From Escherichia phage phAPEC8, in the sequence record NC_020079.1: a stretch of 64,000 bases of DNA; one strand, written 5' to 3'. Shown here piece by piece: positions 1-64,000 of this stretch. The notes beneath the pieces were generated by a model that was not told the DNA's origin, ran no database searches, and was given only the letters and a program-made list of their open reading frames with translations. How positions within the stretch are numbered: the first letter of the stretch is position 1; each line of letters begins with the position of its first letter. Made by a program: the position numbers and the translations under genes.

Positions 1-29
1 GGGCGCACCAAGCGCCCTTTCTTTTTATA
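1..29 (+). terminator. Rho-independent terminator (GGGCGCACCAAGCGCCC hairpin + T-run)
   Basis: GC stem-loop followed by TTTCTTTTT; identical copy at 5494-5520. Confidence 0.7.
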
Positions 30-47
30 TGTAGAGGATAAACAAAG

Positions 48-233
48 ATGACTTTAAGCGAGCTTAAAACAGCCTACAACGCAACGTTAAAAATAGCCGT
101 GCGTTACCGTGATGCGTATGGTTTTATCGCGCAGGGCGTGATCCTGGGCTTTTCTGACGATGGTTTGATCTATGTTGATGCACATCATAACAAGGTAAAA
201 CCTGAAAACGTCATTAGCATAAAATATCTTTAA
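48..233 (+). CDS. hypothetical small protein
   Basis: ATG ORF with upstream GAGGA SD-like sequence. Confidence 0.5.
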   Translation: MTLSELKTAYNATLKIAVRYRDAYGFIAQGVILGFSDDGLIYVDAHHNKVKPENVISIKYL

Positions 234-239
234 AAGTGG

Positions 240-268
240 TTGACACCATAACCGGACCTGTTAAACTG
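240..268 (+). promoter_or_regulatory. sigma70-like promoter (TTGACA, 17 bp, TAAACT) followed by GC hairpin
   Basis: -35/-10 hexamers read directly; GGGGAA..TTCCCC stem just downstream. Confidence 0.5.
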
Positions 269-318
269 TATTACATCAGGCGGGGAATAGTTCCCCACCA
301 TACAAAAAGGTAAATATC

Positions 319-525
319 ATGATCACAACAAAACAAGAAAAAATTATTACAGACATTGCCGCAGTAGCCGCTATTGCTATTATTGGTACCTACTATGACA
401 CCGCGCGTCCTTCCTCCTTGCATGAGGTCGCCGCCGTTGCATCAGTTGGCGTGCTGTTTTACGTTGGTAAACGCTATTTATCACCAATGATTAACAAGCT
501 GACACCGTGGAAAAATAAAGGTTGA
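319..525 (+). CDS. small hydrophobic (membrane) protein
   Basis: ORF; Ala/Ile/Val-rich stretches consistent with TM helices. Confidence 0.5.
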   Translation: MITTKQEKIITDIAAVAAIAIIGTYYDTARPSSLHEVAAVASVGVLFYVGKRYLSPMINKLTPWKNKG

Positions 526-576
526 TCCTGTTTTACATTGTGTTATAGTTATCGTGTAGGGCGGCAATGGTGCCGC
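522..576 (+). promoter_or_regulatory. promoter (TTGATC/TATAGT) plus conserved 5' hairpin GTAGGGCGGCAATGGTGCCGC
   Basis: hexamers with 16 bp spacer; 21-nt element repeated at 1787-1807 and 3202-3222. Confidence 0.55.
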
Positions 577-596
577 GCCCCTTTGAGGATGCAATC

Positions 597-881
597 ATGA
601 GTAAAGCTAACACCGTGCTAATGTTTTCCCTGATTAATGATCCCGCTTACTTGTCCAACATGACGCAGGAGGGTGACACATTAACGGCAACATTCACCAA
701 TAAGCTTGACCGAGTGATCATCATCTCACTGAAAACAGTTAGTAAAGGCTTTTACTCGTTAGCTTATCATTGGATCACCGATACCGATGAGACAAGCCAG
801 GACTATAGCGCCCCTTTCCCTGAATCAATGGCACGGGAGATCATCGCCGCCGTTGTAAATGATGGTTTGTTTACTGCATAA
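597..881 (+). CDS. hypothetical protein
   Basis: ORF; start moved to ATG 597 (GAGG SD) because track ATG 567 lies inside the 5' hairpin. Confidence 0.5.
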   Translation: MSKANTVLMFSLINDPAYLSNMTQEGDTLTATFTNKLDRVIIISLKTVSKGFYSLAYHWITDTDETSQDYSAPFPESMAREIIAAVVNDGLFTA

Positions 882-979
882 AATAATTCAGAAAAAGGCT
901 TGCAATCATTTTGGGATAATGTATATTTAATGCATAGGGCGGCGGGAATAGTTCCCAAAGCAAACGAGAGGATTACACG

Positions 980-1099
980 ATGAGCAAGTACACAGTAGAA
1001 TACACGGTAGAAAATCCGGCAGTATCCGAAGGTAAAAAGATGACATTTGCCATCAGTAAAATCGCTTTCGTTGTCACTATCTTATCAATCATCTTATAA
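980..1099 (+). CDS. small hydrophobic protein (39 aa)
   Basis: ATG ORF below track size cutoff, GAGAGG SD upstream, follows promoter+hairpin at 899-957. Confidence 0.4.
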   Translation: MSKYTVEYTVENPAVSEGKKMTFAISKIAFVVTILSIIL

Positions 1100-1109
1100 G
1101 GTGCATACC

Positions 1110-1271
1110 ATGAAAACAGCAGACATTATCAAAGAGATCGCCCTTGCCGCTGACGTTGAGATCGAGGAAGTGATCGCGCTCAATCTTACAGAAAACGATC
1201 TGCGCAACTATGAAGCGGAAAGCGTGAAAGCAAGCGGCGCGGTCCTGGCATATAATCCGGCTAACAAATAG
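1110..1271 (+). CDS. hypothetical small acidic protein
   Basis: internal ATG of track ORF 1047-1271 with AAGGTG SD. Confidence 0.45.
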   Translation: MKTADIIKEIALAADVEIEEVIALNLTENDLRNYEAESVKASGAVLAYNPANK

Positions 1272-1350
1272 TTTGACAAGCTGAATCAACCTGATAAGAT
1301 GTATCACATAGGGGCGACAAGCGCCCCGCCTAACAGAAGAGAGAAAAATC

Positions 1351-1629
1351 ATGACCATCGTTAAATTAACAACCGAAGAAATGAAAACAATGTTAACCAC
1401 TAATTTACAAAATTGGAAAATTGGTGTTGACGTTGAAACAGTGTGCAAGTTGAACGACAAACTAACACCGGACGACATTGAAACGATCATCCGTGCAGAT
1501 TTCTATGATGCTTTATACGATGATTCCACAGTCCTTGAAACGATGTTGGATAACGCTTGGATCAATCCCGATTTGGCGGCTTATGGTCATCTTGCCTTTG
1601 AAGCCATCCATAATGTTTATAATCGTTAA
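1351..1629 (+). CDS. hypothetical protein
   Basis: ORF after promoter (TTGACA 1272-1277) and GC hairpin; SD AGAGAGA. Confidence 0.55.
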   Translation: MTIVKLTTEEMKTMLTTNLQNWKIGVDVETVCKLNDKLTPDDIETIIRADFYDALYDDSTVLETMLDNAWINPDLAAYGHLAFEAIHNVYNR

Positions 1630-1639
1630 GGGGGATAAC

Positions 1640-1750
1640 ATGAATCCGAAAGATATGCAAGCATGGAAAGGGTACGACGATCTAAGCGCCTTGCGCAATA
1701 AGTCAAGCCGTAACCTTAGACGGTTGGAAGCAAAGAAAAAGAAAAAATAG
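1640..1750 (+). CDS. small basic protein (36 aa)
   Basis: ATG with strong SD AAGGGGGA; C-terminal part of track ORF 1478-1750. Confidence 0.4.
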   Translation: MNPKDMQAWKGYDDLSALRNKSSRNLRRLEAKKKKK

Positions 1751-1751
1751 T

Positions 1752-1807
1752 TTGACAAGTCCGCGTAGTCTGGTAATATGTATCTTGTAGGGCGGCAATG
1801 GTGCCGC
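1752..1807 (+). promoter_or_regulatory. promoter (TTGACA, 16 bp, TAATAT) plus conserved 5' hairpin GTAGGGCGGCAATGGTGCCGC
   Basis: hexamers and hairpin read directly. Confidence 0.6.
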
Positions 1808-1828
1808 TCACAAGAAGAGAGAAAAATC

Positions 1829-2113
1829 ATGAAAATCACAAAAAGCCTGACTAATTATGCAGCACGTCGCGGATTATGTTTAACCGTTGAAAACTTAGGG
1901 AAAGAAGACTTTTTGTGTTTTTGGGAGCTTGAAAATGATTGCGAATGGATGTTTTCTTATTCTATCTGCGAAGATCAAAACGGTTGTTTGTTAACCTGGC
2001 GCGGTAATATCTATTTACCGGAAGAAATTAAAGAAGAGCTACCAGGTACGATCATGACAGAGAGACAGCTTAAGGAAGTGATCAATTTTGTAGGGCAAAA
2101 CATTAAAAAATAA
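1829..2113 (+). CDS. hypothetical Cys-rich protein
   Basis: ATG with same leader (AGAAGAGAGAAAAATC) as gene at 1351. Confidence 0.5.
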   Translation: MKITKSLTNYAARRGLCLTVENLGKEDFLCFWELENDCEWMFSYSICEDQNGCLLTWRGNIYLPEEIKEELPGTIMTERQLKEVINFVGQNIKK

Positions 2114-2198
2114 TTTGACAGCAGGCAAACAACGTAGTAAAGTTTATTACATAGAGCGGCGGAATGGTCCACCGCTCACAACAGAAGAGAAACAAATC

Positions 2199-2369
2199 AT
2201 GATCCCGACTATGTTTTATGTATCGCGCAAAGGTCACAATATTTTTTGGTCTGAAGATTTAAATGAAGCTATGACGTTTGCCCGTGATCGTGTTGCTATC
2301 GGTGGCGTTAACATCACTGTAACCGATGAAAACGGTATTGAATACTATAACGGCGACGATGAAGAATAA
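2199..2369 (+). CDS. hypothetical small protein
   Basis: internal ATG of track ORF 2115-2369 after promoter/hairpin, conserved leader. Confidence 0.45.
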   Translation: MIPTMFYVSRKGHNIFWSEDLNEAMTFARDRVAIGGVNITVTDENGIEYYNGDDEE

Positions 2370-2446
2370 TTAATGAGGCGGGGGAGTATTCCCCGCCGTC
2401 AATAGGGCGGGGCAATAAGGCAACGCCCACTAATGAGGGTAAAATC

Positions 2447-2551
2447 ATGTTAGAGAAAATTTTCACGGTTGCAGTGGTTGGCCTGGCGTTATCGGTTGGA
2501 GTAGTTGCAACTATGGCTAACATGATCCTATCTTCCCACGGTATCGGTTAA
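2447..2551 (+). CDS. small hydrophobic peptide (34 aa)
   Basis: ATG ORF below cutoff; SD GAGGG; single TM-like segment. Confidence 0.35.
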   Translation: MLEKIFTVAVVGLALSVGVVATMANMILSSHGIG

Positions 2552-2561
2552 GGTGAAACAA

Positions 2562-2777
2562 ATGATCACGAACAAAACAGGCAAAACGGAATTTTTACGC
2601 GGCTTACAAGTTGGTAAACCTGAGATCTGGCATTGCACGAAGTCCGCGCATAACGAAATGAAAGATTTCACCGCTACTTTACAACGTGTTAAAATATCTA
2701 TTACGCAGAAAAAAGCCTTATTAGTAGTAGAAAACGAGATCCCGCAAACTATTATTATTGTCGAGCGTACAGCATGA
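2562..2777 (+). CDS. hypothetical protein
   Basis: track ORF 2553-2777; ATG 2562 preferred over GTG 2553. Confidence 0.45.
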   Translation: MITNKTGKTEFLRGLQVGKPEIWHCTKSAHNEMKDFTATLQRVKISITQKKALLVVENEIPQTIIIVERTA

Positions 2778-3160
2778 AAACAGAAATCATTATTGAAATC
2801 ATCAACGGCTATAAAGAAGCCTTTATTTTTGCTGAATCAGCAAGGGATCATGAAGGTAATTTTATTGATAACTTAGACGATTATGATTTTTCTCCTAGTG
2901 CGGATCAACGGATCGCCCAGGATGTAACAGCCTTTATTAATGCTAATCTTGCCGCTATCTCTGAGGCAATGAGCGACGGCGCAACAGCCAACCAGATCGG
3001 GAATGATTTACATTTTACCCGTAACAGTCACGGCGTAGGCTTTTGGGATCGCCCTGAAATATACACCACTAACACGGCGAACCGCCTAACCAATGCAGCT
3101 AAGTTTATGCCGAACGTGTCGGCTTACATTGGTGAAGATAATTTGATTTATATTGAATAA
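2774..3160 (+). CDS. hypothetical protein
   Basis: ORF, ATGA overlap with upstream gene. Confidence 0.5.
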   Translation: MKTEIIIEIINGYKEAFIFAESARDHEGNFIDNLDDYDFSPSADQRIAQDVTAFINANLAAISEAMSDGATANQIGNDLHFTRNSHGVGFWDRPEIYTTNTANRLTNAAKFMPNVSAYIGEDNLIYIE

Positions 3161-3166
3161 AAAGTA

Positions 3167-3222
3167 TTGACACAGATCGCCAGTGTGCTAATATTTACCA
3201 CGTAGGGCGGCAATGGTGCCGC
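3167..3222 (+). promoter_or_regulatory. promoter (TTGACA/TAATAT) plus conserved 5' hairpin GTAGGGCGGCAATGGTGCCGC
   Basis: third exact copy of the 21-nt hairpin element. Confidence 0.6.
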
Positions 3223-3241
3223 CGATAATGAGGAAAATAAA

Positions 3242-3541
3242 ATGGAAACTATCGCTATTGTTACCGTAGAAAAACTGGTTGTTGGTGATGTATTCGCGTT
3301 AATGGTACCTAACAGCAGCAAGCTGGGCGCTTATGAAGTGATGGATCATAAAAATGAATCATTTGGCGACGGTTGCACAATGGCGGTAAAATCCTTAAAG
3401 GATGGAATCATCCGTCAAGCTAATTGGCACAAAGGGAATCAAGTCGGATTAATATCAGCTAATTTCTTGCCAGAACAGCAAACGTTAGACCAACTATCAG
3501 GCGGTAAGACGTTAGCCGAACTACTGGAAACAGCGATCTAA
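3242..3541 (+). CDS. hypothetical protein
   Basis: ORF with SD GAGGAAAA. Confidence 0.55.
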   Translation: METIAIVTVEKLVVGDVFALMVPNSSKLGAYEVMDHKNESFGDGCTMAVKSLKDGIIRQANWHKGNQVGLISANFLPEQQTLDQLSGGKTLAELLETAI

Positions 3542-3585
3542 TCAACAAAGGGGCGGCAACGCCCCACATCAGAAAGGAAAAGATT

Positions 3586-3822
3586 ATGAGTATTGCAACA
3601 GTATTAACCGCCGTTAAAACCGCTGAATCATCCGGCTTGCATGTTGAGCTTATAGATCAACCAGGTGGCGATCTCCTTGTCCAGGTTTACCCGCCGAAAG
3701 TAGGGGATGATCATTATTGGTGTTATTCTGATACGTTCGAACAAGTAGACACGAAAGCGATCACAGCCTTTATTTTAAAAGCCGTTGAAGAAAATAACTT
3801 TCATTATAACATCAATCAATAA
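3586..3822 (+). CDS. hypothetical protein
   Basis: ORF preceded by GGGGCGGCAACGCCCC hairpin and A-rich SD. Confidence 0.5.
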   Translation: MSIATVLTAVKTAESSGLHVELIDQPGGDLLVQVYPPKVGDDHYWCYSDTFEQVDTKAITAFILKAVEENNFHYNINQ

Positions 3823-3876
3823 ACCATAAGCAGGGCGGTAACGCCCCATTAAACGCAATAGGAAGAGGATAGACGC

Positions 3877-4161
3877 ATGAAAAAGATGATCGCAGTAGTT
3901 GCCCTGGTTGTTGGTATTAACGCGCCTACACTGGCTAATGAGTTGCCAGAATCCATCACGCTAACCGACATCAACGCAGTGAATCGGATCGGTGTTAATT
4001 ATCGCCTATGCCTTGCCGCTAAAACTTTCCAGGACGGCACGACAGAGTACTACGGATTCGAGGGTATCCGCTGCGGTGAGCTTGCACGCGACCTTAAGGA
4101 AGATCCAGACCTTGAGGCCATACCGATGACCGTAAACGGTAAAGCCCACGTAAACCGCTAA
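3877..4161 (+). CDS. secreted/periplasmic small protein
   Basis: N-terminal signal-peptide-like MKKMIAVVALVVGINAPTLA. Confidence 0.55.
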   Translation: MKKMIAVVALVVGINAPTLANELPESITLTDINAVNRIGVNYRLCLAAKTFQDGTTEYYGFEGIRCGELARDLKEDPDLEAIPMTVNGKAHVNR

Positions 4162-4163
4162 CC

Positions 4164-4298
4164 ATGAGAAAGGTAATCATCACAATGGGGATCGTAGTAG
4201 CAACGCTGGCGCTTATCCCTTTCATGGTTGAACATGTGCTGATCAGTGTTGTCCTTGTAGTCAGTGACCTATTGGAAACGGTTGGCACCTGGTTTTAA
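4164..4298 (+). CDS. small membrane peptide (44 aa)
   Basis: ATG ORF below cutoff; hydrophobic; terminator-like hairpin + T-run at about 4307-4332. Confidence 0.35.
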   Translation: MRKVIITMGIVVATLALIPFMVEHVLISVVLVVSDLLETVGTWF

Positions 4299-4550
4299 GA
4301 TAATAAATAGGGCTTGCAATAGTCCTATTTTTTGTTATACTTGTTGAACGGGCGGCACCTGGGAGCAGGGGAAGATAATCACCGGAAGACTCCGCTATAT
4401 ATTGATAACTAACGCCTATCAAACAACAAAACATCAAAGTAACAAACTATCAAATCTTTACAATTCCACCTATTGACACCGGATCACGCTTACACTATTA
4501 TTTATCACGTAGGGCGAGCAATACAGCAAGCCCACAAAGAGGAAAATAAA

Positions 4551-4919
4551 ATGAGCAAATCAGCAATTAAAGCACTTGAAAAAGCACAAAAAGTGATCGC
4601 CACTTCCACCACTGGCACAAGTATTAATCTGGTCGCTTACTTGGAAGATGAAACTATCCGTAAAAATTGGCGTAATGCTGATTTACTGGCTTGCTTGTTG
4701 ATTAATAGTGTCGCTAATGCTTTCCAGTGTGAAACAGCCGAGAGCCTAGAACAAAACTTGTTCGATAATATGGACCAAGCAATTGAAACATATATCCAAT
4801 CTAATTTGGACAGCTGGAACAGTAAAACATGGCCTGACAGCTTACGCGATACAACTGATCAACTGATCCGCCTTGCCCTGATGGTTGAACGCGATAACGT
4901 TTACAACAGCACAAAGTAA
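4551..4919 (+). CDS. hypothetical protein
   Basis: internal ATG with SD AGAGGAAAA; track ATG 4473 lies inside the TTGACA promoter. Confidence 0.5.
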   Translation: MSKSAIKALEKAQKVIATSTTGTSINLVAYLEDETIRKNWRNADLLACLLINSVANAFQCETAESLEQNLFDNMDQAIETYIQSNLDSWNSKTWPDSLRDTTDQLIRLALMVERDNVYNSTK

Positions 4920-5058
4920 GATTATACAAGGGCGCACTAAGCGCCCTTTAACGTAAAGAAATGTAAATAATGCGCTATTCCCTATTGACAGGGGATCGGC
5001 GTTATATTATATTTAACTCACTGGCAGCAAACAACGAAACGAAACAAAGGACAACACC

Positions 5059-5478
5059 ATGAACATTAAATCAAATAATCCGGCTTACTCCTTCGATAAC
5101 GCTTTTTGTCACGGTAGCGCCGCCAAAGGCTTCGAAATCGATGGTAAATTGGTTATCGTGAACGTTGACGGGGAAGAGGTTGCAGTATATCCGGTAAACG
5201 ATGTTAAAAGCCGTTTACAATGCCGCATGGATGTTACCGCATATCAGCTTGATCCGATCCGTGTAGTTGCCCTGGTATTAGAGGAAGAGATCAAAGCAAT
5301 GCATCACAGCAATAAGTTTATTGGTGACGCGCAGGATAATATGAACGTTTGCCGCCATAAAGTTAATGAAGCACTGAAAGAATGCGGTTTTAAGGATCTG
5401 ATGATCAAACGTGATGAAAAATTCCGCTTTCGTAATGACCTGGCAAACCGGATCTACTCAATCTATGAAGCGTTATAA
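5059..5478 (+). CDS. hypothetical protein
   Basis: ORF after promoter TTGACA 4985-4990. Confidence 0.55.
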   Translation: MNIKSNNPAYSFDNAFCHGSAAKGFEIDGKLVIVNVDGEEVAVYPVNDVKSRLQCRMDVTAYQLDPIRVVALVLEEEIKAMHHSNKFIGDAQDNMNVCRHKVNEALKECGFKDLMIKRDEKFRFRNDLANRIYSIYEAL

Positions 5479-5493
5479 TTGACAACAAAACAA

Positions 5494-5520
5494 GGGGCGC
5501 ACCAAGCGCCCTTTCTTTTT
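5494..5520 (+). terminator. Rho-independent terminator, identical to 1-29
   Basis: GGGCGCACCAAGCGCCC + TTTCTTTTT. Confidence 0.7.
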
Positions 5521-7020
5521 GCCCGAACAATGTTGATAGCTTTCGCCTATGAAAAACCGACACAGAACAAAATTGAATAAATCGCGGTATCGAGCTAATC
5601 AACCATTAAACGAATAACCATACCTCCCAGGGTAACAGGCTGTTAGAGAGCCATTTAAAGCGGTTAAAATCGATCAACAACCAACAACAAACCATCAAAA
5701 ACACCCTTTTACCTCCTTTCTAGTGCAATGATAACCATTATCATCTATCCATGTTTATCTATGCAATATAAGTGCATAACTATAATGTTGATAATAGTTC
5801 GCAACAACTAACTAACCAACAACCTAAAACAATAAGCAAACTAATCATAATCAAAGGAATAATAGCAAGATGATTGATAACGACAAACAATCAAACCATG
5901 ATGAATACTAAGCAAGATAACGATAACACGACAAAACAACCAACTAACGAACAATAACAAACGAAACCATTAAAATAACAACTATTAGCAAAATAGTGCC
6001 TGAATGAAATCATTACAAAACGAATCATTCACAGGATCATCATTAGCACGCTATGCCGGACACATAGCGAGCTAATAATAAGCCAACTACACCCCAACAA
6101 TCATAACCATCGGTGATGGTTATTTCTTGTTACTGCGTAGCTTGCAATAATTGCAAGCGTAATTACGCTTACACTTATTGCGCTGGCTTATTATTAGCAT
6201 TATATGTAATTACCAAGATCATAACATTAGCGCAATAACAATAATCATTGTGGTAATTACAAGATGAGATCATTAGCAAGATGAATAATTGCACGTAGCA
6301 ACATGAGCGAATAGCGACAGGTTGCATAGTGTGCACATAGTGTATAAACATACAAGAAAATAAAGGCTAATCTTTTGGGGGCGAATACTATCGCGTAGCG
6401 ATATGTTGAGCACCTTCTCTTAAACGTAAATAAAATCAGAATAATCTTGATTTATTTTAGTTTTTATGTTAATAAACGTTTAAATAATAATCATTCTCAT
6501 ATAAATAATAGTCCGTTTGTCATGAGCGGGATTAGTTGACAGTGTTCCGTCATATGATGAAGTTGCCAACCCCTTGATAAATAAGCCTTTGTGTGATTTA
6601 TAATCAAGTGGCCCACCTTGTCGCTACGTTGGCATGAAGCTTGCATAAGTCATTGAATACGAATGATAATTATTCTCATTCGCATGATATTTGGGAATTG
6701 TCGCTGCGTGGACCTGACGGCCCGAAAATTCGCGTTAAGCACTTCTTACGTATACGCCATGATTTTTGCCATATGATATTGATTCTATTAGATATTCTTG
6801 CCATGATTGCCATGAAACAGGGTGTCCCGAAATAATCTCTCCCCGTAGATATTTTGGGTTACTTTTTATACAAGAGTGGGGTGTCAAAAATAATCGGTAT
6901 ATATGGGATAATTGATAGGAATCCCCTATGATAATTCGATTGTAATTCCCTAAGATTGATCGTATGATGTTGGTGATTGATGATTGCCATGAAAGATGGC
7001 TAACGATGAGAGGAGATTAT
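5521..7020. other. ORF-poor, A+C-skewed, palindrome-rich non-coding region
   Basis: no credible ORF; CAACAA-type low complexity; palindromes GCGTAATTACGC, TTGCAATAATTGCAA; repeated CATTAGCA and TTGCCATGA motifs. Confidence 0.6.
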
Positions 7021-7021
7021 C

Positions 7022-7366
7022 ATGCAAGAGAGTAAAAATGTTCCGTTGAGTAGTTTACGTCTAATGAAGTTTTACAAAGCTTGGCTTGCTGGTGAGGTAG
7101 AAGGTCACACAACGAGTGGCTTGTGCATATGTTTGATTAAGTATGTAGAGGGAACATATCCTGATGAACTGTTACCTCGTCTACAACAGGAGATGAAATC
7201 ACAGTTTATTGGTGCAGGACTGGATTACAATTTCCCGTTTAATGAAGGTGGTTATGAGGAATACACCTTCGAACATAAAAAACATATTTGCCATAAAAAC
7301 AAACATCGTATACAATGGGTGCTAGATAGAATTCAAGATTACGAAGGAGAGAAAAATGACAAATAG
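7022..7366 (+). CDS. paralog family A member 1 (FY..W / GLC / GL..PFN / R..WV.DR motifs)
   Basis: ORF with SD; shared motifs with six other ORFs. Confidence 0.6.
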   Translation: MQESKNVPLSSLRLMKFYKAWLAGEVEGHTTSGLCICLIKYVEGTYPDELLPRLQQEMKSQFIGAGLDYNFPFNEGGYEEYTFEHKKHICHKNKHRIQWVLDRIQDYEGEKNDK

Positions 7367-7724
7367 TATTCCGTTGAGCAGTGCAACATTGCTTCGCTTC
7401 TATAAAGCATGGATTGCCAACTATCCTGCAATGAATCGCACAACGAGTGGCTTATGTGGTTGTCTGGTAGATTATGTAGATGATTTTGTTGGTGAGACAA
7501 CTAGAGAAGAAGATAGAAGATGGCGGGATAGTTTGTTGGACCGTTTGAAATATGAAATGAGGAAACAATTTACATGTGCAGGGCTGGACTATAATCTTCC
7601 GTTCAATGCAGATTGCATGGATTACCTTTCAGAGTGTATAAACTTGGCGTGTCATACCAACACGTTACGTCTTCAATGGGTGAAAGACAGAATTGAAGAT
7701 GCAAATAATGCTTGCATTGAATAA
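7356..7724 (+). CDS. paralog family A member 2
   Basis: LLRFYKAWI, SGLCGCL, AGLDYNLPFN, RLQWVKDRI. Confidence 0.6.
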   Translation: MTNSIPLSSATLLRFYKAWIANYPAMNRTTSGLCGCLVDYVDDFVGETTREEDRRWRDSLLDRLKYEMRKQFTCAGLDYNLPFNADCMDYLSECINLACHTNTLRLQWVKDRIEDANNACIE

Positions 7725-7773
7725 AAATGTCTGTATAGTGGATGACATAACAGATAGCCAATGAGGAGATGAA

Positions 7774-7983
7774 ATGAAGAATTTGAAAACTGTCACAATG
7801 TTCTTGACTGATCCTACACGTGTGCAAGCACTGGCTAAAGCCAGCCGTGTAGCTGTAGAATTCCAAAACTTTAAGCCGTCCGTTGTGACAGGCAGTGAAA
7901 CGTGTGTTATCGATTTCATTAACGAATACTTCCGAGGGAATCCGGTTAGTCGTTACTTCATTAAGGGTCTGAAGGATGCATAA
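7774..7983 (+). CDS. hypothetical protein
   Basis: ORF with SD GAGGAG. Confidence 0.5.
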   Translation: MKNLKTVTMFLTDPTRVQALAKASRVAVEFQNFKPSVVTGSETCVIDFINEYFRGNPVSRYFIKGLKDA

Positions 7984-7984
7984 T

Positions 7985-8206
7985 ATGAAACGCATGAAAA
8001 TTCGTATTGAGAATGATGGTGGTTATAAAGGATTGGCACATGCAAAATTTCCACTTGTGTTGGAAGCTACGGTGGAATACAGTGGGCTTGCTCATGTGCG
8101 ATTCTCGAAGATGATGGAAGTGCAGGAATGGTTTTGGGACGAGATAGATGCACGAGAAGGAGAAGATTATGTTTTCTTTCCTCACGAATATAACATTGTC
8201 TATTAA
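7985..8206 (+). CDS. paralog family B member 1 (W.W..E...G.DYVFF motif)
   Basis: C-terminal motif shared with 11486-11707; second ATG chosen to avoid overlap. Confidence 0.5.
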   Translation: MKRMKIRIENDGGYKGLAHAKFPLVLEATVEYSGLAHVRFSKMMEVQEWFWDEIDAREGEDYVFFPHEYNIVY

Positions 8207-8209
8207 AGG

Positions 8210-8458
8210 TTGTGTGCAATGATCACACCACAACAGAATGAAGCCGCAATGGATCTTCTTGATAGTTTGTATTTCGATAATTGGTACTCTGAATGTGAAT
8301 GGATGAATATGCAAACTCTGAAAGAGAAGACAAAAGCGTTGATTACAGTAGATCAATTTCTTGCAGAGACGGAAAGAATGAATTATGATATGGCATCTCG
8401 CGCACGACGCGTTTCCATTTTCAATAAAATGTTAGCATTATGGGGAGGTAGAAAATGA
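8210..8458 (+). CDS. hypothetical protein
   Basis: ORF tiling. Confidence 0.5.
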   Translation: MCAMITPQQNEAAMDLLDSLYFDNWYSECEWMNMQTLKEKTKALITVDQFLAETERMNYDMASRARRVSIFNKMLALWGGRK

Positions 8459-8916
8459 GACAACTATCTATACTAGAAGCGCATGTGCAATGTGTTGTAG
8501 ATTATGTCAAAGAACACTCAAGTTTGTTGAATGTAACCTGTGCAGTGCAAAACGATGTAGGTATTGTCTGTGTGCAACATATCTTATCTGAAACTCGTTA
8601 TGAAGTATTTCGTGCCACGTTGTTTGGATGTGATCGAGTACATGTAAACTTCCTGGACTCCAATTATCGTTATGCTTTAGAAAATATTGATGATTATCTT
8701 CCTTGCTCTCCGACAGGATATGTAATGGTAACAGCAAACGAAGTAACGCCAAACAACAGTGAGCAGGAAGCTTTGTTACGGAAGAAAATACGCCAACTAC
8801 AAGTGTTGAATGAACTGAAAGAAGAGATTGAAAAAGAACTAAAAGAAGATTTTGGTATGCTTCCAAAAGACGCTTTGAAATGGTATGATGAACTAGGAGG
8901 AGAGAACAATGTTTAA
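8455..8916 (+). CDS. hypothetical protein
   Basis: ORF, ATGA overlap, SD GGGGAGG. Confidence 0.55.
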   Translation: MRQLSILEAHVQCVVDYVKEHSSLLNVTCAVQNDVGIVCVQHILSETRYEVFRATLFGCDRVHVNFLDSNYRYALENIDDYLPCSPTGYVMVTANEVTPNNSEQEALLRKKIRQLQVLNELKEEIEKELKEDFGMLPKDALKWYDELGGENNV

Positions 8917-9358
8917 AGAAGGTCATGTCTACCGTTTCCAGGATGAGGATTATATGCGATTATATTCTACCTTTGATAACAGCATTGCTGCTATCATTGG
9001 AGAGAATTTTTTCGAGGTGTTGAGCACTGATACAAATGGTAATATCTTGTCAATGGTTGTGATAGGTATGAGAGACGGTATTATCACTGCTGGTGATGGG
9101 GATCGTTACATAATCAATTCGGCTCATATAGATTATTTTGTTGACGGTGGTGGTCGTGGAAAACCTCAAGAAGAACCCGCAGTGAATTTTAAACACTATG
9201 CTATTGTTAAAGGTATGAATGTCCAACTGGTGTCACATTCTTACGAAGAGATCGCCACAGAAGCAAAAAAGATGAAGGAAGAATACCCAATTTCTACTGT
9301 TGAGATCTATGAGCGTATTGGTGTTGTTAGTATTGAGCCTACTGCGGTAATAAAATAA
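8909..9358 (+). CDS. hypothetical protein
   Basis: ORF, SD GGAGGAG. Confidence 0.55.
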   Translation: MFKEGHVYRFQDEDYMRLYSTFDNSIAAIIGENFFEVLSTDTNGNILSMVVIGMRDGIITAGDGDRYIINSAHIDYFVDGGGRGKPQEEPAVNFKHYAIVKGMNVQLVSHSYEEIATEAKKMKEEYPISTVEIYERIGVVSIEPTAVIK

Positions 9359-9367
9359 GGAGTTATT

Positions 9368-9805
9368 ATGTTCAAAGTTAATGCTGTTTACTGTTTCAAA
9401 AGTAAAGCTGCCTGTGAAGCTTTCTCTATGATCTCTGATGAAAATTTCAAAATGGCAGCTTTGATTGAAGGGTCTTGTTTCCGCGTCGAAGATGTTAGTG
9501 AATCAGGGTCTGTTTGCTCATTGACTTTATTGGACAGCGGGGATATTATTGAAGCTGGACAGTATCCGTTCAGAAGTTGGGAGATATTGTTAGCTCGCGG
9601 AGAGCGTAACTTTTTTATGTGTGTGTCTGCGGGGGAAGTTGTGAAAGAAACTAAGGATGTTTCTGTTTACAATTCTGAATTTATAAGTTATAGTGAGTAT
9701 CAACATCTGGAAGGCATTGTTGGTCACTTGTTATCTCTGATTGACGTTGAATGTGACCTGCCTGAATCATTGAAAGAAGAGTTGAAAGCATTAGATCTGT
9801 TATAA
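9368..9805 (+). CDS. hypothetical protein
   Basis: ORF, SD AAGGAG. Confidence 0.55.
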   Translation: MFKVNAVYCFKSKAACEAFSMISDENFKMAALIEGSCFRVEDVSESGSVCSLTLLDSGDIIEAGQYPFRSWEILLARGERNFFMCVSAGEVVKETKDVSVYNSEFISYSEYQHLEGIVGHLLSLIDVECDLPESLKEELKALDLL

Positions 9806-9832
9806 TGTTTCGCACAACGAAAGGAGAATAAG

Positions 9833-10132
9833 ATGAATCTGACCGAACAGTTACGCCGTATTGCAAAAGAAGCTTCCTTCAACTTCCCTGTTGAAGAAGT
9901 GATCGAGACATGTTTTGCTGAAGCACGAGCGGGAAACTCTTCAAGAAATTTCACGCCATCTGATTTTGGTCTGGATAATTCCCCTACCCACCCAGGGGAG
10001 ATCTACAATCAGGTGAAGTGGATGGATGAAGCAGTAGCAATTCTTCGTGAGCGTGGACTTATTGTTTATAAAGAAATGGATTTGAACGGAGCATACGAGT
10101 GGATCACTATTGATTGGTCGGAGGTGAAATGA
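9833..10132 (+). CDS. hypothetical protein
   Basis: ORF, SD AAGGAG. Confidence 0.55.
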   Translation: MNLTEQLRRIAKEASFNFPVEEVIETCFAEARAGNSSRNFTPSDFGLDNSPTHPGEIYNQVKWMDEAVAILRERGLIVYKEMDLNGAYEWITIDWSEVK

Positions 10133-10341
10133 TGGTTACTATTACATTGACAGTTACACAAGAGCAAGCAGAAGAATTGCGTGACGCAGTGGCATACATG
10201 GGACGTTCTTATTATATGCCTCATAAATCTCAAGATGTTTTTGCTACAGCCGTTGAGAAAGCTTTAAACAAATATCGAGAAACTCATGCCGTTCCTAAAG
10301 TATCAGCAGAAGAGTTTGGCACTTGGCACGAAGTTCACTAA
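10129..10341 (+). CDS. hypothetical protein
   Basis: ATG after GGAGGTG; track start 10114 is TTG. Confidence 0.5.
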   Translation: MMVTITLTVTQEQAEELRDAVAYMGRSYYMPHKSQDVFATAVEKALNKYRETHAVPKVSAEEFGTWHEVH

Positions 10342-10351
10342 GGAGGTTTCG

Positions 10352-10585
10352 ATGAAAGGTAACAAGATGAAAGTTAATCAGGTACCAAGCGCATACACTT
10401 TGTGGCTTGCGCGAGCGTTACACCAGACGATCAAAAACCCTAAGAAGCCAATGAAGAGCGGGAAGAAGTTTATGTCTAAGGGCAAAACAACCTTTGGCTT
10501 CACTCGTATGTCTGTTAAGATGAAAAGGCTGGGGTACAAGCCAAACTACGCTCGTTACCCTTCCGAATACAACTGGTTTGACTAA
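10352..10585 (+). CDS. small basic (Lys-rich) protein
   Basis: internal ATG with SD AAGGAGG. Confidence 0.5.
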   Translation: MKGNKMKVNQVPSAYTLWLARALHQTIKNPKKPMKSGKKFMSKGKTTFGFTRMSVKMKRLGYKPNYARYPSEYNWFD

Positions 10586-10598
10586 AAGGAGAAAGATT

Positions 10599-10775
10599 AT
10601 GGCTACTTTTCAACAATTGAAAGATGTTTCACGTTTAGTAAGAAAAATCCGAGAAGCAGACGCTGCTGTGCGGAATGCACTAACACCAGCAGAGCGTGAA
10701 GATCTTGAAGAGGAGGTGAAAACAGCCGAGAATGCTTTTGCTGTGTATCTTTCAACACTGCATACGGGAGGCTAA
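10599..10775 (+). CDS. hypothetical small protein
   Basis: ATG with SD AAGGAG. Confidence 0.5.
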   Translation: MATFQQLKDVSRLVRKIREADAAVRNALTPAEREDLEEEVKTAENAFAVYLSTLHTGG

Positions 10776-11090
10776 ATGTCAGAGGAACTTAAAGAATTTT
10801 ATCAAGCATATCATAACTGGCTGTTAGCTGGTGCTCCAGACAATAATCCTTTCTGGCATGATAAAGGTTTGTGCAGTTGCCTCTATCTTTGGTCTGGTGG
10901 TTATGATGATCTAAATTATGAAATGCAAATGCAATTCCGCGAAGCAGGATTGTCTGAAGAATACCCGTTTGATGACGGAGACTGGTTTAAATATGATTTT
11001 GCACAAAGAAACGGGCTATTGCATTTGAATGCTGCCCGTATAAAATGGGTAAAAGATCATGCTACACAGGAGGATGTGCAATGCCAATAG
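10776..11090 (+). CDS. paralog family A member 3
   Basis: EFYQAYHNWL, KGLCSCL, AGLSEEYPFD, RIKWVKDH. Confidence 0.6.
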   Translation: MSEELKEFYQAYHNWLLAGAPDNNPFWHDKGLCSCLYLWSGGYDDLNYEMQMQFREAGLSEEYPFDDGDWFKYDFAQRNGLLHLNAARIKWVKDHATQEDVQCQ

Positions 11091-11281
11091 TGTTTAGTTT
11101 CTTGGTAATTGTTATGGTTGTTCTTTTCGCGGCATGGCTTTGGGATTTTGACCCAGGAGCAGCGCAGCAAAGAGCTACAGACTGGAAAGAACAATGTATT
11201 GTGCTCAAACATGAACGAAATGCGGAGAAATTTCTTGACCTGGAGTGTGATCGCCTTGTAAGATACAAGCAAGATAAATAA
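11081..11281 (+). CDS. small membrane protein
   Basis: ATG with SD AGGAGG; N-terminal hydrophobic helix. Confidence 0.5.
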   Translation: MPIVFSFLVIVMVVLFAAWLWDFDPGAAQQRATDWKEQCIVLKHERNAEKFLDLECDRLVRYKQDK

Positions 11282-11295
11282 CCTTGAGGTGCAAA

Positions 11296-11484
11296 ATGAT
11301 AATTGAGATTAAACTTGAATATGCTGGGGCTGTTGCTCTGATCGCACAAATGCTTGGAGCAAAGATTGAAGAAGTGTATATCAATGCCTGGAGCGTAGAG
11401 ATTGATGTTCCTATGGACAACATTGCTAATCGCTTGCTGGTGGCAGAGTGTGAACGCACCAACATAATCTACAAAGGAGCATAA
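11296..11484 (+). CDS. hypothetical small protein
   Basis: ATG with SD GAGGTG. Confidence 0.45.
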   Translation: MIIEIKLEYAGAVALIAQMLGAKIEEVYINAWSVEIDVPMDNIANRLLVAECERTNIIYKGA

Positions 11485-11485
11485 T

Positions 11486-11707
11486 ATGAAAATTAGAGTT
11501 TGTGATGTATTGGGTTATGTTGGTTTTGAGAATGTTCAGATTCCTTTTATTGTTGAAGCACATCTTGTTAGTGATGATATGACAACATTCTTTGTTACGA
11601 TAGAAGAAATGTCCAAAGTTGAGGGATGGGAGTGGTTTGAAGAAGATGTTTGGGAAGGTTGTGATTACGTATTTTTCTCTGACGAAGTGAATGTTCTTTC
11701 GGAGTAG
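11486..11707 (+). CDS. paralog family B member 2
   Basis: EGWEWFEEDVWEGCDYVFFSDEVN matches 7985-8206 C-terminus. Confidence 0.5.
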   Translation: MKIRVCDVLGYVGFENVQIPFIVEAHLVSDDMTTFFVTIEEMSKVEGWEWFEEDVWEGCDYVFFSDEVNVLSE

Positions 11708-11709
11708 GT

Positions 11710-11916
11710 ATGTCTCGTTTTACAAAAGCAGTGTCCATATGTAAGAAACAGTATGAAAGTGATTACGGAATATTTAATATTCCAGCGGATCATACAGAGT
11801 ATTGTTCATGTGGTAGCAGAATGAAGAAAACAGTGATTTATGCGGATAATGGAGATGAACTTGTTCCGGTTATGGTTTGCAAAGCTTGTCATTCTGTTAA
11901 AACATTAAAAGCGTAA
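11710..11916 (+). CDS. small Cys-rich (zinc-ribbon-like) protein
   Basis: CSCGSR ... CKACH pairs. Confidence 0.45.
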   Translation: MSRFTKAVSICKKQYESDYGIFNIPADHTEYCSCGSRMKKTVIYADNGDELVPVMVCKACHSVKTLKA

Positions 11917-12011
11917 GGAGTCGGGACACCCGACGATTGGAGCTAAAAATTTTGCGTACAACCCTTTCCGCCCAACAGGGGCGCGTCGGGTAAATAAAGA
12001 GGAGAGTTTAT

Positions 12012-12410
12012 ATGAAAAAGATCATCGTAGGTTTATTGTTACTCATTGCATCACTCGGAACAGCAAATGCGTCTCAAGTTTATGAGTGTGTGTCAGAGGT
12101 GGTTGTTAAAAATCTGAAAGGTGAAGTGATTTCTGGTCCTAAGAAAATGGCTTCTGTTGTCATTAATAAAGATAACTCCTTTATCCTTAAAAATTCAGGT
12201 GGTGCTTTGATGAGTGGCATTCTGCAATACACAGGAGAAAAAAGTAAAGATGGTAGTGCTATGTATGGTTCACAACAGTTTATTGGCACTACTGAAGTTG
12301 TGATGATGCGCACAGAGTATCGAGACACTTTAGCTTGGTTTGCATTTCTAAAAAATGATAAAACAATAACGAATGTTCTTACTCTAGAAGCTGATTGTAC
12401 GCAACGATAA
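12012..12410 (+). CDS. secreted protein
   Basis: signal-peptide-like MKKIIVGLLLLIASLGTANA; SD AGAGGAGAG. Confidence 0.55.
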   Translation: MKKIIVGLLLLIASLGTANASQVYECVSEVVVKNLKGEVISGPKKMASVVINKDNSFILKNSGGALMSGILQYTGEKSKDGSAMYGSQQFIGTTEVVMMRTEYRDTLAWFAFLKNDKTITNVLTLEADCTQR

Positions 12411-12419
12411 GGGGGATTT

Positions 12420-12875
12420 ATGACTAAAATGAGACATTACGCTGTAAACTGCAACGATGCTTGGCGTTTGTGTCCTGATGATCCGACAGAAGGCACATTT
12501 GTAAGATATGAAGATTATAAAAAGTTATCGGATGCTGTAATCGCATTGTTAACTGATATCCGTTCACGTTATCCAGGACAAGATTTCACTTGCCCTCACA
12601 TCAAACTTCTTGCTTGCCTGGTAGAAGGTGAGAAAGAAGTGGAAGATGGCTTCAAGCGTGTAGAGTATCAAGGTGAAACTTTAGATGTTCCTGAATTTGT
12701 TAATTATATTGCAACAGATTCAAGTGGCGAGCGTTATGGTTACACTCATAAACCGGAGATTCCAGATTTCGCTTATGCGTGGCGTATTCCTTATGAAGTT
12801 TTTAATGTTGCAGATTGCTGGTATTTAGGAGAAGGAAACAACCTTAATTGGCGTGATTCCTTGGTTCAGGTTTAA
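12420..12875 (+). CDS. hypothetical protein
   Basis: ORF, SD AAGGGGGA. Confidence 0.55.
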   Translation: MTKMRHYAVNCNDAWRLCPDDPTEGTFVRYEDYKKLSDAVIALLTDIRSRYPGQDFTCPHIKLLACLVEGEKEVEDGFKRVEYQGETLDVPEFVNYIATDSSGERYGYTHKPEIPDFAYAWRIPYEVFNVADCWYLGEGNNLNWRDSLVQV

Positions 12876-12879
12876 CAAT

Positions 12880-13143
12880 ATGAAAGAGACATTACCAGCA
12901 GCATACCGTTTGAATGATGAACGTATTTGGGAGTGGACCGACGTTTCTTGTTTTTACCCTGAAATAGTTCAATATTGGCGAGCAAAAGGGTGTGTTGTAG
13001 TTATCAACCCATGTGGACCAGTGGATGAAGATTGCTTGTATCTCGATGGAAAGTGGCACAGTTATTGTCGCTGGCCTTTTGAGTGGATGTGTAAAGAAGA
13101 TCTCCCAGAGGGTTGGGAGTATCCAAAAGCAAATAGGAGATAA
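12880..13143 (+). CDS. hypothetical Cys/Trp-rich protein
   Basis: ATG 12880 avoids overlap; track start is GTG 12853. Confidence 0.45.
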   Translation: MKETLPAAYRLNDERIWEWTDVSCFYPEIVQYWRAKGCVVVINPCGPVDEDCLYLDGKWHSYCRWPFEWMCKEDLPEGWEYPKANRR

Positions 13144-13144
13144 T

Positions 13145-13507
13145 ATGTCTAAAGATTTTGTTGAAATGTTTGTCAAAGATGAAGAAACTGGTTTAGGCAC
13201 AGGTTTCATTTGTGAAGAAACCTTTAAACGTGAACAAGAAAAAGCTATTCTTATGCGAAACTATGATCACGCATTAGAACAATGGAAAAATGCAGAACAA
13301 AAATGCAAAAACCTTTATGCAGAAAATAGAAAACTACAAGATCAAATGGAGTTGTTAGCTATCAGTTTACGATCTCTCATTTTGGCTGTAGAAGATGGTT
13401 TTAAAAATCCAGATGGTTTTCCTGTGAGCGATATTGAACATGATTTGTATCTTGCTCGTGGTGCTTACTTCTATGTTAAACAGAAGTCTGTAGAAGGAGA
13501 GAAGTGA
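13145..13507 (+). CDS. hypothetical protein
   Basis: internal ATG with SD AATAGGAGA. Confidence 0.5.
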   Translation: MSKDFVEMFVKDEETGLGTGFICEETFKREQEKAILMRNYDHALEQWKNAEQKCKNLYAENRKLQDQMELLAISLRSLILAVEDGFKNPDGFPVSDIEHDLYLARGAYFYVKQKSVEGEK

Positions 13508-13704
13508 TGGAAGAAAAACTGGAACGTATTATCGAGTTAGCCATGTCTATTGGCTACGACGATTGTTTTCTCCAAACTATTGGAGAAACAGAGAACGATT
13601 ACGACTCTTGGGTGAAAGAGTTGGAAGAACTTAAAACTTCCTTGATTGCTGACTTTGCTGAAGCAGAGGATAAAGCAGATCGTTACAACTATCTGTGTCG
13701 ATAA
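13507..13704 (+). CDS. hypothetical small acidic protein
   Basis: ATG after SD GAAGGAGAG. Confidence 0.5.
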   Translation: MEEKLERIIELAMSIGYDDCFLQTIGETENDYDSWVKELEELKTSLIADFAEAEDKADRYNYLCR

Positions 13705-13766
13705 GCCTTGACATTTATTTTATGTATGGTATACATACATTATCAACGTGAGCAAGGTGGTGTAAT

Positions 13767-14039
13767 ATGAATAAAGATCGGTTTCTTTCTTTAGTCGCGG
13801 AAGCTCCTTTTGATGTTCTTGGGGTGAGATTATGGAAAGACAGAAACTATGGGTTAGATGTTCAAACATACTCTCTTTGGTTGGTTGGGGAACACAGCTT
13901 AGATGAAAGCTTGTGCATGGGTAGGGATTCTCGTTCCCTCTGTTTAAAGTTCAGAAGCTTAGAACGCGCAAACAAAGAGCAAGAAAAACTAACGAGGTGG
14001 CTAAATGAAAACAAGCGCAAGGTTGATGGAGTTTTATAA
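13767..14039 (+). CDS. hypothetical protein
   Basis: ORF after promoter TTGACA 13707-13712; SD AAGGTGG. Confidence 0.5.
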   Translation: MNKDRFLSLVAEAPFDVLGVRLWKDRNYGLDVQTYSLWLVGEHSLDESLCMGRDSRSLCLKFRSLERANKEQEKLTRWLNENKRKVDGVL

Positions 14040-14331
14040 AATTTATCTAGCATGGATTGATGTTGGTGCTCCTGATGGTAAACCTTTTCGGCGGGATTGC
14101 GGTTTGTGTGCCAACTTATTCGACTATGTGCACGCGGATGGCTACAATCCCCTTATAACAACCTTGTCAGATGAAATGCACGCACAGTTTTACCACAAAG
14201 GGTTGAGTCAAGAATTACCCTTCAATGAGAACTACGATGCATATGTCTTAGAATCAGATGCAGAGGTATGTCACCTGAATGTGGACAGGATTAATTGGGT
14301 AAGAGATCGTATTGCAGAGGAGGATGAATAA
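14005..14331 (+). CDS. paralog family A member 4
   Basis: MEFYKIYLAWI, CGLCANL, KGLSQELPFN, RINWVRDRI. Confidence 0.6.
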   Translation: MKTSARLMEFYKIYLAWIDVGAPDGKPFRRDCGLCANLFDYVHADGYNPLITTLSDEMHAQFYHKGLSQELPFNENYDAYVLESDAEVCHLNVDRINWVRDRIAEEDE

Positions 14332-14558
14332 TGTCGGATTATAACTGGTATGAACTTGAGGCTGTTTGTCAGTTTTATGACTCAATAGTTCTGCGTGATC
14401 CAATCTGTCAAGAATTGAGTCGCCGTGCAAGTGCATTGGCAATCCGTGTTAAAATAAACGGTTGGAACGCAGATTTGGAAAAAGAGTTGGAATTTCTCTT
14501 AGAAAACACGCGGGTCTTCCGCAAAGTGTTCCCTGAATGGTTTGAGATGGAAGAATGA
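14331..14558 (+). CDS. hypothetical protein
   Basis: ORF, SD GAGGAGG. Confidence 0.55.
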   Translation: MSDYNWYELEAVCQFYDSIVLRDPICQELSRRASALAIRVKINGWNADLEKELEFLLENTRVFRKVFPEWFEMEE

Positions 14559-14773
14559 TCATGTGGATTGTGCGTCTTAAGTATGATGGCAAGTTTCCGT
14601 GGGAGAAAGATGTTTGTGCTTGTGATTCGGCAGCACATGCCAAAGCAGCGGGTCAGGCAGTAGTTGACATGTATAACAACACTTCCGTTGATCCAGAAAT
14701 GGCAGGTGTTACAATGAGCATGTTCACTTACTATTCTTTTGAGGTTTACTATCATGAAGGAGAGTGGAAATGA
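14555..14773 (+). CDS. hypothetical protein
   Basis: ORF, overlaps neighbours by 4 nt. Confidence 0.5.
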   Translation: MIMWIVRLKYDGKFPWEKDVCACDSAAHAKAAGQAVVDMYNNTSVDPEMAGVTMSMFTYYSFEVYYHEGEWK

Positions 14774-15090
14774 GCGAAGAACTATTAACATTTTACCGCA
14801 CGTATTTGGCATGGTTGGAAGCTGGTGCTCCTGAAGGCGAACCGTTCACCCGTTGCACAGGTTTGTGCTCGAACCTCTATGATTTTTACGATATGGGTGA
14901 AAGCGAACGATACGAACCCGTACTGGATGAAATGCATGAGCAGTTCTACCACAAAGATTTGGTTATGGTGTTGCCTTTCAACAGTAATTTTGGAAAGTAC
15001 ACCTTAGAAGCGGAAAAAAGCCGTTGTCATTTGAATGTGGATCGTGTGAACTGGGTAAAAGAACGTGTAGCAGAAGAAATAAATAGTTGA
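14770..15090 (+). CDS. paralog family A member 5
   Basis: MSEELLTFYRTYLAWL, TGLCSNL, LPFN, RVNWVKERV; ATG chosen over GTG 14764. Confidence 0.6.
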   Translation: MSEELLTFYRTYLAWLEAGAPEGEPFTRCTGLCSNLYDFYDMGESERYEPVLDEMHEQFYHKDLVMVLPFNSNFGKYTLEAEKSRCHLNVDRVNWVKERVAEEINS

Positions 15091-15144
15091 CAGAAGGATC
15101 TGTCTTTGTCATAATCATCTCATCGAAACAAAGAGGAGAAAATC

Positions 15145-15699
15145 ATGAAAAAGTTTATTTGCACCCGTTCCACTAACAGTGATATCCTTGTAGGTAAGGT
15201 TATCAAAGGAGAACTCTTCCATGCAAACGGTAAGAAATATATTCTGCTGAAAGATTCTTTCAACGGGGAATATCCGCGCTGCACTTTCTTCAATTACAAC
15301 ACTCCATTTGCTTTAGAAGGAGATGCTTGGGACTGGGCTGAACTTCATCCTTTCTGTGAAGATGGACAGACAGAAGAGCAGGAAGAATCTACGGGAAGTT
15401 TACGTGATAAATTGCGTAATAAAGCACTGCAAGCAAATTCCCATTTTACTGAAATGGTAGACGCCGTTCTATTAGAGATTGAAGATTGTGCGGAACAAGG
15501 GAAGTTTGAAAAATACTTTGAACCTTCCAGTTTTGGTTTGTGCAATAACCCTTCTTCTTATGAACAGATAAGTGAACAGAAAAGAGGGGCAAATGTTGTA
15601 GCTACAATACTACGTGCAAAAGGTTTGGATGTAACATTGGCAACCGCAGAGCACAGTATTTTTGGGATTATCAAACACATCATTATTAGTTGGAACTAA
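15145..15699 (+). CDS. hypothetical protein
   Basis: ORF after promoter TTGACA(15087)/CATAAT with inverted repeat GACAG..CTGTC in the spacer. Confidence 0.55.
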   Translation: MKKFICTRSTNSDILVGKVIKGELFHANGKKYILLKDSFNGEYPRCTFFNYNTPFALEGDAWDWAELHPFCEDGQTEEQEESTGSLRDKLRNKALQANSHFTEMVDAVLLEIEDCAEQGKFEKYFEPSSFGLCNNPSSYEQISEQKRGANVVATILRAKGLDVTLATAEHSIFGIIKHIIISWN

Positions 15700-15709
15700 A
15701 GGAGAGAAT

Positions 15710-16009
15710 ATGCAAGTTGAAGACCTGATCCACATCCTGAATAAAGCCAAAGAGAAGGGTGCTATCAAAGACTGGAAACGTGAAACAAGTGAAGATTTAT
15801 CTCACTGTTGTCGAGAATTTTACATCGAAGGTATTGCTAACGATCATTATACTATTGAATGGTATATCAACTTAATGACTCTTAAGCACGGTTCGTTTGA
15901 GGTTTGGTTTGATGACATTGATGTAAATGGTTTTCATCCTGGCTATAAAATCGCTATGCAGTTATCTTATCGTAGAGAAGTTGTAGCACATTTAGGTTTA
16001 CATAACTAA
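15710..16009 (+). CDS. hypothetical protein
   Basis: ATG with SD AAGGAGAG. Confidence 0.5.
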   Translation: MQVEDLIHILNKAKEKGAIKDWKRETSEDLSHCCREFYIEGIANDHYTIEWYINLMTLKHGSFEVWFDDIDVNGFHPGYKIAMQLSYRREVVAHLGLHN

Positions 16010-16019
16010 GGAGAAAAGA

Positions 16020-16343
16020 ATGCAAGCAGTTGTTAACGAAGCTATTATGAACTTATCCTTCTTGTTAGCTGGTTTAGGAGGTGTCCTCATAGGTTTGGCT
16101 CTTATCTGGTGTATTCGTCGATTAATCGGGTACCGACAAAAAGGTGTTTCATGTTTTGTATCTTACAATTTTACAACTGCTTACAGCAATGAGGTTGGAT
16201 CTGGCAATGCTCAAGCATTTTTACCAACATATCCTCCTACGGTGGAAGATATTCGAAACTTGGAAGTAGAACTTATGGGACTAGGTGATAACTATACATC
16301 TCTAGTTATTCAAAATATTTTTCGACTAAAACAGGGGGAGTGA
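16020..16343 (+). CDS. membrane protein
   Basis: TM-like LSFLLAGLGGVLIGLALIWCI; SD AAGGAGAA. Confidence 0.55.
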   Translation: MQAVVNEAIMNLSFLLAGLGGVLIGLALIWCIRRLIGYRQKGVSCFVSYNFTTAYSNEVGSGNAQAFLPTYPPTVEDIRNLEVELMGLGDNYTSLVIQNIFRLKQGE

Positions 16344-16556
16344 ATGAAGGTACATTACCCTCATCCGTTTGATCCTAAAAACAAAGCCGTAATTCTTCGT
16401 CAGTGGCAACGGGTTTGTCGTACTAAATGTCCAATCAATAGCCCACACAATGTAGACAAGGACTATCTTGGGACATTTGTTGAATACACTTACATAGACA
16501 AAAACAAGCGTAAACAACATGTCGAGGAATACTGCTTAAGAGTAGAATGGCTGTAA
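16344..16556 (+). CDS. hypothetical small protein
   Basis: ORF, SD GGGGGAG. Confidence 0.5.
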   Translation: MKVHYPHPFDPKNKAVILRQWQRVCRTKCPINSPHNVDKDYLGTFVEYTYIDKNKRKQHVEEYCLRVEWL

Positions 16557-16626
16557 ATAATAAATACCTTGACAAGTGTTTATTCGTTTTGTAAAGTGAG
16601 AATACAGCAATGGTTTAGGAGTGGTT

Positions 16627-17298
16627 ATGAAAAAGTTTGTTGTTTACAGTCGTCTTTCTAAACAGAAAAAAGGTGAGGCACAATATGGTATGGAGAGCCA
16701 AGAGAATGATATCCGTTACTTCTTAGACTCTGTGCCTGATGCGGAAGTTATTGGTCAATTTTCTGAATACTATTCGGGTAAGGGCGATTGGAAGCAACGT
16801 AAGGAACTGGTTAAAGCGGTTGAAATGTGTAAAGCTACCGGAGCAACTTTATTGGTAGCTAAAGTTGACCGCTTGGGTCGTAACAACGCCTCCGTAGCAA
16901 CTCTTCTAGAGATGATCGATGTTAAGATAGCCATCATGCCAGACGCAGATAAAATGGTTATACAGCTTCTGTCTGTTCTGGCTGAACAAGAAGTTAGAGG
17001 TATTGCTGATCGTATTAAAAAGGGTCTTGCTGTAGCAAAAAGCAAAGGTGTTTTATTAGGCAGTGCTAATCCTAAAACTGCCGCTGCACGTAGAAAAGGG
17101 AAAATGGAATACAACTCTGTTAAAGCAGACGCTTTTGCAGAGACATTCCGTGAACGCTTGGAGATCCTTAGAGATTTAAATACACCTTACAAAACTATTG
17201 CTGAAAAATTCAATAGTAAGAAAATAGCAACAGCACGTGGTGGTAAATGGGATGCTAAAACTGTTTCTCGTTTGTGTGCCAGACTGAACATTAAATAG
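16627..17298 (+). CDS. small serine recombinase (resolvase/invertase family)
   Basis: YSRLS (Ser nucleophile context), LLVAKVDRLGRN, E-helix LSVLAEQEVRGIADR; own TTGACA promoter at 16571. Confidence 0.7.
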   Translation: MKKFVVYSRLSKQKKGEAQYGMESQENDIRYFLDSVPDAEVIGQFSEYYSGKGDWKQRKELVKAVEMCKATGATLLVAKVDRLGRNNASVATLLEMIDVKIAIMPDADKMVIQLLSVLAEQEVRGIADRIKKGLAVAKSKGVLLGSANPKTAAARRKGKMEYNSVKADAFAETFRERLEILRDLNTPYKTIAEKFNSKKIATARGGKWDAKTVSRLCARLNIK

Positions 17299-17306
17299 GA
17301 GAGGAT

Positions 17307-17729
17307 ATGAAACAAGAAAATGAATCTGTAGATCACTTAATCATGCTGTCAGCCCTTTTTGCCGGATGGGACGTATTTTTTGAAAATTTGTTCAATTCTT
17401 CTACAGATGGTTCCGATTTTATGCGCCAGTTTAAACGACGAACTGTTGAGGACTATGCTTTCTATTCAGGTCGGATTGAAAAAGGTTACGAAGATACAAA
17501 TACAACACTCACCATTAAAGTTTTAGATGTGATGTTTAGTGTTATAGATGCTATCGACGAAAGTCTTCCGATCCTAGACAATTGTAATACGAAAGCCTAT
17601 GTTTACAAAATAGCTCGTGCTTATGTGTCTGCAAACAGTTGTCTTCTTTCCACCCAGATTGCCGTGAACAATCTTGCCAACTTGTTTGATGAAGGAGAAA
17701 CTTTTTATGACAATCGATTTGAAGTGTAA
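17307..17729 (+). CDS. hypothetical protein
   Basis: ORF, SD TAGGAGAGG. Confidence 0.5.
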   Translation: MKQENESVDHLIMLSALFAGWDVFFENLFNSSTDGSDFMRQFKRRTVEDYAFYSGRIEKGYEDTNTTLTIKVLDVMFSVIDAIDESLPILDNCNTKAYVYKIARAYVSANSCLLSTQIAVNNLANLFDEGETFYDNRFEV

Positions 17730-18072
17730 GAGGATTCTTTTAGATTTCTATAATAATTGGTTAGAACACCTCCGTCTCTTTCCAAGAGAAAGTGGTTACG
17801 CTGATGTTGGCTTATGCCGAGGTCTGCGTATGTATATAAGTGATGAATTTCGGGCAGAGCATTCTTTAGCATATTCTGTTTATGGTATGCAATTAGCCAG
17901 TTTTGAAAACGCTGGCTTAGATACAACTTTCCCATTTAACACAGCAAAATCTTTTGATCAAGAGTGTAAGGAAAAACGTTGCATGTTTAATGAAAAACGT
18001 GTACAGTGGGTTAAGGATCGAGTTAAACAACTGGAACAAGAGTTGGATTTCTTCTATGATGAGGCAGAATAA
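17707..18072 (+). CDS. paralog family A member 6
   Basis: LLDFYNNWL, VGLCRGL, AGLDTTFPFN, RVQWVKDRV; ATG after GAAGGAGAA. Confidence 0.55.
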   Translation: MTIDLKCKRILLDFYNNWLEHLRLFPRESGYADVGLCRGLRMYISDEFRAEHSLAYSVYGMQLASFENAGLDTTFPFNTAKSFDQECKEKRCMFNEKRVQWVKDRVKQLEQELDFFYDEAE

Positions 18073-18344
18073 TGGATAGACAAACCTTAAAAACAATGGC
18101 AGATGCCACTAATTCCCCGTACTTTGAAAAAGTAAGTAAATTGGTAGCTCAAGCCGCAGAGGAAGGATATTATAACATAAACATCCATAACCCAAGTCTT
18201 ATACTAGAAATGCCAAGTGATAAGAAGATACAAGAGAGTATCTGTGAAGGTATTGTTAGTTACTGGCGCGAGCGTGGGTGTGGTGCAAACATGGCTTTAG
18301 ACAGTGCAAACATTGTAAGATATATAAATATTTCTTGGGGGTGA
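18072..18344 (+). CDS. hypothetical protein
   Basis: ORF tiling. Confidence 0.5.
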   Translation: MDRQTLKTMADATNSPYFEKVSKLVAQAAEEGYYNINIHNPSLILEMPSDKKIQESICEGIVSYWRERGCGANMALDSANIVRYINISWG

Positions 18345-18348
18345 TTTT

Positions 18349-18960
18349 ATGATTCAATGCACTCATATCCAAATTACTTGGAGAGATGAACTTTACCATT
18401 TGGGACAATTTACTGTAGGGGAAACATACCCTGTCATTAAACATAATCCTAACATCGCAAACTTTGATAGGATGGTTCTTGTTGAGGACGATCTGGGTCA
18501 AACTTATTCTTTAGATCTAAAATATCCGTTTTCTTACGGCTACGATTGGATCGTTACTTTTGAAGACGTGGAGGAAAATAAAACAATGAACGAAAAAAAT
18601 TCTTGGTATTATCGTTGTGAACTGCCGCCAGTAGGTGAAAAGGTTATCTTTGTTCCTGATTTGGAAAGATATTCTTGGGACAGTTCTTATTCTATTCCTA
18701 AAGAAGGCACCGAAGTTGAAGTTATTGCACATCGCACAACTTCGCATGGTAACGATGTAGCAGTTGTTTTCTGGGATGATGAAGGCGCTGCTTGTGCAGG
18801 TGGCTTTGTTGCAGGTAATTTTGAACCCCTGCCAGATCCTTTGAAGGAGGCAATTTTAGGCGTAGCTTCTTTTGGACTCTCTTACACATCTGCACAAGAG
18901 ATCGTAGAAGGTATTTTAAACGGTACCGTTCCAAACGAAATTTTTAAACAGATTAAATAA
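18349..18960 (+). CDS. hypothetical protein
   Basis: ORF, SD GGGGGTGA; hairpin CACCCCGTTCTGCGGGGTG + T-rich tract follows. Confidence 0.55.
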   Translation: MIQCTHIQITWRDELYHLGQFTVGETYPVIKHNPNIANFDRMVLVEDDLGQTYSLDLKYPFSYGYDWIVTFEDVEENKTMNEKNSWYYRCELPPVGEKVIFVPDLERYSWDSSYSIPKEGTEVEVIAHRTTSHGNDVAVVFWDDEGAACAGGFVAGNFEPLPDPLKEAILGVASFGLSYTSAQEIVEGILNGTVPNEIFKQIK

Positions 18961-19011
18961 TAGTTGCACCCCGTTCTGCGGGGTGTTATTGTATATGTAA
19001 AGGAGGCGCTA

Positions 19012-19350
19012 ATGTATTACACTGAAGACTACATATTGTATAACTTTTTTAAAGGTTGGTTGAAATGGGCGGAACAAGCTCCTGTCGGAGATTGTGTTTT
19101 TCCTTGGGATTCTCGTCAAGGCTTGTGTCGTTGTTTGGAAGATTGGCTTATAACCACAAACTACAATTCAGAAACTAAGAAATCTACATCAAACAGATTA
19201 AAAATGTTGTTTGAAGAAGATGGTTTAGATCCAATTTATCCTTTCGGTGAGGAAAGTTTCCACAATGGTCTTTTCCTTGGCACTCAACATTATGATAAAG
19301 ATCGTGTAGATTGGGTAAAAGAAAAGGTAGCACAGTATGAATGGGGTTAA
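19012..19350 (+). CDS. paralog family A member 7
   Basis: FFKGWLKW, QGLCRCL, DGLDPIYPFG, RVDWVKEKV; ATG after AAAGGAGG. Confidence 0.55.
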   Translation: MYYTEDYILYNFFKGWLKWAEQAPVGDCVFPWDSRQGLCRCLEDWLITTNYNSETKKSTSNRLKMLFEEDGLDPIYPFGEESFHNGLFLGTQHYDKDRVDWVKEKVAQYEWG

Positions 19351-19540
19351 GAATTATCACCGCTGGTTAGAAAGCTATCTTAAGAAATGTGAACTTGGTG
19401 TTCCAGGTTATACTTACGACACGGACGAGATTCTTGATGAAATGGAAGTTTGGTTTAAAGAGCCTCGTGAACTATTGGAAAACATTCTAATGGCTTGGGA
19501 TGGTACGGCACAAAGCATTGAAGGAGATAGAAATGAGTAA
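19337..19540 (+). CDS. hypothetical small protein
   Basis: ORF but no clear SD. Confidence 0.35.
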   Translation: MNGVKNYHRWLESYLKKCELGVPGYTYDTDEILDEMEVWFKEPRELLENILMAWDGTAQSIEGDRNE

Positions 19541-19667
19541 GAAATTGTTTAATATTCGTGAGAACCGTGATGGATCGTTCTCTGTAGTCAATGAGTTTAA
19601 CGTTTCGGTTGGGACTTTTATTACTAAACGTCAAGCAGAACAAGTAAGAGATACTTTAAACAAGTAA
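19533..19667 (+). CDS. small protein (44 aa)
   Basis: ATG ORF below cutoff, SD GAAGGAGA. Confidence 0.35.
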   Translation: MSKKLFNIRENRDGSFSVVNEFNVSVGTFITKRQAEQVRDTLNK

Positions 19668-19685
19668 ATTTTTAAGGGGGGACTT

Positions 19686-20105
19686 ATGTTAGGTAAGATC
19701 AAAGCTTTTTTCAAACGTATTGTTGAAGGAAGTCCAACAGAAGGTGCATTAGGAAGATCTCTAACAGGAGAACCGCTTGCCATAATTTCTATCAGTCGGT
19801 ATGGTGGATATTCAATTAAACAAACACCTTTAGGTATAGAAGGTAGTATGCTTTCTTGGACAATATCTCAAGTTGGTGATAACAGGCTTGCAGCTATAGC
19901 ATTGCTTCGTGGGGAGTATGACTATTGTTTATCAGCGCCTTGTAAAAAGCATCTCATAGAGCACATTAGAGACAGAGTAGAAAGAGAAGGCGGATACTTC
20001 TTCGAAACTAAGAGAAACGAACAAGGAACTCTTGACTTCACTAAGGTTTACTGGGACAATCATACTCGTCAAACTGTTGAACAACTTCTGGAGGAAAGAT
20101 GTTAA
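19686..20105 (+). CDS. hypothetical protein
   Basis: ORF, SD AAGGGGGGA. Confidence 0.55.
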   Translation: MLGKIKAFFKRIVEGSPTEGALGRSLTGEPLAIISISRYGGYSIKQTPLGIEGSMLSWTISQVGDNRLAAIALLRGEYDYCLSAPCKKHLIEHIRDRVEREGGYFFETKRNEQGTLDFTKVYWDNHTRQTVEQLLEERC

Positions 20106-20308
20106 AAGCTTTTGCTGTATACTCTACTGTAGGATTCTTTTATTGGATTATAGTTATTGTCGGGTGTTGGTTAGGTTCTTGTGTTGTGATGGGAGAATGG
20201 TTAACATACAATGTATTTGAATGGGATGTAGTTTGTAGATCATTACTTGTTATATGGACTGCTATTGTTTGTTGGATAACTGTTAGTCTAACATTGGATC
20301 TATACTGA
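20099..20308 (+). CDS. small membrane protein
   Basis: two hydrophobic helices; SD GGAGGAAAG. Confidence 0.5.
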   Translation: MLKAFAVYSTVGFFYWIIVIVGCWLGSCVVMGEWLTYNVFEWDVVCRSLLVIWTAIVCWITVSLTLDLY

Positions 20309-20309
20309 T

Positions 20310-20668
20310 TAATAGATGGTAGATAGATGATCATAGTTTATCTACCTTCACTTACGTTTCATACCTCACTATCGTGAGTAACATGAAACATTATTATATA
20401 GAAATCTACTACTCGCTATCGCTCGTAAACATATGTTTAGGGTACCATATTTTTTTGAAAAAGTCAATGCTGATTCACCTATCAATTATCTGTTTAAGAT
20501 AAGTCTTACCTATCAATCTAACTCTTAACTAGTATTGCACCTATAGTCAGACTATTCCTATAGTTATTAACCCTCTTCTTCTATAGAATGTAATTAGATC
20601 CTTGACAAACTCACAAAGCTTGTGTTACATTGTGTCTCACAAGTGAATAATACCGAACAGGAGGAAGA
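20310..20668. promoter_or_regulatory. intergenic regulatory region with nested hairpins, CCTAT(C/A)(A/G) direct repeats and TTGACA promoter (20602)
   Basis: GGTAGATA..TATCTACC and GTTTCAT..ATGAAAC inverted repeats; five CTATCA/CTATAG motifs. Confidence 0.45.
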
Positions 20669-20884
20669 ATGAGTTCCAATTTTCTATACAAAGCAAAAGA
20701 TTCACGAGATGGAGAGAACCATTGGTGGTTGATCACAGGAGATGGTGTTATCATCCTACCGTGGGACGGAGAGACAAAAGTTCAAATACTGGAGAAAGTA
20801 AAAGGTGTTAGTTTTAATGTTAGTCATGACATAACAACTTTCAAAGCTTTTGCTATGAATCCTAGTCTTGTTGCTGAATGGTAA
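20669..20884 (+). CDS. hypothetical protein
   Basis: ORF, SD CAGGAGGAAG. Confidence 0.55.
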   Translation: MSSNFLYKAKDSRDGENHWWLITGDGVIILPWDGETKVQILEKVKGVSFNVSHDITTFKAFAMNPSLVAEW

Positions 20885-20897
20885 TCCAGGAGAAAAT

Positions 20898-21116
20898 ATG
20901 ACTAAAATGTATGCAGCCGTTGATAAGCTGGATGGGTCTGATTCTGTTTTTATTTTGAATAAAATGGGTGTCTTAGTTTATGCCCGAACTTCTCAAAACA
21001 TAGAACACCAAGTGGAAGCAGCACAAATTTTAGAGCAAATAACCCCTCCATACCTATACTCAAATGTTGAGCGTTTTAACGATGCACTTGGTTTGACGTT
21101 AATAGCGGAATGGTAA
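20898..21116 (+). CDS. hypothetical protein
   Basis: ATG after CCAGGAGAAA; track start is TTG 20868. Confidence 0.5.
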   Translation: MTKMYAAVDKLDGSDSVFILNKMGVLVYARTSQNIEHQVEAAQILEQITPPYLYSNVERFNDALGLTLIAEW

Positions 21117-21118
21117 TA

Positions 21119-21316
21119 ATGGCGAAAATGTTGGAAATTGATAATGTCGTAACAATCACTACGTCCACACCTTGTTCTCCTATGCCTTGCCCCTATTGTG
21201 GTGGTGCAGGATATGTTATGGCGGATGTAGGTCAAATTTACGAGTGTAACCCGTGCAAAACCACAGGTTATATCCAAATAGAATCAGAGGAGAAACACTA
21301 TGAGCCAAAACACTAA
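21119..21316 (+). CDS. small zinc-binding protein
   Basis: CPYCGG ... CNPCKTTG pairs. Confidence 0.45.
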   Translation: MAKMLEIDNVVTITTSTPCSPMPCPYCGGAGYVMADVGQIYECNPCKTTGYIQIESEEKHYEPKH

Positions 21317-21749
21317 AGAAAAAGAAGTAATCACGGTAATCCGTCAGATGGAAGGTGCCGAAAACAATGCTTTTGTTACTAAAATTCTTCTTAATATCTT
21401 TGAAGATGTTATTTTAAACAATCCTGGTCATAAAGATTATCAGTATGATGTTATGATGGGGGCTTTGCTTGAGATTAACAAAAACACTTTTGCTGAATAT
21501 GAGCAACACATGCTTTTACCAGAGGAAGATCAGGATTATTTGTTATCTGGTGCTTTAAGTGCACAAGAAAATTTCTACCACGTTCTTAATATGGCTTATG
21601 CAGATGAACTTGCTGTCTCCCTTGAAGAGCGGATTCAAATGGTTCGTGACGTAATGAATGAACAAATCCAAGAAGTTGAAGATCTGGTAGCAGAGCCTTT
21701 AGCAGAAATTCGTGCAGCTATTGAAAAACAAAAAGGAACTCAATCATGA
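21300..21749 (+). CDS. hypothetical protein
   Basis: ORF, SD GAGGAGAAA. Confidence 0.55.
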   Translation: MSQNTKEKEVITVIRQMEGAENNAFVTKILLNIFEDVILNNPGHKDYQYDVMMGALLEINKNTFAEYEQHMLLPEEDQDYLLSGALSAQENFYHVLNMAYADELAVSLEERIQMVRDVMNEQIQEVEDLVAEPLAEIRAAIEKQKGTQS

Positions 21750-21913
21750 TGCAAGTAGGTGATGTGGTTTGTCTTAAAGGTGCAAACAAACAAATGACAG
21801 TAATAGAAAGTTATGGTGAATCTTGTAAAGTAACTTGGTTTGATGAAAACGGTGAGTTGCAACACGCTATATTCGATCAAAAAGCTTTGAGGAAGGTTGA
21901 AGAAAAAGAATGA
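21746..21913 (+). CDS. small protein (55 aa)
   Basis: ATG ORF below cutoff, ATGA overlap both sides. Confidence 0.4.
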   Translation: MMQVGDVVCLKGANKQMTVIESYGESCKVTWFDENGELQHAIFDQKALRKVEEKE

Positions 21914-22173
21914 GCCATCCATCAATATTTTTCTGTTTTGTAGATCTTGAAAACGAGTCTTTAATCGTTGATAGTGAGGGTTACTTCACTTATTGGGAAT
22001 CCGAGCACGAAACTATAAGTGTAGTGAAAGAAATTATGCAAACCAATCCAAATCTACCAGCGCATAAGTACGGTATTGCAAAAGTGTTTGTTACTAAAAC
22101 AGAGTACACAAAAGAGCGAAGCACTTTGTACCATAATATTGAAGTGATTCACTATTTCAAAGATGTTATTTAG
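21910..22173 (+). CDS. hypothetical protein
   Basis: ORF tiling. Confidence 0.5.
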   Translation: MSHPSIFFCFVDLENESLIVDSEGYFTYWESEHETISVVKEIMQTNPNLPAHKYGIAKVFVTKTEYTKERSTLYHNIEVIHYFKDVI

Positions 22174-22181
22174 GAGGTTAT

Positions 22182-22790
22182 ATGGAAGAGAAGATTTGGG
22201 ATGGTAAAGATCCTTTAGAAGTTGGACACGTAGCGCGTGTCAAAAAATCTACTACAGGTCCTGGTTTTTCTGGTTTGTATCATATACCAGAAGAAGGTCA
22301 GCACGTTACAATTTTGGCTCGTGACAAACAAAACGGAGCAACGCCTGTGTGGATTGTTCGTTGGTATGACAAAGATCTTAACATTTGCTTGTCACCTATT
22401 ATGGCTCATTTGCTGGAAGCCCCTTGCTCTGAAGAAGCTCTAATTTTTGTTTCGGCTTTTCAGAAAGCCACAGGTTTAACATTAGATGCAAAAGATGTGC
22501 AAAAAGCATTTGACATTATTCAGGAAGACAACGATACTACATCTAACGACGAACTGGTTGAAGTTACAATCTTATCTTCAGAAGATATCCGAGAGATTGA
22601 TAATTGTGATTTTCCAATCACATTTAAAATGTCGCAGAAAGACATACAGTCATCTGGAAGTTGTTTTGGTATACCTCGTTGGTTTTTTGATTCTATCAAA
22701 AATTCTACTACAGAGGGATCAGACTATGATCAAGATGACATGCTTTGGTTCTTAAAAAACAGAGAGATTGTTCTCTCACCACTTAAATAA
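22182..22790 (+). CDS. hypothetical protein
   Basis: ORF, SD TAGGAGG. Confidence 0.55.
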   Translation: MEEKIWDGKDPLEVGHVARVKKSTTGPGFSGLYHIPEEGQHVTILARDKQNGATPVWIVRWYDKDLNICLSPIMAHLLEAPCSEEALIFVSAFQKATGLTLDAKDVQKAFDIIQEDNDTTSNDELVEVTILSSEDIREIDNCDFPITFKMSQKDIQSSGSCFGIPRWFFDSIKNSTTEGSDYDQDDMLWFLKNREIVLSPLK

Positions 22791-22799
22791 GGAGAAATA

Positions 22800-22901
22800 A
22801 TGGTTTCATTTATCGTAGGTGTAGTTGTAGGCTATCTTATTAACAAATATCAAGACGTTATCACGGCAAAAGTAAAAGACATTTTAGACTCATCTAAATA
22901 A
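22800..22901 (+). CDS. small membrane peptide (33 aa)
   Basis: ATG after AAGGAGAAA; hydrophobic N-terminus. Confidence 0.35.
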   Translation: MVSFIVGVVVGYLINKYQDVITAKVKDILDSSK

Positions 22902-22953
22902 TCTATCAAAGCTGCATCTTCAATAGGTGCAGCCTTTTAAAAGGAGATATGGC

Positions 22954-23127
22954 ATGACTAAACGCACTGATTTTAAATGTATGCATTGTGGGAAATCTTT
23001 TGGGGATCATCAAGCTCGCACATTCAACTGTCCACGTAAAGGTCGCGGAAATTTTAAAGGTTTTAATCCCGCACATGTTTATTCTCCAGATTACGATAAG
23101 CCAGAAGAAGAAAAATTTGTTATTTAA
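22954..23127 (+). CDS. small zinc-finger protein
   Basis: CMHCG ... NCPRKGRG; SD AAAAGGAGA. Confidence 0.5.
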   Translation: MTKRTDFKCMHCGKSFGDHQARTFNCPRKGRGNFKGFNPAHVYSPDYDKPEEEKFVI

Positions 23128-23139
23128 TAAGGAGGTCAT

Positions 23140-23421
23140 ATGGAACTCGTTCAAGAATTGTATAATGCTTTAGGAGCAAAAGGAAAAGATTGGCCCGAAC
23201 ATGCGCTTATTGCTATAAGAGACTCCGATGGTGAGATTAAGTTTTCAAGCGTAAGTAAAGAGCACATCGTAGAAACAAAACTGGGTATTTACATGCGTGG
23301 AACTTATTGCTTATTCAACACCAGAATGGTAGAAGCTCCTGTTATCGAGGATGGAACAAAAGATTGCCCCACAATCGTAACAAAATCTGAATATGAGAAG
23401 TTTTTCTACGCTAAGGCTTGA
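23140..23421 (+). CDS. hypothetical protein
   Basis: ORF, SD TAAGGAGG. Confidence 0.55.
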   Translation: MELVQELYNALGAKGKDWPEHALIAIRDSDGEIKFSSVSKEHIVETKLGIYMRGTYCLFNTRMVEAPVIEDGTKDCPTIVTKSEYEKFFYAKA

Positions 23422-23455
23422 CACAGAAACAATACTATAGGATAGTGATCCTATC

Positions 23456-23490
23456 GTAGCAATAAAACCCGCTTCGGCGGGTTTTTTCAT
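23456..23490 (+). terminator. Rho-independent terminator
   Basis: AACCCGCTTCGGCGGGTT hairpin + TTTTTT. Confidence 0.7.
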
Positions 23491-23512
23491 ATCTGTAGCA
23501 ATAGGAGGTCGT

Positions 23513-23743
23513 GTGTTAAATAAAATCGAAGAAGGTTGTATGGCATTTTTGGTAGATAACCCGTTTCCCTTTATGGTTAAGGTCCATGTAGGAGAGTATT
23601 TAGGTTATGACGAATGGGATTGTAGTATCAATAGTGAAATGCACCACTACCAACCAACAATACTTAAGACGGATCAAATGGCGCGTATTACAGTAGAGGA
23701 TGAATTGATCATTGAGTTATACGAGAGAGCACTACACAAGTAA
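23513..23743 (+). CDS. hypothetical protein
   Basis: GTG start with SD AGGAGG. Confidence 0.45.
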   Translation: MLNKIEEGCMAFLVDNPFPFMVKVHVGEYLGYDEWDCSINSEMHHYQPTILKTDQMARITVEDELIIELYERALHK

Positions 23744-23780
23744 GCTAGAACCCACCTAAATCGAACAGAGACGCTCTAAA

Positions 23781-23812
23781 ATAGAAAAGGCACCCACTTG
23801 GGTGCCTTTGTT
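23781..23812. terminator. bidirectional terminator at convergent junction
   Basis: AGGCACCCACTTGGGTGCCT hairpin with T-rich tracts on both strands. Confidence 0.6.
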
Positions 23813-24085
23813 TTATTCTTCGTTAGATTGCGTTTCAGACGCGTTAAATTCGGTTTCAGTACAGCTTGCTAGGTAACTTATGTTTTGCATCACTACAACT
23901 ACAGGTGTTTGAAGTTTATCTTCTAGCCCAGCAGCCACTTGAGCCAAGGCGTTATCAATATTTGATTTCCTAACGCCTGTTCCATGCCCTGTTGCCAAGT
24001 AAAGATTACCTTCCCCTTTTTGTGTAGCATTGGCAAAGTAGTAAACGTAATGTGCAAGGTAGTAATCACGGATTTCTTCAGTCAT
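23813..24085 (-). CDS. hypothetical protein
   Basis: ORF with SD; preceded by cUUCGg-loop terminator of upstream gene. Confidence 0.5.
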   Translation of the reverse strand: MTEEIRDYYLAHYVYYFANATQKGEGNLYLATGHGTGVRKSNIDNALAQVAAGLEDKLQTPVVVVMQNISYLASCTETEFNASETQSNEE

Positions 24086-24128
24086 TTTATTCTCCTAATA
24101 AGAAAGGGGCCGAAGCCCCTTGAGTGGT

Positions 24129-24929
24129 TTATTTGTTTAAGTGGTCTTCGACCATTTTAATGAAACCTTCATTGCTGAAGGCTGTTGCAGCTTTTTCTCG
24201 GTAAACAAAAACTCCACGATCTTCATAGAGAAGTGTTTCTTCGTAATTAACTCCAGGGTTAACTACAACCATTTTTGTTCCGATGTTAAGAGCAGGAAAA
24301 AGCTCCCAGTTAAAATTGATAACTTGATTAGAGCAACCCACTACAATCACCATATCTTGAGCCGTCAAGCCGTCTAAGATGTGGTACATATCGTTATACA
24401 ATGGGGCAGTCTCCCCAAAGAACACTACATTGGGCTTCACATACTTGTAATCATCTACATCGATAGCAGCATAGCCAACATCTTTGATGATTCTATTGTC
24501 TACGATCACTTCAGGCAGGAAGCCGTGAACATGTAGAACATCTTCATGAACAACACCTGCTTGTTCCAGAAGATCATCTACGTTTGTCGTGATGTTGATA
24601 ACACGATCACAGCCGTACTCTTGGAACCACTCTGCGATCTGGTAATGCGCAGCGTTAGGAGACACACTATCCATCTCTACGCGACGTTTATTGTAGAAGT
24701 CATGAGTTTTACGGTAGAGGTTGTATCCCTCTGCATCTAATCCACCAACAGCGCCAGGAACACACTGTTCTTGCTGGTAGCCAGCACGGAAATTGAAAAT
24801 ATCGCACACTTCAGAAAGGTCGTATTCATCCCACAAAGCTTTCCCACTATCTGTATCAGTGCGGAAAGTACGTACACCGCTATCGGCGCTTAGACCCGCG
24901 CCGCTGATCACTATTAATCGTCTTGGCAT
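24129..24929 (-). CDS. SIR2-family (sirtuin-like) NAD-dependent protein, no zinc-ribbon module
   Basis: GAGLSADSGVRTFR, NAAHYQIAEW, NITTNVDDLLEQAG, HVHG, KPNVVFFGE, VVGCSNQV, VVVNP; no CxxC pairs. Confidence 0.75.
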   Translation of the reverse strand: MPRRLIVISGAGLSADSGVRTFRTDTDSGKALWDEYDLSEVCDIFNFRAGYQQEQCVPGAVGGLDAEGYNLYRKTHDFYNKRRVEMDSVSPNAAHYQIAEWFQEYGCDRVINITTNVDDLLEQAGVVHEDVLHVHGFLPEVIVDNRIIKDVGYAAIDVDDYKYVKPNVVFFGETAPLYNDMYHILDGLTAQDMVIVVGCSNQVINFNWELFPALNIGTKMVVVNPGVNYEETLLYEDRGVFVYREKAATAFSNEGFIKMVEDHLNK

Positions 24930-25417
24930 TCTTCCTCCTCATAATCATCATAATCTTCGTCATCCAAATCGTACACTTCGTCTTGAGAATAACTCACTTC
25001 AAAGTAAATATCAAACTCCGCAAACAAACGTAGAATGTTGGACATGCTGTAATAATTATCGTAGGCAGATTCAGCTTCATAGTAAACATAAAGCAAATGG
25101 TTAGCCTTATCATCTTCCAAATATTTCCCGTCTGCATACGCATAGTCTGCATATGCTTTACCTGCATCTTCCACAAGAGAACGATCAAGCAGAGTAGGAA
25201 ATGGTTTCTCTTTTTCTTTTAGTTTGCTCACCAACCAGTGTGCAATATCATGCCAATCTGCATCCTCTCCGCTGAAGCAGCTTGCGACTTCGCCAAACTT
25301 GGCATCTCCTAAGTCTCCGCTAATAGTGATCATGGTTGAACTATTGTAACCACAAGTCTCGCAATTTGAACAACTGTTGTGCACATGAATTTCTACTTGA
25401 AACATATTTCCTCCCAT
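24914..25417 (-). CDS. hypothetical protein with N-terminal Cys cluster and acidic C-terminus
   Basis: CSNCETCG; DD/EE-rich tail; overlaps SIR2 start by 16 nt. Confidence 0.5.
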   Translation of the reverse strand: MGGNMFQVEIHVHNSCSNCETCGYNSSTMITISGDLGDAKFGEVASCFSGEDADWHDIAHWLVSKLKEKEKPFPTLLDRSLVEDAGKAYADYAYADGKYLEDDKANHLLYVYYEAESAYDNYYSMSNILRLFAEFDIYFEVSYSQDEVYDLDDEDYDDYEEEECQDD

Positions 25418-25463
25418 AAAAGAAAAGCCCCCTGAAACAGGAGGCTTTGTTCAGATATCGGCA

Positions 25464-26117
25464 CTATATCAGACTTTCAAGGTATTTGTCAAGGGCTTCT
25501 TGATCACCTTGACAAACATAGCAACGGAAGTCTTGAGCCGAAGGTTGTTTATTTTCATCCCAGTCCCAATAAACATTACCCTTATAACGTGAACCAGGAA
25601 ACTCAAAAGAGGCTGTATGTGTAATGTATCCTGGGCCACCAGTGAAATCACAGAATGAGAATTGGGGGTATGCCGCCTTTACTGCCTCAATAAACCAAGC
25701 TTTACGATCTAAAGCTTCATTGATGCTATACGCATGTCTCTCCATTTCTTCCCACGTTTTCCAGACACTTCTCTCATCAGGAGAAAAGACAAGCCATTCT
25801 GGAAGGTACAGAGTGTCATAGTAATCATCATATTCGATCTCGGAGGCGCACGAAGCTGACTCCTCCAGTTTTGAGTAATCAAAAGCAGAATATACCCACC
25901 AACCATCTTCCAGTAACGCTTTGATAGGGACGAAGCCTTTATCAGCATATTGATCGAATTGTTTGACACGGTGGCTTGTGCAGTCTTCAAACTCACATTC
26001 TAAACGATATGCACCTTTTCGACGAGCCTCAAGACCGTGTGTACTGAAAATAACAACACTTCCTTCACCATCATTACGATCTACTTGATAAGCAACTACT
26101 GGTTTTGAATTTGACAT
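25464..26117 (-). CDS. hypothetical protein
   Basis: ORF tiling. Confidence 0.5.
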   Translation of the reverse strand: MSNSKPVVAYQVDRNDGEGSVVIFSTHGLEARRKGAYRLECEFEDCTSHRVKQFDQYADKGFVPIKALLEDGWWVYSAFDYSKLEESASCASEIEYDDYYDTLYLPEWLVFSPDERSVWKTWEEMERHAYSINEALDRKAWFIEAVKAAYPQFSFCDFTGGPGYITHTASFEFPGSRYKGNVYWDWDENKQPSAQDFRCYVCQGDQEALDKYLESLI

Positions 26118-26800
26118 TATTTCTCCTTATCTAGAAGATTGTTAGACAAAAACACTGCACGAGCAAAACCACGTGCGGTTAAGGATCTAAGTTGTTTTGT
26201 TTTTGCACTAGCTCCACCTAAGCTTTTCCAACCCCAGAAGCAGCCTATATGATCTACTGGTTTCTTCACTGGTTGAACAAAACCATTGCCGTGCCAAATA
26301 CAAGTTTTCTTTGTATACCCATCACGGGTAGGCATTTTAGGATGAAAGCTTCCTTCCTCTTCAAACAAATACCCACCATACTCATAAGGATCAAAGTAAA
26401 AATCGGGTTTACGCCATAAGGTTGAAAGTTTACCTACTGGGTTCTCAATCATCCAAGGAACATTATATTTGTTACCCAAAGCTTCCACTACACGAATATT
26501 AGCTAAAGCTTCATCTAGTTCCTCTGTGCTACGTTCGTGTTTGCTACCACTACCTGCTAACATAGTGCAAGGTGGAAATCCAAAAATAATATCGGGTTTA
26601 GGTATCCCATGATCTTCAGGGTTGAATGTAGAATCTATCCAGGCATTCACATAGGTTATGTTTGGGTGCTCCATCCTAACCTCGTATTTACCGTGATCCC
26701 CTTCATCAGCGTTTACACAAAAACACTTGTGACCTGCTTCGGCATAACGTAACACCATGATCCCAGATCCGTCAAACATAGACAAAACTGTTTTACTCAT
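26117..26800 (-). CDS. C5-cytosine methyltransferase-like protein
   Basis: FDGSG (motif I-like), GFPPCT (PC motif), ENP (ENV-like); start set at MSKT with SD GGAGGGG. Confidence 0.4.
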   Translation of the reverse strand: MSKTVLSMFDGSGIMVLRYAEAGHKCFCVNADEGDHGKYEVRMEHPNITYVNAWIDSTFNPEDHGIPKPDIIFGFPPCTMLAGSGSKHERSTEELDEALANIRVVEALGNKYNVPWMIENPVGKLSTLWRKPDFYFDPYEYGGYLFEEEGSFHPKMPTRDGYTKKTCIWHGNGFVQPVKKPVDHIGCFWGWKSLGGASAKTKQLRSLTARGFARAVFLSNNLLDKEK

Positions 26801-27206
26801 TACCCCTCCATTCAAGACAAGCCATAACTTTACGCCAATCACTTTCTGTAAGAAAAATCTCGTTTGCTTTCTTCCACAAATCTAAATCGTGAAGGGTTGG
26901 AATACGATATGTTAGTTCACAGAATCTATGCTCTTCTTCTGTAATATAACCAAAATGCAGAGCCACATCGTGAAACCAACACCAACCATGCATCTCTCGA
27001 ACAACATGGTCATGCTGAGACATTGTTTTATGCCGTAAACCTAACCAACAAGGAACAGATACTTTAGTAGTCTTTAATCTGTGATCAACAGTATTAGAGT
27101 ATTCAATAATAGCTGTCAGTTTCAATCGTGCTTTTTCTAAATCCTCATGGGTCACTTTGAAATAACTTTCTGAAAGATATCCACACATATTAATAACCTC
27201 CTTCAA
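26793..27206 (-). CDS. hypothetical protein
   Basis: ORF tiling. Confidence 0.5.
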   Translation of the reverse strand: MKEVINMCGYLSESYFKVTHEDLEKARLKLTAIIEYSNTVDHRLKTTKVSVPCWLGLRHKTMSQHDHVVREMHGWCWFHDVALHFGYITEEEHRFCELTYRIPTLHDLDLWKKANEIFLTESDWRKVMACLEWRGNE

Positions 27207-28131
27207 AAGGCTTAACTACATGTTGATTAGCTTTAAAACGTTCAACATAATCGTTTTCGCCCATGTTTTCATATAGCTTAGTAACAACATAAAAGTTTTC
27301 CCAAGCATATTCCCTAAACCAACCACTAGTGATGGATGTGCAGACTTTAGATAAAGCCATTATAAAACTTTGCTTAGGGGTTGGACCTCCGATCTCTTCA
27401 CCGAAAGGAATTTGTGAACGTTCCAAAGCCAAAACACACGCTTCTTCATAAACACCTAACAGGCGCACATGTTTTGGTTGAGCAAAAAACTTTTCTTTGC
27501 TGGTCATAACTTCACTTCCATCTTTCATATAAGATTTATATGCTGGAGCATCCATTACCGCGATTGCTTCATGGATAGAATCATGATCATAAACATACGG
27601 AACCTCATCACCTTTAAAGAAGTCTTTACTTTTTACGTTTAAGTTCGGATGAGAGTAAGTGTATGTTTCTTTCTCACGCAATTCATAAATACTCTTAAGA
27701 TTTTCTGGGATCTTTGCACCCAGTGACCGCATGAAATGAATATCTTTCATAGTTTTAAAGAAGTGAGGACTATCCTTTTTAAAACGATGACTCATTTTAA
27801 GAAGGTAGAGCACATCTAAAGGAGCAACAACATGTCCAGCGTAAGTTCGACGAACATCATCAGAACCTTCACAATAACTAATCAAAGCTTCTGTGCTATC
27901 TCCTTGAGAAGCAATATCATATTCCAAATGTGCACCAGCTATCATTTTGACATGGCCTTTGTTTCCTTTACGTTCTACAAGTTCAACAAACTCATCTTGA
28001 GAGAACATTTTTGATAATTCTTCCCACTCTTGTTCTGTACACAGGTAATCTAAATCTACACAAGGGCGATACAAGTCTTTTCCCATGTCCATAGCATGAA
28101 TTTGTAATGCACGGCTACCAATTAACACCAT
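27190..28131 (-). CDS. Pol-beta-superfamily nucleotidyltransferase-like protein
   Basis: N-terminal GS-x(n)-VDLD signature (IGSRALQ...CVDLDYL). Confidence 0.4.
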   Translation of the reverse strand: MVLIGSRALQIHAMDMGKDLYRPCVDLDYLCTEQEWEELSKMFSQDEFVELVERKGNKGHVKMIAGAHLEYDIASQGDSTEALISYCEGSDDVRRTYAGHVVAPLDVLYLLKMSHRFKKDSPHFFKTMKDIHFMRSLGAKIPENLKSIYELREKETYTYSHPNLNVKSKDFFKGDEVPYVYDHDSIHEAIAVMDAPAYKSYMKDGSEVMTSKEKFFAQPKHVRLLGVYEEACVLALERSQIPFGEEIGGPTPKQSFIMALSKVCTSITSGWFREYAWENFYVVTKLYENMGENDYVERFKANQHVVKPFEGGY

Positions 28132-28221
28132 AATATTTCTCCTCTATTGGTTGATAGGTTAAGTTTATCAAGCTTCCAGATTCCTGTCAATAAAAAACCC
28201 GCCGAAGCGGGTTATTATTTA

Positions 28222-28494
28222 CTAACACATTGAGGAAGAAGAGATCCAAACACCTCTTGTGGTTAAACCATTTTCATCCAACTCTACACCATAATCTTCA
28301 CAAATGAAATCAATATAGTGATCTGCGGCTGGCGTTCCTGTAGGGTAATAAGTTTCTCCGTTACCGTAGTCACCTATCCAAGCTTGTTCCTGAAACTGTT
28401 CACAAAGTTCTTCAATTTCCTTACGAAACTTTCTTTGTGCTTGTTCCATCTCTTTAACTTTCTTTTTTATCAGCAGTTCGCCTTCAGACTCCAC
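28222..28494 (-). CDS. acidic small protein, paralog 1 (C-terminal W-x-SSS-C)
   Basis: ends GVWISSSSMC; highly acidic. Confidence 0.5.
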   Translation of the reverse strand: MESEGELLIKKKVKEMEQAQRKFRKEIEELCEQFQEQAWIGDYGNGETYYPTGTPAADHYIDFICEDYGVELDENGLTTRGVWISSSSMC

Positions 28495-28503
28495 AATCTC
28501 TCC

Positions 28504-28764
28504 TTAACAGCTACTACTGTGCCAAACGCCTTGAGAATTAACGACGAAACCATCATCACCTTCACCATAACAAGAAGAGGATTGCCAATCTTCAAAACAG
28601 ATTGCGTCATCTTCTAAACTAAGACCAAAACCAGCATCTTCAGCTTCTTTTGTAAGTTCGTCCACTAAAGCCATAATAGCTTGGGCTTTTTCAGTTAATT
28701 CTTCAACATTACGATAACTCATTAGTATTTCTCCTCTGGTTGGAAAACGGAACGACATGCCCAC
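28504..28764 (-). CDS. acidic small protein, paralog 2
   Basis: ends QGVWHSSSC. Confidence 0.5.
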   Translation of the reverse strand: MGMSFRFPTRGEILMSYRNVEELTEKAQAIMALVDELTKEAEDAGFGLSLEDDAICFEDWQSSSCYGEGDDGFVVNSQGVWHSSSC

Positions 28765-29030
28765 ATAGAAGCTTCTTTCAACTTAGTCTTTGCTATTGAA
28801 ATTTGGTCAAGGCGGGTGGATATATTGGTAGACTCTTCCAAATCTTCACAATCATCCAGTTCAGTCCACAATTCAGACATTAGAGCATCAAAGATTAAGC
28901 CTAATCGAACTTCAGCATCTTTAAGAGCATTCACTTTACCAATTTTGTCATCGGTATGCGGTTTATAACCTTTGATATCTTCGATTCCCACTTTACCTCC
29001 TATTAACAACTTAAAGAAGATGGATGCCAA
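28722..29030 (-). CDS. hypothetical protein
   Basis: ORF; overlaps neighbour, start uncertain. Confidence 0.35.
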   Translation of the reverse strand: MASIFFKLLIGGKVGIEDIKGYKPHTDDKIGKVNALKDAEVRLGLIFDALMSELWTELDDCEDLEESTNISTRLDQISIAKTKLKEASMWACRSVFQPEEKY

Positions 29031-29200
29031 TTTGTTCCAGTATTCTCATTTTCATCTTCTGGATCATAATAACCACCCATCCCATATTCAGGGGAGAAAC
29101 TGAAACCTTCACCAGTCTCGTCTGCTAACTGCTCTGCTTCCGCTAAAGCCTCATAAGCTGCTTTTACGGCTTCTTCTACTGTTTTAAACTTGGTCGTCAT
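29003..29200 (-). CDS. acidic small protein, paralog 3
   Basis: ends NWHPSSLSC. Confidence 0.5.
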   Translation of the reverse strand: MTTKFKTVEEAVKAAYEALAEAEQLADETGEGFSFSPEYGMGGYYDPEDENENTGTNWHPSSLSC

Positions 29201-29474
29201 AAAATTTCTCCTCTCCTAAAGACATGTTGACATGAAATGCGCGGTATGTAAATTCGTTGTCCGTTGTGTTAGAATAAAACTCAAATTGAACAACACCATC
29301 TTGAGAAGACAGATACATGCCAATTTGAACTGTTCCTTCTGGTACTAGGTAAGCATACTCTGGACGTAGTGTTACATTGTAAAAATAAAGTTCCCCAACA
29401 CCCATTTCATCCCAAGCTTCCCAAGCGGTAACGAAGTTACTTTCAAAACTTGTTACTGATCTGAACTCTGCCAT
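29184..29474 (-). CDS. hypothetical protein
   Basis: ORF tiling. Confidence 0.5.
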   Translation of the reverse strand: MAEFRSVTSFESNFVTAWEAWDEMGVGELYFYNVTLRPEYAYLVPEGTVQIGMYLSSQDGVVQFEFYSNTTDNEFTYRAFHVNMSLGEEKFYDDQV

Positions 29475-29965
29475 AAAACCTCCTCAATCTTGTAGTTTGA
29501 CTCCATCTCCAACACATTTCCACGAACGTCTCTCCGAAGAAAGGCATAAGCTTTATTAGGTATTGTAGACTCATATTTAACCATATCTGGCACAGCAAAA
29601 GATACTACTACTCCTGCTGGGCTTCTGTCAAGAGCCTTATTAATATTTCTAAGGATATCGTTAGCCAAGATTTCTGCCAATTCTCCAAGAACGGTTTCGG
29701 TTATATCTTTATATCCCATTAAGTATTTGTTGATATCTTTCATCTCTGTATTGTTCAGAGTATAATCCAAAGGATAGAAATTCAAAGCGGAGTCACTTTT
29801 ATGTGTCCACATGAAATGCACCCGATCCGAGCAGAATCGTAACCCTCTTTGAAGAATATCTTCTACAACAGGTAGAATTTCTTTTGTCACATCATTAACC
29901 ATGTTGTAATCTAAGATTTCTGCCAAGTTTGTTCTTTGTTCACCACGTTTACGTTTAGGAATCAC
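29453..29965 (-). CDS. hypothetical protein
   Basis: ORF tiling. Confidence 0.5.
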   Translation of the reverse strand: MIPKRKRGEQRTNLAEILDYNMVNDVTKEILPVVEDILQRGLRFCSDRVHFMWTHKSDSALNFYPLDYTLNNTEMKDINKYLMGYKDITETVLGELAEILANDILRNINKALDRSPAGVVVSFAVPDMVKYESTIPNKAYAFLRRDVRGNVLEMESNYKIEEVLWQSSDQ

Positions 29966-30560
29966 TTGTTATTGCCCTCATTACCAAAGGTCGTAGAAAA
30001 TCGTAAATCTCTTGTTTTGTTTTCCCACGAATATTTAAACAAGGAACATTATTGGCTTTAGCTATCTTCCAAGCCGTAGCTGTTCCACCTTTTGCATCTC
30101 CATGTTTATCAGTATTAGCACAAGCCAACAAGAAACATGATGGAGCAGGATTCTCCAAATCTCTACCTAACACTTGATGCACATTACGTTGGTGCAATTT
30201 TCTAGCACCCTGCTTAAGCTTTTCATAGGCTGGGTGAACATCTTTGATCCATTGCACAGAGATAGCATAGTTCATTGTATCTGGTTTTGCAAGAACAATA
30301 ACATCCCCTGGAATCTGATTACCTTTGAAATTTTCCCAAGGAACATAAATCTCCTTGTTAGTAGGATTTTCAGACTCTTGGACACCTGTTTCAAAAGCAG
30401 AATCACTACCCTCTGCCTTCCCAGACCTTAATTTAAACCCAAGGTTTGAAAGCCATTTCCCTATGCCTACCATCAAAGCCCACTCTTCTTCGGATATGTC
30501 TCTACTTCCAACTCCCGTATAGAACAGTTCTGCCATAATCACCTCAACAAGTAATTTCAA
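29955..30560 (-). CDS. DprA/Smf-like (SLOG-superfamily) Rossmann-fold protein
   Basis: YTGVGSR ... SGKAEGSDSAFETG pattern. Confidence 0.45.
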   Translation of the reverse strand: MKLLVEVIMAELFYTGVGSRDISEEEWALMVGIGKWLSNLGFKLRSGKAEGSDSAFETGVQESENPTNKEIYVPWENFKGNQIPGDVIVLAKPDTMNYAISVQWIKDVHPAYEKLKQGARKLHQRNVHQVLGRDLENPAPSCFLLACANTDKHGDAKGGTATAWKIAKANNVPCLNIRGKTKQEIYDFLRPLVMRAITSDS

Positions 30561-30852
30561 AAGGTGTATACGGTTCCGTATTTCTCATGATCCAAGGACT
30601 GCTAGGATTGCTCGGATCATAAGGACCAAAAGGTTTTATGGTCGGTTGTGTTTCTTTCTTCTGAATCTCTTCAAAAATACGACGAAGTTCAGAATATTCT
30701 TGATCCACCATAAGATTCGGTGCATCTGATTCTACAGCTTGCAGGTTATCTTCCTTAAGAACAATCTCACGAACAAGATTAACATCTTCTGTTTCTAAGA
30801 TAACTTCTTTACGGATATTACCTACACTTTGAATAATTGTAATCTTATACAT
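30544..30852 (-). CDS. hypothetical protein
   Basis: ORF tiling. Confidence 0.5.
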   Translation of the reverse strand: MYKITIIQSVGNIRKEVILETEDVNLVREIVLKEDNLQAVESDAPNLMVDQEYSELRRIFEEIQKKETQPTIKPFGPYDPSNPSSPWIMRNTEPYTPFEITC

Positions 30853-31595
30853 TAATCCTCCTCAAGAGTTGAATAAAATTGAAGACCACCGTCCATATCG
30901 AAATAAGCAAATGTTAAGTTATTATTGAACACAGATCCAGTATCCATATAAACACGATTCGCATTGATAATAGGTGTTTTTACATAAGAGTGTCCATGAA
31001 ACACATAATCCACACCCATCACAACAGGAAGTTTCATTCCCTCTTTAGCACAGTCTACCATATCTCTGTCCCACATAAGTGCTTCAGCAAAACGGTTTTC
31101 CTGTGTTTTTGTCATCTTCGAAATGTATTCTGGGATATCTGTTACAGGGAGATATTCCAAAGAAGATGGATACCCACCATGAATAAACGCAAGTTTCATG
31201 CCTCTGTAGTTAACAATGAGAACAACAGGTAAATCTTCTGTCATCATTGCTAAGGCTGTAGCTCCTTCTTCACCACATTCTTCAAAGACCGTATATCCTC
31301 CATTTTGATACCAACACTCGTAGTAGCTACGATCTCCTTCCAGCATACCTTTAATCATCATGTCTTCATGATTGCCACGAATAGCGTAGCGATTGTGTTT
31401 ACGAGTAAATTCTAAAACACAACGAAAGTTTTGCTTTCCACGGTCAGTAAGATCTCCTAGAGATACAACCACATCTGTATCTCGGATACCTAACTTTGCC
31501 TTTCCTTTTTCATACAAATTATAACAACCGTGTAGATCTCCAATTATAAAAAGATCTTGATCGCTTTTAACAGTAATTTCTCTGTGTATGATCAC
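30852..31595 (-). CDS. Ser/Thr protein phosphatase (lambda PPase-like metallophosphatase)
   Basis: GDLHGCY, GDLTDRG, GNHEDMM, VFHGHS. Confidence 0.9.
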   Translation of the reverse strand: MIIHREITVKSDQDLFIIGDLHGCYNLYEKGKAKLGIRDTDVVVSLGDLTDRGKQNFRCVLEFTRKHNRYAIRGNHEDMMIKGMLEGDRSYYECWYQNGGYTVFEECGEEGATALAMMTEDLPVVLIVNYRGMKLAFIHGGYPSSLEYLPVTDIPEYISKMTKTQENRFAEALMWDRDMVDCAKEGMKLPVVMGVDYVFHGHSYVKTPIINANRVYMDTGSVFNNNLTFAYFDMDGGLQFYSTLEED

Positions 31596-31921
31596 TTATC
31601 CTCCTCAAAATCTAAGAAAATAAAAATATTCACCTTTCCTTCAATCTCTTGTTCTAAAACAAGATCGGCAAATTCTGCATAAGCTTTCTCTTCAACTTTT
31701 TCAATATGTTCTGCGGCATCTTTAAAAGGCGTATCCCCATCCACCTTTACTAATAAGAAAAGAGATCGCATTTCGACGTTTTTACTGTTACGAGGAAGGA
31801 AATCTACAGCTTCAACAATTCTCCAACCCAAATAGCCAGGGGTTTTATGAATCTCCCCTAAATACTTTTCTAAGATTTTACGACCCTCGTCGATAAGGGC
31901 TTGTTCTGTAGTAATTTCCAT
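31592..31921 (-). CDS. hypothetical protein
   Basis: ORF, ATGA overlap. Confidence 0.5.
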   Translation of the reverse strand: MEITTEQALIDEGRKILEKYLGEIHKTPGYLGWRIVEAVDFLPRNSKNVEMRSLFLLVKVDGDTPFKDAAEHIEKVEEKAYAEFADLVLEQEIEGKVNIFIFLDFEEDK

Positions 31922-31931
31922 TCCTTCCTCC

Positions 31932-32522
31932 TCAAATTATTAACGAAACCGCATGACTAAATCTTGGTTCAGATATAACCTCTGCTACAGTCACATATGT
32001 ATCGTGCAGCCAAAAAGATTCTACTCTACAAACACAAATACCGTTGATAATGAAATCTACACAGGCTTTATTATTTTCGCACACTTGTTGACTATAAACA
32101 ACCCCTAAAGAGTCATAAAGTGATCTCACTGTTGCTACCATTTCATCTGTTTCGTCTTCCTGTGAAACAAAGAAAACGAATACAGACAAGTTATTAGCGA
32201 AAGTATTGCTATTCTCTACTTCAACCGACTTACAAGGTAAAAAGGAGTAATATTTACCGTTAGGTATCAATTTCGCCTCAACCTGGTTAAGTATGCTTTG
32301 AGATGGTTTTGTTACATAAAAAAGATTTTCTGTTGGGTTTTCAACATTACTCCTTACTATGCAACGAGTGGGGTTCGAAGGATCAAAAACATGATCGAAA
32401 TCGACACACACAGGTAAGTTAACAACTTTAAACTTTTTGCTAAGAATGCTTACTGCTGTAAAAATCAAACCAGCATTTATTTTGCCAGTGAAAGTTGAAC
32501 GCATAACTACTCCTCGGATCAT
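31932..32522 (-). CDS. hypothetical protein
   Basis: ORF tiling. Confidence 0.5.
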   Translation of the reverse strand: MIRGVVMRSTFTGKINAGLIFTAVSILSKKFKVVNLPVCVDFDHVFDPSNPTRCIVRSNVENPTENLFYVTKPSQSILNQVEAKLIPNGKYYSFLPCKSVEVENSNTFANNLSVFVFFVSQEDETDEMVATVRSLYDSLGVVYSQQVCENNKACVDFIINGICVCRVESFWLHDTYVTVAEVISEPRFSHAVSLII

Positions 32523-32713
32523 TCTACCAAAGAGAATTCCGCCTCTTCCAGGTAGATTACAGACCTTGTTGCATGATATTTAACGCTCCAGAAATTACCT
32601 TCGCGCCGTAAAAGTATCTCATTCACATCAAGATTGCTTAGAAAAACCATATAACTTAAAGCTTGTTGACGCGTTGAGAATTGTTTCTCTAAAAGTTCTT
32701 CTCCGCTCTGCAT
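32519..32713 (-). CDS. hypothetical small protein
   Basis: ORF tiling. Confidence 0.45.
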   Translation of the reverse strand: MQSGEELLEKQFSTRQQALSYMVFLSNLDVNEILLRREGNFWSVKYHATRSVIYLEEAEFSLVE

Positions 32714-32758
32714 AATCCCTCCTTAAAATACTCCCTCCGAAAAGGGAGTATAAGTATA

Positions 32759-32962
32759 TCACGTAGTTGTTATGTTGTCTTCTTGGATTCTAGAATCCAC
32801 TTCTGCAAACATATCTTCTGCACTGTAATTATTTCCAGTCCAGCGTGATAAAAGGATAGCACCAATCTCTTTTGCATGAGATTCGGACTCCGCATAAACG
32901 TTAGTCCCAGTGTCACCTTTTTTCTTTTCATGTGCATAAATGCAGTAATAATTGTAAGCCAT
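32759..32962 (-). CDS. hypothetical small protein
   Basis: ORF tiling. Confidence 0.45.
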   Translation of the reverse strand: MAYNYYCIYAHEKKKGDTGTNVYAESESHAKEIGAILLSRWTGNNYSAEDMFAEVDSRIQEDNITTT

Positions 32963-33198
32963 TAATCTTCCCAGTCATTGCCCTCGGTAGAGTGAACTAA
33001 AGCTCGCACGATACCACCGTAATCTACTGCCTGATTTGCAGCATGTTCGGCATAAACTTCAATGGCTTTTTTGAAGAAAAGAGCAGTAGCTGCTTCAATA
33101 TTATCCATTTCGCCATCTACGTCAGTAGAAAGTGAAAGGTTGAGGCTTTCATCTACTTCATCAAAATCAATAGCCACTGTCATAATTAGTTTACCCAT
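32962..33198 (-). CDS. hypothetical small acidic protein
   Basis: ORF tiling. Confidence 0.45.
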   Translation of the reverse strand: MGKLIMTVAIDFDEVDESLNLSLSTDVDGEMDNIEAATALFFKKAIEVYAEHAANQAVDYGGIVRALVHSTEGNDWED

Positions 33199-33210
33199 AG
33201 TTCACACTCC

Positions 33211-33720
33211 TTAAACAAAATAAAATGGTTGAGAGAGGCCCAAACGATTCTTTGGGTCGTATACATACCAAGCGTATGCTGTCTTATCTGTTCCACCTGC
33301 AACAAACGAAGGCCGTTCTGAAAGGACTATAAGGTTTGTTGGTGGATTCTTTTGATGGAACTCTCGTCGTTTCTTTGACTCCAAGAAGCCCAACCGAAGA
33401 AGATAAATACAAACATCCGCCTCTTTTAAGCTCTTTTCCAAGAACTCCATTGCTAACTTAAATGGAGGATTTGTGATTATAATATCGGGACGATTTTCCC
33501 ATTTATGACTAAAATAATCTTTACCTTCTTCAAGTTCGCAATATTCTGAACCTTCAGGAAAATGGCGATAAATCGCTTCAGCTTCACCTCTACAAGGTTC
33601 TGCAAAAACCCAACCTTCTTCCTTTAGATTTTTGAAATCTATAACACTAAACAAACTATTGATTGCTTTTTGCGGTGTCGGATAATAATCGCTCGTTGGG
33701 CGATCATAATCTAATGCCAT
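33211..33720 (-). CDS. DNA N6-adenine methyltransferase-like protein
   Basis: DIIITNPPF motif IV; EPCRGEA motif I-like. Confidence 0.6.
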   Translation of the reverse strand: MALDYDRPTSDYYPTPQKAINSLFSVIDFKNLKEEGWVFAEPCRGEAEAIYRHFPEGSEYCELEEGKDYFSHKWENRPDIIITNPPFKLAMEFLEKSLKEADVCIYLLRLGFLESKKRREFHQKNPPTNLIVLSERPSFVAGGTDKTAYAWYVYDPKNRLGLSQPFYFV

Positions 33721-34138
33721 CTAAAATCTCCTCTTTTGTAATATTATCCAACTCTTTAAAGGATGAAATCTCGTTTAATAATCCTATTTGATCAGCTTCT
33801 AGAGGATAAGTGTTTTTATCTGTTTTTCTAGACAGGATATCTTCAACAAACTTATCAATAGCCAAAGAAGAATCATAAAATTTTAAAAGTTGGTAATCCA
33901 TAGGAGATATTTTGTCATCTCTTAGAAATATTTCTAACATGTTTTCAGGAGTATCGTGGTTTAGTTTATGTTCACCAAAAATATTAACTTCGTAAACATC
34001 TTTGCCAAACCAACGTTTCTTCTTTTCAACAGTATAGGTTTTTGCCACCAGACCATCTAAACAGTTTCTTGCCCTCTTACATGTTTGACGGTAAGAGTGG
34101 ATAGCGCCTTCAACAAACTTAGCAGGAACTTGTAACAT
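33704..34138 (-). CDS. hypothetical protein
   Basis: ORF; cUUCGg terminator downstream. Confidence 0.5.
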   Translation of the reverse strand: MLQVPAKFVEGAIHSYRQTCKRARNCLDGLVAKTYTVEKKKRWFGKDVYEVNIFGEHKLNHDTPENMLEIFLRDDKISPMDYQLLKFYDSSLAIDKFVEDILSRKTDKNTYPLEADQIGLLNEISSFKELDNITKEEILDGIRL

Positions 34139-34183
34139 TATTAATCTCCTATGTTTAAGAAATGCCCCCGAAGGGGCAGTTTG

Positions 34184-34876
34184 TTAAATAGCGGTTCCTT
34201 CGAAATCCGCCACATTTACGAGATTAATATTTTCAGATTTAGAAGTCAAGTTGTTTTCTGCAACAGATTTTTCTTCAGTATCCGCCTCGTTACCTGCCAC
34301 GTTACGAGGTTCTTCTTCACCGTAGGGATTACCGAATTTCAAAAGATTGATCAATTCTTCTTTGGAGAAGTTTTCTAAATCATCGTCTGTTAATTCAATA
34401 ATCTCGTCTTGTTCTTCAATAAATGTTTCACCACCAGAAAAAGCATCTCGCTTTTTAGCTACTTCCATAGCCTGTTCTGGTGTTGCCCCTGCATCAAGAG
34501 CAGCTAAAGCAAAGTCTGACCCACTTCCTACCGCATAATATTCTTCATCAATCGGATATGCACGTGTTGGGTTGTTACCTTCGTGCAGGAAAATACGTCC
34601 GTCTGGATGAACAACAAGTGCAATAAACTCTTCATCTTCTTTATCTGGATCAGAGTGAATCATCAAACCAGGGACAGCATCACGTGCTGCTTCGCACTGT
34701 AGATTTTGTTCAAACCATTGAAAGAAAGAAAGCACGGAGGTCAGACGACCAGCACCACCTACAAGGTAATCTCCAATTTTTCGGACCTTTTTGAAATTAA
34801 TAGAATCTACACGTCCACCAAAAGTTACCTTACCGTCACTCAAAATCTTATTTTTGGTTGCAATAATTGTCGTCAC
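34184..34876 (-). CDS. HslV-like N-terminal-threonine peptidase with acidic C-terminal extension
   Basis: MTTIIATKN..DGKVTFGG..KKVRK..YAVGSGSDFALAA parallels E. coli HslV; SD GAGGAGG. Confidence 0.65.
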   Translation of the reverse strand: MTTIIATKNKILSDGKVTFGGRVDSINFKKVRKIGDYLVGGAGRLTSVLSFFQWFEQNLQCEAARDAVPGLMIHSDPDKEDEEFIALVVHPDGRIFLHEGNNPTRAYPIDEEYYAVGSGSDFALAALDAGATPEQAMEVAKKRDAFSGGETFIEEQDEIIELTDDDLENFSKEELINLLKFGNPYGEEEPRNVAGNEADTEEKSVAENNLTSKSENINLVNVADFEGTAI

Positions 34877-35379
34877 TATTCTTCCTCCTCTGTTAATGTT
34901 TTAAGAACCGCTTTCCCGCCATTCACATATTTGCAGATGTATTCTATCGCACGTAGTGTCTCTTTGTCAACAAAAATTTGATCAGACGTTGCGAGCGGGT
35001 TATTAAGAAGATCACTGCAATCACGAACAAGCAGTGCTTTCTTATTAAACAAATTACTTAAGAACAGTAACTTCGCCTCTTCTTCTGTTATGTGCAGAAG
35101 GCTAGGATCGGAGCCAGCTATTCCTATTATACAATCAAACAAGCTTTCTTTACTATCAGAAAGTTCTTGAAAATGGTTTAAAAGCCAATCTTCTCCTAGA
35201 CACCAACATTTAAACATTTCCAGTTTATCTCGGAGGGTCATATTCTCTAAAGTAAGAGCAATCTCTTTTTCAATATGGTTTACACAAATTTGACGAAATT
35301 CGTTAGGTTTTACGAGTCCCGTTTGATAGCACTCATCTATACCGCTTCTTCCGATAGCTATTGTTGCTACACCCATCAA
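34876..35379 (-). CDS. hypothetical protein
   Basis: ORF tiling. Confidence 0.5.
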   Translation of the reverse strand: MMGVATIAIGRSGIDECYQTGLVKPNEFRQICVNHIEKEIALTLENMTLRDKLEMFKCWCLGEDWLLNHFQELSDSKESLFDCIIGIAGSDPSLLHITEEEAKLLFLSNLFNKKALLVRDCSDLLNNPLATSDQIFVDKETLRAIEYICKYVNGGKAVLKTLTEEEE

Positions 35380-35411
35380 TCCTCCTTATAAATGGCTTCC
35401 CTGCCATGTTA

Positions 35412-36170
35412 TTAAATAAACACTTCAGTAATCAGTTTAGACAAACGTCCACGTTTATTATCGTCCGTTGTCAGTTCAACGTATCCAATAAAATCTACAA
35501 TTGGCTCACGAACACCTTCTTCATTTTCTGGATATAAAAGTTCCAAAATTTGATGCAGACCATTGCTACGTTTTTTAATTGCATATGTCTGGCGAACATC
35601 GCCTAATACAATAACATGCGTATTAATACCTGCACGTTCAATAAGAAGTTTAAGTGTTTCTGTTGACATAAGTTGTGCTTCGTCAATAATGACGATTGTA
35701 TTATCCAGGGTGGCCCCCAACAAATAGTTAGGAATATTCAATTCGATCTTACCTGATCCAATATCGTTTTCCAATTTGTTGGCTGTCATGAATTGCTGGA
35801 AAATACGTTTTGTAGATTCATAGTGTGCTGCTAGTTTATCTGTTTTATCCCCAGACAAGAAACCAATCTGGTCATCTCCTACTTCAGTAGGGTTCTTGAT
35901 AAAAAGTAGTTTACGGAAGTCTCCTGAACGAAGCATCTGCAAAGCTTTCCATAAAGCAACAGAGGTTTTACCAGTCCCTGCCGGAGCATTTACAACAGTC
36001 AGATCATTCCAGATCATGCTTTGAACAATCTTATTTTGGTCCCCTTCAGGCATAAATTCATCTAAACGGTAATCGTCATTACCTACCGCTTTTGCTGCAT
36101 AACGGCTTTCAATCTTTGCTGAATTAGCCAATTTCTGCCGTTGTGTTTTAGCTGCGGTTTTATTTCCCAT
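35412..36170 (-). CDS. phoH: PhoH-like ATPase
   Basis: Walker A NAPAGTGKTS, Walker B VIIDEAQ; start moved to MGNK after terminator hairpin and SD. Confidence 0.85.
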   Translation of the reverse strand: MGNKTAAKTQRQKLANSAKIESRYAAKAVGNDDYRLDEFMPEGDQNKIVQSMIWNDLTVVNAPAGTGKTSVALWKALQMLRSGDFRKLLFIKNPTEVGDDQIGFLSGDKTDKLAAHYESTKRIFQQFMTANKLENDIGSGKIELNIPNYLLGATLDNTIVIIDEAQLMSTETLKLLIERAGINTHVIVLGDVRQTYAIKKRSNGLHQILELLYPENEEGVREPIVDFIGYVELTTDDNKRGRLSKLITEVFI

Positions 36171-36207
36171 AGTAGCACTCCTTTTAGAAGGGGCCGAAGC
36201 CCCTTTA

Positions 36208-36708
36208 TTAGTTGTAAGCATCTAAAGTTCCAGAAGTCAGAACTTTAATTACTCGTTCAGCACGGTTTGGCGTCTGGCTATACCATTGGCTTTTACGCAT
36301 GTTTTTACCTGCTTGAGTATAATATGCATTGCTGATTAAAGTCAAGCTATTTTGAAACCCTTCAGCACCTTTTAACCCCAACTGGAAAACCATGTTGATT
36401 ATTCCCAATTTACGAGTATCACTAACCTTATCATAGATTGGTGATAAGATAGCACTGTTTTTTATGTCTCTCTTCACTTTTGCAACATCGTCAGCAAAGA
36501 TTTGACGGGCTTCTTTTTCTGTGATAACTCCATTAGTCTTACGACCAAGAAGATTATCTAAGATTTGAATAGCCTTTGCTTTATCTTTTATTTTAGTCAG
36601 AAGGTGTCCTATGCCGACTGTCCAATAACCAAGATGGTCTTGATAAACAGTAAGCTTCAGTCCTTCATCGACTCGTAGCATATCAAACTCATCTACTACT
36701 TTAGCCAT
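36208..36708 (-). CDS. T4-type lysozyme (GH24 endolysin)
   Basis: RVDEGLKLTVYQDHLGYWTVGIGHLLTK, INMVFQLG, WYSQTPNRAERV collinear with T4 lysozyme. Confidence 0.95.
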   Translation of the reverse strand: MAKVVDEFDMLRVDEGLKLTVYQDHLGYWTVGIGHLLTKIKDKAKAIQILDNLLGRKTNGVITEKEARQIFADDVAKVKRDIKNSAILSPIYDKVSDTRKLGIINMVFQLGLKGAEGFQNSLTLISNAYYTQAGKNMRKSQWYSQTPNRAERVIKVLTSGTLDAYN

Positions 36709-36870
36709 TTACTTCCTATTCGTCGTCTCCTACTCCGTGATCCAACTCGTTAAACAACAGATGTTCTGGAGAAGTTTCACGTTTTGGTTTCGTTTTCTTT
36801 ATGTTGGACTTCAGCTCATTTGCCAAAGCACGAGAAAAGATCTTACGTTTCTGTTTACTTTTCATAATTG

Positions 36871-37131
36871 TTACTCCGCAATTTGAGCCATGAGATCACG
36901 CAGTTCGGTAAAACCGCCTACGTATGTTACCTCCCCGTTCACTTCAGACAGAATTTGTGGAAATGTGCGTGGAGGAACTCCGGTAAGATCAACAACTGTT
37001 TTAGTCATTGATTCTAAATCATAGTCTTGATCAAGACTTAAATATTCAAACTGTTTATTGCGCATGGTTAATAGTTGTTTTGACATTTCACAAAATTGAC
37101 AGTTAGGTTTACCAAAAATTACAAATTCCAT
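36871..37131 (-). CDS. glutaredoxin/NrdH-like redoxin
   Basis: 86 aa, N-terminal CQFC active-site motif. Confidence 0.6.
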   Translation of the reverse strand: MEFVIFGKPNCQFCEMSKQLLTMRNKQFEYLSLDQDYDLESMTKTVVDLTGVPPRTFPQILSEVNGEVTYVGGFTELRDLMAQIAE

Positions 37132-37973
37132 TACCTCTCCTTATTAAGTAATACTGCTAAAGACTGTTCAATACCTTTATTTAAATCTGATTTTGTAAGA
37201 TAGTGACTGGTTACTAGTTGTGACTTCATCGGACGTGCTGCTGGAGCATTATAGGTTGAAGCTGATACCGCCGATATCTTAACAGGTTCTGGCATCTGTG
37301 TCAAGATCTTTTCCGCAAACTCCGCCCAAGAAATAAGATGGCTTCCTGCAAAATGGTAAGTCTTAACAGACCTTGACCAACCTGTTCTTAATACTTCAAA
37401 AATAGCTTCTGCTAAATCTGGAGCATATGTTGGACAAGAGAACTGATCAGCAACAATAATAAAATCACGTTGTCCATCATTATAGCGAGACAACATGGTT
37501 TTTAGAAAGTTATTTCCAAATTCGCTATATACCGAGGCTGTTCGAATAATATATGCATTTGGGTTAACTCCTCGCACCATTTTTTCACCAAGTTCTTTCG
37601 TATACCCATAATTGTTTATTGGGTTAGGTGTAGTATCTTCAAAAATAGGATGAGAATAATTAAAAATATAGTCTGTAGAAATATGCACAAAATCAATTTT
37701 AAGTTTGCTGCACACTGCCGCAATATTTGCAGGTCCATACGCATTAACAGCCAAAGCAGTAGCAAAATCATGTTCTGCTTTATCTACAGCCGTATAAGCG
37801 GCGCAATTAATAACACCATCTACATAATCTTCAATAATAGCGTTTCGCACAGCTTCAAAATTTGTAATATCTACACGTTCTTTAGGATAAATTAAAGATA
37901 CATTTGAAGGAGCCACTTTACGTAAAGCTTGTCCCAGTTGTCCATTACCGCCCAATACCAGATATGTTAGCAT
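37131..37973 (-). CDS. rmlD: dTDP-4-dehydrorhamnose reductase
   Basis: N-terminal GGNGQLG Rossmann motif; size and operon context. Confidence 0.8.
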   Translation of the reverse strand: MLTYLVLGGNGQLGQALRKVAPSNVSLIYPKERVDITNFEAVRNAIIEDYVDGVINCAAYTAVDKAEHDFATALAVNAYGPANIAAVCSKLKIDFVHISTDYIFNYSHPIFEDTTPNPINNYGYTKELGEKMVRGVNPNAYIIRTASVYSEFGNNFLKTMLSRYNDGQRDFIIVADQFSCPTYAPDLAEAIFEVLRTGWSRSVKTYHFAGSHLISWAEFAEKILTQMPEPVKISAVSASTYNAPAARPMKSQLVTSHYLTKSDLNKGIEQSLAVLLNKER

Positions 37974-38533
37974 ACACCCTCGCTACGTAACTGTTGAAAA
38001 GATTTAGCCATTGCATCTTTTGTTGATAGAATAGGTTTAAAACCTTCGTCAAAAATCATATCGAAGCCCCAATCGATCCCTATATCAGGATCATCCCAAC
38101 GTAAACTTTGTTCACTAGAAGGGTCGTATGGAGTTGTGCATTTGTATTCAAAGATAGCATCCATACTCAAAACTATAAAACCATGAGCCAAACCAGGCGG
38201 AAGCCAAAACTGCGTATGGTGTCGTGCACGAAGAACAACACCGTCCCAAGCACCGTAAGTTGGACTATCTTTACGTAAATCTACAGCGAAATCCAATACT
38301 TCCCCACTTACACAACGAACTAGCTTACCTTGCGGGTTATTTGTTTGAAAGTGCATTCCTCGCAAAACACCGAAGTTTGATTTAGACATGTTATCTTGAA
38401 CGAAAGTTTGTCTACCAATAATATCTTCGTATTTTTGTTCATTATATGTTTCTAGAAAGAAACCACGATCATCTTTATAAACGTCTGGTTTGATAATTAC
38501 CGCACCTTCAATTTTTGTTTTTTCTACTTTCAT
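37967..38533 (-). CDS. rmlC: dTDP-4-dehydrorhamnose 3,5-epimerase
   Basis: [35 protein letters not shown]; start at internal ATG. Confidence 0.9.
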
Positions 38534-39408
38534 TTTCTCTCCGCTAATTTGAGTAGGTATTGCCCGTACTCTGTTTTCTTCAGTGAGTTTCCATGATACA
38601 CCAAAGTCTCTAAAGAAATCCACCCTTTTTTGAAAGCAATTTCTTCCAAGCACGCAATCTTCAATCCTTGACAGTTCTCAATAGTCTGCACGAATTGACC
38701 AGCTTCCATCAGACTGGCGTGTGTTCCTGTGTCAAGCCAAGTAAATCCTCGTCCGAGAACTTCCACTTGTAACTTCCTGTCTTCTAGGTAGCTGCGATTG
38801 ATATCAGTGATCTCCAGTTCTCCACGCGCGGAAGGGGTTACTTCTAATGCACGTTGAATAACAGAGTTATCATAGAAATACAAACCTGTGACAGCATAAT
38901 CTGATTTAGGATTTTCAGGTTTCTCTTCAATAGAAATAGCTTGACGATTACTCCCAAATTCAACCACACCGAATCGTTCAGGATCTTTCACCAAATACCC
39001 GAAAATACAAGCTCCGCCCCAAACATCTACCATCTCACTGGCGTTAATCAGTAGTTTACCAAAGCTTTGTCCGAAGAATAGGTTGTCACCTAAAATAAGA
39101 GCAACAGAGTCTTCTCCGATAAAATCTTTACCTATGATGAAAGCTTCCGCAAGACCTCGTGGCTCGGATTGGATTGCGTAAGTGAGTTTTATCCCAAACA
39201 TAGACCCATCTCCGAGAAGATACTCAAAGTCTTCCTGATCACCTGGTGTGGTGATGATTAAAATATCCTTAATGTCAGCCAACATCAATACCGATAAAGG
39301 GTAGTAGATCATGGGTTTGTCATACACAGGGAGCAATTGCTTGCTCACACTGCGTGTTACCGGATGAAGGCGGGTTCCACTTCCTCCCGCCAAAATAATA
39401 CCTTTCAT
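38530..39408 (-). CDS. rmlA: glucose-1-phosphate thymidylyltransferase
   Basis: [18 protein letters not shown]. Confidence 0.9.
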
Positions 39409-39416
39409 AACCCTCC

Positions 39417-40409
39417 TTAAATTTTCTCACTCCACCATTGAGGGTTGTTTAAGTACCATTCAATCGTTGAGTAGAGATCTTGTTCAAATGTAGAGTTTGC
39501 ACTCCAGCCCAGTTCAGACTCTATCTTAGAAGGATTGATTTCATAACGCAAGTCATGTCCTTTACGATCTTCAACAAAAGTTATCAAGTTGGAAGAAGGG
39601 TAGGTTACTGCTTCTGGATGTACAGTATCCATATAGTCACAAACCATATAGATGATCTCCATATTGGTTTTGGGATTACGTGTTCCAACATTATACGTTT
39701 GACCTGGTTCTCCACCTGTTGCCACTTGAAGAATAGCTCGCGCATGATCCTCAACAAAAAGCCAGTCTCGCACCTGGTCGCCTTTACCATACACCGGAAT
39801 CTCTTTATTCGTCAAGATACTTGTGATGATTTTTGGGATCAGCTTTTCTGGATGTTGATAAGGCCCAAAGTTATTGGAGCAGTTGGTTATCACAACAGGC
39901 AAATCGTAGGTGCGGTGCCAAGCTTTCACAAGATGGTCAGATGCTGCCTTAGACGCACTGTACGGGCTTGAAGGGGCATAAGCTGTCTCTTCGGTAAAGG
40001 GAACGCCAGAGTCTGCCATATCGCCGTACACTTCGTCTGTGGAGACGTGTACGAACATCTTCAGTTTATTTTTTGGGAGGAGCCTTGCAGCTTCCAATAA
40101 ATTGTATGTACCGATAATATTGGAGTCGATGAAAACTCGTGGATTCTTGATAGAATTATCCACATGACTTTCTGCCGCTAAGTGAATGATGAAGTCAGGA
40201 TTGCACTCTACTACTAAACTTTTGACCTGGGTTTCGTTTGCCAAATCTGTCATGCTTAGTTTAACGTGAGTGATATCGCCTACATTCTCAATATCTGCTG
40301 CATAGCCCATCTTATCAACGACAAAAACTTCGTTATTAGGATCTTGACAAAGAGAGCGCACCACGGCACTCCCAATAAAACCAAGACCACCTGTTACCAG
40401 ATAGCGCAT
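39417..40409 (-). CDS. rmlB: dTDP-glucose 4,6-dehydratase
   Basis: [16 protein letters not shown]; extended SDR fold. Confidence 0.9.
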
Positions 40410-40418
40410 CAGTTCTCC

Positions 40419-40745
40419 TTACCAGACATGTTGAGAAATAATAGTTTCCGTTTTAATGTTATATTTTTCAAGTAGCTTTGCATAGGCTTCTTTTGCATTC
40501 TCATTCAATTGCTCAAGATCTACAGCTATGCTTCCCTCTCCGCCTTCTAAATCAAGGCCATATATGCAATAAGACTCATCCGCATCGTAGAAAGGAGAGA
40601 TGCGGCTTAAGTCCAGACCTTCTTGTAAGAACCAGTTAAAATCTCCATCAAATTCTTCTTCAATTCTAGGATCTTCTCCTACAGCCTCTTCCCATTTATT
40701 AAAAGGTGCACCCTGTAACATACGCCATTCAATATCAATACCCAT
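40419..40745 (-). CDS. hypothetical acidic protein
   Basis: ORF tiling. Confidence 0.5.
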   Translation of the reverse strand: MGIDIEWRMLQGAPFNKWEEAVGEDPRIEEEFDGDFNWFLQEGLDLSRISPFYDADESYCIYGLDLEGGEGSIAVDLEQLNENAKEAYAKLLEKYNIKTETIISQHVW

Positions 40746-40899
40746 TTTTCATCTCCTCCTCTTCTTGAGCAGCTTTAATAATTGCTTCATAAATATCGTA
40801 AGCAATGCCTCCACAACATCTAGCTTCGAAAGCTATTGCTTCTGCAATGTGATCTGTTAATTCTCGTGGAATACGGACATACTCTTTTTCATTCTCCAT
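40735..40899 (-). CDS. hypothetical small protein
   Basis: ORF; start set at internal ATG. Confidence 0.4.
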   Translation of the reverse strand: MENEKEYVRIPRELTDHIAEAIAFEARCCGGIAYDIYEAIIKAAQEEEEMKNGY

Positions 40900-41035
40900 C
40901 TTCCACCTCTTCTTTTTCAAAGACTACTACTCGTCCCTCACCATGACAATTCAGGCAAGGAAATGTTACCATAATTTCCACTTCCATCTGTCCAGTCCCA
41001 CCGCACACAGGACAAAAAATAAGTTTTTCAGCCAT
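40889..41035 (-). CDS. small zinc-ribbon protein (48 aa)
   Basis: ATG ORF below cutoff; CPVCGG ... CLNCHG; TAATG coupling. Confidence 0.4.
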   Translation of the reverse strand: MAEKLIFCPVCGGTGQMEVEIMVTFPCLNCHGEGRVVVFEKEEVEDGE

Positions 41036-41244
41036 TATTCCTCCTTAATTATTTCAAACTTGGCAACACCATTTACAATAATATGACCACAAGACATAAC
41101 TCCTAGCCAAGGATCGCCGTTTTTCTTCAGGCGTTTACCGAATACATCACAAAAACCATTCTTCATTTCGGAGGCTTCATAAGAAGCCCCTTTATCAAAA
41201 ACGTCTTTGAATGTGTCGATTATACCAACACATCTCAAAATCAT
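41035..41244 (-). CDS. hypothetical small protein
   Basis: ORF tiling. Confidence 0.45.
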   Translation of the reverse strand: MILRCVGIIDTFKDVFDKGASYEASEMKNGFCDVFGKRLKKNGDPWLGVMSCGHIIVNGVAKFEIIKEE

Positions 41245-42329
41245 TAGAAGTCAAGCTCCTCATCATCAGAGAGATCTTTGTTAGCTGAATTCAATTTGTA
41301 ATTAGTTAACTGAATCTCTTGGGCTGCTGACTGAATCAAATCAGGATTCAACCATTTTTCCATCCAAGCTAAAGGACTATGTTTAGGTGCTTTAAACTTG
41401 GCTTTCATTTTCAATCGACGATAAATAGGAGCAGCATTGAAATAAACCCACTGTTTAGACAATTCGGCGTTAAGACCTACAATAAAACGACCTTCACTAA
41501 ACAGGTAGTCACACCACTGTTCCTCTTGTTCAACAACAGTGTCGAGGATCAAAGTCAACTCTTCAATATTGTCTTCGTAAATTTTACGCCAAATTGGGTC
41601 ATGCATCAATGCATCAATTACAGCATAATCCATCTTAACATGCAAGATTTCATCTAGCATAATTTTCTGGATCAGTTTACAAGCCCCAACAAACAGTTGT
41701 TGTTCTGCCATAGCAAAAGTAGCAGAGAAGGAAGATATAAACTGAATACCTTCTAATCCAATCAGGGCTACCATCCCTTTAAGAATCAACAATCGAAGTT
41801 CATCGTTAGCTTCAATCAATCCTAGAGCATACTTATGACCAGCTTCTTCCAACTGACCCATGATATCAGCAATGATACCCATACGATTGAAAATTTTATC
41901 ATTAACCATAATCTGATTGATGACTTCAATTGGATCTGGAGTACATTGGCGGATTATTTCAGAATACGTTAACGCATGGAGAACTTCCATTTCACTCTGC
42001 TTCATCATCATAGCACAGGCTTCATTGTTACTCAAGAATGGAGAGAACAAAGTGATGATTGATTTTGCAAGAGAATCATTTTCCCATTGGAACGATAAGT
42101 TTTTAATCATAACGTCATAGTTGTTTTTAGAACAAGCTACGAAATCTTTACGTGTCTGATCCAGATTAACTTCGTTTTCATCCCAATCTTGTGCTTTTTG
42201 AAGTTTGTAGAGTTTGTGCATTTCTGGATAAGTTACGTTAACAGAATCAAAGATCCCTAATTGCTCCCCCAAAAATACTGGATATTTCCCTGTCTTGTAA
42301 ACTTCGTTGTGTAAATTAATTGCTGCCAT
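41244..42329 (-). CDS. nrdB: ribonucleotide reductase class Ia small subunit
   Basis: two E..H iron-ligand motifs (EVLH, EILH); size and adjacency to nrdA. Confidence 0.85.
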   Translation of the reverse strand: MAAINLHNEVYKTGKYPVFLGEQLGIFDSVNVTYPEMHKLYKLQKAQDWDENEVNLDQTRKDFVACSKNNYDVMIKNLSFQWENDSLAKSIITLFSPFLSNNEACAMMMKQSEMEVLHALTYSEIIRQCTPDPIEVINQIMVNDKIFNRMGIIADIMGQLEEAGHKYALGLIEANDELRLLILKGMVALIGLEGIQFISSFSATFAMAEQQLFVGACKLIQKIMLDEILHVKMDYAVIDALMHDPIWRKIYEDNIEELTLILDTVVEQEEQWCDYLFSEGRFIVGLNAELSKQWVYFNAAPIYRRLKMKAKFKAPKHSPLAWMEKWLNPDLIQSAAQEIQLTNYKLNSANKDLSDDEELDF

Positions 42330-42654
42330 TTAAATCCTCCACTATTTCACAAAAACCTCTTAAGCTTAAAATATCTTCTTCCTCAAAATCATTGCTCCGG
42401 TAGAAAGCTTCCAGTGCTTCCCATACGCTTCTACCAAGTATAACAGTCACTGTTTCTTCACTTCTTGCCCTTATTATTGCGTAAGCCGTGGCTTCTGGAT
42501 AAAAAGATTCCCAAATCTGCATGTTAGCTATTTCAAGACCGCCAAGATAATGGTGACACCAAGTAGGGGTAAAATCTTCAGGGCGAATCAACAGAGGCTT
42601 AAACCCAGGTCGGTAGATTGGGGTTACTCCAGGTAAAACTATAAGTGTGCTCAT
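42316..42654 (-). CDS. hypothetical protein
   Basis: start at internal ATG after cUUCGg terminator and SD GAGGAGG. Confidence 0.45.
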   Translation of the reverse strand: MSTLIVLPGVTPIYRPGFKPLLIRPEDFTPTWCHHYLGGLEIANMQIWESFYPEATAYAIIRARSEETVTVILGRSVWEALEAFYRSNDFEEEDILSLRGFCEIVEDLNGSN

Positions 42655-42694
42655 AATCCTCCTCAATAAAAAGGGGCTGAAGCCCCTAGTTTCA

Positions 42695-44935
42695 TCACAT
42701 TTTGCAAGCTTCACAACCACCATCAGAATCTTCTTGTGCTAAAGAGTCTGCTGATTTTGTTCTACTGTTAAGGTAATACAATGACTTGCCACCAAGTCTA
42801 GCAAAATTCAGAATAAACTGCATCTCAGCTTTCACTGATAAACGTCCACCTACCAATTTAGAATAATCTAGCCAAGAATCACAAGAAATTCCTTGGTCCG
42901 TAAACTTGGTAAAGATACCATACATTTCTGCAAGATCTTTAGCCGGAGTGTCCCAGGCAGACTGGTAGAACATTTTCAGTTTTTCATAGTCTGGAACAAT
43001 AAATAATACACTACCTTTCTGACTTTGTTTATACATAATAGTATCACGAACAGGATACAGAGAGTTAGTAGTATTGCTTACCAAACTGCTGGACTCATTA
43101 GGTGCAATAGCAGCCAAGACACTGTTACGGATACCACCTTGTTCAATGATTTCAGCACGTAAGCCTTCCCAGTCCATTTTAAGATCAAAATTACCGATAC
43201 TATCTACTGTTTTAGCATAAGTGTCAATTGGTAGCCAACCTTGAGGCCATTTGGTCTTATCGATCCATTCTGCATTACCTTTTTCCTTAGCCAGACGCAG
43301 AGAGGCTTTTGCCAACCAAAAGTAATGACGTTCTGCAAGTTCATGCATTAATTTTTTAGCATAAGCGTCTGAATAATTTACAAAATTACTTGCCAAATAA
43401 TGCGCTAAGTTTGTAATGCCTACACCAATAGATCTACGTGCTTTAGCAGTTATTTCGTTATGTTTAAATGGATAATCCATTGTTTCAATAACGTTGTCAA
43501 TTGTCAATACAGTGTAGTATGCAACATCCTCATATTCTTCAGGTAAGACACGACCAGCAACAATAGAAGATAAGAAGCATAAAGCCAATTCTTGATTTTC
43601 TGTATTCTCACCAGTAAAGAGATCCGGCATACTGTGGAAAGCTTTAGTTGGTAAGAAGATCTCTTGACACAGGTTTGATTGATACACCGTATCCAGGAAA
43701 GGTGTATGGTTGTTAACGTTGTCAGCAAAGAACATGTAAATACGTCCTGTTTCTGCACGTTGAACAATAATCTCTGTCAGAAGATCACGAGCCTTAACAA
43801 ATTTTTTCTTAATGCGACGACGGCTTACTTTGTCATAAACTGCATCAAACTCTTCTTCACTTTTATACAAAGCTTCATAAAGTTCAGGAGCATCATCACA
43901 ACTAACTAACATCCAATCTTCGTTTTTTGCTGCTCGACGCAAGAACGAACGGTTAACAACAATAGAATAATCCAGTTTGTCTACTCGTTTATCTATAGGT
44001 GTTGTTGGATTCTTCAGTCGAATCAGATCGTCGAAGTCTGGTTCAAGTATGGTAAAGGTAACTGTAGCACTACCTCCACGGCTTGCTTGCTTCGAAGCTC
44101 CAACACTATCTTCCATCCATTTCAGATACGGAAGAAGACCACCATGAATAATACGATTATTCTTAACACCTTGACCTGTGGCACGAGTTTGAAGATTAAC
44201 ACCAATACCTGCGTTATTCAACGTATACTCATGAGCTAAGTAATTAGCAATGGCTAAAGACTCTGCCGTATCGTCTGCACGGAACAAACAACAAGACGCA
44301 CTTCCTTTGATTGGAGTTCGTAGAGTTGTCAGATACGGCGATGGCAGATTAATCTTAAGATCGCTAACATAAGTATAAAGTTTTTTAATATCTTCTATAC
44401 GGCGTTCTTTTGGTTGGATCTCCATAACCTTCATTGCGATACCAATGAAAAGAAACTGTGGAGACTCATGCACCACATCGTTTACTGCATCTCGAATAAG
44501 ATATTTATCTACCATCTGACGTAAAACAGAATAACCATAAGTTAGATTTTTATTATGCTTTACAATCTTACCGATTTCTTTGATCTCTTCATCAGTATAA
44601 TCCATTTTAGCCCAATGTCCACGTTCTACCATATCATGATAAAAGGTATTCAGTGAAGGGATACTGTGGTATCCCCCATGAGCCTGTTTGTAAATCATAC
44701 CCAGAAGAAGTCTTCCTGCCATATCACTGTAAGCTTGTGTTTTCTTGTCAATACACGCTGCAATCATTGCTTTATGCAGATCACGTGTAGACACACCGTC
44801 ATAACACCGCTTCACAGCTTCTAATTCAATTTCAGACCAGTTTAGTTTACCTGCTGCAAATTCAGACCACTTGCGAAGTTTTTCTGGATTAAACTCCTCT
44901 GTCTTACCGTTAGATTTAGTTACAAAACGAATCAA
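42695..44935 (-). CDS. nrdA: ribonucleotide reductase class Ia large subunit
   Basis: 746 aa with N-terminal ATP-cone; C-terminal Cys pair. Confidence 0.9.
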   Translation of the reverse strand: MIRFVTKSNGKTEEFNPEKLRKWSEFAAGKLNWSEIELEAVKRCYDGVSTRDLHKAMIAACIDKKTQAYSDMAGRLLLGMIYKQAHGGYHSIPSLNTFYHDMVERGHWAKMDYTDEEIKEIGKIVKHNKNLTYGYSVLRQMVDKYLIRDAVNDVVHESPQFLFIGIAMKVMEIQPKERRIEDIKKLYTYVSDLKINLPSPYLTTLRTPIKGSASCCLFRADDTAESLAIANYLAHEYTLNNAGIGVNLQTRATGQGVKNNRIIHGGLLPYLKWMEDSVGASKQASRGGSATVTFTILEPDFDDLIRLKNPTTPIDKRVDKLDYSIVVNRSFLRRAAKNEDWMLVSCDDAPELYEALYKSEEEFDAVYDKVSRRRIKKKFVKARDLLTEIIVQRAETGRIYMFFADNVNNHTPFLDTVYQSNLCQEIFLPTKAFHSMPDLFTGENTENQELALCFLSSIVAGRVLPEEYEDVAYYTVLTIDNVIETMDYPFKHNEITAKARRSIGVGITNLAHYLASNFVNYSDAYAKKLMHELAERHYFWLAKASLRLAKEKGNAEWIDKTKWPQGWLPIDTYAKTVDSIGNFDLKMDWEGLRAEIIEQGGIRNSVLAAIAPNESSSLVSNTTNSLYPVRDTIMYKQSQKGSVLFIVPDYEKLKMFYQSAWDTPAKDLAEMYGIFTKFTDQGISCDSWLDYSKLVGGRLSVKAEMQFILNFARLGGKSLYYLNSRTKSADSLAQEDSDGGCEACKM

Positions 44936-44951
44936 CTTCTCCTCCCTATTA

Positions 44952-45206
44952 TTAATGCATATTCAAAACATCTACATCATAACCGAACTTCATTTCATTA
45001 AAAAGTCCATTAGCATATAGAAAACCTTCAAAATGAGTTATGTCATCAAACCCTTTTGCTTTTGCTCGACGGTCTGCTTCTTGTCTTTTAGGAGATAAAC
45101 GTTTTGAAGTGTCTAGAATTACAGTTACATTACAACCAACAGTTTCATCAAAATAGACTTCGATTTCACAGCCTTCATATTTATTATCAGTCATTGTCCC
45201 TCTCAT
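44952..45206 (-). CDS. hypothetical small protein
   Basis: ORF tiling. Confidence 0.45.
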   Translation of the reverse strand: MRGTMTDNKYEGCEIEVYFDETVGCNVTVILDTSKRLSPKRQEADRRAKAKGFDDITHFEGFLYANGLFNEMKFGYDVDVLNMH

Positions 45207-45613
45207 TGATTAGTATCATCTGCTTTCGCAGGATCATAAGAGTTACCGAAATCATCCATCTTAATATGTGACGCACCCCAACCTGTAAATTCTTCATCAC
45301 CAAAATGAAAAATATCATTTTCTTGATAGATTCGTTTAAAACCACAATTAGGTGAAACAGGGAAAGTGAAAAGCGTTGTATTTGAAAACACTACTCGCTT
45401 ATCGTTATTGCTTCGGATATTCACATTACGCTCAACAGAATAGTGTGAATCTTCAGCCATACCCAGCATTACAAGCGACGCTCTAATAACAGCATTTTGT
45501 TTCTCGTGTGGGATATTGCCATTGTGTTTATTTGATTCTAGTTTCCAGATAGGGGTAGACATTACAGTAGACATGCTTACGGTAGCCCAAGTTGTAGTAT
45601 TTACTAATGACAT
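45203..45613 (-). CDS. hypothetical protein
   Basis: start at internal ATG with SD GAAGGAGAA. Confidence 0.45.
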   Translation of the reverse strand: MSLVNTTTWATVSMSTVMSTPIWKLESNKHNGNIPHEKQNAVIRASLVMLGMAEDSHYSVERNVNIRSNNDKRVVFSNTTLFTFPVSPNCGFKRIYQENDIFHFGDEEFTGWGASHIKMDDFGNSYDPAKADDTNQ

Positions 45614-45664
45614 ATTTTCTCCTTCATTTTGAATGGGAGGACTCACCTCCTCCCAGTATTGTGC

Positions 45665-45697
45665 TATATTATACTAAAACTAATACTAAAGTCAATA
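45665..45697 (-). promoter_or_regulatory. sigma70-like promoter (TTGACT, TATAAT) on minus strand
   Basis: consensus hexamers read on reverse complement. Confidence 0.5.
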
Positions 45698-45711
45698 ACT
45701 ATTTAAACAGA

Positions 45712-46710
45712 TCACCATTTAGTATGATTTGTTAAAAGTTGACGATGTTGAATCCAGCCTTTGAAATTGCCAGACCAAAACTTACCATTACGATCTACAT
45801 GGGTAATACCTGGTTCCCAAGAGTTAAAATCCCAAGGAGCATTGATAAACAAATCTTCAAAACAGTTCTCTCCATATTGTTCGCATGTTTCTTGAATTGG
45901 AGTGGCTTGATGTTCAAACGGAGAAGCATGAACCTTGCGCCCAGTCAGCAAACGACCATAGATATCTAAAGCTTTATCTTTAGTTGCATTTAAACGACGA
46001 TAGCTAACCTGTGCACAACATGAAGCTGAAATAGCTTTGGCTTCTTCCAAAGTAAGCACAACAACTTCTCCAGATTCATCTTGAACGTAGTATCCACCAA
46101 AAACAAAATGATCGTCACCTTCTGTGCCAATATTATCGTAGAAATGGTCTACATAAGGTGTGTGCCATTGCCCTGGTTTCAGCACTTCTGGTGTAGATCC
46201 TTCATACTCTTTGTGCATCTCTTTAGCCAAAGCTTCGATAGTAGGATCGGCTTCTTTGTCATCACGTAGCCACCAGAAATTTTCATATTCTGTTGCTGTC
46301 AGAACTGTTTTAATTCGTTGGAAAGGTTCCAGAAGACGGTTTGCAACTTGTTTGTGGTACCCTGCCAAAGAGAATTCTTCTGCAAAACGTGCTGCACTAA
46401 GCGCGGCAAGATCCCACCACTCTTGAGCAGTATAACCTGCATCAATAAGAGCGTCATGATCAACACCTTTATCCTGCATACCAGGTTGGTTAGCCCCAAA
46501 ACGATAAGGACGAGCAGGTTGATTTCGCACCATTTCAATCAGTGTTTTAACAGGTATAGCACGGCTAGAAGCAGCATTACGACTGAACAGGCGGTGAGTC
46601 ATCAATTCTGAATGAATAATACGTGGATATTCTAGTTCAAAAGTTACAATCTCTTTTCCGTCTTCAGTGATGGAATGCGCAATAATACTAGCCGAAATCT
46701 GTTTTGTCAT
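45712..46710 (-). CDS. thyX: flavin-dependent thymidylate synthase-like (ThyX family)
   Basis: ThyX-type signature THRLFSRNAASSRA; 332 aa, longer than typical. Confidence 0.65.
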   Translation of the reverse strand: MTKQISASIIAHSITEDGKEIVTFELEYPRIIHSELMTHRLFSRNAASSRAIPVKTLIEMVRNQPARPYRFGANQPGMQDKGVDHDALIDAGYTAQEWWDLAALSAARFAEEFSLAGYHKQVANRLLEPFQRIKTVLTATEYENFWWLRDDKEADPTIEALAKEMHKEYEGSTPEVLKPGQWHTPYVDHFYDNIGTEGDDHFVFGGYYVQDESGEVVVLTLEEAKAISASCCAQVSYRRLNATKDKALDIYGRLLTGRKVHASPFEHQATPIQETCEQYGENCFEDLFINAPWDFNSWEPGITHVDRNGKFWSGNFKGWIQHRQLLTNHTKW

Positions 46711-46719
46711 TTTTTCTCC

Positions 46720-47328
46720 TTAGTTTTTAAAATTGTTCAAAGTGTTAAAAACATCCAAACATGTTAGCCACTGATCTTCTAAACCTGTGATCACAACATT
46801 TGGTTTTTTCTTTAGTTCTTCTAGATGGTTATCTTTATAAGGCGTATTAAAATATATTTTAACCACTTCATCTGGAAAATATAGTAGGTTATCAGACCTG
46901 TCATCTATTGCTATATCACAAGGCAATAAGTATTTTTCTTTCGTAGCAAAAAAGCCGTTACCAGATCCTTTGCTAAAATCAATCGTATCTAACGTTCTTA
47001 AAACATGCTTATGTTTAGAACTTAAGTGACCACCTTTTGTCACACTTGCGATCAAAAGATTGCTACCTTTCCTTGAAACATACTTTAAGAAATCTGGCAT
47101 ACCTGGAACAAAACCCATTGTATCATAGAGATGAGGATTATCCAGAAATCCGTAAGGATCTATATTGAACTCCTCCCTGAAACCAGGAAAGTAGTTGGTA
47201 AGATCATAGTCTGCATTTTTTGTGAATGTGTCTATCTTAACACCAAGTCCACTAATCTTATTCAACCATTCTAACCAAGCAACATCTAATGGAGCCACAA
47301 CTAAATCCCAATCACATACTATCTGCAT
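46720..47328 (-). CDS. HAD-superfamily 5'(3')-deoxyribonucleotidase-like
   Basis: N-terminal DWDLV (DxD motif I). Confidence 0.45.
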   Translation of the reverse strand: MQIVCDWDLVVAPLDVAWLEWLNKISGLGVKIDTFTKNADYDLTNYFPGFREEFNIDPYGFLDNPHLYDTMGFVPGMPDFLKYVSRKGSNLLIASVTKGGHLSSKHKHVLRTLDTIDFSKGSGNGFFATKEKYLLPCDIAIDDRSDNLLYFPDEVVKIYFNTPYKDNHLEELKKKPNVVITGLEDQWLTCLDVFNTLNNFKN

Positions 47329-47364
47329 AAAACCTCCTCTCTCTTTTAGTATAGTTATCTTATA

Positions 47365-47940
47365 CTAACTTTCAATTTCCTGCAATAGGATTTTGACTAT
47401 TTGTTTGCGGCGTTTCGCTACTGTGCTTTCAGGTTCTATTTTACGCTTCTTCAACCAAGCTTTATCTTTCTTAGCTCTACACAAAGCTATTGCTTCTTTT
47501 TCAGCTTTCGCTTCTTCAAAAGATATACCTTGTTTATCTGCATAAGCAAGAATAGAGTTGCACAATTTACAAACCATTCGCAAATCTTCTTCTTTCACAT
47601 AGATCAAACGGAAAACAAAAAGGGGAATATCCTCAAAACATTGAAGTTGTTTTGCTGCGTGAATATGATCCACTTGGAAGTCTTTCATTCCTCCTCTGTG
47701 TCCACATATTTCGCACTCACAATTCCAAACTTGTTTTGGTTTTCCAGTTTTCTTGTCTATCATCACATTGCCGTCTTTATCTACACGATCAACTTTAAAA
47801 CGCCTTGCATTGATAACCTTAATTTTATTAGGGTGTCTCATCCATGCTTTTCTAAAACATCCCCTAAGATAAGTATAAAATTCAGCTTGTGTTTTCCAGG
47901 GTGTTCCTTCACCCCACATTATTTTTGGTTCACCTGCCAA
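47365..47940 (-). CDS. HNH endonuclease
   Basis: CECEICGH ... DHIHA ... CKLCN. Confidence 0.6.
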   Translation of the reverse strand: MAGEPKIMWGEGTPWKTQAEFYTYLRGCFRKAWMRHPNKIKVINARRFKVDRVDKDGNVMIDKKTGKPKQVWNCECEICGHRGGMKDFQVDHIHAAKQLQCFEDIPLFVFRLIYVKEEDLRMVCKLCNSILAYADKQGISFEEAKAEKEAIALCRAKKDKAWLKKRKIEPESTVAKRRKQIVKILLQEIES

Positions 47941-47980
47941 TATTGCTCACCTTTTTAGCTGTATATTCCCCTGGTGGGAT

Positions 47981-48010
47981 ATTGTGTTTAAAAAACAAAA
48001 GGCGGTCTAA
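47981..48010 (-). terminator. Rho-independent terminator
   Basis: GGCGG..CCGCC hairpin followed by T-run on minus strand. Confidence 0.5.
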
Positions 48011-48107
48011 CCCCGCCTTGCACATTGTTTCTGGAATAGTCAAAGTTAGTAAAAGTTTATCACCTTTTCGGTTGAATATTTTATAAACTTCTCCTGCTCC
48101 ATATTGT

Positions 48108-48509
48108 TTAGTATTGCTCGCCACTAATACGTTCCTTAAGTTGTTTAATAGCTTCGATTGCATCTACATAAGAAGAGTTATACATGTGTTTCAGTGCTAC
48201 TCGTACTAAAGGATCTTTTGTGAAGAAATCAATAAGAAGCATAGCTTGATCATGTTTAGCTGCATTTGTCATAGATGGATAATTTTCACGAACCATATAC
48301 GTGTTATTTTGCATAAGGGTTCTTTCTAGTTCAATACAATGAATAGCTTTATCTAGGTTAATCTGACGTTCACCTTTAATACGTGTTGCGTATTTTGCCA
48401 ATTTGCAAAAACAAGGTGTGCCACCAACCAAATAAGCTAGTTCAATAGGTTGCATTGCCATTTTTGTGTAGTGATCACCGTCAACCTGATTATCAAAAGC
48501 ATTAGACAT
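48108..48509 (-). CDS. hypothetical protein
   Basis: ORF tiling. Confidence 0.5.
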   Translation of the reverse strand: MSNAFDNQVDGDHYTKMAMQPIELAYLVGGTPCFCKLAKYATRIKGERQINLDKAIHCIELERTLMQNNTYMVRENYPSMTNAAKHDQAMLLIDFFTKDPLVRVALKHMYNSSYVDAIEAIKQLKERISGEQY

Positions 48510-48765
48510 AATTTTCCTCCTGAATTCCTACTGCACCTTCTTCTGGGTAGTCTGCATAATAAGCTACCCTACCTTGATAGATAACATCACCATCATTATT
48601 GTAGATTGCTGTATCTTCTTGAATTGTTATTTCAACATCAAGTAAATCTGGGTCTTTCTCGATGGTATAGTTCAAACCTAACATTTCAAACAGTTCGAAA
48701 ATTTCGTTACCTGTTAATGTAATGCTCATATTTCCTCCTTTTATTGTGGTTAGCAGAGTATACAC
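48502..48765 (-). CDS. hypothetical protein
   Basis: ORF tiling. Confidence 0.5.
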   Translation of the reverse strand: MYTLLTTIKGGNMSITLTGNEIFELFEMLGLNYTIEKDPDLLDVEITIQEDTAIYNNDGDVIYQGRVAYYADYPEEGAVGIQEENYV

Positions 48766-48815
48766 TAATATAAAATTTTTGTCAATAAAAAAGGGAGCAA
48801 TAAGCTCCCTGATTA

Positions 48816-49775
48816 TTAGATTCCAATAATAGTTGCTGCTCGTTTATCCTTGGATCTGGTGTTTGCTCTACTACGTGACAAACCGCCGCAAGATTCACAA
48901 CGAATGATATCGAAAGAACTTACCGCAGTGTGGTATTGTTTACCAGTAACAACGTGAACGTGATCACTGCCACAACGAGAACAACGGACCTTCTCATCTG
49001 GGTAATAAGCGGATAAGTTAGGATGCTGTGGAATCCACGGAAGGATTTTCATATACAAATCACGGAGTGAAACAACATCACCATCATTGTAAATCTGCAT
49101 ACGTTCAAAAGCATCACGATCACCTTCACAACATGCTTTCCATAAAGGGAATCCCTCGTTATCCAGTTTTTCACTTTCTGTTTCGAAATATGCTCCCATT
49201 TCTTTAAGGGAGTTGGAAGGAAGTGCAAATTGTTTCTTAGCTGCCTTCAATGTATCAACAACTACATAATTAGAAGGAGGAGCCATATCGTGATATGCAA
49301 ATCGTTGGTTAATGTATGCACGGTCAAACTTATACCCGTTGTGTGCCACAACTACATCTGCCTCATTCAGAAGGTTCCAAAGATCTTGGCAAAGCTCCCA
49401 ATCATCTGTATGATCAATATCAAAAAGAGGATAAGAAGACAAGTTCTTACCTTCCACTTCACCAGTATACAGGTCAGCAGAAGAGTAAGATAACAAATAA
49501 CCCCTACGAATTACTTGATCTGGAGAAATGAAGGCTTTGAATCGACGGAAAGTATATGCAATCTCTGGTGCAGTTTCAACATCAATAATTTTAATAACGG
49601 GTTGTTTCTTTTTAACTAGCTCTTGTTTACTTGCTCCAAATCGTGCAAGGAAATCGTTCACTGTGCTTTTTCTTGTTGGACTACCTAAAACAATTGCTGC
49701 AATATTACGAGAAGACATACCCTCTGCACTCATACTAAGGATATCTGCTTTCTGCTCTTCTGTTAATCTGCTCAC
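48816..49775 (-). CDS. DEDD-type 3'-5' exonuclease-like protein with N-terminal HTH and C-terminal zinc ribbon
   Basis: IIDVET (Exo I), VVVAHNGYKFD (Exo II), C-terminal CSRCG..CESCGG. Confidence 0.5.
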   Translation of the reverse strand: MSRLTEEQKADILSMSAEGMSSRNIAAIVLGSPTRKSTVNDFLARFGASKQELVKKKQPVIKIIDVETAPEIAYTFRRFKAFISPDQVIRRGYLLSYSSADLYTGEVEGKNLSSYPLFDIDHTDDWELCQDLWNLLNEADVVVAHNGYKFDRAYINQRFAYHDMAPPSNYVVVDTLKAAKKQFALPSNSLKEMGAYFETESEKLDNEGFPLWKACCEGDRDAFERMQIYNDGDVVSLRDLYMKILPWIPQHPNLSAYYPDEKVRCSRCGSDHVHVVTGKQYHTAVSSFDIIRCESCGGLSRSRANTRSKDKRAATIIGI

Positions 49776-50461
49776 TCTGCCTCCTGTTGTGAGATGTATG
49801 ACTGAAGCATACTCTCAAATGTTGTATCGTCATTATCCCAGCGTTTCATGTATACCAACTGGAAAATTGTTTCTATCCATTCATCTGTTGTCATATGGAC
49901 TTCTTCTCCATCCCAAGAAGTAAAATTAACACCATCTGGGAACCATGAGTAGTAAGTATCTTTAACTGTTTGGAAAAGTTCTGCTTGAGTTTTACAAGCT
50001 GAAAGAAGATTAAAACAAGTAATATCTCCGAACTTAATATCAAAATCTTGATAAGGTCGGATACTATCTGTTTTATCTCCCATTAGCATCTGATATGCTA
50101 ACCAGTAACTGCCCCAACCTTTAACTTCTTTCTTTTTACCTTTATCTACGATCCATATATCGCCAATAGACTCGTCAATAAGAATTATATCTGGATTTTT
50201 AAATACTCCATCCTCTTTGTAGAAATTAAAAAGGATACTAGGAGTATGTAAACTATCTTTATCTATAGATACTACGATATAAGAAAATTTACCCGTCCTT
50301 TTATAATCTTTATAACCTTGGAAACCATACTTCTCTAACTCATCATCAGCTTCTATTACAGTAACAACATCACCATTGTGGAACTCCACAAGATAATCTT
50401 TGGTTTCTGAAAGCTGAAGTGGTTTGATATCTAATCGTTCAGATTTATATTCTACAGGCAT
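49772..50461 (-). CDS. hypothetical protein; reading frame stays open upstream to 50902 with GVGKT P-loop-like motif
   Basis: ATG ORF; 147 in-frame sense codons upstream without ATG/GTG/TTG. Confidence 0.45.
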   Translation of the reverse strand: MPVEYKSERLDIKPLQLSETKDYLVEFHNGDVVTVIEADDELEKYGFQGYKDYKRTGKFSYIVVSIDKDSLHTPSILFNFYKEDGVFKNPDIILIDESIGDIWIVDKGKKKEVKGWGSYWLAYQMLMGDKTDSIRPYQDFDIKFGDITCFNLLSACKTQAELFQTVKDTYYSWFPDGVNFTSWDGEEVHMTTDEWIETIFQLVYMKRWDNDDTTFESMLQSYISQQEAE

Positions 50462-50902
50462 TTTGAAGGCGTGTCTGAAAGTTTTTCCTACGCCAATAAC
50501 TCCGCAATATTTTTCTAAACGTAGATGTTTTAGAATACCTAAGACTTTTGTTTTAGCTGCTTGGAAGGTGTGTCCGATATCTTCTGGCGGGTATTGCTTA
50601 TCAATGATTTCGAACTCTTCCTTTGTGAAGGGACGTTTGTTTTTGGAGGCTCTTTCTGCATTTGTATCTCCTAGCCAACCTCCAATTTTAGTCTTGCTTT
50701 TACCCCAAAACTCTGTCTTATTTTTAAATTCCTTTTGAGCACCTGAAGGGATGTGCTTCGCAATGATTGTTCTTTTCTCTAATGCAGACGCTGCTTGGAA
50801 AGCGATCTGATCATAATCAATTGCAGCTATTGTTTCTTCATTGACATATAAATGAAGATCTTCAGGTTTAATTAAAATATAACCGCTAATATTTCCCCCT
50901 AG

Positions 50903-51112
50903 TTATTCATCGTCATCCTCTGTTGAGAATGTTTTAGTATACGGACATTGACGACTTTTCGGGATTGCTATAACTTCATCTTGGTTAGCGTTAGAATAGT
51001 AGCAATATTTTGTATTGCCATTAACTTCAGAATCAGACAAGATTAAAGTAATTTGACCTGCTGCTACTGTGAAACTAAAAGCTAAAAGAACGACTGTCAG
51101 AATCTTTTTCAT
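50903..51112 (-). CDS. small secreted protein
   Basis: signal-peptide-like MKKILTVVLLAFSFTVAAG; two Cys. Confidence 0.5.
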   Translation of the reverse strand: MKKILTVVLLAFSFTVAAGQITLILSDSEVNGNTKYCYYSNANQDEVIAIPKSRQCPYTKTFSTEDDDE

Positions 51113-51184
51113 AACGCCTCCTAAAAAGCCTACCTCATTAAGTAGGTAGGCATAATATCATAACTAATCCCGCAAGTCAAGAAC

Positions 51185-52063
51185 TTATTTAAGGATTGTT
51201 GCTTTGGTTAAATCTTCCATCAGACCTCGAATCTCATTGAAGCACAGAAGGACTGAAGCTTCAATACTGCCTTCTTCGTCTGCAAAATATTTCGGAAAAC
51301 GTAGTTTAGAAAGTTTAAACTCTTTATCCACTACGAAATCTACAACACCGTCATATTCAAGACCGATTGCAACAACATCTTTACCATCTTCTTTTAGTTC
51401 GACAGCTTTAGACTCGTATAGGGATTCTTTACTCCAAACAACAACGCCCTCGCTATCCTCCATTTTGATATAATTTCCGAGAGTAATACGATCTGCTTCG
51501 TGATTCTCCAGCAATTCACCAAAACCTTTTACAATAGCTTCTTCATGCACACTAAAACCTACCGAAGGGAAAGTCCCCAGAACGGAACGGAGGAAAGAAG
51601 TAATCTCTTCTGCAACCTTTTTACTTCCATTAAGAACATAAAGAAGATTCGTAGTTTTATCCAAGACAACATAGTTAAAGAAATCTTCAGGTTCTGTTTC
51701 AGGCAATAGTGCAAATTCAATATCTTCCTTCATTGCTTTTACTACTTCTTTATCGACATAAAACTCTTTACCTTCGCTCTCCATGTCCTGACGCATTTCT
51801 TCTAGACGTTCATTCAGAATACGTTTAACTTTCTTTTTATCTACCTTCTTCACAGATTGACCTACATTAAGCAGTTCAAGATCTGAAAACTCTTTTACAA
51901 ATTTAGAGTCATCTTCGAAACGAACAAGACCGATAGTGTGTGACTGGGAGCCTTCTGCTGTTACAAATTCCAGAGGAATATCTGTAATGTTGTTAAGGGA
52001 TGCTACAGAAGCATTGTCACCAACAACCATAGGCAGAGCGGATTTAAAAGATTTTACAAACAT
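51185..52063 (-). CDS. RdgC-like recombination-associated protein
   Basis: FALLPETEPEDFFNYVVLDKTTNLLYV...LRSVLGTFPSV parallels E. coli RdgC. Confidence 0.6.
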   Translation of the reverse strand: MFVKSFKSALPMVVGDNASVASLNNITDIPLEFVTAEGSQSHTIGLVRFEDDSKFVKEFSDLELLNVGQSVKKVDKKKVKRILNERLEEMRQDMESEGKEFYVDKEVVKAMKEDIEFALLPETEPEDFFNYVVLDKTTNLLYVLNGSKKVAEEITSFLRSVLGTFPSVGFSVHEEAIVKGFGELLENHEADRITLGNYIKMEDSEGVVVWSKESLYESKAVELKEDGKDVVAIGLEYDGVVDFVVDKEFKLSKLRFPKYFADEEGSIEASVLLCFNEIRGLMEDLTKATILK

Positions 52064-52119
52064 GTTTCCTCCTATTTAATACATCTCACATTACCGCCCG
52101 TAAAGGGCGGCTTACAACA

Positions 52120-52845
52120 TTACTTGTTAATAATACCTGCAATATTAGGTTTGACAAAGGTCGATGGTTTCATGATCTTACCTTTATCATCAAAGAACAC
52201 ATACACTTTCTGTTTTTCATTATAAACAGCATGAACACCAGTGTATGCCCCTTCTGGACGATTGGCATTTCGTTCTTCAATTGCAGCGCATTCTTGTGCA
52301 ATGGCTGAATCGATATCCGAAGTTTTCCAAGTTTTCAGCAACTGTTGTTTAGTTGGATACTTGGAATCATTACTTTTCAATACCTCTTTAATAACTTTCT
52401 TTTCTGGATATTTTGAACGGATTAGAGTGTCACGAGACATACGCATAATACCAGCAGCCATTAGTGCCATTTGAACTGGCTCTGTAAATGTTTGTTCCAA
52501 AGCATCAAAATCAGTATACACAGTTGGAGTAAAAACATCGCCTACAGCATAGTCCAAGAAATTCATCGTATGTTCTTCACCAAAGAACATGTAAGTCAGA
52601 TAACTGGATACTACAAAAATATCCGCTGCTGCATCCAAGAGTTCTACATGATCGTTTACTTTCGCGGCTGTTTCATACTCTTTAAGCTCTTCACGAACGA
52701 ACCCGATTTGGGACATAAATAACTCTTGAGTGAATTCAGGTTGTTCACCACCTCGTGCTTTGGCATTCCAATCAATTACGTGCTTTGCTGCATTTTTGAA
52801 AAATTCAGTATCGAATTTAATATCTTTAAAAAAATTCTCGATCAT
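52120..52845 (-). CDS. MazG-like nucleotide pyrophosphohydrolase-like protein
   Basis: EELKEYETAA...ELLDAAADIFVV (ExxE...DxxD pattern). Confidence 0.4.
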   Translation of the reverse strand: MIENFFKDIKFDTEFFKNAAKHVIDWNAKARGGEQPEFTQELFMSQIGFVREELKEYETAAKVNDHVELLDAAADIFVVSSYLTYMFFGEEHTMNFLDYAVGDVFTPTVYTDFDALEQTFTEPVQMALMAAGIMRMSRDTLIRSKYPEKKVIKEVLKSNDSKYPTKQQLLKTWKTSDIDSAIAQECAAIEERNANRPEGAYTGVHAVYNEKQKVYVFFDDKGKIMKPSTFVKPNIAGIINK

Positions 52846-52854
52846 TATAACTCC

Positions 52855-53037
52855 TTATTTAAAATAGCTTTCTAGAAAGTTGCTAATATTTACTACAGAC
52901 TCACCCATGTAAATCCCTGCGAAACCGAAAACAAGCATACGTGGAATATTGAAATACCATTTATCTGCCGGAAAAGATGCCAGAATTACAATAGCAATTG
53001 CTATCAACATCATAAGAATTGTTGCTAAAATTATCAT
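52855..53037 (-). CDS. small membrane protein
   Basis: two hydrophobic helices. Confidence 0.45.
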   Translation of the reverse strand: MIILATILMMLIAIAIVILASFPADKWYFNIPRMLVFGFAGIYMGESVVNISNFLESYFK

Positions 53038-53090
53038 AAAAATGCCTCCAGGTATTTTTCACAATGATAAGCTAAGAACATTTTTCCTCC

Positions 53091-54218
53091 TTATTCTGCT
53101 GGTTCCCAAGTGCCTGGGATCATTTCTCGAATACGAACACCAACAGGTTTTGTTGGAATACCTTCATCTGAAAATTCTTCATACTCTATTTCAACGAACT
53201 GATTAATCAAGGTAGAAGCATTCTCTGCTTTACGATAATTGATAGTCTCATGAGCATCTTTACGCATTAAGAATTCGACTACTTTACCATTTTCCATCTC
53301 GCCTGTCAACACTCCATCACCATTTTTATCACTTTTTGAATTTATTACTTTAACTTCAAGCGTATGACGAGGCTTACGTTTAATAACATCATAAGAACGT
53401 TTATCAAATTCGTAAACTCCGTGAGCATTACGATATACTACACCTTCAGCTTTCTCAAGTAAAGCTTTTTCATAGAAAGCATCAAACTGTTCTTGGTTTT
53501 CAATATACTCTGTATGAACTACACAAATAAGCTCATCAAGACCATAATCCTCCACTACTGCCTTAAGAGCAGTAAGAACATCAACACGTTTTTCAAACGG
53601 TAGATCTGGAACTGGAATATCGTATACGTAATAGTTCAGCAAAGGTGTATTTGCATTATGCTTCTTCCAGGCACTGTTAATTTGTTGTAGACTAAGGACA
53701 CCTAACCCAGCAAACACTTCACCATCAAGAGGATGACCAACAACTTCACTAATAAAGTTTGGAATACCTTTCCAATGAGGTGGCAGGTTATACACTTCCC
53801 CAGCTTTTGATAAACACTCCCCTTTCATGTTAATCATAGAACGTAACCCGTTCAGTTTGTATTGTGCATAACCAGGGAACACAACCCTTTCAGGATAATC
53901 TTTATAATCCTGGCATTTCATTGGTGTGGAAGGAACATGGTTTTCAGCTTCTTCTTTTGTTTTATAATAGCCATTCTTTAACTGTTTTGTCCATTTGGCA
54001 AAAGCTTCAAGTTCAGCTTGTTCTTCCGGTGTTGTTTCATTGGAACGACCAATGTTTTTTGCTTCTGCTGTATAAGATTTTTCTGTGATTTTTCCACCTA
54101 CCCTTCCATGAGCTACAGTAACAACTGCACCATCTGTATACACTGTCCACTGTTTAAGTTTTCCTTTTGAATCTTTACCATACAGCGTTTGATTTGTTTG
54201 TTGCATTAGTCCTCCCAT
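53091..54218 (-). CDS. nucleotidyltransferase-superfamily ligase-like protein (DNA or RNA ligase)
   Basis: motif I-like YKLNGLR (KxNG rather than KxDG). Confidence 0.4.
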   Translation of the reverse strand: MGGLMQQTNQTLYGKDSKGKLKQWTVYTDGAVVTVAHGRVGGKITEKSYTAEAKNIGRSNETTPEEQAELEAFAKWTKQLKNGYYKTKEEAENHVPSTPMKCQDYKDYPERVVFPGYAQYKLNGLRSMINMKGECLSKAGEVYNLPPHWKGIPNFISEVVGHPLDGEVFAGLGVLSLQQINSAWKKHNANTPLLNYYVYDIPVPDLPFEKRVDVLTALKAVVEDYGLDELICVVHTEYIENQEQFDAFYEKALLEKAEGVVYRNAHGVYEFDKRSYDVIKRKPRHTLEVKVINSKSDKNGDGVLTGEMENGKVVEFLMRKDAHETINYRKAENASTLINQFVEIEYEEFSDEGIPTKPVGVRIREMIPGTWEPAE

Positions 54219-54538
54219 TTAAAAACTGAAATTTTCAATCTGTTACACACTTCATCCAAATCTGCGTCGAGTAACGTTGTAGATGTTGCCAACATATAAT
54301 CAATGCTTGTGAAACCTTGCCCTTTGGCATAGTCAAACATATCTTCATACATATCTTCTTCAGTCCCGAAACAGAAGTCACCCAAATGCCACATCTTGAC
54401 ACCTGGACTCGTAGCGCATTTATTCCATGCTTCGATCAGTGCTTCTGTCATGTGGTCCATATCTTCCCACGGTCGATATTCAGGAGCAAACTCTCGTATA
54501 CGTTTGTGCATAAAATGCAAATCACTTGTAATAAACAT
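54206..54538 (-). CDS. hypothetical protein
   Basis: ORF; DLH and GD motifs only. Confidence 0.4.
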   Translation of the reverse strand: MFITSDLHFMHKRIREFAPEYRPWEDMDHMTEALIEAWNKCATSPGVKMWHLGDFCFGTEEDMYEDMFDYAKGQGFTSIDYMLATSTTLLDADLDEVCNRLKISVFKWED

Positions 54539-54894
54539 TAGTATAATCCCTCGCTAAATAGGTCACGATCATGACCATTACGTTCGTAGTCAATCTGGTC
54601 TGCGTGTTTTGCAATAATGTATGCATCTTCACGACTCCACCAATTGTAGTATTGATCAATAAAACCTTGATTGTTTGGAAGACAATGCACTTTATCAAGC
54701 ACACCTGCTTCTTTCAATACATTCAACTGTGTAGATAATACAGGATTTGCATGTCGAACACAAGGAATAATTAACTCTTCACCATTATTCAAAATATACT
54801 TATTCGCAGCACAGACTATAACACGTTGCGCATAATGACCCTCACCAATCCAGGTAAGAGGCTGGTAACAAATGTTGTTTTCAATACCACTCAT
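54538..54894 (-). CDS. hypothetical protein
   Basis: ORF tiling. Confidence 0.45.
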   Translation of the reverse strand: MSGIENNICYQPLTWIGEGHYAQRVIVCAANKYILNNGEELIIPCVRHANPVLSTQLNVLKEAGVLDKVHCLPNNQGFIDQYYNWWSREDAYIIAKHADQIDYERNGHDRDLFSEGLY

Positions 54895-55053
54895 TGTTTC
54901 CTAATCCTCCTCTCTTAAGTTATCCTCTAAAAAGCTAGTATCTGGAAGTAAAAGATCATTACTTGTGTCGGGCCAACCCTCTTCTTCTCGGTAGATAAAG
55001 TAACCTTCGTCCTCTTCTTGTTCTGACCAAACCGAATGATGCATGTTCTCTCC

Positions 55054-55398
55054 TTAATAGTGCACACGAATCATTTTAATACCATAACGCAGCATGGATT
55101 CTTTTGCAAGCATGAATTTATCCCCAGCGGCGGGATTAGAAGTATGCACGAAAATGGTAGGTGAACCAAAGCAAGGTTTACCAAACGCCAGAAGTTCTTC
55201 CAGGTACAGGAAAACATCATACCCATCTTGGTCTGACTCCATACCTAAATCATTGTCAAAAGACCACTCGGTTACTCTTCGATACAGTTTAGCAGGATCA
55301 TTAAGAAAAGCCATAGCTTCTTGTGACGTTTTAAACCAAATTGCATCTTCCTGTCCATAGTCGGCTGGGTTCCGCATATCATCTATCCAAACTTTCAT
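55054..55398 (-). CDS. hypothetical protein
   Basis: ORF tiling. Confidence 0.45.
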   Translation of the reverse strand: MKVWIDDMRNPADYGQEDAIWFKTSQEAMAFLNDPAKLYRRVTEWSFDNDLGMESDQDGYDVFLYLEELLAFGKPCFGSPTIFVHTSNPAAGDKFMLAKESMLRYGIKMIRVHY

Positions 55399-55408
55399 AT
55401 AACCTCCT

Positions 55409-55879
55409 CTAAGCTGGCATGATTAAAAAAGAACTCTCCACTTCAAAATGCCAATCCTCCACAAGCCCTGATTCCCAGTCCTTCTCTTCGTGGAAGGAAC
55501 AGATCCAACGGTACATTCCTGGCGGTGTATTCTCCACATCTTCCGGCAACCCATAATCCAAGGCTGTCTTGCCATTCTCTGTAAAACCAGGGTGGAGATT
55601 AGGAGCTTTCAGTACAGAAACCATACCTCCAACATCCACAGCTACGATCCACTCTGTCATGTATGGGCTGTCATATTGAGGCTCATCAGAACCTACCTCA
55701 ACAGCCTCTGTGCGTAAGATGATAATAGGCTGCTCTGTGATTGGGGCTTTGACAATATAACCGTGGTCCTCAAAAAGATCGATAACCTCGAACTCATCGC
55801 CGTTTTCGACACCATAGCTCTTATTCAAAGAGATAAACTTCGGGTTATCATCATAAGCTTTAGTTACTTTAATTCTCAT
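55409..55879 (-). CDS. hypothetical protein
   Basis: ORF tiling. Confidence 0.5.
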   Translation of the reverse strand: MRIKVTKAYDDNPKFISLNKSYGVENGDEFEVIDLFEDHGYIVKAPITEQPIIILRTEAVEVGSDEPQYDSPYMTEWIVAVDVGGMVSVLKAPNLHPGFTENGKTALDYGLPEDVENTPPGMYRWICSFHEEKDWESGLVEDWHFEVESSFLIMPA

Positions 55880-56100
55880 TTTCCCTCCTTCACTTTAACC
55901 TCAAATTCTACAGGCTTACCCTCAATGTAAAAACACTGATACTCTGCCTTATCATCCTCATCACGAGGCCAAGTTACCAAGGAGTTATAGCAATCTTCTG
56001 GTGCTTTGAAGATGGTTTTAGTCTCCATAGTAACATTCCCATTAAGTGTTGCCAATACCACCCACCCAGCTACAGGGATCATAGTGCCTCCACTTTCCAC
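55876..56100 (-). CDS. hypothetical small protein
   Basis: ORF, ATGA overlap. Confidence 0.45.
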   Translation of the reverse strand: MESGGTMIPVAGWVVLATLNGNVTMETKTIFKAPEDCYNSLVTWPRDEDDKAEYQCFYIEGKPVEFEVKVKEGK

Positions 56101-56261
56101 GTTTTACCCTTATCAACCAAGGTCTTTGCTACAGCATACTCCTTCCCATTAACAAGGAAATAATAAACTATAAAAGATTTCCCGATTGTTACTGTCTTAG
56201 TAACCTCTACACGTTTAACACCTTGCATGTATTTTGCCTTACCGGAATAGAGTAAAATCAT
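56079..56261 (-). CDS. hypothetical small protein
   Basis: ORF tiling. Confidence 0.4.
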   Translation of the reverse strand: MILLYSGKAKYMQGVKRVEVTKTVTIGKSFIVYYFLVNGKEYAVAKTLVDKGKTWKVEAL

Positions 56262-56539
56262 TTTGCATTCCTCTTGTTGTTGATAACATCCATAGCAGTA
56301 TATGGTTTATTAGTGCCATGATACTCTAGAATCATTGGAGAGCCTTCTTGCACTACTTCAAAAATACCATAAACAGAACTTTCAGCAAATACCATTTGCT
56401 TCGTTCCTTCATCGTTTACAACGAGAGAAAACTTCTTACCTGTCCCGTTGAGGATCTCGTATTTCTTGCCAGCAGTGAATAATCCAGAGTACCACTCACT
56501 ATCTGTTGCTTTTACACACTTCAGGAAAGTCTTGATCAT
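56258..56539 (-). CDS. hypothetical protein
   Basis: ORF tiling. Confidence 0.45.
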   Translation of the reverse strand: MIKTFLKCVKATDSEWYSGLFTAGKKYEILNGTGKKFSLVVNDEGTKQMVFAESSVYGIFEVVQEGSPMILEYHGTNKPYTAMDVINNKRNAK

Positions 56540-56889
56540 TTCTTTTTGCTCCTCTTCTTAGATTTATCATACAAACCTAACACAGCAGCCTCTTTTGCAC
56601 AAGTAGGGACTGAAGTCATTCCTCTTCGCTTTGCATCGGGCAGGTTGAGCGTCCACCATCCGAACCAGTAGATTTGGTCTTCCGTGAGTGGTTCAGCCAT
56701 TGGATCTGCCTCCTGCTTCTCAAGACGTTGCAACGCTTCTTCAATCTTCTCAATTGGTGTGTCAAAGACGAATGCCTCCGTATCAAACTTATCTTTCTTA
56801 GGAACTGATTTGGCTACTTTGAGAACCTCGTTTTTCGGTTTCTTAGTAACGTTCTTTGGCTTTGATAACTTCTTCGGTGTTTTCGCCAC
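56536..56889 (-). CDS. Lys-rich basic protein
   Basis: N-terminal KKxxK repeats. Confidence 0.45.
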   Translation of the reverse strand: MAKTPKKLSKPKNVTKKPKNEVLKVAKSVPKKDKFDTEAFVFDTPIEKIEEALQRLEKQEADPMAEPLTEDQIYWFGWWTLNLPDAKRRGMTSVPTCAKEAAVLGLYDKSKKRSKKK

Positions 56890-57082
56890 TTACTACCTCC
56901 ATACGATCTAAAAAGTCATTCACAAATCTCCAATAACGTTGACCTGTTCTAAGATCTTCATAGATAACAACAGGATCAAACACTTTAGATATTCCGGCAG
57001 GTTTTGGAAATTCCACGACCGTATATAAGCCACCTTTTGATACACAAGAATAGGTTACACCTGTAATTGGATATTTGCTCAT
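56843..57082 (-). CDS. hypothetical small protein
   Basis: ORF; 47 nt overlap with downstream gene. Confidence 0.4.
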   Translation of the reverse strand: MSKYPITGVTYSCVSKGGLYTVVEFPKPAGISKVFDPVVIYEDLRTGQRYWRFVNDFLDRMEVVSGENTEEVIKAKERY

Positions 57083-57273
57083 TTCTTTACGTACTCCATG
57101 ATTGGGGTATGGTCGCCAGTGAGCGTCACACGGTTGTAGGAAACGTTTTGTGTCTTCAACGTCTCAACCCATTCCAGGAAATGTTCTTTCGCTTCTGTGT
57201 AGTTCTGGGTGCCTTTAACAACATGAATATCATCCAGGGTGACACGGAATACCATTTGAATAACGTCTTTCAT
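57079..57273 (-). CDS. hypothetical small protein
   Basis: ORF tiling. Confidence 0.4.
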   Translation of the reverse strand: MKDVIQMVFRVTLDDIHVVKGTQNYTEAKEHFLEWVETLKTQNVSYNRVTLTGDHTPIMEYVKK

Positions 57274-57386
57274 TTCTTACCTCCTTTGTTGTCAAAATAG
57301 CTTACCAGAACATCGTGAACCACACAAATGGCAAAAATCAGAACAATTGTTGCCAGGATTGGGTTCTCACTAATTAGTGCTATCAT
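57270..57386 (-). CDS. small membrane peptide (38 aa)
   Basis: internal ATG with SD GGAGG; hydrophobic core. Confidence 0.35.
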   Translation of the reverse strand: MIALISENPILATIVLIFAICVVHDVLVSYFDNKGGKK

Positions 57387-57693
57387 CTTTAACCACCTCC
57401 AATTGCCTTTCGAGTTTGACTCTGTTTGAGAACTGATAATGACACAACTTACATTGCATGTCAACAATCTGATCGTGATTTAACCCTACAATTTTAACTT
57501 CCTTTGCACCATCCCACTCCAAATACTCAAAGCCATCCAAATGATTACTCTTGTCCAACAGGAATGCTATCTGCTGCCATTCAATCTGAATGTCATTTAA
57601 ATGATATGCTGCACAGAAGATATCCTCATAGTAAAAGACGATCATTGTCATTGCTTCGTCCAGCACAACTACTTCTTGTCTTGTAAATCTCAT
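57370..57693 (-). CDS. hypothetical protein
   Basis: first gene of minus block; SD GGAGG. Confidence 0.5.
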   Translation of the reverse strand: MRFTRQEVVVLDEAMTMIVFYYEDIFCAAYHLNDIQIEWQQIAFLLDKSNHLDGFEYLEWDGAKEVKIVGLNHDQIVDMQCKLCHYQFSNRVKLERQLEVVKDDSTN

Positions 57694-57699
57694 TCTAGC

Positions 57700-58164
57700 C
57701 TCCTAAACGCGTCTCTGACGCACTTTTTATATATAAGATGATAAATCACCTTACCTAGTAAGTAAGCTTGCTCTACGAGCCTCTTATGAAGCTTAAGTTA
57801 TACTATTGCTACCTGTTTAAGCAAGGTTTTGCACACAGAAAATAATTTTTAATAAAACTCTTGACTTTTGTGTTCGAAGTATGCTACCCTAGAAATCTAT
57901 TAACGAGCGCAGCGAGTTAAGGTTTTAGGTTGTTGATGTAGTACTCTGTACTAAAGCACTGTACTCCGTACTAGATTAATAATTATTAAATATTAATAAA
58001 TAATTATTAGATCTAACAAACAGGTACAGTGTATCAGAACTGGTACGTACATATCAACTTCTATCAATTAAAAAATAAAATAATAAATTATTATAAATAA
58101 TACTTGATCTATAAATCAGTATGAAGTACAGTACGTAACATCTTAACAAGAATGGAGGTGTGCA
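57700..58164. promoter_or_regulatory. divergent intergenic control region with GTAC-containing repeats and AT-rich palindromes
   Basis: TGTACT/AGTACAG half-sites about 8 times; TAATAATTATTAAATATTAATAAATAATTATTA; minus-strand TTGCTT/TATAAC promoter. Confidence 0.5.
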
Positions 58165-58350
58165 ATGATTAGTGAGAATCCGTGCAAATGGCATCATGTG
58201 CCTATTAAAGATTGTATGTCTTGTAATCCACGTTCTATTTATAACATTGCATCTTATGATGATGACAATGTGTTAGACGATGATGAAGGCTGGGAGGATT
58301 TAGATTGGACTGGTTATGAAACCAAAAAGGATAAAATTATTCCTAGTTGA
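58165..58350 (+). CDS. hypothetical small acidic protein
   Basis: ORF, SD GGAGGTG. Confidence 0.5.
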   Translation: MISENPCKWHHVPIKDCMSCNPRSIYNIASYDDDNVLDDDEGWEDLDWTGYETKKDKIIPS

Positions 58351-58387
58351 CTTAAGATATCCTTCGTGCTAAACTAGAAGTGAGGAG

Positions 58388-58639
58388 ATGCCGATCACTC
58401 CCCATTTGGGGTTCGAAGGATATATGCAAAATAGCTTTTATTTTAGGTGCCGTGCTTGTAATAGGCATTTGACAAACCACTCCAGACGTGATAAAAATGG
58501 AGTCATCAAGGAATCAGACCTCTGTTCTATTTGCACAGGTTTGGCTTTTGATGATAGTCCCGAAAGGGTTTATCAGCATCAATGTATAACAGACGTTCTC
58601 GTGTCAAACTTGGTAGAGGACGAACAACTAACAGATTAG
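58388..58639 (+). CDS. small zinc-finger protein
   Basis: CRACN ... CSICTG pairs; SD GAGGAGA. Confidence 0.5.
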   Translation: MPITPHLGFEGYMQNSFYFRCRACNRHLTNHSRRDKNGVIKESDLCSICTGLAFDDSPERVYQHQCITDVLVSNLVEDEQLTD

Positions 58640-58647
58640 GAGGAACA

Positions 58648-58896
58648 ATGTCTCTATTAGAAAAACACGTGTTTGAAGATGGTAACGGCAATGCAGTTTT
58701 TCTTTTCCATCCAGAAAAATACACATCTGAAAACAATGGTACAACTTCTATTGTAATCACTAAAGATGTTAAAGTTATTGATTTCTTGGCTCTGATGCGA
58801 GAGATGGATCTTGAAATTAATACTTTTAACGCAGAAGCTTTGGTTGTTGCTCTTCTGGAAAAGAAAGATAGTGAAGAAGTAGCAGAATATGCTTAA
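58648..58896 (+). CDS. hypothetical protein
   Basis: internal ATG with SD TAGGAGGAA. Confidence 0.5.
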   Translation: MSLLEKHVFEDGNGNAVFLFHPEKYTSENNGTTSIVITKDVKVIDFLALMREMDLEINTFNAEALVVALLEKKDSEEVAEYA

Positions 58897-58903
58897 ATAA
58901 CTA

Positions 58904-58938
58904 TTGACAAACGTATCCTTCATATGTTAGGATACGTT
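58904..58938 (+). promoter_or_regulatory. promoter (TTGACA) overlapped by 9-bp inverted repeat AACGTATCC..GGATACGTT
   Basis: hexamer and palindrome read directly. Confidence 0.5.
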
Positions 58939-59142
58939 CATCAAGTGTGGTAACAGGGTCGTTGACTTTTGTTAAGAGGGGCTTGCACTGCGGTAGTGTT
59001 AGAGACTACTTCTTCAGAGGTTAGCTACCAAAGAGGAAAAGGAATAGTCTCGGCTCAAGAACTTTTACGCTGAAAGTTGGGCTTGGTCTTAGAGAATGTA
59101 GCGGTTCTCTACAATCGTCAGCGTCTCTGTTACCACATTTAT

Positions 59143-59214
59143 GGCCCTGTAGCTCAATGGGAGAGCTGTCGGCTCATAACCGATAGGTAGCTGGATCGAA
59201 ACCAGCCAGGGCCA
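59143..59214 (+). tRNA. tRNA-Met (anticodon CAT)
   Basis: manual cloverleaf: acceptor GGCCCTG/CAGGGCC, loop CTCATAA, T-loop GATCGAA, CCA encoded. Confidence 0.75.
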
Positions 59215-59219
59215 CCAAC

Positions 59220-59291
59220 GTCTTTATGGTGTAATGGATAGCACAGGAGTCTTCTAAACTCTTAGTCAAGGTTCGATTCCTTGTAAAGACA
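59220..59291 (+). tRNA. tRNA-Arg (anticodon TCT)
   Basis: acceptor GTCTTTA/TAAAGAC, loop CTTCTAA, T-loop TTCGATT. Confidence 0.7.
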
Positions 59292-59528
59292 CCAGAACAT
59301 TTTAACATGAATTAGCTCAAGTGATTTGAACCCACTACTGATCATGGTGGCAGAGAATGAGGCAAGTATGTCAGACATTATAAACAAAGGCCACGGTTAC
59401 ATTAGAAGACATAAATGCTCGAAGAGCACCGTTCGTGGAGAACGGGGGTTGGTGGAGTCACCATTCATGGTAAAATGTTTTAAAAAACTATTGACAACTA
59501 ACATTATTTTATGTTAGATTATAAGTAT

Positions 59529-59616
59529 GGAAGGGCAAATCGACGTGGCGACGAAAACGGTCTTGAAAACCGCCGAGCTTGAAAGAGCCTTGGGAGTTCG
59601 ACTCTCCCTCCTTCCG
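59529..59616 (+). tRNA. tRNA-Ser (anticodon TGA), type II
   Basis: long variable arm; loop CTTGAAA; T arm GGGAG-TTCGACT-CTCCC. Confidence 0.7.
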
Positions 59617-59623
59617 CCAGATT

Positions 59624-59706
59624 GGTAGATTGGTGAAATGGTAGCCACGACAGTTTGCTAAACTGTAGTCGGAAACGGCGTGTAGGTTCGAGTCCTACAT
59701 CTACCG
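59624..59706 (+). tRNA. tRNA-Ser (anticodon GCT), type II
   Basis: acceptor GGTAGAT/ATCTACC; stem ACAGT/ACTGT loop TTGCTAA; long variable arm. Confidence 0.7.
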
Positions 59707-59836
59707 CCAAGTTGTTTTTAATGTAGCGTTGCGGCTACTTACTTTAGCAGAGTAAATCTTCGGCAAGTGGCGGTAACCACTTTACCGATACCGCATAGTC
59801 AGTAAGGCGAATACTGGCTACTTTAAAAACAATTTT

Positions 59837-59917
59837 GTGAGATTGGCAGAGTGGTCGATTGCGGGGGACTGTAAATCCCTTCTGAAAGGCGCGGTGGTTC
59901 GAATCCATCATCTCACA
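59837..59917 (+). tRNA. tRNA-Tyr (anticodon GTA), type II
   Basis: acceptor GTGAGAT/ATCTCAC; loop CTGTAAA; long variable arm. Confidence 0.7.
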
Positions 59918-59926
59918 CCAAATTAA

Positions 59927-60009
59927 GATGAGTTGGCTGAATGGTTTAAGCGGCGGACTGTTAATCCGTGTTCGAAAGAACGATATAGGTTCAAATCCTA
60001 TACTCATCG
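59927..60009 (+). tRNA. tRNA-Asn-like (anticodon GTT) with 15-nt variable arm
   Basis: anticodon arm GCGGA-CTGTTAA-TCCGT matches E. coli tRNA-Asn; extra GTTC-GAAA-GAAC hairpin in variable region. Confidence 0.55.
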
Positions 60010-60019
60010 CCAGAATTAT

Positions 60020-60096
60020 GGACTTGTAGAGTTAAGGTAAACCCCCAGTCGCCAAGAGGCTTCTGGAATTGCAGGTATCGAATCCTGCCGAGTCCC
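60020..60096 (+). tRNA. tRNA-like element, non-canonical, anticodon unresolved
   Basis: 7-bp acceptor GGACTTG/CGAGTCC and T-arm-like GCAGG..CCTGC, but no canonical anticodon arm and 8-nt T-loop. Confidence 0.3.
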
Positions 60097-60102
60097 AGCT
60101 TT

Positions 60103-60174
60103 GCTCCTATAGTATAATGGCTATTACAACGGTTTTGTAATCCGTGGATCTCTGTTCGATTCAGAGTGGGAGCA
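60103..60174 (+). tRNA. tRNA-Thr (anticodon TGT)
   Basis: acceptor GCTCCTA/TGGGAGC; loop TTTGTAA; T arm CTCTG-TTCGATT-CAGAG. Confidence 0.65.
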
Positions 60175-60452
60175 CCAACACAACATTAAGGGCACTGTGA
60201 TTGATCGTCGTATCCTGTGCACAAGGTCTGTTCGAAAGACAGTGTTCTTAGTATTGTGTTGATCACACAAAAAGAGTTACCTGAAACTTGACCGGAGTAG
60301 GGTTGGATGGGGCAAAAGAAGAAGCGGCTCTCCCATCGACAGCAACGAAGAATAATATTTGACTTTGGTTTTGTATTATTTTAAGTTAGCTTACCGAACG
60401 TAGGGCTAGTCACCCAACGGGATACTCGTCACTGTCCCACTCAATAAAACTA

Positions 60453-60483
60453 TTGACAACCAATAGTAAAATGTAGTATAGTA
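60453..60483 (+). promoter_or_regulatory. promoter (AACTATTGACAA ... TAGTAT) upstream of tRNA-Gly
   Basis: -35 TTGACA, 16 bp spacer, -10-like hexamer. Confidence 0.5.
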
Positions 60484-60493
60484 AAGATGTAGG

Positions 60494-60564
60494 GCGTTCT
60501 TGGTGTAGCGGTAGCATTCCGTCCTTCCAAGTCGGCGGCACGAGTTCGATCCTCGTAGAACGCT
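60494..60564 (+). tRNA. tRNA-Gly (anticodon TCC)
   Basis: acceptor GCGTTCT/AGAACGC; D-loop AGCGGTAG; loop CTTCCAA; T arm ACGAG-TTCGATC-CTCGT. Confidence 0.7.
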
Positions 60565-60666
60565 CCAAATTATTTAATAAAGGGTTGCCAGAAAACTTTC
60601 TCTTTTACTCATGGTTTTCTCCTTCTCTCACACCTCTTCTGGTTGCCCTTCATTAAATGATTTATT

Positions 60667-60739
60667 GGTTTGTAGTGTAGTCCGGTAGCACACGACACTT
60701 TGACTGTCGTAGGTTTGGTTCAAATCCAGACAGACCAGC
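60667..60739 (+). tRNA. tRNA-Gln (anticodon TTG)
   Basis: acceptor TGGTTTG/CAGACCA; stem CGACA/TGTCG loop CTTTGAC. Confidence 0.7.
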
Positions 60740-60834
60740 CATATAACAAAGGTGAGTCACTACCTCAAGTGTGAAGTTAAAAACGAGGAGCCGCCGAACA
60801 CTTTCTTTTGCGGCGTACCTTTAGAATGTTATGA

Positions 60835-60908
60835 CGGAATTTAGCTCAGTTTGGTAGAGTGTACGCTTTGGGAGCGTATTGTCGCAGGTTCGAATCCTGC
60901 AATTCCGA
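60835..60908 (+). tRNA. tRNA-Pro (anticodon TGG)
   Basis: acceptor CGGAATT/AATTCCG; D arm TAGCTCAGTTTGGTAGAG; loop TTTGGGA; T arm GCAGG-TTCGAAT-CCTGC. Confidence 0.8.
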
Positions 60909-60917
60909 CCAATTAAA

Positions 60918-60988
60918 TGTTTCGTAGTTCAATGGTAGAACCCACGACTGATAATCGTGAGATACAAGTTCGATTCTTGTCGAAACAA
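60918..60988 (+). tRNA. tRNA-Ile (anticodon GAT)
   Basis: acceptor TGTTTCG/CGAAACA; stem CACGA/TCGTG loop CTGATAA. Confidence 0.75.
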
Positions 60989-60993
60989 CCAGT

Positions 60994-61062
60994 TTCCCGT
61001 TAGACTTACAGGATAAGAGTTCCACAATTTATTGTGACGCTGGTTCGAATCCAGCACGGGAT
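60994..61062 (+). tRNA. degenerate tRNA-like element (possible tRNA pseudogene)
   Basis: 6-bp acceptor TCCCGT/ACGGGA and canonical T arm GCTGG-TTCGAAT-CCAGC, but anticodon region is a palindrome with no 7-nt loop. Confidence 0.3.
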
Positions 61063-61069
61063 ACATAAT

Positions 61070-61145
61070 AGCGGGATAGAGGAGTCTGGTCGTCCTCGCC
61101 AGTTTCATATGCTGGAGATCATTGGTTCAAATCCAATTCCCGCCT
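61070..61145 (+). tRNA. tRNA with CAT anticodon (Met, initiator or Ile-lysidine)
   Basis: D arm GAGG..CCTC; stem CCAGT/GCTGG loop TTCATAT; A1-C72 mismatch. Confidence 0.6.
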
Positions 61146-61355
61146 CCAAATATCGCTTGCCAGCGGTATCTTTGAAGACCTTGCCTGGTTCCTTCTAAGA
61201 TGGAGGGGTGCGACTCCTTAACGCACAATTATAATAAAGCATTTCAAATTAACAGTATTTATTAGCCTCCTTATTGGAGGCTTTTTGCTATCTATTGAAT
61301 AAAACTTGACTTATTATTTTTTATATGTTAAGATAAAGTTTAGGAGGATTTTATT

Positions 61356-61652
61356 ATGCCTAAACTAAAACGTGGTCGTGGAAGACCAACAGCCGAAATG
61401 CAACAGATTTACGCAATGGATGCGGCGCAAGCAAGTGTAAAAGAATTATTTGCAGAGCATTATTTAGAAGCTATGCGGTATATTGTTGAACTTGTTAATG
61501 ATAAGGATGCAGCAAAACCTCTCCGCTTCCAAGCAGCTAAAGCTATTAAAGAGCAAGTAGAAGAATGGTTAGAAGAACATTATGAAGCTATGGAAGAAGA
61601 AACCCCTGCCGTGCAGAATACAGATGACGTTCCTAAAAAGATCGTAATCTAA
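61356..61652 (+). CDS. hypothetical protein with N-terminal AT-hook-like motif
   Basis: KRGRGRP motif; promoter TTGACT at 61306; SD AGGAGG. Confidence 0.5.
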   Translation: MPKLKRGRGRPTAEMQQIYAMDAAQASVKELFAEHYLEAMRYIVELVNDKDAAKPLRFQAAKAIKEQVEEWLEEHYEAMEEETPAVQNTDDVPKKIVI

Positions 61653-61699
61653 TCCCTCTCCTCTCTTGGGGCTTTGCCCCTCCTCCTTGTTATTTTTAA

Positions 61700-61735
61700 C
61701 ACCCCTCTCCGAAAGGTTAGGGGCTTTTTTATTTT
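61700..61735 (+). terminator. Rho-independent terminator
   Basis: CCCCTCTCCGAAAGGTTAGGGG hairpin + TTTTTTATTTTT. Confidence 0.6.
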
Positions 61736-61814
61736 TAATGCTTGCAATTATATATCATTTTGTGATAAGATCAGATATGAGGAGGATAAAATATGCGCAA
61801 TTTTGTAGTTAAAA

Positions 61815-62030
61815 ATGATTTTAACCGTTCTTCTTATCATAAAGATAAAAAGAATGATTACACACGGGCTTGGAACTTGGAGGAAGAACTTTATGATGAC
61901 AGAGAAGACTTGGGAAGAGATCCTAGCGGAGGCTCAACCAATGGAAGTGAAGAAGATAGTTAACAACGCCCCTTCTCTTCCTAAAATAAAATTTTATGAG
62001 AAAGTAGAAGATAATGAATCTAAAGACTAA
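61815..62030 (+). CDS. hypothetical small protein (frame and start uncertain)
   Basis: track ORF; competing 59-aa ORF 61793-61969 in another frame has the stronger SD. Confidence 0.3.
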   Translation: MILTVLLIIKIKRMITHGLGTWRKNFMMTEKTWEEILAEAQPMEVKKIVNNAPSLPKIKFYEKVEDNESKD

Positions 62031-62406
62031 AACTGTATTAAGTTTTGTTTTAATTGTTGTTCTTATTCTTGCCGGAATGTTTGCTTATAACAAGATACGT
62101 GAGTCTGGCTACAAAGATGGTGTTGCCTATCAAACGCAAGTATATCAAGCAGCCCAAGCAAAAGCAAAACAAGATTTTGATGTTCTTCAAAAAAGAGCAG
62201 ATGAAGAAAGAGCATTATTAAATACTCAAATAAACAACTTGTCTAAAAACAATGCACAATTAAAAGCAGATTTAGAGAAGAAGAAACAAACGATCAATGA
62301 GGATACAACGAATTATGCAAAAACTAATTCTGGCAGTATGTCTTGCTTTGCCCCTAATGATGACGGGTTGTTCATCATCAACAAAAGTTTCCCCAGTTCT
62401 TATTGA
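62014..62406 (+). CDS. i-spanin (Rz-like) candidate
   Basis: N-terminal TM helix then Gln/Ala/Lys-rich coiled-coil-like region; overlaps lipoprotein ORF. Confidence 0.5.
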   Translation: MNLKTKTVLSFVLIVVLILAGMFAYNKIRESGYKDGVAYQTQVYQAAQAKAKQDFDVLQKRADEERALLNTQINNLSKNNAQLKADLEKKKQTINEDTTNYAKTNSGSMSCFAPNDDGLFIINKSFPSSY

Positions 62407-62641
62407 TGAGTGTAAGGCTGTAGCCATAGAAAAGGTTAAAGGTCCAGATTCGGACTTGATGGATAAAGTATCGACACCTGTGCCATACACTAAAAATCAA
62501 ATTGCAAAAGGGGTTAGTAGATCTGAAGTTGTTAACAACCAAACTCAAAACAATGCTCTTTGGGAGCAAGATAGACGAAAGGTTCTAGGTTTACAAACAT
62601 ATATTAAAACACTGCAAGAAAAAGGTATTATTGCTGAATAA
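62315..62641 (+). CDS. o-spanin (Rz1-like) lipoprotein candidate
   Basis: lipobox-like LMMTGC after hydrophobic signal; +1 frame overlap with i-spanin. Confidence 0.5.
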   Translation: MQKLILAVCLALPLMMTGCSSSTKVSPVLIDECKAVAIEKVKGPDSDLMDKVSTPVPYTKNQIAKGVSRSEVVNNQTQNNALWEQDRRKVLGLQTYIKTLQEKGIIAE

Positions 62642-62650
62642 GGAGGGAAT

Positions 62651-64000
62651 GTGGCAAAGAAAAAGGCAGCAGGTAGTTTAGCTGGAGTAGATATTGAAGT
62701 AAAGGCTCAACCAGGTAAACAGACTCTTGCAATGGATTTAATGCCAGAAGTTATGATTTATGGTGGTGCCGCTGGATGTGTTTCTGCTGAAACGGAATAT
62801 CTTACAAAAGATGGTTGGAGGCAGATTAGTGAATATTCGGGAGAGGATATTTACCAATACAATCCTAAGAATAAGCGTTTAGAATTGGTAACACCTTATT
62901 TTGTAGAATATGATTTAAATGGAGATAACCTATACAGAATAACAAATGGTGTAGGATTGTTCCAAGAACTTAGTATGGAACACCGTTTTGTATTCTATAA
63001 GAAAAAGAAATCAAAGAAACATTTCGAGATTCTTGTAGGAGATCTTATTGCATTACAGCAAATAGGAAAACCCCTGCGAGGTTATGTAGAAAATCCATTC
63101 GGTAAACGTGTTCCTTTTAACATACCTGGTAAAAAGAGCACTTACTTAAAAATACACGAGGTTATTTCAACAGATGATAAGAAATATTGTTTTGAGACTC
63201 CAAGCAGCTATATTGTCTTTAGACGTGGCGATCACTGCTTCGTTACTGGGAATAGCGGCAAGTCTCGTCTGCTATTGCTGAAAGCTTTAAAATACGCCTA
63301 CAAAGACCCTTTGTTTGGTGGAATACTTTTCCGTAAGAACACCACTGCTCACCGTAAACCAGGTGGTCTGTTTACAGAAGCAAAACGTTTGTATCTTCCT
63401 TTACAACCACACGTAAAAGAAAGTACAATGGATATCATTTTTGAAGCCACTGGTGGTGGAACCCTCAAATTTGACCATTTGGAAAATGATAACGTAACAG
63501 CAGAAACAAACCATCAGGGTACACAGTATTCAATGGTAGGTTTTGACGAGTTAACCCACTTCACACAATATGAAATGCTCTATCTTCTGGGACGTATGCG
63601 TTCAGAGTCAGAAACAAGTTTCATGTTGTGCACATGTAACCCTGACGCAGATAGTTGGGTTTTGAATTGGGTGTTACCTTATCTTGATGAGGGTGGTTAT
63701 CCTAGAGAAGATATGTGTGGTAAACAAAAATATTTCATCATTGTTAACGATGAACCTGTTTTTGCTGACACACCTGAAGAACTGAAAGAAAAATATCCAG
63801 AGAACTGTTTCATGGAAAACCCTAATACAGGGGAGACAGTTGTTATTGAACCACAAACTTTCGTATTTATTGGTGGGACAATATTTGATAACCCAGAACT
63901 CATTAGGCTTAACCCTAATTACTTAGCACAGCTTAAATCACAAACAGCTATCAAAAGAGCACAGCTTCTGGACGGTTGTTGGTTTGCACGTATCCAGAAA
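62651..64000 (+). CDS. terL: terminase large subunit-like P-loop ATPase (runs off window end), interrupted by mini-intein
   Basis: GTG start after SD AGGAGGG; Walker B MVGFDELTHF; canonical Walker A GAAGSGKS only if 62777-63253 is removed. Confidence 0.55.
   Translation, partial: MAKKKAAGSLAGVDIEVKAQPGKQTLAMDLMPEVMIYGGAAGCVSAETEYLTKDGWRQISEYSGEDIYQYNPKNKRLELVTPYFVEYDLNGDNLYRITNGVGLFQELSMEHRFVFYKKKKSKKHFEILVGDLIALQQIGKPLRGYVENPFGKRVPFNIPGKKSTYLKIHEVISTDDKKYCFETPSSYIVFRRGDHCFVTGNSGKSRLLLLKALKYAYKDPLFGGILFRKNTTAHRKPGGLFTEAKRLYLPLQPHVKESTMDIIFEATGGGTLKFDHLENDNVTAETNHQGTQYSMVGFDELTHFTQYEMLYLLGRMRSESETSFMLCTCNPDADSWVLNWVLPYLDEGGYPREDMCGKQKYFIIVNDEPVFADTPEELKEKYPENCFMENPNTGETVVIEPQTFVFIGGTIFDNPELIRLNPNYLAQLKSQTAIKRAQLLDGCWFARIQK
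62777..63253 (+). mobile_element. mini-intein (159 aa) in terminase P-loop
   Basis: starts CVSAETEY (block A-like), SMEH (block B-like), ends ...FVTGN before Ser +1; no endonuclease domain. Confidence 0.5.

Follow-up and report, generated by a model that had tools for sequence, protein, structure and literature searches.

The window analysed here, a stretch of 64,000 nucleotides of Escherichia phage phAPEC8 (NC_020079.1), contains a cluster of tRNA genes. ARAGORN finds 11 of them on the + strand from 59143 to 61148, all confirmed by Rfam, and a tRNA-Ser(UGA)-like gene brings the total to 12. The 2.1 kb around them (59100-61200) are 94-98% identical to Phapecoctavirus (Stephanstirmvirinae) myophages of E. 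coli. The gene studied here is annotated as tRNA-Asn in these relatives, as it is in the 97%-identical phage PNJ1809-36. It belongs to the run Ser-Ser-Tyr-Asn-(tRNA-like)-Thr, downstream of a sigma-70-like promoter sequence, TTGACA-18-TAGATT with TG, at 59491..59520 (+). Promoter-like sites occur at 58904, 59491 and 60453 and, with a terminator-like hairpin at 61264-61282, bracket the cluster; all of these are consensus matches only. Within the cluster the closest relative of the tRNA-Asn gene is tRNA-Tyr(GUA) at 59837..59920 (+), called by ARAGORN and Rfam.

ARAGORN places tRNA-Asn (gtt) at 59927-60012 (+), a gene of 86 nt including the encoded CCA. Rfam family RF00005 matches 59927-60009 over the full length of its model (positions 1-71) with 62 bits (E=2.6e-12), for a curated gathering score of 29 bits, and its alignment sets 12 additional bases apart as an insertion within the variable region. 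Model R1 scores 59927..60012 at 98.5 bits. The preliminary description had proposed a tRNA-Asn-like gene at this site, to be checked with ARAGORN and to be abandoned if a covariance model yielded a different anticodon. The check returned the same gene, and since ARAGORN and the Rfam covariance model both give GTT we rejected any other anticodon.

Read from the sequence, the tRNA has a 7-bp acceptor stem GAUGAGU/ACUCAUC (59927-59933 / 60002-60008), U8 and G9, a D stem GCU/AGC (59936-59938 / 59949-59951) of 3 bp plus G13.A22 with the D loop AAUGGUUU, and G26. The anticodon stem-loop (59953-59969) consists of the 5-bp stem GCGGA/UCCGU and the 7-nt loop CUGUUAA, with the anticodon GTT as positions 34-36 (59960-59962). 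The T arm AUAGG-UUCAAAU-CCUAU (59985-60001) has a 5-bp stem and a GTTC-type loop, which gives the standard 7/5 acceptor/T-stem geometry, and the gene ends with the discriminator G73 (60009) and the encoded CCA (60010-60012). Between the anticodon stem and the T arm lies a variable region of 15 nt (59970-59984), GTTC-GAAA-GAAC-GAT. It forms a 4-bp stem (59970-59973/59978-59981) capped by a GAAA tetraloop (59974-59977) and leaves 3 unpaired nucleotides on the 3' side (59982-59984). The minimum free energy (MFE) fold of the lone sequence is exactly the five-armed cloverleaf read by eye, and RNAalifold gives the same one; the canonical arms and the GTTC-GAAA-GAAC hairpin of the preliminary description are thereby recovered. 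Its remark that the anticodon arm is close to that of E. coli tRNA-Asn also holds. Nucleotides 26-43 (59952-59969, GGCGGACTGTTAATCCGT) are identical to the E. coli sequence, a reference found with 100% identity in 5425 E. coli genomes. The stretch 59927-60012, with GUU as its anticodon, G73 and its own CCA, is a true tRNA gene of the phage.

This tRNA has the class II traits of a variable region of at least 10 nt with its own stem-loop (here 15 nt, 4 bp and GAAA) and of a 3-bp D stem with a non-Watson-Crick 13-22 position (here G13.A22). Yet its anticodon is that of Asn, whereas this architecture is otherwise kept, as had been noted, for Leu, Ser and bacterial Tyr isoacceptors (PMC9976931, PMC3333845).

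Some neighbouring RNAs are described here in their own right. The tRNA-Ser(UGA)-like gene (59529-59619, + strand, 91 nt) begins 9 nt past the promoter-like TTGACA-18-TAGATT. It is missed by ARAGORN, and at 59529-59615 Rfam reports tRNA-Sec only, with 37.4 bits, for a gathering score of 47 that it does not reach. Its elements are a 7-bp acceptor stem, the anticodon loop CUUGAAA, a GCUU-GAAA-GAGC variable arm, G73, CCA and a weak 27-43 pair, and a second tRNA-Ser is annotated within the cluster in some relatives. Directly downstream of the tRNA-Asn, and not part of it, a tRNA-like RNA (60020..60096, + strand) combines an acceptor stem of 7 bp and a T arm with the closed hairpin CCAG-UC-GCC-AAGA-GGC-UU-CUGG in place of an anticodon arm, and has no encoded CCA. 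It is homologous to, and aligns with, the T5 'rna3, putative tRNA-like RNA', which likewise follows the T5 tRNA-Asn; it also aligns with the equivalent spacer of phage EmilieFrey, where the sequence of the closed hairpin differs. Finally, a long hairpin (60186-60252, + strand, stem of about 14 bp) lies between tRNA-Thr and tRNA-Gly. No ORF of at least 30 aa was found on the + strand in 60178-60493, and by analogy with the small stable RNAs that are annotated among the tRNA genes of T5, the hairpin may be another of this kind. Its apex is the GTTCGAAAGA repeat (60230-60239). The preliminary description had seen a motif of the tRNA-Asn recur near 60231, and a second GTTCGAAAG copy does exist, but it sits at the tip of a different hairpin, unrelated to the tRNA-Asn arm, and its significance is marginal: GTTCGAAAGA occurs twice for 0.15 copies expected, and at least two copies appear in 2 of 100 shuffles, which is weakly above chance.

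The extra arm across phages and cellular genomes

BLAST with the 86-nt gene retrieves full-length or arm-spanning relatives annotated as tRNA-Asn across several phage lineages. They occur in Justusliebigvirus (EmilieFrey), Seunavirus (PVP-SE1), the T4-like Moonvirus (Merlin) and Klebsiella T4-likes, the T5-like Epseptimavirus and Tequintavirus (26175IV, SHSML-45, Bas30), the Proteus Novosibvirus (PM135) and the 249-kb Enterobacter phage SonariX; the long-arm tRNA-Asn is present in T5-like, T4-like, rV5-like and phAPEC8-like phages. ARAGORN calls Asn(gtt) in 7/7 full-length homologues (83-86 nt). When these seven sequences, from four phage lineages, are aligned with MAFFT, the arm stems read GUUC/GAAC, GAAC/GUUC, GAGU/ACUC, GUCG/CGAC, AUCC/GGAU and GUC/GAC, and the loop is GNRA in every case. 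All 4 of the 4 arm pairs have changed on both sides while 100% of the cells remain paired, and RNAalifold predicts the five-arm cloverleaf from the seven homologues without guidance.

We then built a covariance model from the seven homologues and searched it over 100 sources, i.e. the phAPEC8 stretch, six cultured-phage loci and 93 IMG/VR loci. The 45 top hits comprise 34 distinct sequences, with double compensatory changes in 4/4 arm pairs and 96% of arm cells paired. The whole structure is paired at 97% in this alignment, which was fitted to the covariance model and leans toward it, against 67% in shuffles, none of 500 being as high. Across homologue sets the pairing of stem cells is 97-98%. 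Position 13-22 is unpaired in 18 of the 34 long-arm Asn tRNAs. Among 97 unique long-arm sequences the variable region is most frequently 15 nt long, with a stem of 3-4 bp, and 58 of 93 arm loops are GNRA (42 of these GAAA). The 7-nt anticodon loop with U33, A37 and GUU, G73, the encoded CCA, the canonical T loop and G18G19 are kept family-wide. The 15-nt variable region is a structure maintained by selection, made of a 3-4-bp stem, usually a GNRA loop, and then 3-4 unpaired nucleotides. Since the arm covaries across phage families, we rejected the readings that the gene is a pseudogene or the hairpin a product of chance.

Members of the family are frequent among large virulent phages, and cellular genomes have almost none. 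A search of IMG/VR with the pattern GGACTGTTAATCC-N16-24-GGTTC finds it on at least 120 contigs, and among the matches listed on IMG/VR contigs 95 of 121 are Asn(gtt) genes by ARAGORN (79-91 nt), mostly within tRNA clusters. With the gap widened to 7-26, the long arm is found in 15 of 120 viral Asn genes among the matches listed, about 12.5% of the viral Asn tRNAs that have the same anticodon arm. In GenBank, a T5-like long-arm query is covered to 80% or more by at least 526 phage records, and a T4-like one by 334. The same pattern searched in one genome per species of 185,579 bacterial and archaeal species matches 64 stretches, of which about 20 are true long-arm Asn tRNAs and the remainder are chance matches or fragments. 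Most of the true ones lie within arrays of 7-36 tRNA genes (Micromonospora, Verrucosispora, Methyloprofundus, others). BLAST detects no long-arm Asn tRNA in 5426 complete E. coli genomes; the matches that it returns there are spurious, 34 nt long and in yobD only.

Two groups of cellular loci have features of their own. In the chromosomes of the actinomycetes Micromonospora and Verrucosispora (L132, L133, L142, L182), long-arm tRNA-Asn genes of 89-90 nt with unusual D arms (AAACCGUAAUUGGUAUCGG) lie in arrays of 23-36 tRNA genes per 8 kb. In Saprospiraceae / Bacteroidota MAGs (L130, L147:5498-5794, L175), tRNA-Asn-like segments are repeated, partly in tandem with a 128-nt spacing; their variable arm is a hairpin of 7 bp (AUGCCGAUAGCUAUCGGCAU), their T and acceptor parts are truncated or odd, and ARAGORN calls no tRNA in them.

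Extra arms are not confined to Asn, and the phenomenon is wider. Tyr-type variable-arm hairpins, mostly GNRA-capped, are also seen at IMG/VR loci in other phage tRNAs, namely Thr(UGU) (10/67), Cys (10/63), Trp (5/65) and Glu (4/73), for example at L020:4406-4492 (Thr), L060:1324-1407 (Cys) and L022:1347-1430 (Trp). A separate class of tRNA-Ile(UAU) genes, 91-96 nt long, has an extra arm with a 7-nt loop in 11 of 21 cases (e.g. L031:9355-9446). No variable arm was found in the 71 tRNA-Lys(UUU) genes sampled. The annotated tRNA-Lys(UUU) of PVP-SE1 (86 nt, L003:1354-1439) has the usual 5-nt variable loop; instead, the hairpin GAC-GCAA-GUC is inserted into its D loop, and its anticodon is mis-read by ARAGORN. 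It represents a second mode of adding a GNRA hairpin to the phage copy of a nuclease-targeted tRNA.

Amino acid identity and ancestry

In E. coli the identity of tRNA-Asn for AsnRS is set by the anticodon and G73, and the pair U1-A72 is the determinant of its transamidation (PMC9976931). The phAPEC8 tRNA has G34, U35 and U36 (59960-59962) and G73 (60009), and its first acceptor pairs are G1-C72, A2-U71 and U3-A70. G73 is found in 72 of 80 long-arm Asn tRNAs (90%) and U1-A72 in 55%, for 84% and 71%, respectively, in short phage Asn tRNAs. We propose charging by AsnRS because the anticodon and G73 are both intact, and these elements make Asn by far the most likely amino acid.

One might speculate that SerRS would also charge this tRNA by way of its long arm, G73, C11-G24 and G1-C72, placing Ser at some Asn codons, in parallel with the nematode nev-tRNAs, which are charged with Leu (PMC3333845). 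Ser identity is independent of the anticodon and depends mainly on the extra arm, G73 and acceptor pairs (PMC9976931). Judged from sequence alone, serylation might occur, because G73, C11-G24 and G1-C72 are common to Ser and the arm of phage tRNA-Ser(GCU) is equal in size (15 nt, 4 bp, GAAA loop); these shared determinants count against an Asn-only reading. The T5-like and T4-like versions even have both G1-C72 and G2-C71. But these two pairs are invariant among the tRNA-Ser of E. coli (PMC9976931), and the co-resident phage Ser tRNAs have G1-C72 in 87%, G2-C71 in 93% (97/104) and A3-U70 in 85% (88/104), whereas the phAPEC8 tRNA retains only the first, with A2-U71 and U3-A70 in place of the others. 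Family-wide, the acceptor stem is Asn-like and not Ser-like. The arm itself differs as well. In phage Ser tRNAs its stem has a mode of 5 bp (range 4-7) with 1 unpaired 3' nucleotide, in Leu 3-4 bp with 2 and in Tyr 3 bp with 3. This geometry separates the phage tRNA classes cleanly, and the long-arm Asn tRNAs, with modes of 3-4 bp and 3-4 unpaired nucleotides (4 bp and 3 in phAPEC8), are Tyr-like, not Ser-like. Furthermore, a host-identical anticodon arm matters only to AsnRS, modification and decoding, and a proteome-wide change from Asn to Ser would be costly to lytic phages in four families. We thus regard deliberate or tolerated mischarging with Ser as improbable. The identity elements speak against charging by TyrRS: this enzyme has two critical determinants, one of them A73 (PMC9976931), and this tRNA has G73 for A73 and, within the GUA anticodon set that includes U35, U36 for A36.

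The Tyr-like geometry fits the main rival of a defence-related function. The arm might be a structural legacy with no special function, left from a class II tRNA remoulded into an Asn tRNA and tolerated by AsnRS. It would be kept only because a class II-type core (3-bp D stem, G13.A22) needs an arm to fold, and the tRNA would merely supplement Asn decoding in an AT-rich phage. The phAPEC8 tRNA-Asn is indeed 77% identical to the adjacent tRNA-Tyr, 72% to Ser(GCU) and 65% to E. coli tRNA-Asn; the adjacent tRNA-Tyr would need only A36->U and A73->G to acquire Asn identity; and both the arm geometry and the D arm are of the kind expected from such an origin. Similar arms are also scattered among the tRNAs for Thr, Cys, Trp and Glu, without an evident link to known nuclease targets. 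Asn codons are frequent in the phage, making up 4.84% of those in long ORFs of the window, at 39% GC, and codon supply is plausible whether or not the arm has a function against nucleases.

Several observations fit this legacy less well. The Asn-type pair U1-A72 is found in more than half of the long-arm family, and the ancestry test, in which we sought the nearest neighbours of the 5' and 3' halves among 1637 other phage tRNAs, gave no consistent Tyr ancestry. Together these two results point to repeated acquisition of the arm, or its long retention, in bona fide Asn tRNAs. With the 3' part, short Asn tRNAs were enriched approximately 3-fold, the sole signal in results dominated by the composition of the comparison set. 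In addition, the strong viral over cellular enrichment requires a virus-specific advantage, and phages, with their compact genomes, seldom retain RNA elements of no use from one family to another. An arm kept purely as legacy is thus a possibility that we consider clearly short of probable.

A possible role against tRNA nucleases

Our best reading, about evenly poised between right and wrong, is that the gene would encode a functional tRNA that receives Asn from host AsnRS and is built on a class II scaffold, whose arm would aid escape from nucleases. As for its first part, the RNA is very probably transcribed, from the cluster promoter, then processed, charged with Asn by host AsnRS and used to decode AAC and AAU. 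As the anticodon stem-loop is identical to that of the host, the modifications that the host makes in the anticodon loop, Q34 and t6A37, and decoding should persist. Class II synthetases, AsnRS included, approach their tRNA from the variable-loop side. Hence the arm could hinder charging, which counts against a working tRNA.

The second part concerns the arm. It would project from the core beside the 3' strand of the anticodon stem and alter the shape read by tRNA-Asn nucleases, while the elements used by AsnRS and the ribosome would be left untouched. The phage would then retain an uncleavable Asn tRNA once the host copy is destroyed. The PARIS effector AriB depletes E. coli tRNA-Asn(GUU) and cleaves it at U36AAUC|C41, between nt 40 and 41, and an AlphaFold 3 model has the AriB dimer spanning the anticodon stem together with D-loop residues U16-U17 (PMC12409363). 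The cleavage-site sequence U36AAUCC41 is unaltered in the phAPEC8 tRNA, and nt 44, next on the 3' side to the anticodon-stem strand (39-43) with the cut site, is the first of the arm helix. Accordingly, we put forward only tentatively that the arm serves to evade, by steric means, nucleases directed at tRNA-Asn, for example PARIS AriB; this suggestion is somewhat more apt to fail than to hold.

Published work on PARIS touches on phage Asn tRNAs. The Lys, Thr and Asn tRNAs of T5 jointly neutralise PARIS, in a paper that makes no mention of the variable arm (PMC12409363). The T5 tRNA-Asn is a short class I tRNA of 78 nt, with a mutated or rewritten anticodon stem. We therefore rejected the rescue data as a test of the arm; for the same reason the amber-suppressor notes of the T5 record do not apply to the long-arm form. 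T5 (short) and its relative SHSML-45 (long arm) have unrelated Asn alleles at the same Cys-Asn-Asp locus, and in Bas30 the long-arm Asn tRNA also comes directly after Cys. This allele difference looks like turnover under selection.

Phage Bas34 (SelmaRatti) required the T5 tRNA-Asn for rescue (PMC12409363). Its own annotated tRNA-Asn (L299:14598-14681) is of the long-arm type, has 3 mismatches in the acceptor stem and is not called by ARAGORN. This copy is probably defective, maybe decaying, in which case the rescue of Bas34 says nothing on the arm. The state of this copy bears on how the published PARIS rescue with Bas34 is read.

Other observations count against evasion of nucleases. In phage Maynard the Asn tRNA is short, and its anticodon arm is the same as in the host. 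This allele shows that there is no clean either/or pattern, and we rejected a strict rule by which phage Asn tRNAs have either a mutated stem or an added arm. The lack of arms in the 71 tRNA-Lys(UUU) genes, Lys(UUU) being the best-known nuclease target, points the same way, as does their presence in tRNAs for Cys and Trp, neither known as a nuclease target.

One might also imagine that the RNA has a mainly non-decoding role. It could be a decoy or competitive inhibitor of tRNA nucleases or of a tRNA-binding factor, or else an element for the processing or regulation of the operon. Viral tRNAs, when overexpressed, might inhibit AriB by competition, as the authors of the PARIS study suggest (PMC12409363), and the tRNA-like RNA immediately downstream, the T5 rna3 homologue, is itself non-decoding. 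But the conservation of a perfect anticodon loop, GUU, G73, CCA, the T loop and G18G19 indicates selection for translation, and we consider a mainly non-decoding role very improbable.

Large virulent phages might have an unrecognised set of "armoured" tRNAs of class I isoacceptors, in which a graft would block immune nucleases, a conjecture that we think more doubtful than credible. Asn would be the most frequent recipient, with Thr(UGU), Cys, Trp, Glu and Ile as further recipients. The graft would be a Tyr-type GNRA-capped arm, or a D-loop hairpin as in the PVP-SE1 tRNA-Lys. The recipients' synthetases would read mainly the anticodon and the discriminator, so that charging and decoding would stay intact, and PARIS AriB or OLD-family enzymes would be blocked sterically. 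If true, this would be a structural, not point-mutational, route in the evolution of anti-defence tRNAs. The conserved arm raises the question of whether the addition of a helix is a general means for phage tRNAs to evade tRNA-cleaving immunity, for instance PARIS, OLD, retron effectors or colicins.

Comparison with known kinds of tRNA

Textbooks reserve the long variable arm to Leu, Ser and bacterial Tyr tRNAs, where it serves as an identity mark for the synthetase. A conserved, covarying arm on the Asn tRNAs of hundreds of phages, including near relatives of T5 and T4, means that this rule is routinely broken in viruses. One may ask whether AsnRS, which as a class II enzyme faces the variable region, can accept a class II-shaped tRNA. 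The finding also has a bearing on annotation, on the engineering of orthogonal or nuclease-proof tRNAs and on the choice of therapeutic phages that resist abortive infection. The gene itself is already known and routinely annotated as tRNA-Asn; for its class II-like architecture we found no published description in the literature on PARIS, retrons, Schlafen, OLD, phage tRNAs and tRNA diversity, a survey that left older papers on tRNAs of the T5 group uncovered.

The closest counterpart in function is E. coli tRNA-Asn(GUU) (asnT/U/V/W), which shares the anticodon GUU, G73, nt 26-43 and the codons read. The long-arm family also has the same preference for U1-A72 and G73 as standard tRNA-Asn. E. 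coli tRNA-Asn has a 5-nt variable loop, AUGUC, where phAPEC8 has its 15-nt hairpin, and a 4-bp D stem where phAPEC8 has 3 bp and G13.A22, with G1-C72 at the end of the acceptor stem; the two are just 65% identical overall. The closest counterpart in shape is tRNA-Tyr(GUA), whose phage copy (59837-59920) shares G34, U35, the class II D arm and about 3 unpaired 3' nucleotides. It differs by A36 and A73, for U36 and G73 in tRNA-Asn, and GNRA loops cap only 4 of 48 phage Tyr arms against 50 of 75 long-arm Asn arms.

Other tRNAs combine a long arm with an unexpected anticodon. The allo-tRNAs reportedly described by Mukai et al. in 2017 are said to be bacterial long-arm tRNAs with varied anticodons, an 8/4 or 9/3 acceptor/T-stem and serine identity. 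They share with the phage tRNA the long arm on an anticodon other than those of Leu, Ser and Tyr, but the phAPEC8 geometry is 7/5 instead. The nev-tRNAs of nematodes belong to class II, have a Gly or Ile anticodon and receive Leu (PMC3333845, PMC4033280), and a 2014 review of tRNA diversity gives them as its sole case of a class I anticodon on a class II tRNA (PMC4033280). Their variable arm is likewise long, about 15-16 nt, and their anticodon likewise belongs to a class I family. Yet they are eukaryotic, nuclear-encoded, nematode-specific and poorly expressed, keep A73 and LeuRS elements and mistranslate, whereas the phage tRNA is viral and keeps the identity set of its own synthetase (GUU, G73, often U1-A72). 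Its phage origin and G73 place it outside the nev-tRNAs.

In its proposed benefit, the phAPEC8 tRNA most resembles the nuclease-resistant variants known from phages, i.e. the T5 tRNA-Lys, tRNA-Thr and tRNA-Asn that act against PARIS AriB (PMC12409363) and anticodon-loop variants (PMC10264068). These are likewise phage copies of tRNAs cleaved by host defences, and the phAPEC8 gene lies in a cluster beside Thr(UGU) and Tyr. The known variants, however, escape by substitution of single positions within the anticodon stem-loop or D loop, whereas in phAPEC8 the stem-loop is left identical to that of the host and the putative resistance would come from an added helix.

What the first reader, a model, noticed from the sequence alone, without database searches (positions are those of the whole stretch)
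60020..61062. Two tRNA-like elements with good acceptor and T arms but aberrant anticodon regions inside the tRNA cluster
Element 60020-60096 has a 7-bp acceptor helix and T-arm-like hairpin, but its centre forms an extended hairpin with a 4-nt loop instead of a 5+7+5 anticodon arm. Element 60994-61062 has a perfect T arm and 6-bp acceptor, but its anticodon region is a palindrome leaving no 7-nt loop. They may be decayed tRNA genes or tRNA-shaped structural or regulatory RNAs.
Basis: seen in the sequence. Interest (0 to 1): 0.5.

Follow-up and report, generated by a model that had tools for sequence, protein, structure and literature searches.

The report
Two non-decoding tRNA-shaped phage RNA genes
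Inside the tRNA gene cluster of an E. coli phage sit two genes that fold like tRNAs but have a closed hairpin where the anticodon loop should be; they are kept at least as carefully as the real tRNAs beside them, so they are probably working tRNA mimics rather than dead genes, although their job is unknown.

Summary
The window is a Phapecoctavirus, a phAPEC8-like E. coli myophage. E1 (60020-60096) and E2 (60994-61062) are packed like tRNA genes into two tRNA arrays, Tyr-Asn-E1-Thr and Pro-Ile-E2-Met. Both fold as cloverleaves (z -3.6 and -3.2). Both have a closed hairpin with a 4-nt loop in place of an anticodon arm. Neither encodes CCA, while all 12 real tRNAs do. ARAGORN and the Rfam tRNA model find neither.

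They do not look like neutral wrecks.

- **E1** occupies the same slot in about 127 Stephanstirmvirinae records, as two alleles about 70% identical that differ by compensatory changes and are swapped as a cassette. It is 96-100% conserved where the flanking tRNAs are only about 75% identical. Probable relatives ending in CCA exist in Chaseviridae.
- **E2** is 79.5% identical to copies in Vequintavirinae, where the real tRNAs are 64-72% identical. It is also related to borderline tRNAs in phiEB49 and SonariX, and the anticodon arm is rebuilt differently in each lineage.

Best reading: these are selected, non-decoding tRNA mimics, processed along with the tRNAs. A decoy or competitor role is a guess. 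No description of them was found. This is a new variant of a known kind, comparable to T4 species 1 RNA.

The parts
60020..60096 (+). E1: tRNA-shaped gene, type A allele, 77 nt, lying between tRNA-Asn and tRNA-Thr
   Evidence: Cloverleaf fold with z -3.63. No ARAGORN or Rfam tRNA match. Scores 100 bits against the E1-family model R1. 96-100% identical in nine related loci.
60020..60026 (+). E1 acceptor stem, 5' strand GGACUUG. It pairs with 60089-60095 (CGAGUCC). The discriminator is C at 60096, and no CCA follows.
   Evidence: Positions 2, 3, 4 and 6 covary across type A, type B and Chaseviridae.
60029..60043 (+). E1 D-like segment GAGUUAAGGUAAACC. This is the best conserved sequence block of the family (GAGUUAA..AAACC).
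   Evidence: Invariant core in the alignments. It was the basis of the BLAST link to Erwinia phage Faunus.
60045..60066 (+). E1 central arm in the anticodon position: CCAG-uc-GCC-AAGA-GGC-uu-CUGG. The tetraloop is 60054-60057, and position 60056 varies among G, U and A in relatives.
   Evidence: Replaced by UCUAGA-AUUU-UCUAGA in type B and by other hairpins in Chaseviridae.
60071..60088 (+). E1 T-like arm GCAGG-UAUCGAAU-CCUGC, with an 8-nt loop (one extra A after the first U)
   Evidence: The 8-nt loop is kept as UAUCAAAU in type B.
60994..61063 (+). E2: tRNA-shaped gene lying between tRNA-Ile and the second tRNA-Met. Acceptor 60994-61000 pairs with 61056-61062, and the discriminator is A at 61063.
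   Evidence: Fold z -3.20. No ARAGORN or Rfam match. Homologues in Vequintavirinae, phiEB49 and SonariX.
61003..61021 (+). E2 D arm: GACU, loop UACAGGAUAAG, AGUU
   Evidence: The loop ACAGGAUAA is conserved in A7_1 and phiEB49.
61023..61036 (+). E2 central arm CACAA-UUUA-UUGUG, 14 nt, so 3 nt short of an anticodon arm
   Evidence: The loop is CUUA or CUA in other Phapecoctavirus, CGUAUCG or CGUCUCG in Vequintavirinae, UUAACAA in phiEB49 and AACUUAAGA in SonariX.
61039..61055 (+). E2 canonical T arm GCUGG-UUCGAAU-CCAGC
   Evidence: T-stem positions 1 and 3 covary in the family.
59491..59520 (+). Promoter-like site (TTGACA-18-TAGATT with TG) upstream of the Ser-Ser-Tyr-Asn-E1-Thr array
   Evidence: This is a consensus match only. 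The count of such sites is not above shuffles, but the AAAACTATTGACAA context recurs at 60453.
60453..60482 (+). Promoter-like site (TTGACA-18-TATAGT, 11 of 12) upstream of the Gly-Gln-Pro-Ile-E2-Met array
61264..61290 (+). Intrinsic-terminator-like hairpin plus T run that ends the cluster
   Evidence: Annotated as a terminator in ASO2A.

Best explanation
E1 and E2 are real genes for tRNA-shaped RNAs that cannot decode. They descend from, or are built like, tRNA genes.

How they are probably made:
- They lie within 2-7 nt of real tRNAs in two promoter-driven arrays, so they are transcribed as part of the polycistronic tRNA precursors (inferred).
- They are released by the same RNase P 5' cleavage and 3' trimming as their neighbours (inferred).
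- Host CCA-adding enzyme may then add the CCA they do not encode (inferred; T4 tRNAs that lack an encoded CCA are the precedent).

Why they cannot decode: a closed hairpin with a 3-4-nt loop replaces the 7-nt anticodon loop, so they cannot read codons (shown from sequence).

What selection keeps is the top of the molecule, that is the acceptor stem, the D-like core and the T arm. The central arm is free to change in sequence and length (shown by comparison).

Most likely way of working (inferred, about 0.2-0.25 on its own): they accumulate as stable tRNA look-alikes. Through the acceptor, T and D core they bind a tRNA-binding partner, either a host defence or modification enzyme or a phage protein. 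In doing so they act as a decoy or competitor in the phage-host conflict over tRNAs, without entering translation.

E1 is the stronger case. E2 may be partly relaxed in this phage.

The confidence of 0.6 applies to the core claim, that these are selected, non-decoding tRNA-like RNA genes. It does not apply to the decoy role.
For: **They are not canonical tRNAs.**
- ARAGORN finds neither, and the Rfam tRNA model finds neither at E<=10.
- There is a 4-nt loop where the anticodon loop should be.
- Neither encodes CCA, against 12 of 12 real tRNAs.
- Model R1, built from the E1 family, matches none of the window's 12 tRNAs at E<=1.

**They are tRNA-gene-like units.**
- Gaps to their neighbours are 2-7 nt, the same as between real tRNA pairs.
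- There are promoter-like sites upstream and a terminator downstream.

**Selection on E1.**
- E1 is 96-100% identical in nine loci. This includes two Justusliebigvirus loci in which Asn and Thr are about 75% identical to the window's.
- It is 98.7% identical in phiWec188, although both flanks there are replaced.
- It is found in 88 records as type A and 39 as type B, in the same slot in L182 and L193.
- Types A and B keep the acceptor stem, the closed hairpin with tetraloop, AAUU and the 8-nt T loop through compensatory changes.
- On the alignment of type A, type B and Chaseviridae, 97% of cells are paired and 8 of 19 pairs change on both sides. None of 500 shuffles reaches that, and the slid controls give at most 2.
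- KKE7M and arall carry type A between Asn and Thr genes identical to those of type B phages. The allele is therefore exchanged as a cassette.

**Probable E1 relatives.**
- Chaseviridae elements in Faunus, phiEcoM-GJ1 and Mangalitsa share 21 of the first 24 nt, have the same architecture, end in N-CCA and are unannotated.

**Selection on E2.**
- E2 is 79.5% (A7_1) and 76.7% (UPEC06) identical to Vequintavirinae copies, against 60-73% for five true tRNAs in the same comparison.
- The acceptor and T stems covary across the window, A7_1, phiEB49 and SonariX.
- The relatives range from a borderline tRNA (SonariX, 33.3 bits, above the cut-off of 29; phiEB49, 24.6 bits, below it) to closed hairpins.

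**Other points.**
- Neither element is a recent copy of a neighbouring tRNA or of host DNA.
Against: - There is no expression, processing or binding data for these RNAs. No paper on them was found.
- The covariation rests on only three E1 lineages and four E2 lineages. The central-arm and Chaseviridae T-arm pairings were partly aligned by hand.
- High identity of E1 across genera could partly reflect recent horizontal exchange rather than long purifying selection.
- E2 in Phapecoctavirus shows changes that hurt a tRNA fold. These are A11-U24 to AxA in four loci, G18 to A in ev052, a U1xU72 mismatch, and loop substitutions and a deletion. It is also absent from Justusliebigvirus.
- A decoy for anticodon nucleases would be expected to keep an anticodon loop. 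These elements lack one, so the partner, if any, must read the acceptor, T or D part.
- The discriminator base varies (C or A in type A and type B; A or G in Chaseviridae). This argues against specific aminoacylation.
- No tRNA-processing enzyme is annotated in the first 50 kb of a well-annotated relative.
Confidence: 0.6

Rival explanations
1. They are decaying tRNA pseudogenes. Former tRNA genes lost their anticodon loops and CCA and now drift neutrally. They persist only because deletions in a tightly packed cluster are rare.
For: - Both are missed by the tRNA finders and lack CCA.
- E2 has a near-canonical relative in phiEB49 and a tRNA-scoring relative in SonariX. That suggests stepwise loss of the loop.
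- E2 variants within Phapecoctavirus hit structural positions: a D-stem pair, G18 and the loop.
- E2 is missing from Justusliebigvirus.
- Relatives annotate some other tRNAs of the cluster as pseudo.
Against: - E1 is far better conserved than its functional neighbours across genera. It survives replacement of both flanks.
- Its two alleles differ by compensatory rather than random changes.
- E2 is more conserved between subfamilies than the real tRNAs are, and its acceptor and T arms are intact in every copy.
- In both elements the changes concentrate in the central arm, which nevertheless stays a stable hairpin in every lineage.
Confidence: 0.13
2. They are cis-acting processing or folding elements. 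The tRNA shape serves only as an RNase P or 3'-end processing signal, or as a folding insulator, for the polycistronic precursor. This would resemble tRNA punctuation in mitochondria or the mascRNA and MHV68 tRNA-like units. The released RNA itself would have no job.
For: - They are embedded in multi-tRNA transcription units with short spacers.
- In Chaseviridae, the E1-like element and a second CCA-ended element lie in a gene-free stretch of the record. In the stretches examined the tRNA finders detect no canonical tRNA.
- Only the acceptor and T part, which is the RNase P substrate, is strongly constrained.
Against: - In this window E1 and E2 are already flanked on both sides by real tRNAs 2-7 nt away, so extra cleavage sites add nothing.
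- A pure shape signal would not need 96-100% sequence identity. It would not need a conserved D-like sequence block, nor an 8-nt T loop kept in both alleles.
Confidence: 0.15
3. They are true decoding tRNAs with unusual anticodon arms that the software misses. Examples would be expanded or contracted loops used for frameshifting, suppression or rare decoding.
For: - Relatives of E2 have a 7-nt loop (phiEB49, called Val-AAC by ARAGORN) or a 9-nt loop (SonariX, 33.3 bits on the tRNA model).
- Some metagenomic elements with the same 8-nt T loop have normal anticodon loops, such as L111 (Lys UUU) and L222 (CAU).
Against: - In the window both loops are 4 nt, closed by stable stems. E1 has three G-C pairs there.
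- No register gives a 5-bp stem with a 7-nt loop carrying U33 and a purine at 37.
- Loop sequences differ freely among close relatives: AAGA, AAUA and AAAA in E1; UUUA, CUUA and CUA in E2.
- There is no tRNA-model match at E<=10.
Confidence: 0.03
4. The conserved feature acts at the DNA level, as a recombination or homing-endonuclease target or another cis site. The RNA fold would then be incidental.
For: - E1 behaves as a sharply bounded cassette in a mosaic cluster.
- T4 has a homing endonuclease gene (segB) inside its tRNA cluster.
- Relatives carry insertions within the cluster.
Against: - The compensatory base-pair changes between alleles and lineages are the signature of selection on RNA pairing, not on a DNA site.
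- No endonuclease gene is adjacent in the window.
Confidence: 0.03

Closest known systems
Canonical bacterial and phage tRNA (Rfam RF00005)
   Same: - 7-bp acceptor stem, D-like arm and 5-bp T stem in a four-way cloverleaf.
- E2 has a perfect GCUGG-UUCGAAU-CCAGC T arm and a GG D loop.
- Same gene packing as the real tRNAs.
   Different: - No 7-nt anticodon loop, and no U33 or purine 37.
- No encoded CCA.
- E1's T loop has 8 nt.
- E2's variable region has 2 nt.
- No match to the tRNA covariance model at E<=10, and no ARAGORN call.
Phage T4 species 1 and species 2 RNAs (rnaC, rnaD): small stable RNAs of unknown function in the T4 tRNA cluster
   Same: - Non-tRNA stable RNAs encoded next to tRNA genes.
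- rnaC carries a canonical T arm (CCGGG-UUCGAAU-CCCGG) next to a terminal helix formed by its two ends, so it is tRNA-like at the top.
- Function unknown.
   Different: - T4 rnaC is 139 nt and rnaD 119 nt, with large interiors and no cloverleaf of tRNA size.
- There is no sequence or model similarity: R1 finds nothing in the T4 region at E<=1.
tRNA-like, non-aminoacylated RNAs released by tRNA-processing enzymes (mascRNA and MEN-beta tRNA-like; murine gammaherpesvirus 68 vtRNAs). This comparison comes from established knowledge, not a test here.
   Same: A cloverleaf with a degenerate anticodon arm, made by RNase P, 3' processing and CCA addition, and not used in decoding.
   Different: Those are eukaryotic or eukaryotic-virus systems. 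Rfam mascRNA-menRNA gave only a chance-level hit, on the real tRNA-Arg and not on E1 or E2. Processing of E1 and E2 is inferred, not shown.
The 95-bp 'tRNA-Arg' reported for Chaseviridae phages ST32 and phiEcoM-GJ1 (PMC6266442)
   Same: It may be the same locus as the E1-like element of phiEcoM-GJ1. That element is 94 nt up to the discriminator, ends in CCA and is the only tRNA-like unit seen there.
   Different: - The identity of the two was not verified, because the ST32 sequence was not fetched.
- ARAGORN and Rfam find no tRNA in the GJ1 and Mangalitsa stretches.
- Its T-like loop is CGUGGAG, not a T loop.
Bacterial tRNA mimics YrlA (Y RNA-like) and the tmRNA tRNA-like domain
   Same: Non-decoding RNAs that copy the acceptor, T and D part of tRNA to engage tRNA-binding proteins.
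   Different: - In YrlA the RNA ends lie in the Ro-binding stem and the acceptor is a closed loop.
- tmRNA is much larger and ends in an alanine-accepting G.U stem.
- Rfam YrlA gave only a 21-bit chance hit, across the Pro-Ile junction.
- ARAGORN found no tmRNA in the window.

Membership tests
Canonical tRNA (RF00005) | Acceptor stem of 7 bp closing the molecule | tested here: met
   E1 has 7 pairs (6 Watson-Crick plus U.G). E2 has 6 Watson-Crick pairs plus a U1xU72 mismatch.
Canonical tRNA (RF00005) | Anticodon arm of a 5-bp stem plus a 7-nt loop with U33 and purine 37 | tested here: not met
   E1 has a 22-nt interrupted hairpin with loop AAGA. E2 has 5 bp plus the 4-nt loop UUUA. No alternative register was found.
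Canonical tRNA (RF00005) | T arm of a 5-bp stem plus the 7-nt loop UUCRANY | tested here: inconclusive
   E2 meets this (UUCGAAU). E1 has an 8-nt loop, UAUCGAAU.
Canonical tRNA (RF00005) | Score at or above the family's gathering threshold (29 bits), or an ARAGORN call | tested here: not met
   There is no hit at E<=10 in a 4-kb scan and no ARAGORN call, while the neighbouring tRNAs score 50-72 bits.
Canonical tRNA (RF00005) | 3' CCA, which is encoded in all other tRNAs of this cluster, and aminoacylation | tested here: not met
   CCA is not encoded. Post-transcriptional addition and charging cannot be tested with these tools.
Neutral tRNA pseudogene | Evolves at the neutral rate, with substitutions that ignore base pairing | tested here: not met
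   - E1 is 96-100% identical where the flanking tRNAs are about 75% identical.
- 97% of cells are paired and 8 of 19 pairs covary.
- E2 is 79.5% identical where the tRNAs are 64-72% identical.
- For E2 within Phapecoctavirus the picture is less clear.
T4 species 1/2 RNA (rnaC, rnaD) | Sequence or structure homology to T4 rnaC or rnaD | tested here: not met
   Model R1 finds nothing in the T4 tRNA region at E<=1. The sizes and folds differ.
T4 species 1/2 RNA (rnaC, rnaD) | A stable small RNA made from the tRNA cluster transcript | not testable with these tools
   This needs RNA data from infected cells.
E1 family (defined here: Stephanstirmvirinae types A and B, plus Chaseviridae elements) | 7-bp acceptor, UA, GAGUUAA..AAACC block, closed variable central hairpin, AAUU, and a 5-bp T-like stem with a 7-8-nt loop | tested here: met
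   Alignment A4 and model R1. The window's E1 scores 100 bits, type B 75 bits and Chaseviridae 66-68 bits; these sequences are in the training set. L061 at 51 bits and L033 at 46 bits are not.
E2 family (defined here: Phapecoctavirus, Vequintavirinae A7_1 and UPEC06, phiEB49 'tRNA-Val', SonariX) | Acceptor stem ending ..CCGU/ACGG.., D loop ACAGGAUAA, canonical T arm, 2-3-nt variable region, non-standard central arm | tested here: met
   BLAST links, sequences and the stem tables.
tmRNA / YrlA tRNA mimics | Match to the Rfam model or an ARAGORN tmRNA call | tested here: not met
   ARAGORN finds no tmRNA. YrlA gives only 21 bits against a threshold of 69, and not at E1 or E2.

The most novel reading that the evidence does not exclude
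E1 and its relatives are a widespread, so far unannotated class of phage tRNA mimics. They include type B in phi92-like phages, the CCA-ended elements of Chaseviridae, and possibly many uncultivated-virus elements that share the 8-nt UAUCRAAU T loop.

In this reading their conserved acceptor, D and T core captures a host tRNA-directed defence or modification enzyme. Their freely changing central hairpin keeps them out of translation and out of reach of anticodon nucleases. The two alleles, swapped as cassettes, would reflect an arms race over that partner.
Probability: 0.15. Interest if true: 0.8.

Novelty: new variant of a known kind. Interest (0 to 1): 0.55.

Why it matters
Phage tRNA clusters are usually read as codon supplements or, more recently, as replacements for tRNAs destroyed by host defences.

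Here two genes in such a cluster keep the tRNA body and have given up decoding. They are nevertheless conserved at least as well as the real tRNAs, and they are invisible to standard annotation in about 127 sequenced phages, including the well-studied phi92.

If they are functional, they add an RNA-mimic layer to the phage-host conflict over tRNAs. They would also offer a simple experimental handle, since the elements are short and can be deleted or swapped between alleles. If they turn out to be only processing signals or relics, the practical lesson is that tRNA counts in these phages are right and the gaps are not empty.

Tried and rejected
- **Canonical tRNA.** ARAGORN and Rfam, including the tRNA-Sec and other clan models, find nothing at E1 or E2.
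- **Recent duplicates of neighbouring tRNAs.** Local BLAST finds only the shared 11-13-nt T-loop words.
- **Host origin.** No match in 5,426 complete E. coli genomes in distant mode.
- **Annotations in relatives.** All leave both slots empty. A 'tRNA' misc_RNA listed under the E1 hit in KKE7M turned out to duplicate the flanking tRNAs.
- **IMG/VR pattern scans.**
  - GTAGAGTTAAGGTAAA gave 37 loci. All but the two Stephanstirmvirinae contigs were chance matches in coding DNA.
  - A looser D-block pattern gave mostly chance hits, but did find the type B allele.
  - The E2 D-loop plus T-arm pattern found only known relatives and an unrelated tRNA-Lys.
- **Shared neighbouring genes.** Contexts of E1-like elements in L061, L033, L034 and Faunus show no common gene.
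- **tRNA-processing enzymes.** None is annotated in the first 50 kb of phage ASO2A, which is mostly hypothetical proteins.
- **T4 rnaC and rnaD as homologues.** No match to model R1.
- **Literature.** Searches on phAPEC8, rV5, phiEcoM-GJ1, tRNA-like decoys and T4 stable RNAs found no description of these elements. They turned up only general statements that phages carry tRNA-like structures (PMC10690425) and the Chaseviridae '95-bp tRNA-Arg' (PMC6266442).
- **One call failed on syntax** **and one on reading frame**.
Full report
**What the window is.** The region 58900-61300 is 94-98% identical to about 70 genomes of Phapecoctavirus (Stephanstirmvirinae; phAPEC8-like E. coli myophages). It holds a tRNA cluster on the + strand. 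ARAGORN finds 11 tRNAs. Rfam finds the same 11 at 50-72 bits, plus a weak tRNA-Sec-model match at 59529-59615 that a relative annotates as tRNA-Ser-TGA.

Promoter-like sites lie at 58904, 59491 and 60453, and a terminator-like hairpin at 61264. The gene order is:

- Met-Arg
- promoter, then Ser-Ser ... Tyr-Asn-E1-Thr
- promoter, then Gly ... Gln ... Pro-Ile-E2-Met, then the terminator

E1 (60020-60096):
- a 7-bp acceptor stem
- a weak D-like arm
- a 22-nt interrupted hairpin with loop AAGA in the anticodon position
- four unpaired bases, AAUU
- a 5-bp T stem whose loop has 8 nt (UAUCGAAU) rather than 7

E2 (60994-61062):
- a 6-bp acceptor stem plus a U-U mismatch
- a reasonable D arm with GG in the loop
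- the 14-nt palindrome CACAA-UUUA-UUGUG
- a 2-nt variable region
- a perfect T arm

Both fold better than any of 200 dinucleotide shuffles (z -3.63 and -3.20). They also fold better than the real tRNA-Thr and tRNA-Ile next to them.

Two further differences from real tRNAs emerged. All 12 real tRNAs of the cluster end in N-CCA, and the two elements do not. The elements sit 2-7 nt from their neighbours, the same spacing as between real tRNA pairs. All seven relatives' records that were inspected leave both slots unannotated.

**E1 is under selection.** I compared each feature of the cluster with nine related loci. E1 is 96-100% identical in all of them.

- In the two Justusliebigvirus loci, KKE7M and arall, the adjacent tRNA-Asn and tRNA-Thr are only about 75% identical to the window's, and most other tRNAs are 47-70%.
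- In phiWec188 the sequence upstream of E1 is unrelated and has no tRNA-Asn, and 117 nt are inserted downstream. E1 is still 98.7% identical.
- Across 11 type A copies the only variable sites are the third base of the tetraloop (G, U or A), two C's in the D-like region, one T-stem C to U that keeps a G.U pair, and the discriminator.

A pattern search in IMG/VR then turned up a second form in two contigs, L182 and L193. Their proteins are 45-89% identical to the window's, and their tRNA cluster is syntenic. This form is GUGCUUG-UA-GAGUUAAUAGAAACC-UCUAGA-AUUU-UCUAGA-AUU-GUAGG-UAUCAAAU-CCUAC-CAAGCAA, and it also lies between Asn and Thr.

BLAST shows that this type B form is the allele of phi92, VEcB, alia and 36 other records. 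Type A is in 88 records. The two alleles are about 70% identical. Both keep the 7-bp acceptor, the GAGUUAA..AAACC block, a closed central hairpin with a 4-nt loop, the AAUU junction, an 8-nt T loop and the absence of CCA.

KKE7M and arall carry type A between Asn and Thr genes that are identical to those of the type B contig, and the switch falls within a few bases of the ends of E1. The element is therefore exchanged as a cassette.

**More distant E1 relatives.** A weak BLAST hit (E 6e-3) to Erwinia phage Faunus (Chaseviridae) led to an unannotated element: GGAUUCG-UA-GAGUUAAGUUAAACC-[hairpin]-AAUU-GUGAA-CGUGGAG-UUCAC-CGAAUCC-A-CCA. It shares 21 of the first 24 nt with E1, and even the 5' leader AGAAUUAU. 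Copies exist in phiEcoM-GJ1, Mangalitsa and other Chaseviridae. These end in CCA, have a longer and different central hairpin, and are followed by a second CCA-ended structured RNA. ARAGORN and Rfam find no tRNA there.

I counted pairs on a MAFFT alignment of five type A sequences, one type B and three Chaseviridae sequences, using the cloverleaf as the structure:

| Measure | Result |
|---|---|
| Cells paired | 97% |
| Pairs changed on both sides | 8 of 19 |
| Shuffles reaching that | 0 of 500 |
| Same count with partners slid by 1-3 columns | at most 2 |

MAFFT misplaces the Chaseviridae T arm by one column. A hand parse gives 11 of 16 positions in the acceptor, central-base and T stems with compensatory changes, and one mismatch in 128 cells. 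The caveat is that there are only three independent lineages.

A covariance model built from this alignment (R1) finds only E1 in the 64-kb window, at 100 bits, and none of the 12 true tRNAs at E<=1. The family is therefore distinct from generic tRNA. The model finds nothing in the T4 tRNA and rnaC/rnaD region.

It also gives 51 and 46 bits to elements in two unrelated IMG/VR contigs, L061 and L033. Those contigs had been picked up through the 8-nt T-loop word.

That T-loop word, AGGTATCGAATCCT, and the longer AATTGNAGGTATCRAATCCT recur in viral, metagenome and MAG contigs within tRNA-like units. Roughly 36 of about 118 non-Stephanstirmvirinae IMG/VR matches have a 5-bp T stem plus at least 6 of 7 acceptor pairs. 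My rough chance estimate is about 7. These units are heterogeneous: some have ordinary anticodon loops and others have closed hairpins. I treat this wider class as a lead, not a result.

**E2.** BLAST links E2 to four groups:

- 69 Phapecoctavirus-type records that cover at least 80% of it (76 records match in all)
- Vequintavirinae phages A7_1, A73, W70, UPEC06 and LTH01, where it follows tRNA-Tyr
- the annotated 'tRNA-Val' of phiEB49 (Drexlerviridae)
- an unannotated element after tRNA-Gln in Enterobacter phage SonariX

The acceptor stem, the D loop (ACAGGAUAA) and the T arm are shared. The central arm is different in each lineage:

| Lineage | Central arm or loop |
|---|---|
| Phapecoctavirus | 14-nt arm; loop UUUA, CUUA or CUA |
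| Vequintavirinae | 17 nt; a self-complementary 'loop' (CGUAUCG or CGUCUCG) that folds shut |
| phiEB49 | 7-nt loop UUAACAA; scores 24.6 bits on the tRNA model, below the 29-bit cut-off |
| SonariX | 9-nt loop; scores 33.3 bits |

Between the window and A7_1, E2 is 79.5% identical, while five true tRNAs shared by the two phages are 64-72% identical. The acceptor and T stems covary across the four lineages. So the body of E2 has been kept while its decoding end was repeatedly rebuilt.

Some evidence points the other way within Phapecoctavirus. There is a broken D-stem pair in four loci, G18 to A in one, a 1-nt loop deletion in another, and a U1-U72 mismatch. E2 is absent from Justusliebigvirus, which has tRNA-Phe and tRNA-Leu in that part of the cluster. 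E2 is therefore the weaker case.

**What they most likely are and do.**

Shown:
- They are tRNA-shaped and cannot present an anticodon.
- They are embedded like tRNA genes.
- They are conserved in a way that preserves pairing.
- The conserved part is the acceptor, D and T core, while the central arm is free.

Inferred:
- They are co-transcribed with the tRNAs.
- They are released by RNase P and 3' trimming.
- Host enzyme may complete them with CCA. Some T4 tRNAs need this, and the Chaseviridae relatives encode CCA outright.

The function is unknown. I commit to non-decoding tRNA mimics that act through the top half of the molecule on a tRNA-binding partner. A decoy or competitor role in the phage-host struggle over tRNAs is the most likely version, at about 0.2-0.25 on its own. 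Three points favour it: sequence-level conservation beyond what a fold needs, two alleles swapped as cassettes, and a hypervariable but always closed central arm. Three points count against it: nothing is known of a partner, the discriminator base varies so specific charging is unlikely, and an anticodon-nuclease decoy would be expected to keep a loop.

The rivals are neutral pseudogenes (mainly a possibility for E2), pure processing signals, odd decoding tRNAs, and a DNA-level site. They are set out with their tests in the rival section.

**Comparison with what is known.** The nearest precedent is the pair of small stable RNAs, species 1 and 2, in the T4 tRNA cluster. Their function is still unknown. 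T4 rnaC has a canonical T arm beside a terminal helix. It is 139 nt, however, and is not related by sequence or by model.

In concept E1 and E2 also resemble mascRNA and the herpesvirus vtRNAs, and bacterial mimics such as YrlA and the tmRNA tRNA-like domain. They fail every membership test for those families that could be run.

A 95-bp 'tRNA-Arg' reported for Chaseviridae ST32 and GJ1 (PMC6266442) may be the E1-like element, but I did not verify this. A large survey notes that phages hold many tRNA-like candidate structures without assigning function (PMC10690425). I found no description of E1 or E2 themselves.

**Verdict.** These are unannotated, selectively maintained, non-decoding tRNA-like genes. 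They are a new variant of a known kind. The mechanism is open and directly testable by small-RNA sequencing, deletion and allele swaps.

Noticed in passing
window 59527-59620 (+): A tRNA-Ser(UGA)-like gene ending in G-CCA is missed by ARAGORN. In Rfam it scores only 37.4 bits, on the tRNA-Sec model (cut-off 47). Phage ASO2A annotates it as tRNA-Ser-TGA. Its fold is no better than shuffles (z 0.06).
   Followed up: partly
window 59927-60012 (+): The 'tRNA-Asn(GUU)' is a long-variable-arm (type II) tRNA of 86 nt with G73. It lies directly after tRNA-Tyr and is conserved in KKE7M, arall and L182. Type II architecture is normally limited to Leu, Ser and Tyr in bacteria, so this looks like a Tyr-type body with an Asn anticodon.
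   Followed up: partly
window 59710-59836 and 60568-60665 (+): The spacers between tRNA groups are strongly structured. 59710-59836 folds with z -3.8. 60568-60665 folds with z -5.7, as a closing helix of about 24 bp around a pyrimidine-rich loop of about 45 nt. The latter is 95.9-100% conserved in Phapecoctavirus. They may be further small RNAs of the cluster.
   Followed up: partly
window 62651-64000 (+), insert about 62777-63259: In the terminase large subunit the Walker A motif is split as GGAAG|C...N|SGKS by an insert of about 161 aa that starts with Cys and ends with Asn. This is probably a mini-intein. Pfam Terminase_6N aligns only from residue 202, and no intein family matched at E<=0.01.
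   Followed up: partly
window 59143-59217 (+): ARAGORN and most records call the first tRNA(CAU) Met, but ASO2A annotates it as tRNA-Ile-CAT (the lysidine type). The cluster has a second, 79-nt tRNA(CAU) at 61070-61148, which Mt1B1_P17 flags as a pseudogene.
   Followed up: no
L173 498-593; L174 about 370-395 and 510-590: In Chaseviridae (Faunus, phiEcoM-GJ1, Mangalitsa) a second structured RNA follows the E1-like element and ends in A-CCA. Its acceptor-like helix is GGACUCAU/AUGAGUCC. In GJ1 a small CCA-ended hairpin lies upstream. None of these is annotated.
   Followed up: partly
IMG/VR, metagenome and MAG loci, e.g. L033, L034, L046, L061, L111, L115, L218, L222, L239: An 8-nt T loop, UAUCRAAU, recurs in tRNA-like units of many uncultivated viruses and MAG contigs. 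Some have normal anticodon loops (L111 Lys-UUU; L222 CAU). Others have closed hairpins (L218, L046, L115). L033 and L034 share acceptor and T arms but differ in the middle and in CCA versus ACA.
   Followed up: partly
window 59837-59920 and 60835-60911; L012; H5/H6 (ZCKP1): The cluster is a recombination mosaic.
- The window's tRNA-Tyr is 98.8% identical to that of contig L008, but only about 61% (local alignment) to those of most Phapecoctavirus.
- tRNA-Pro shows a similar split: 95-100% identical in three of the compared loci and 54-77% in the other six, L008 included.
- phiWec188 lacks tRNA-Asn.
- Klebsiella phage ZCKP1 has an insert of about 700 bp carrying an HTH antitoxin-like gene.
   Followed up: no
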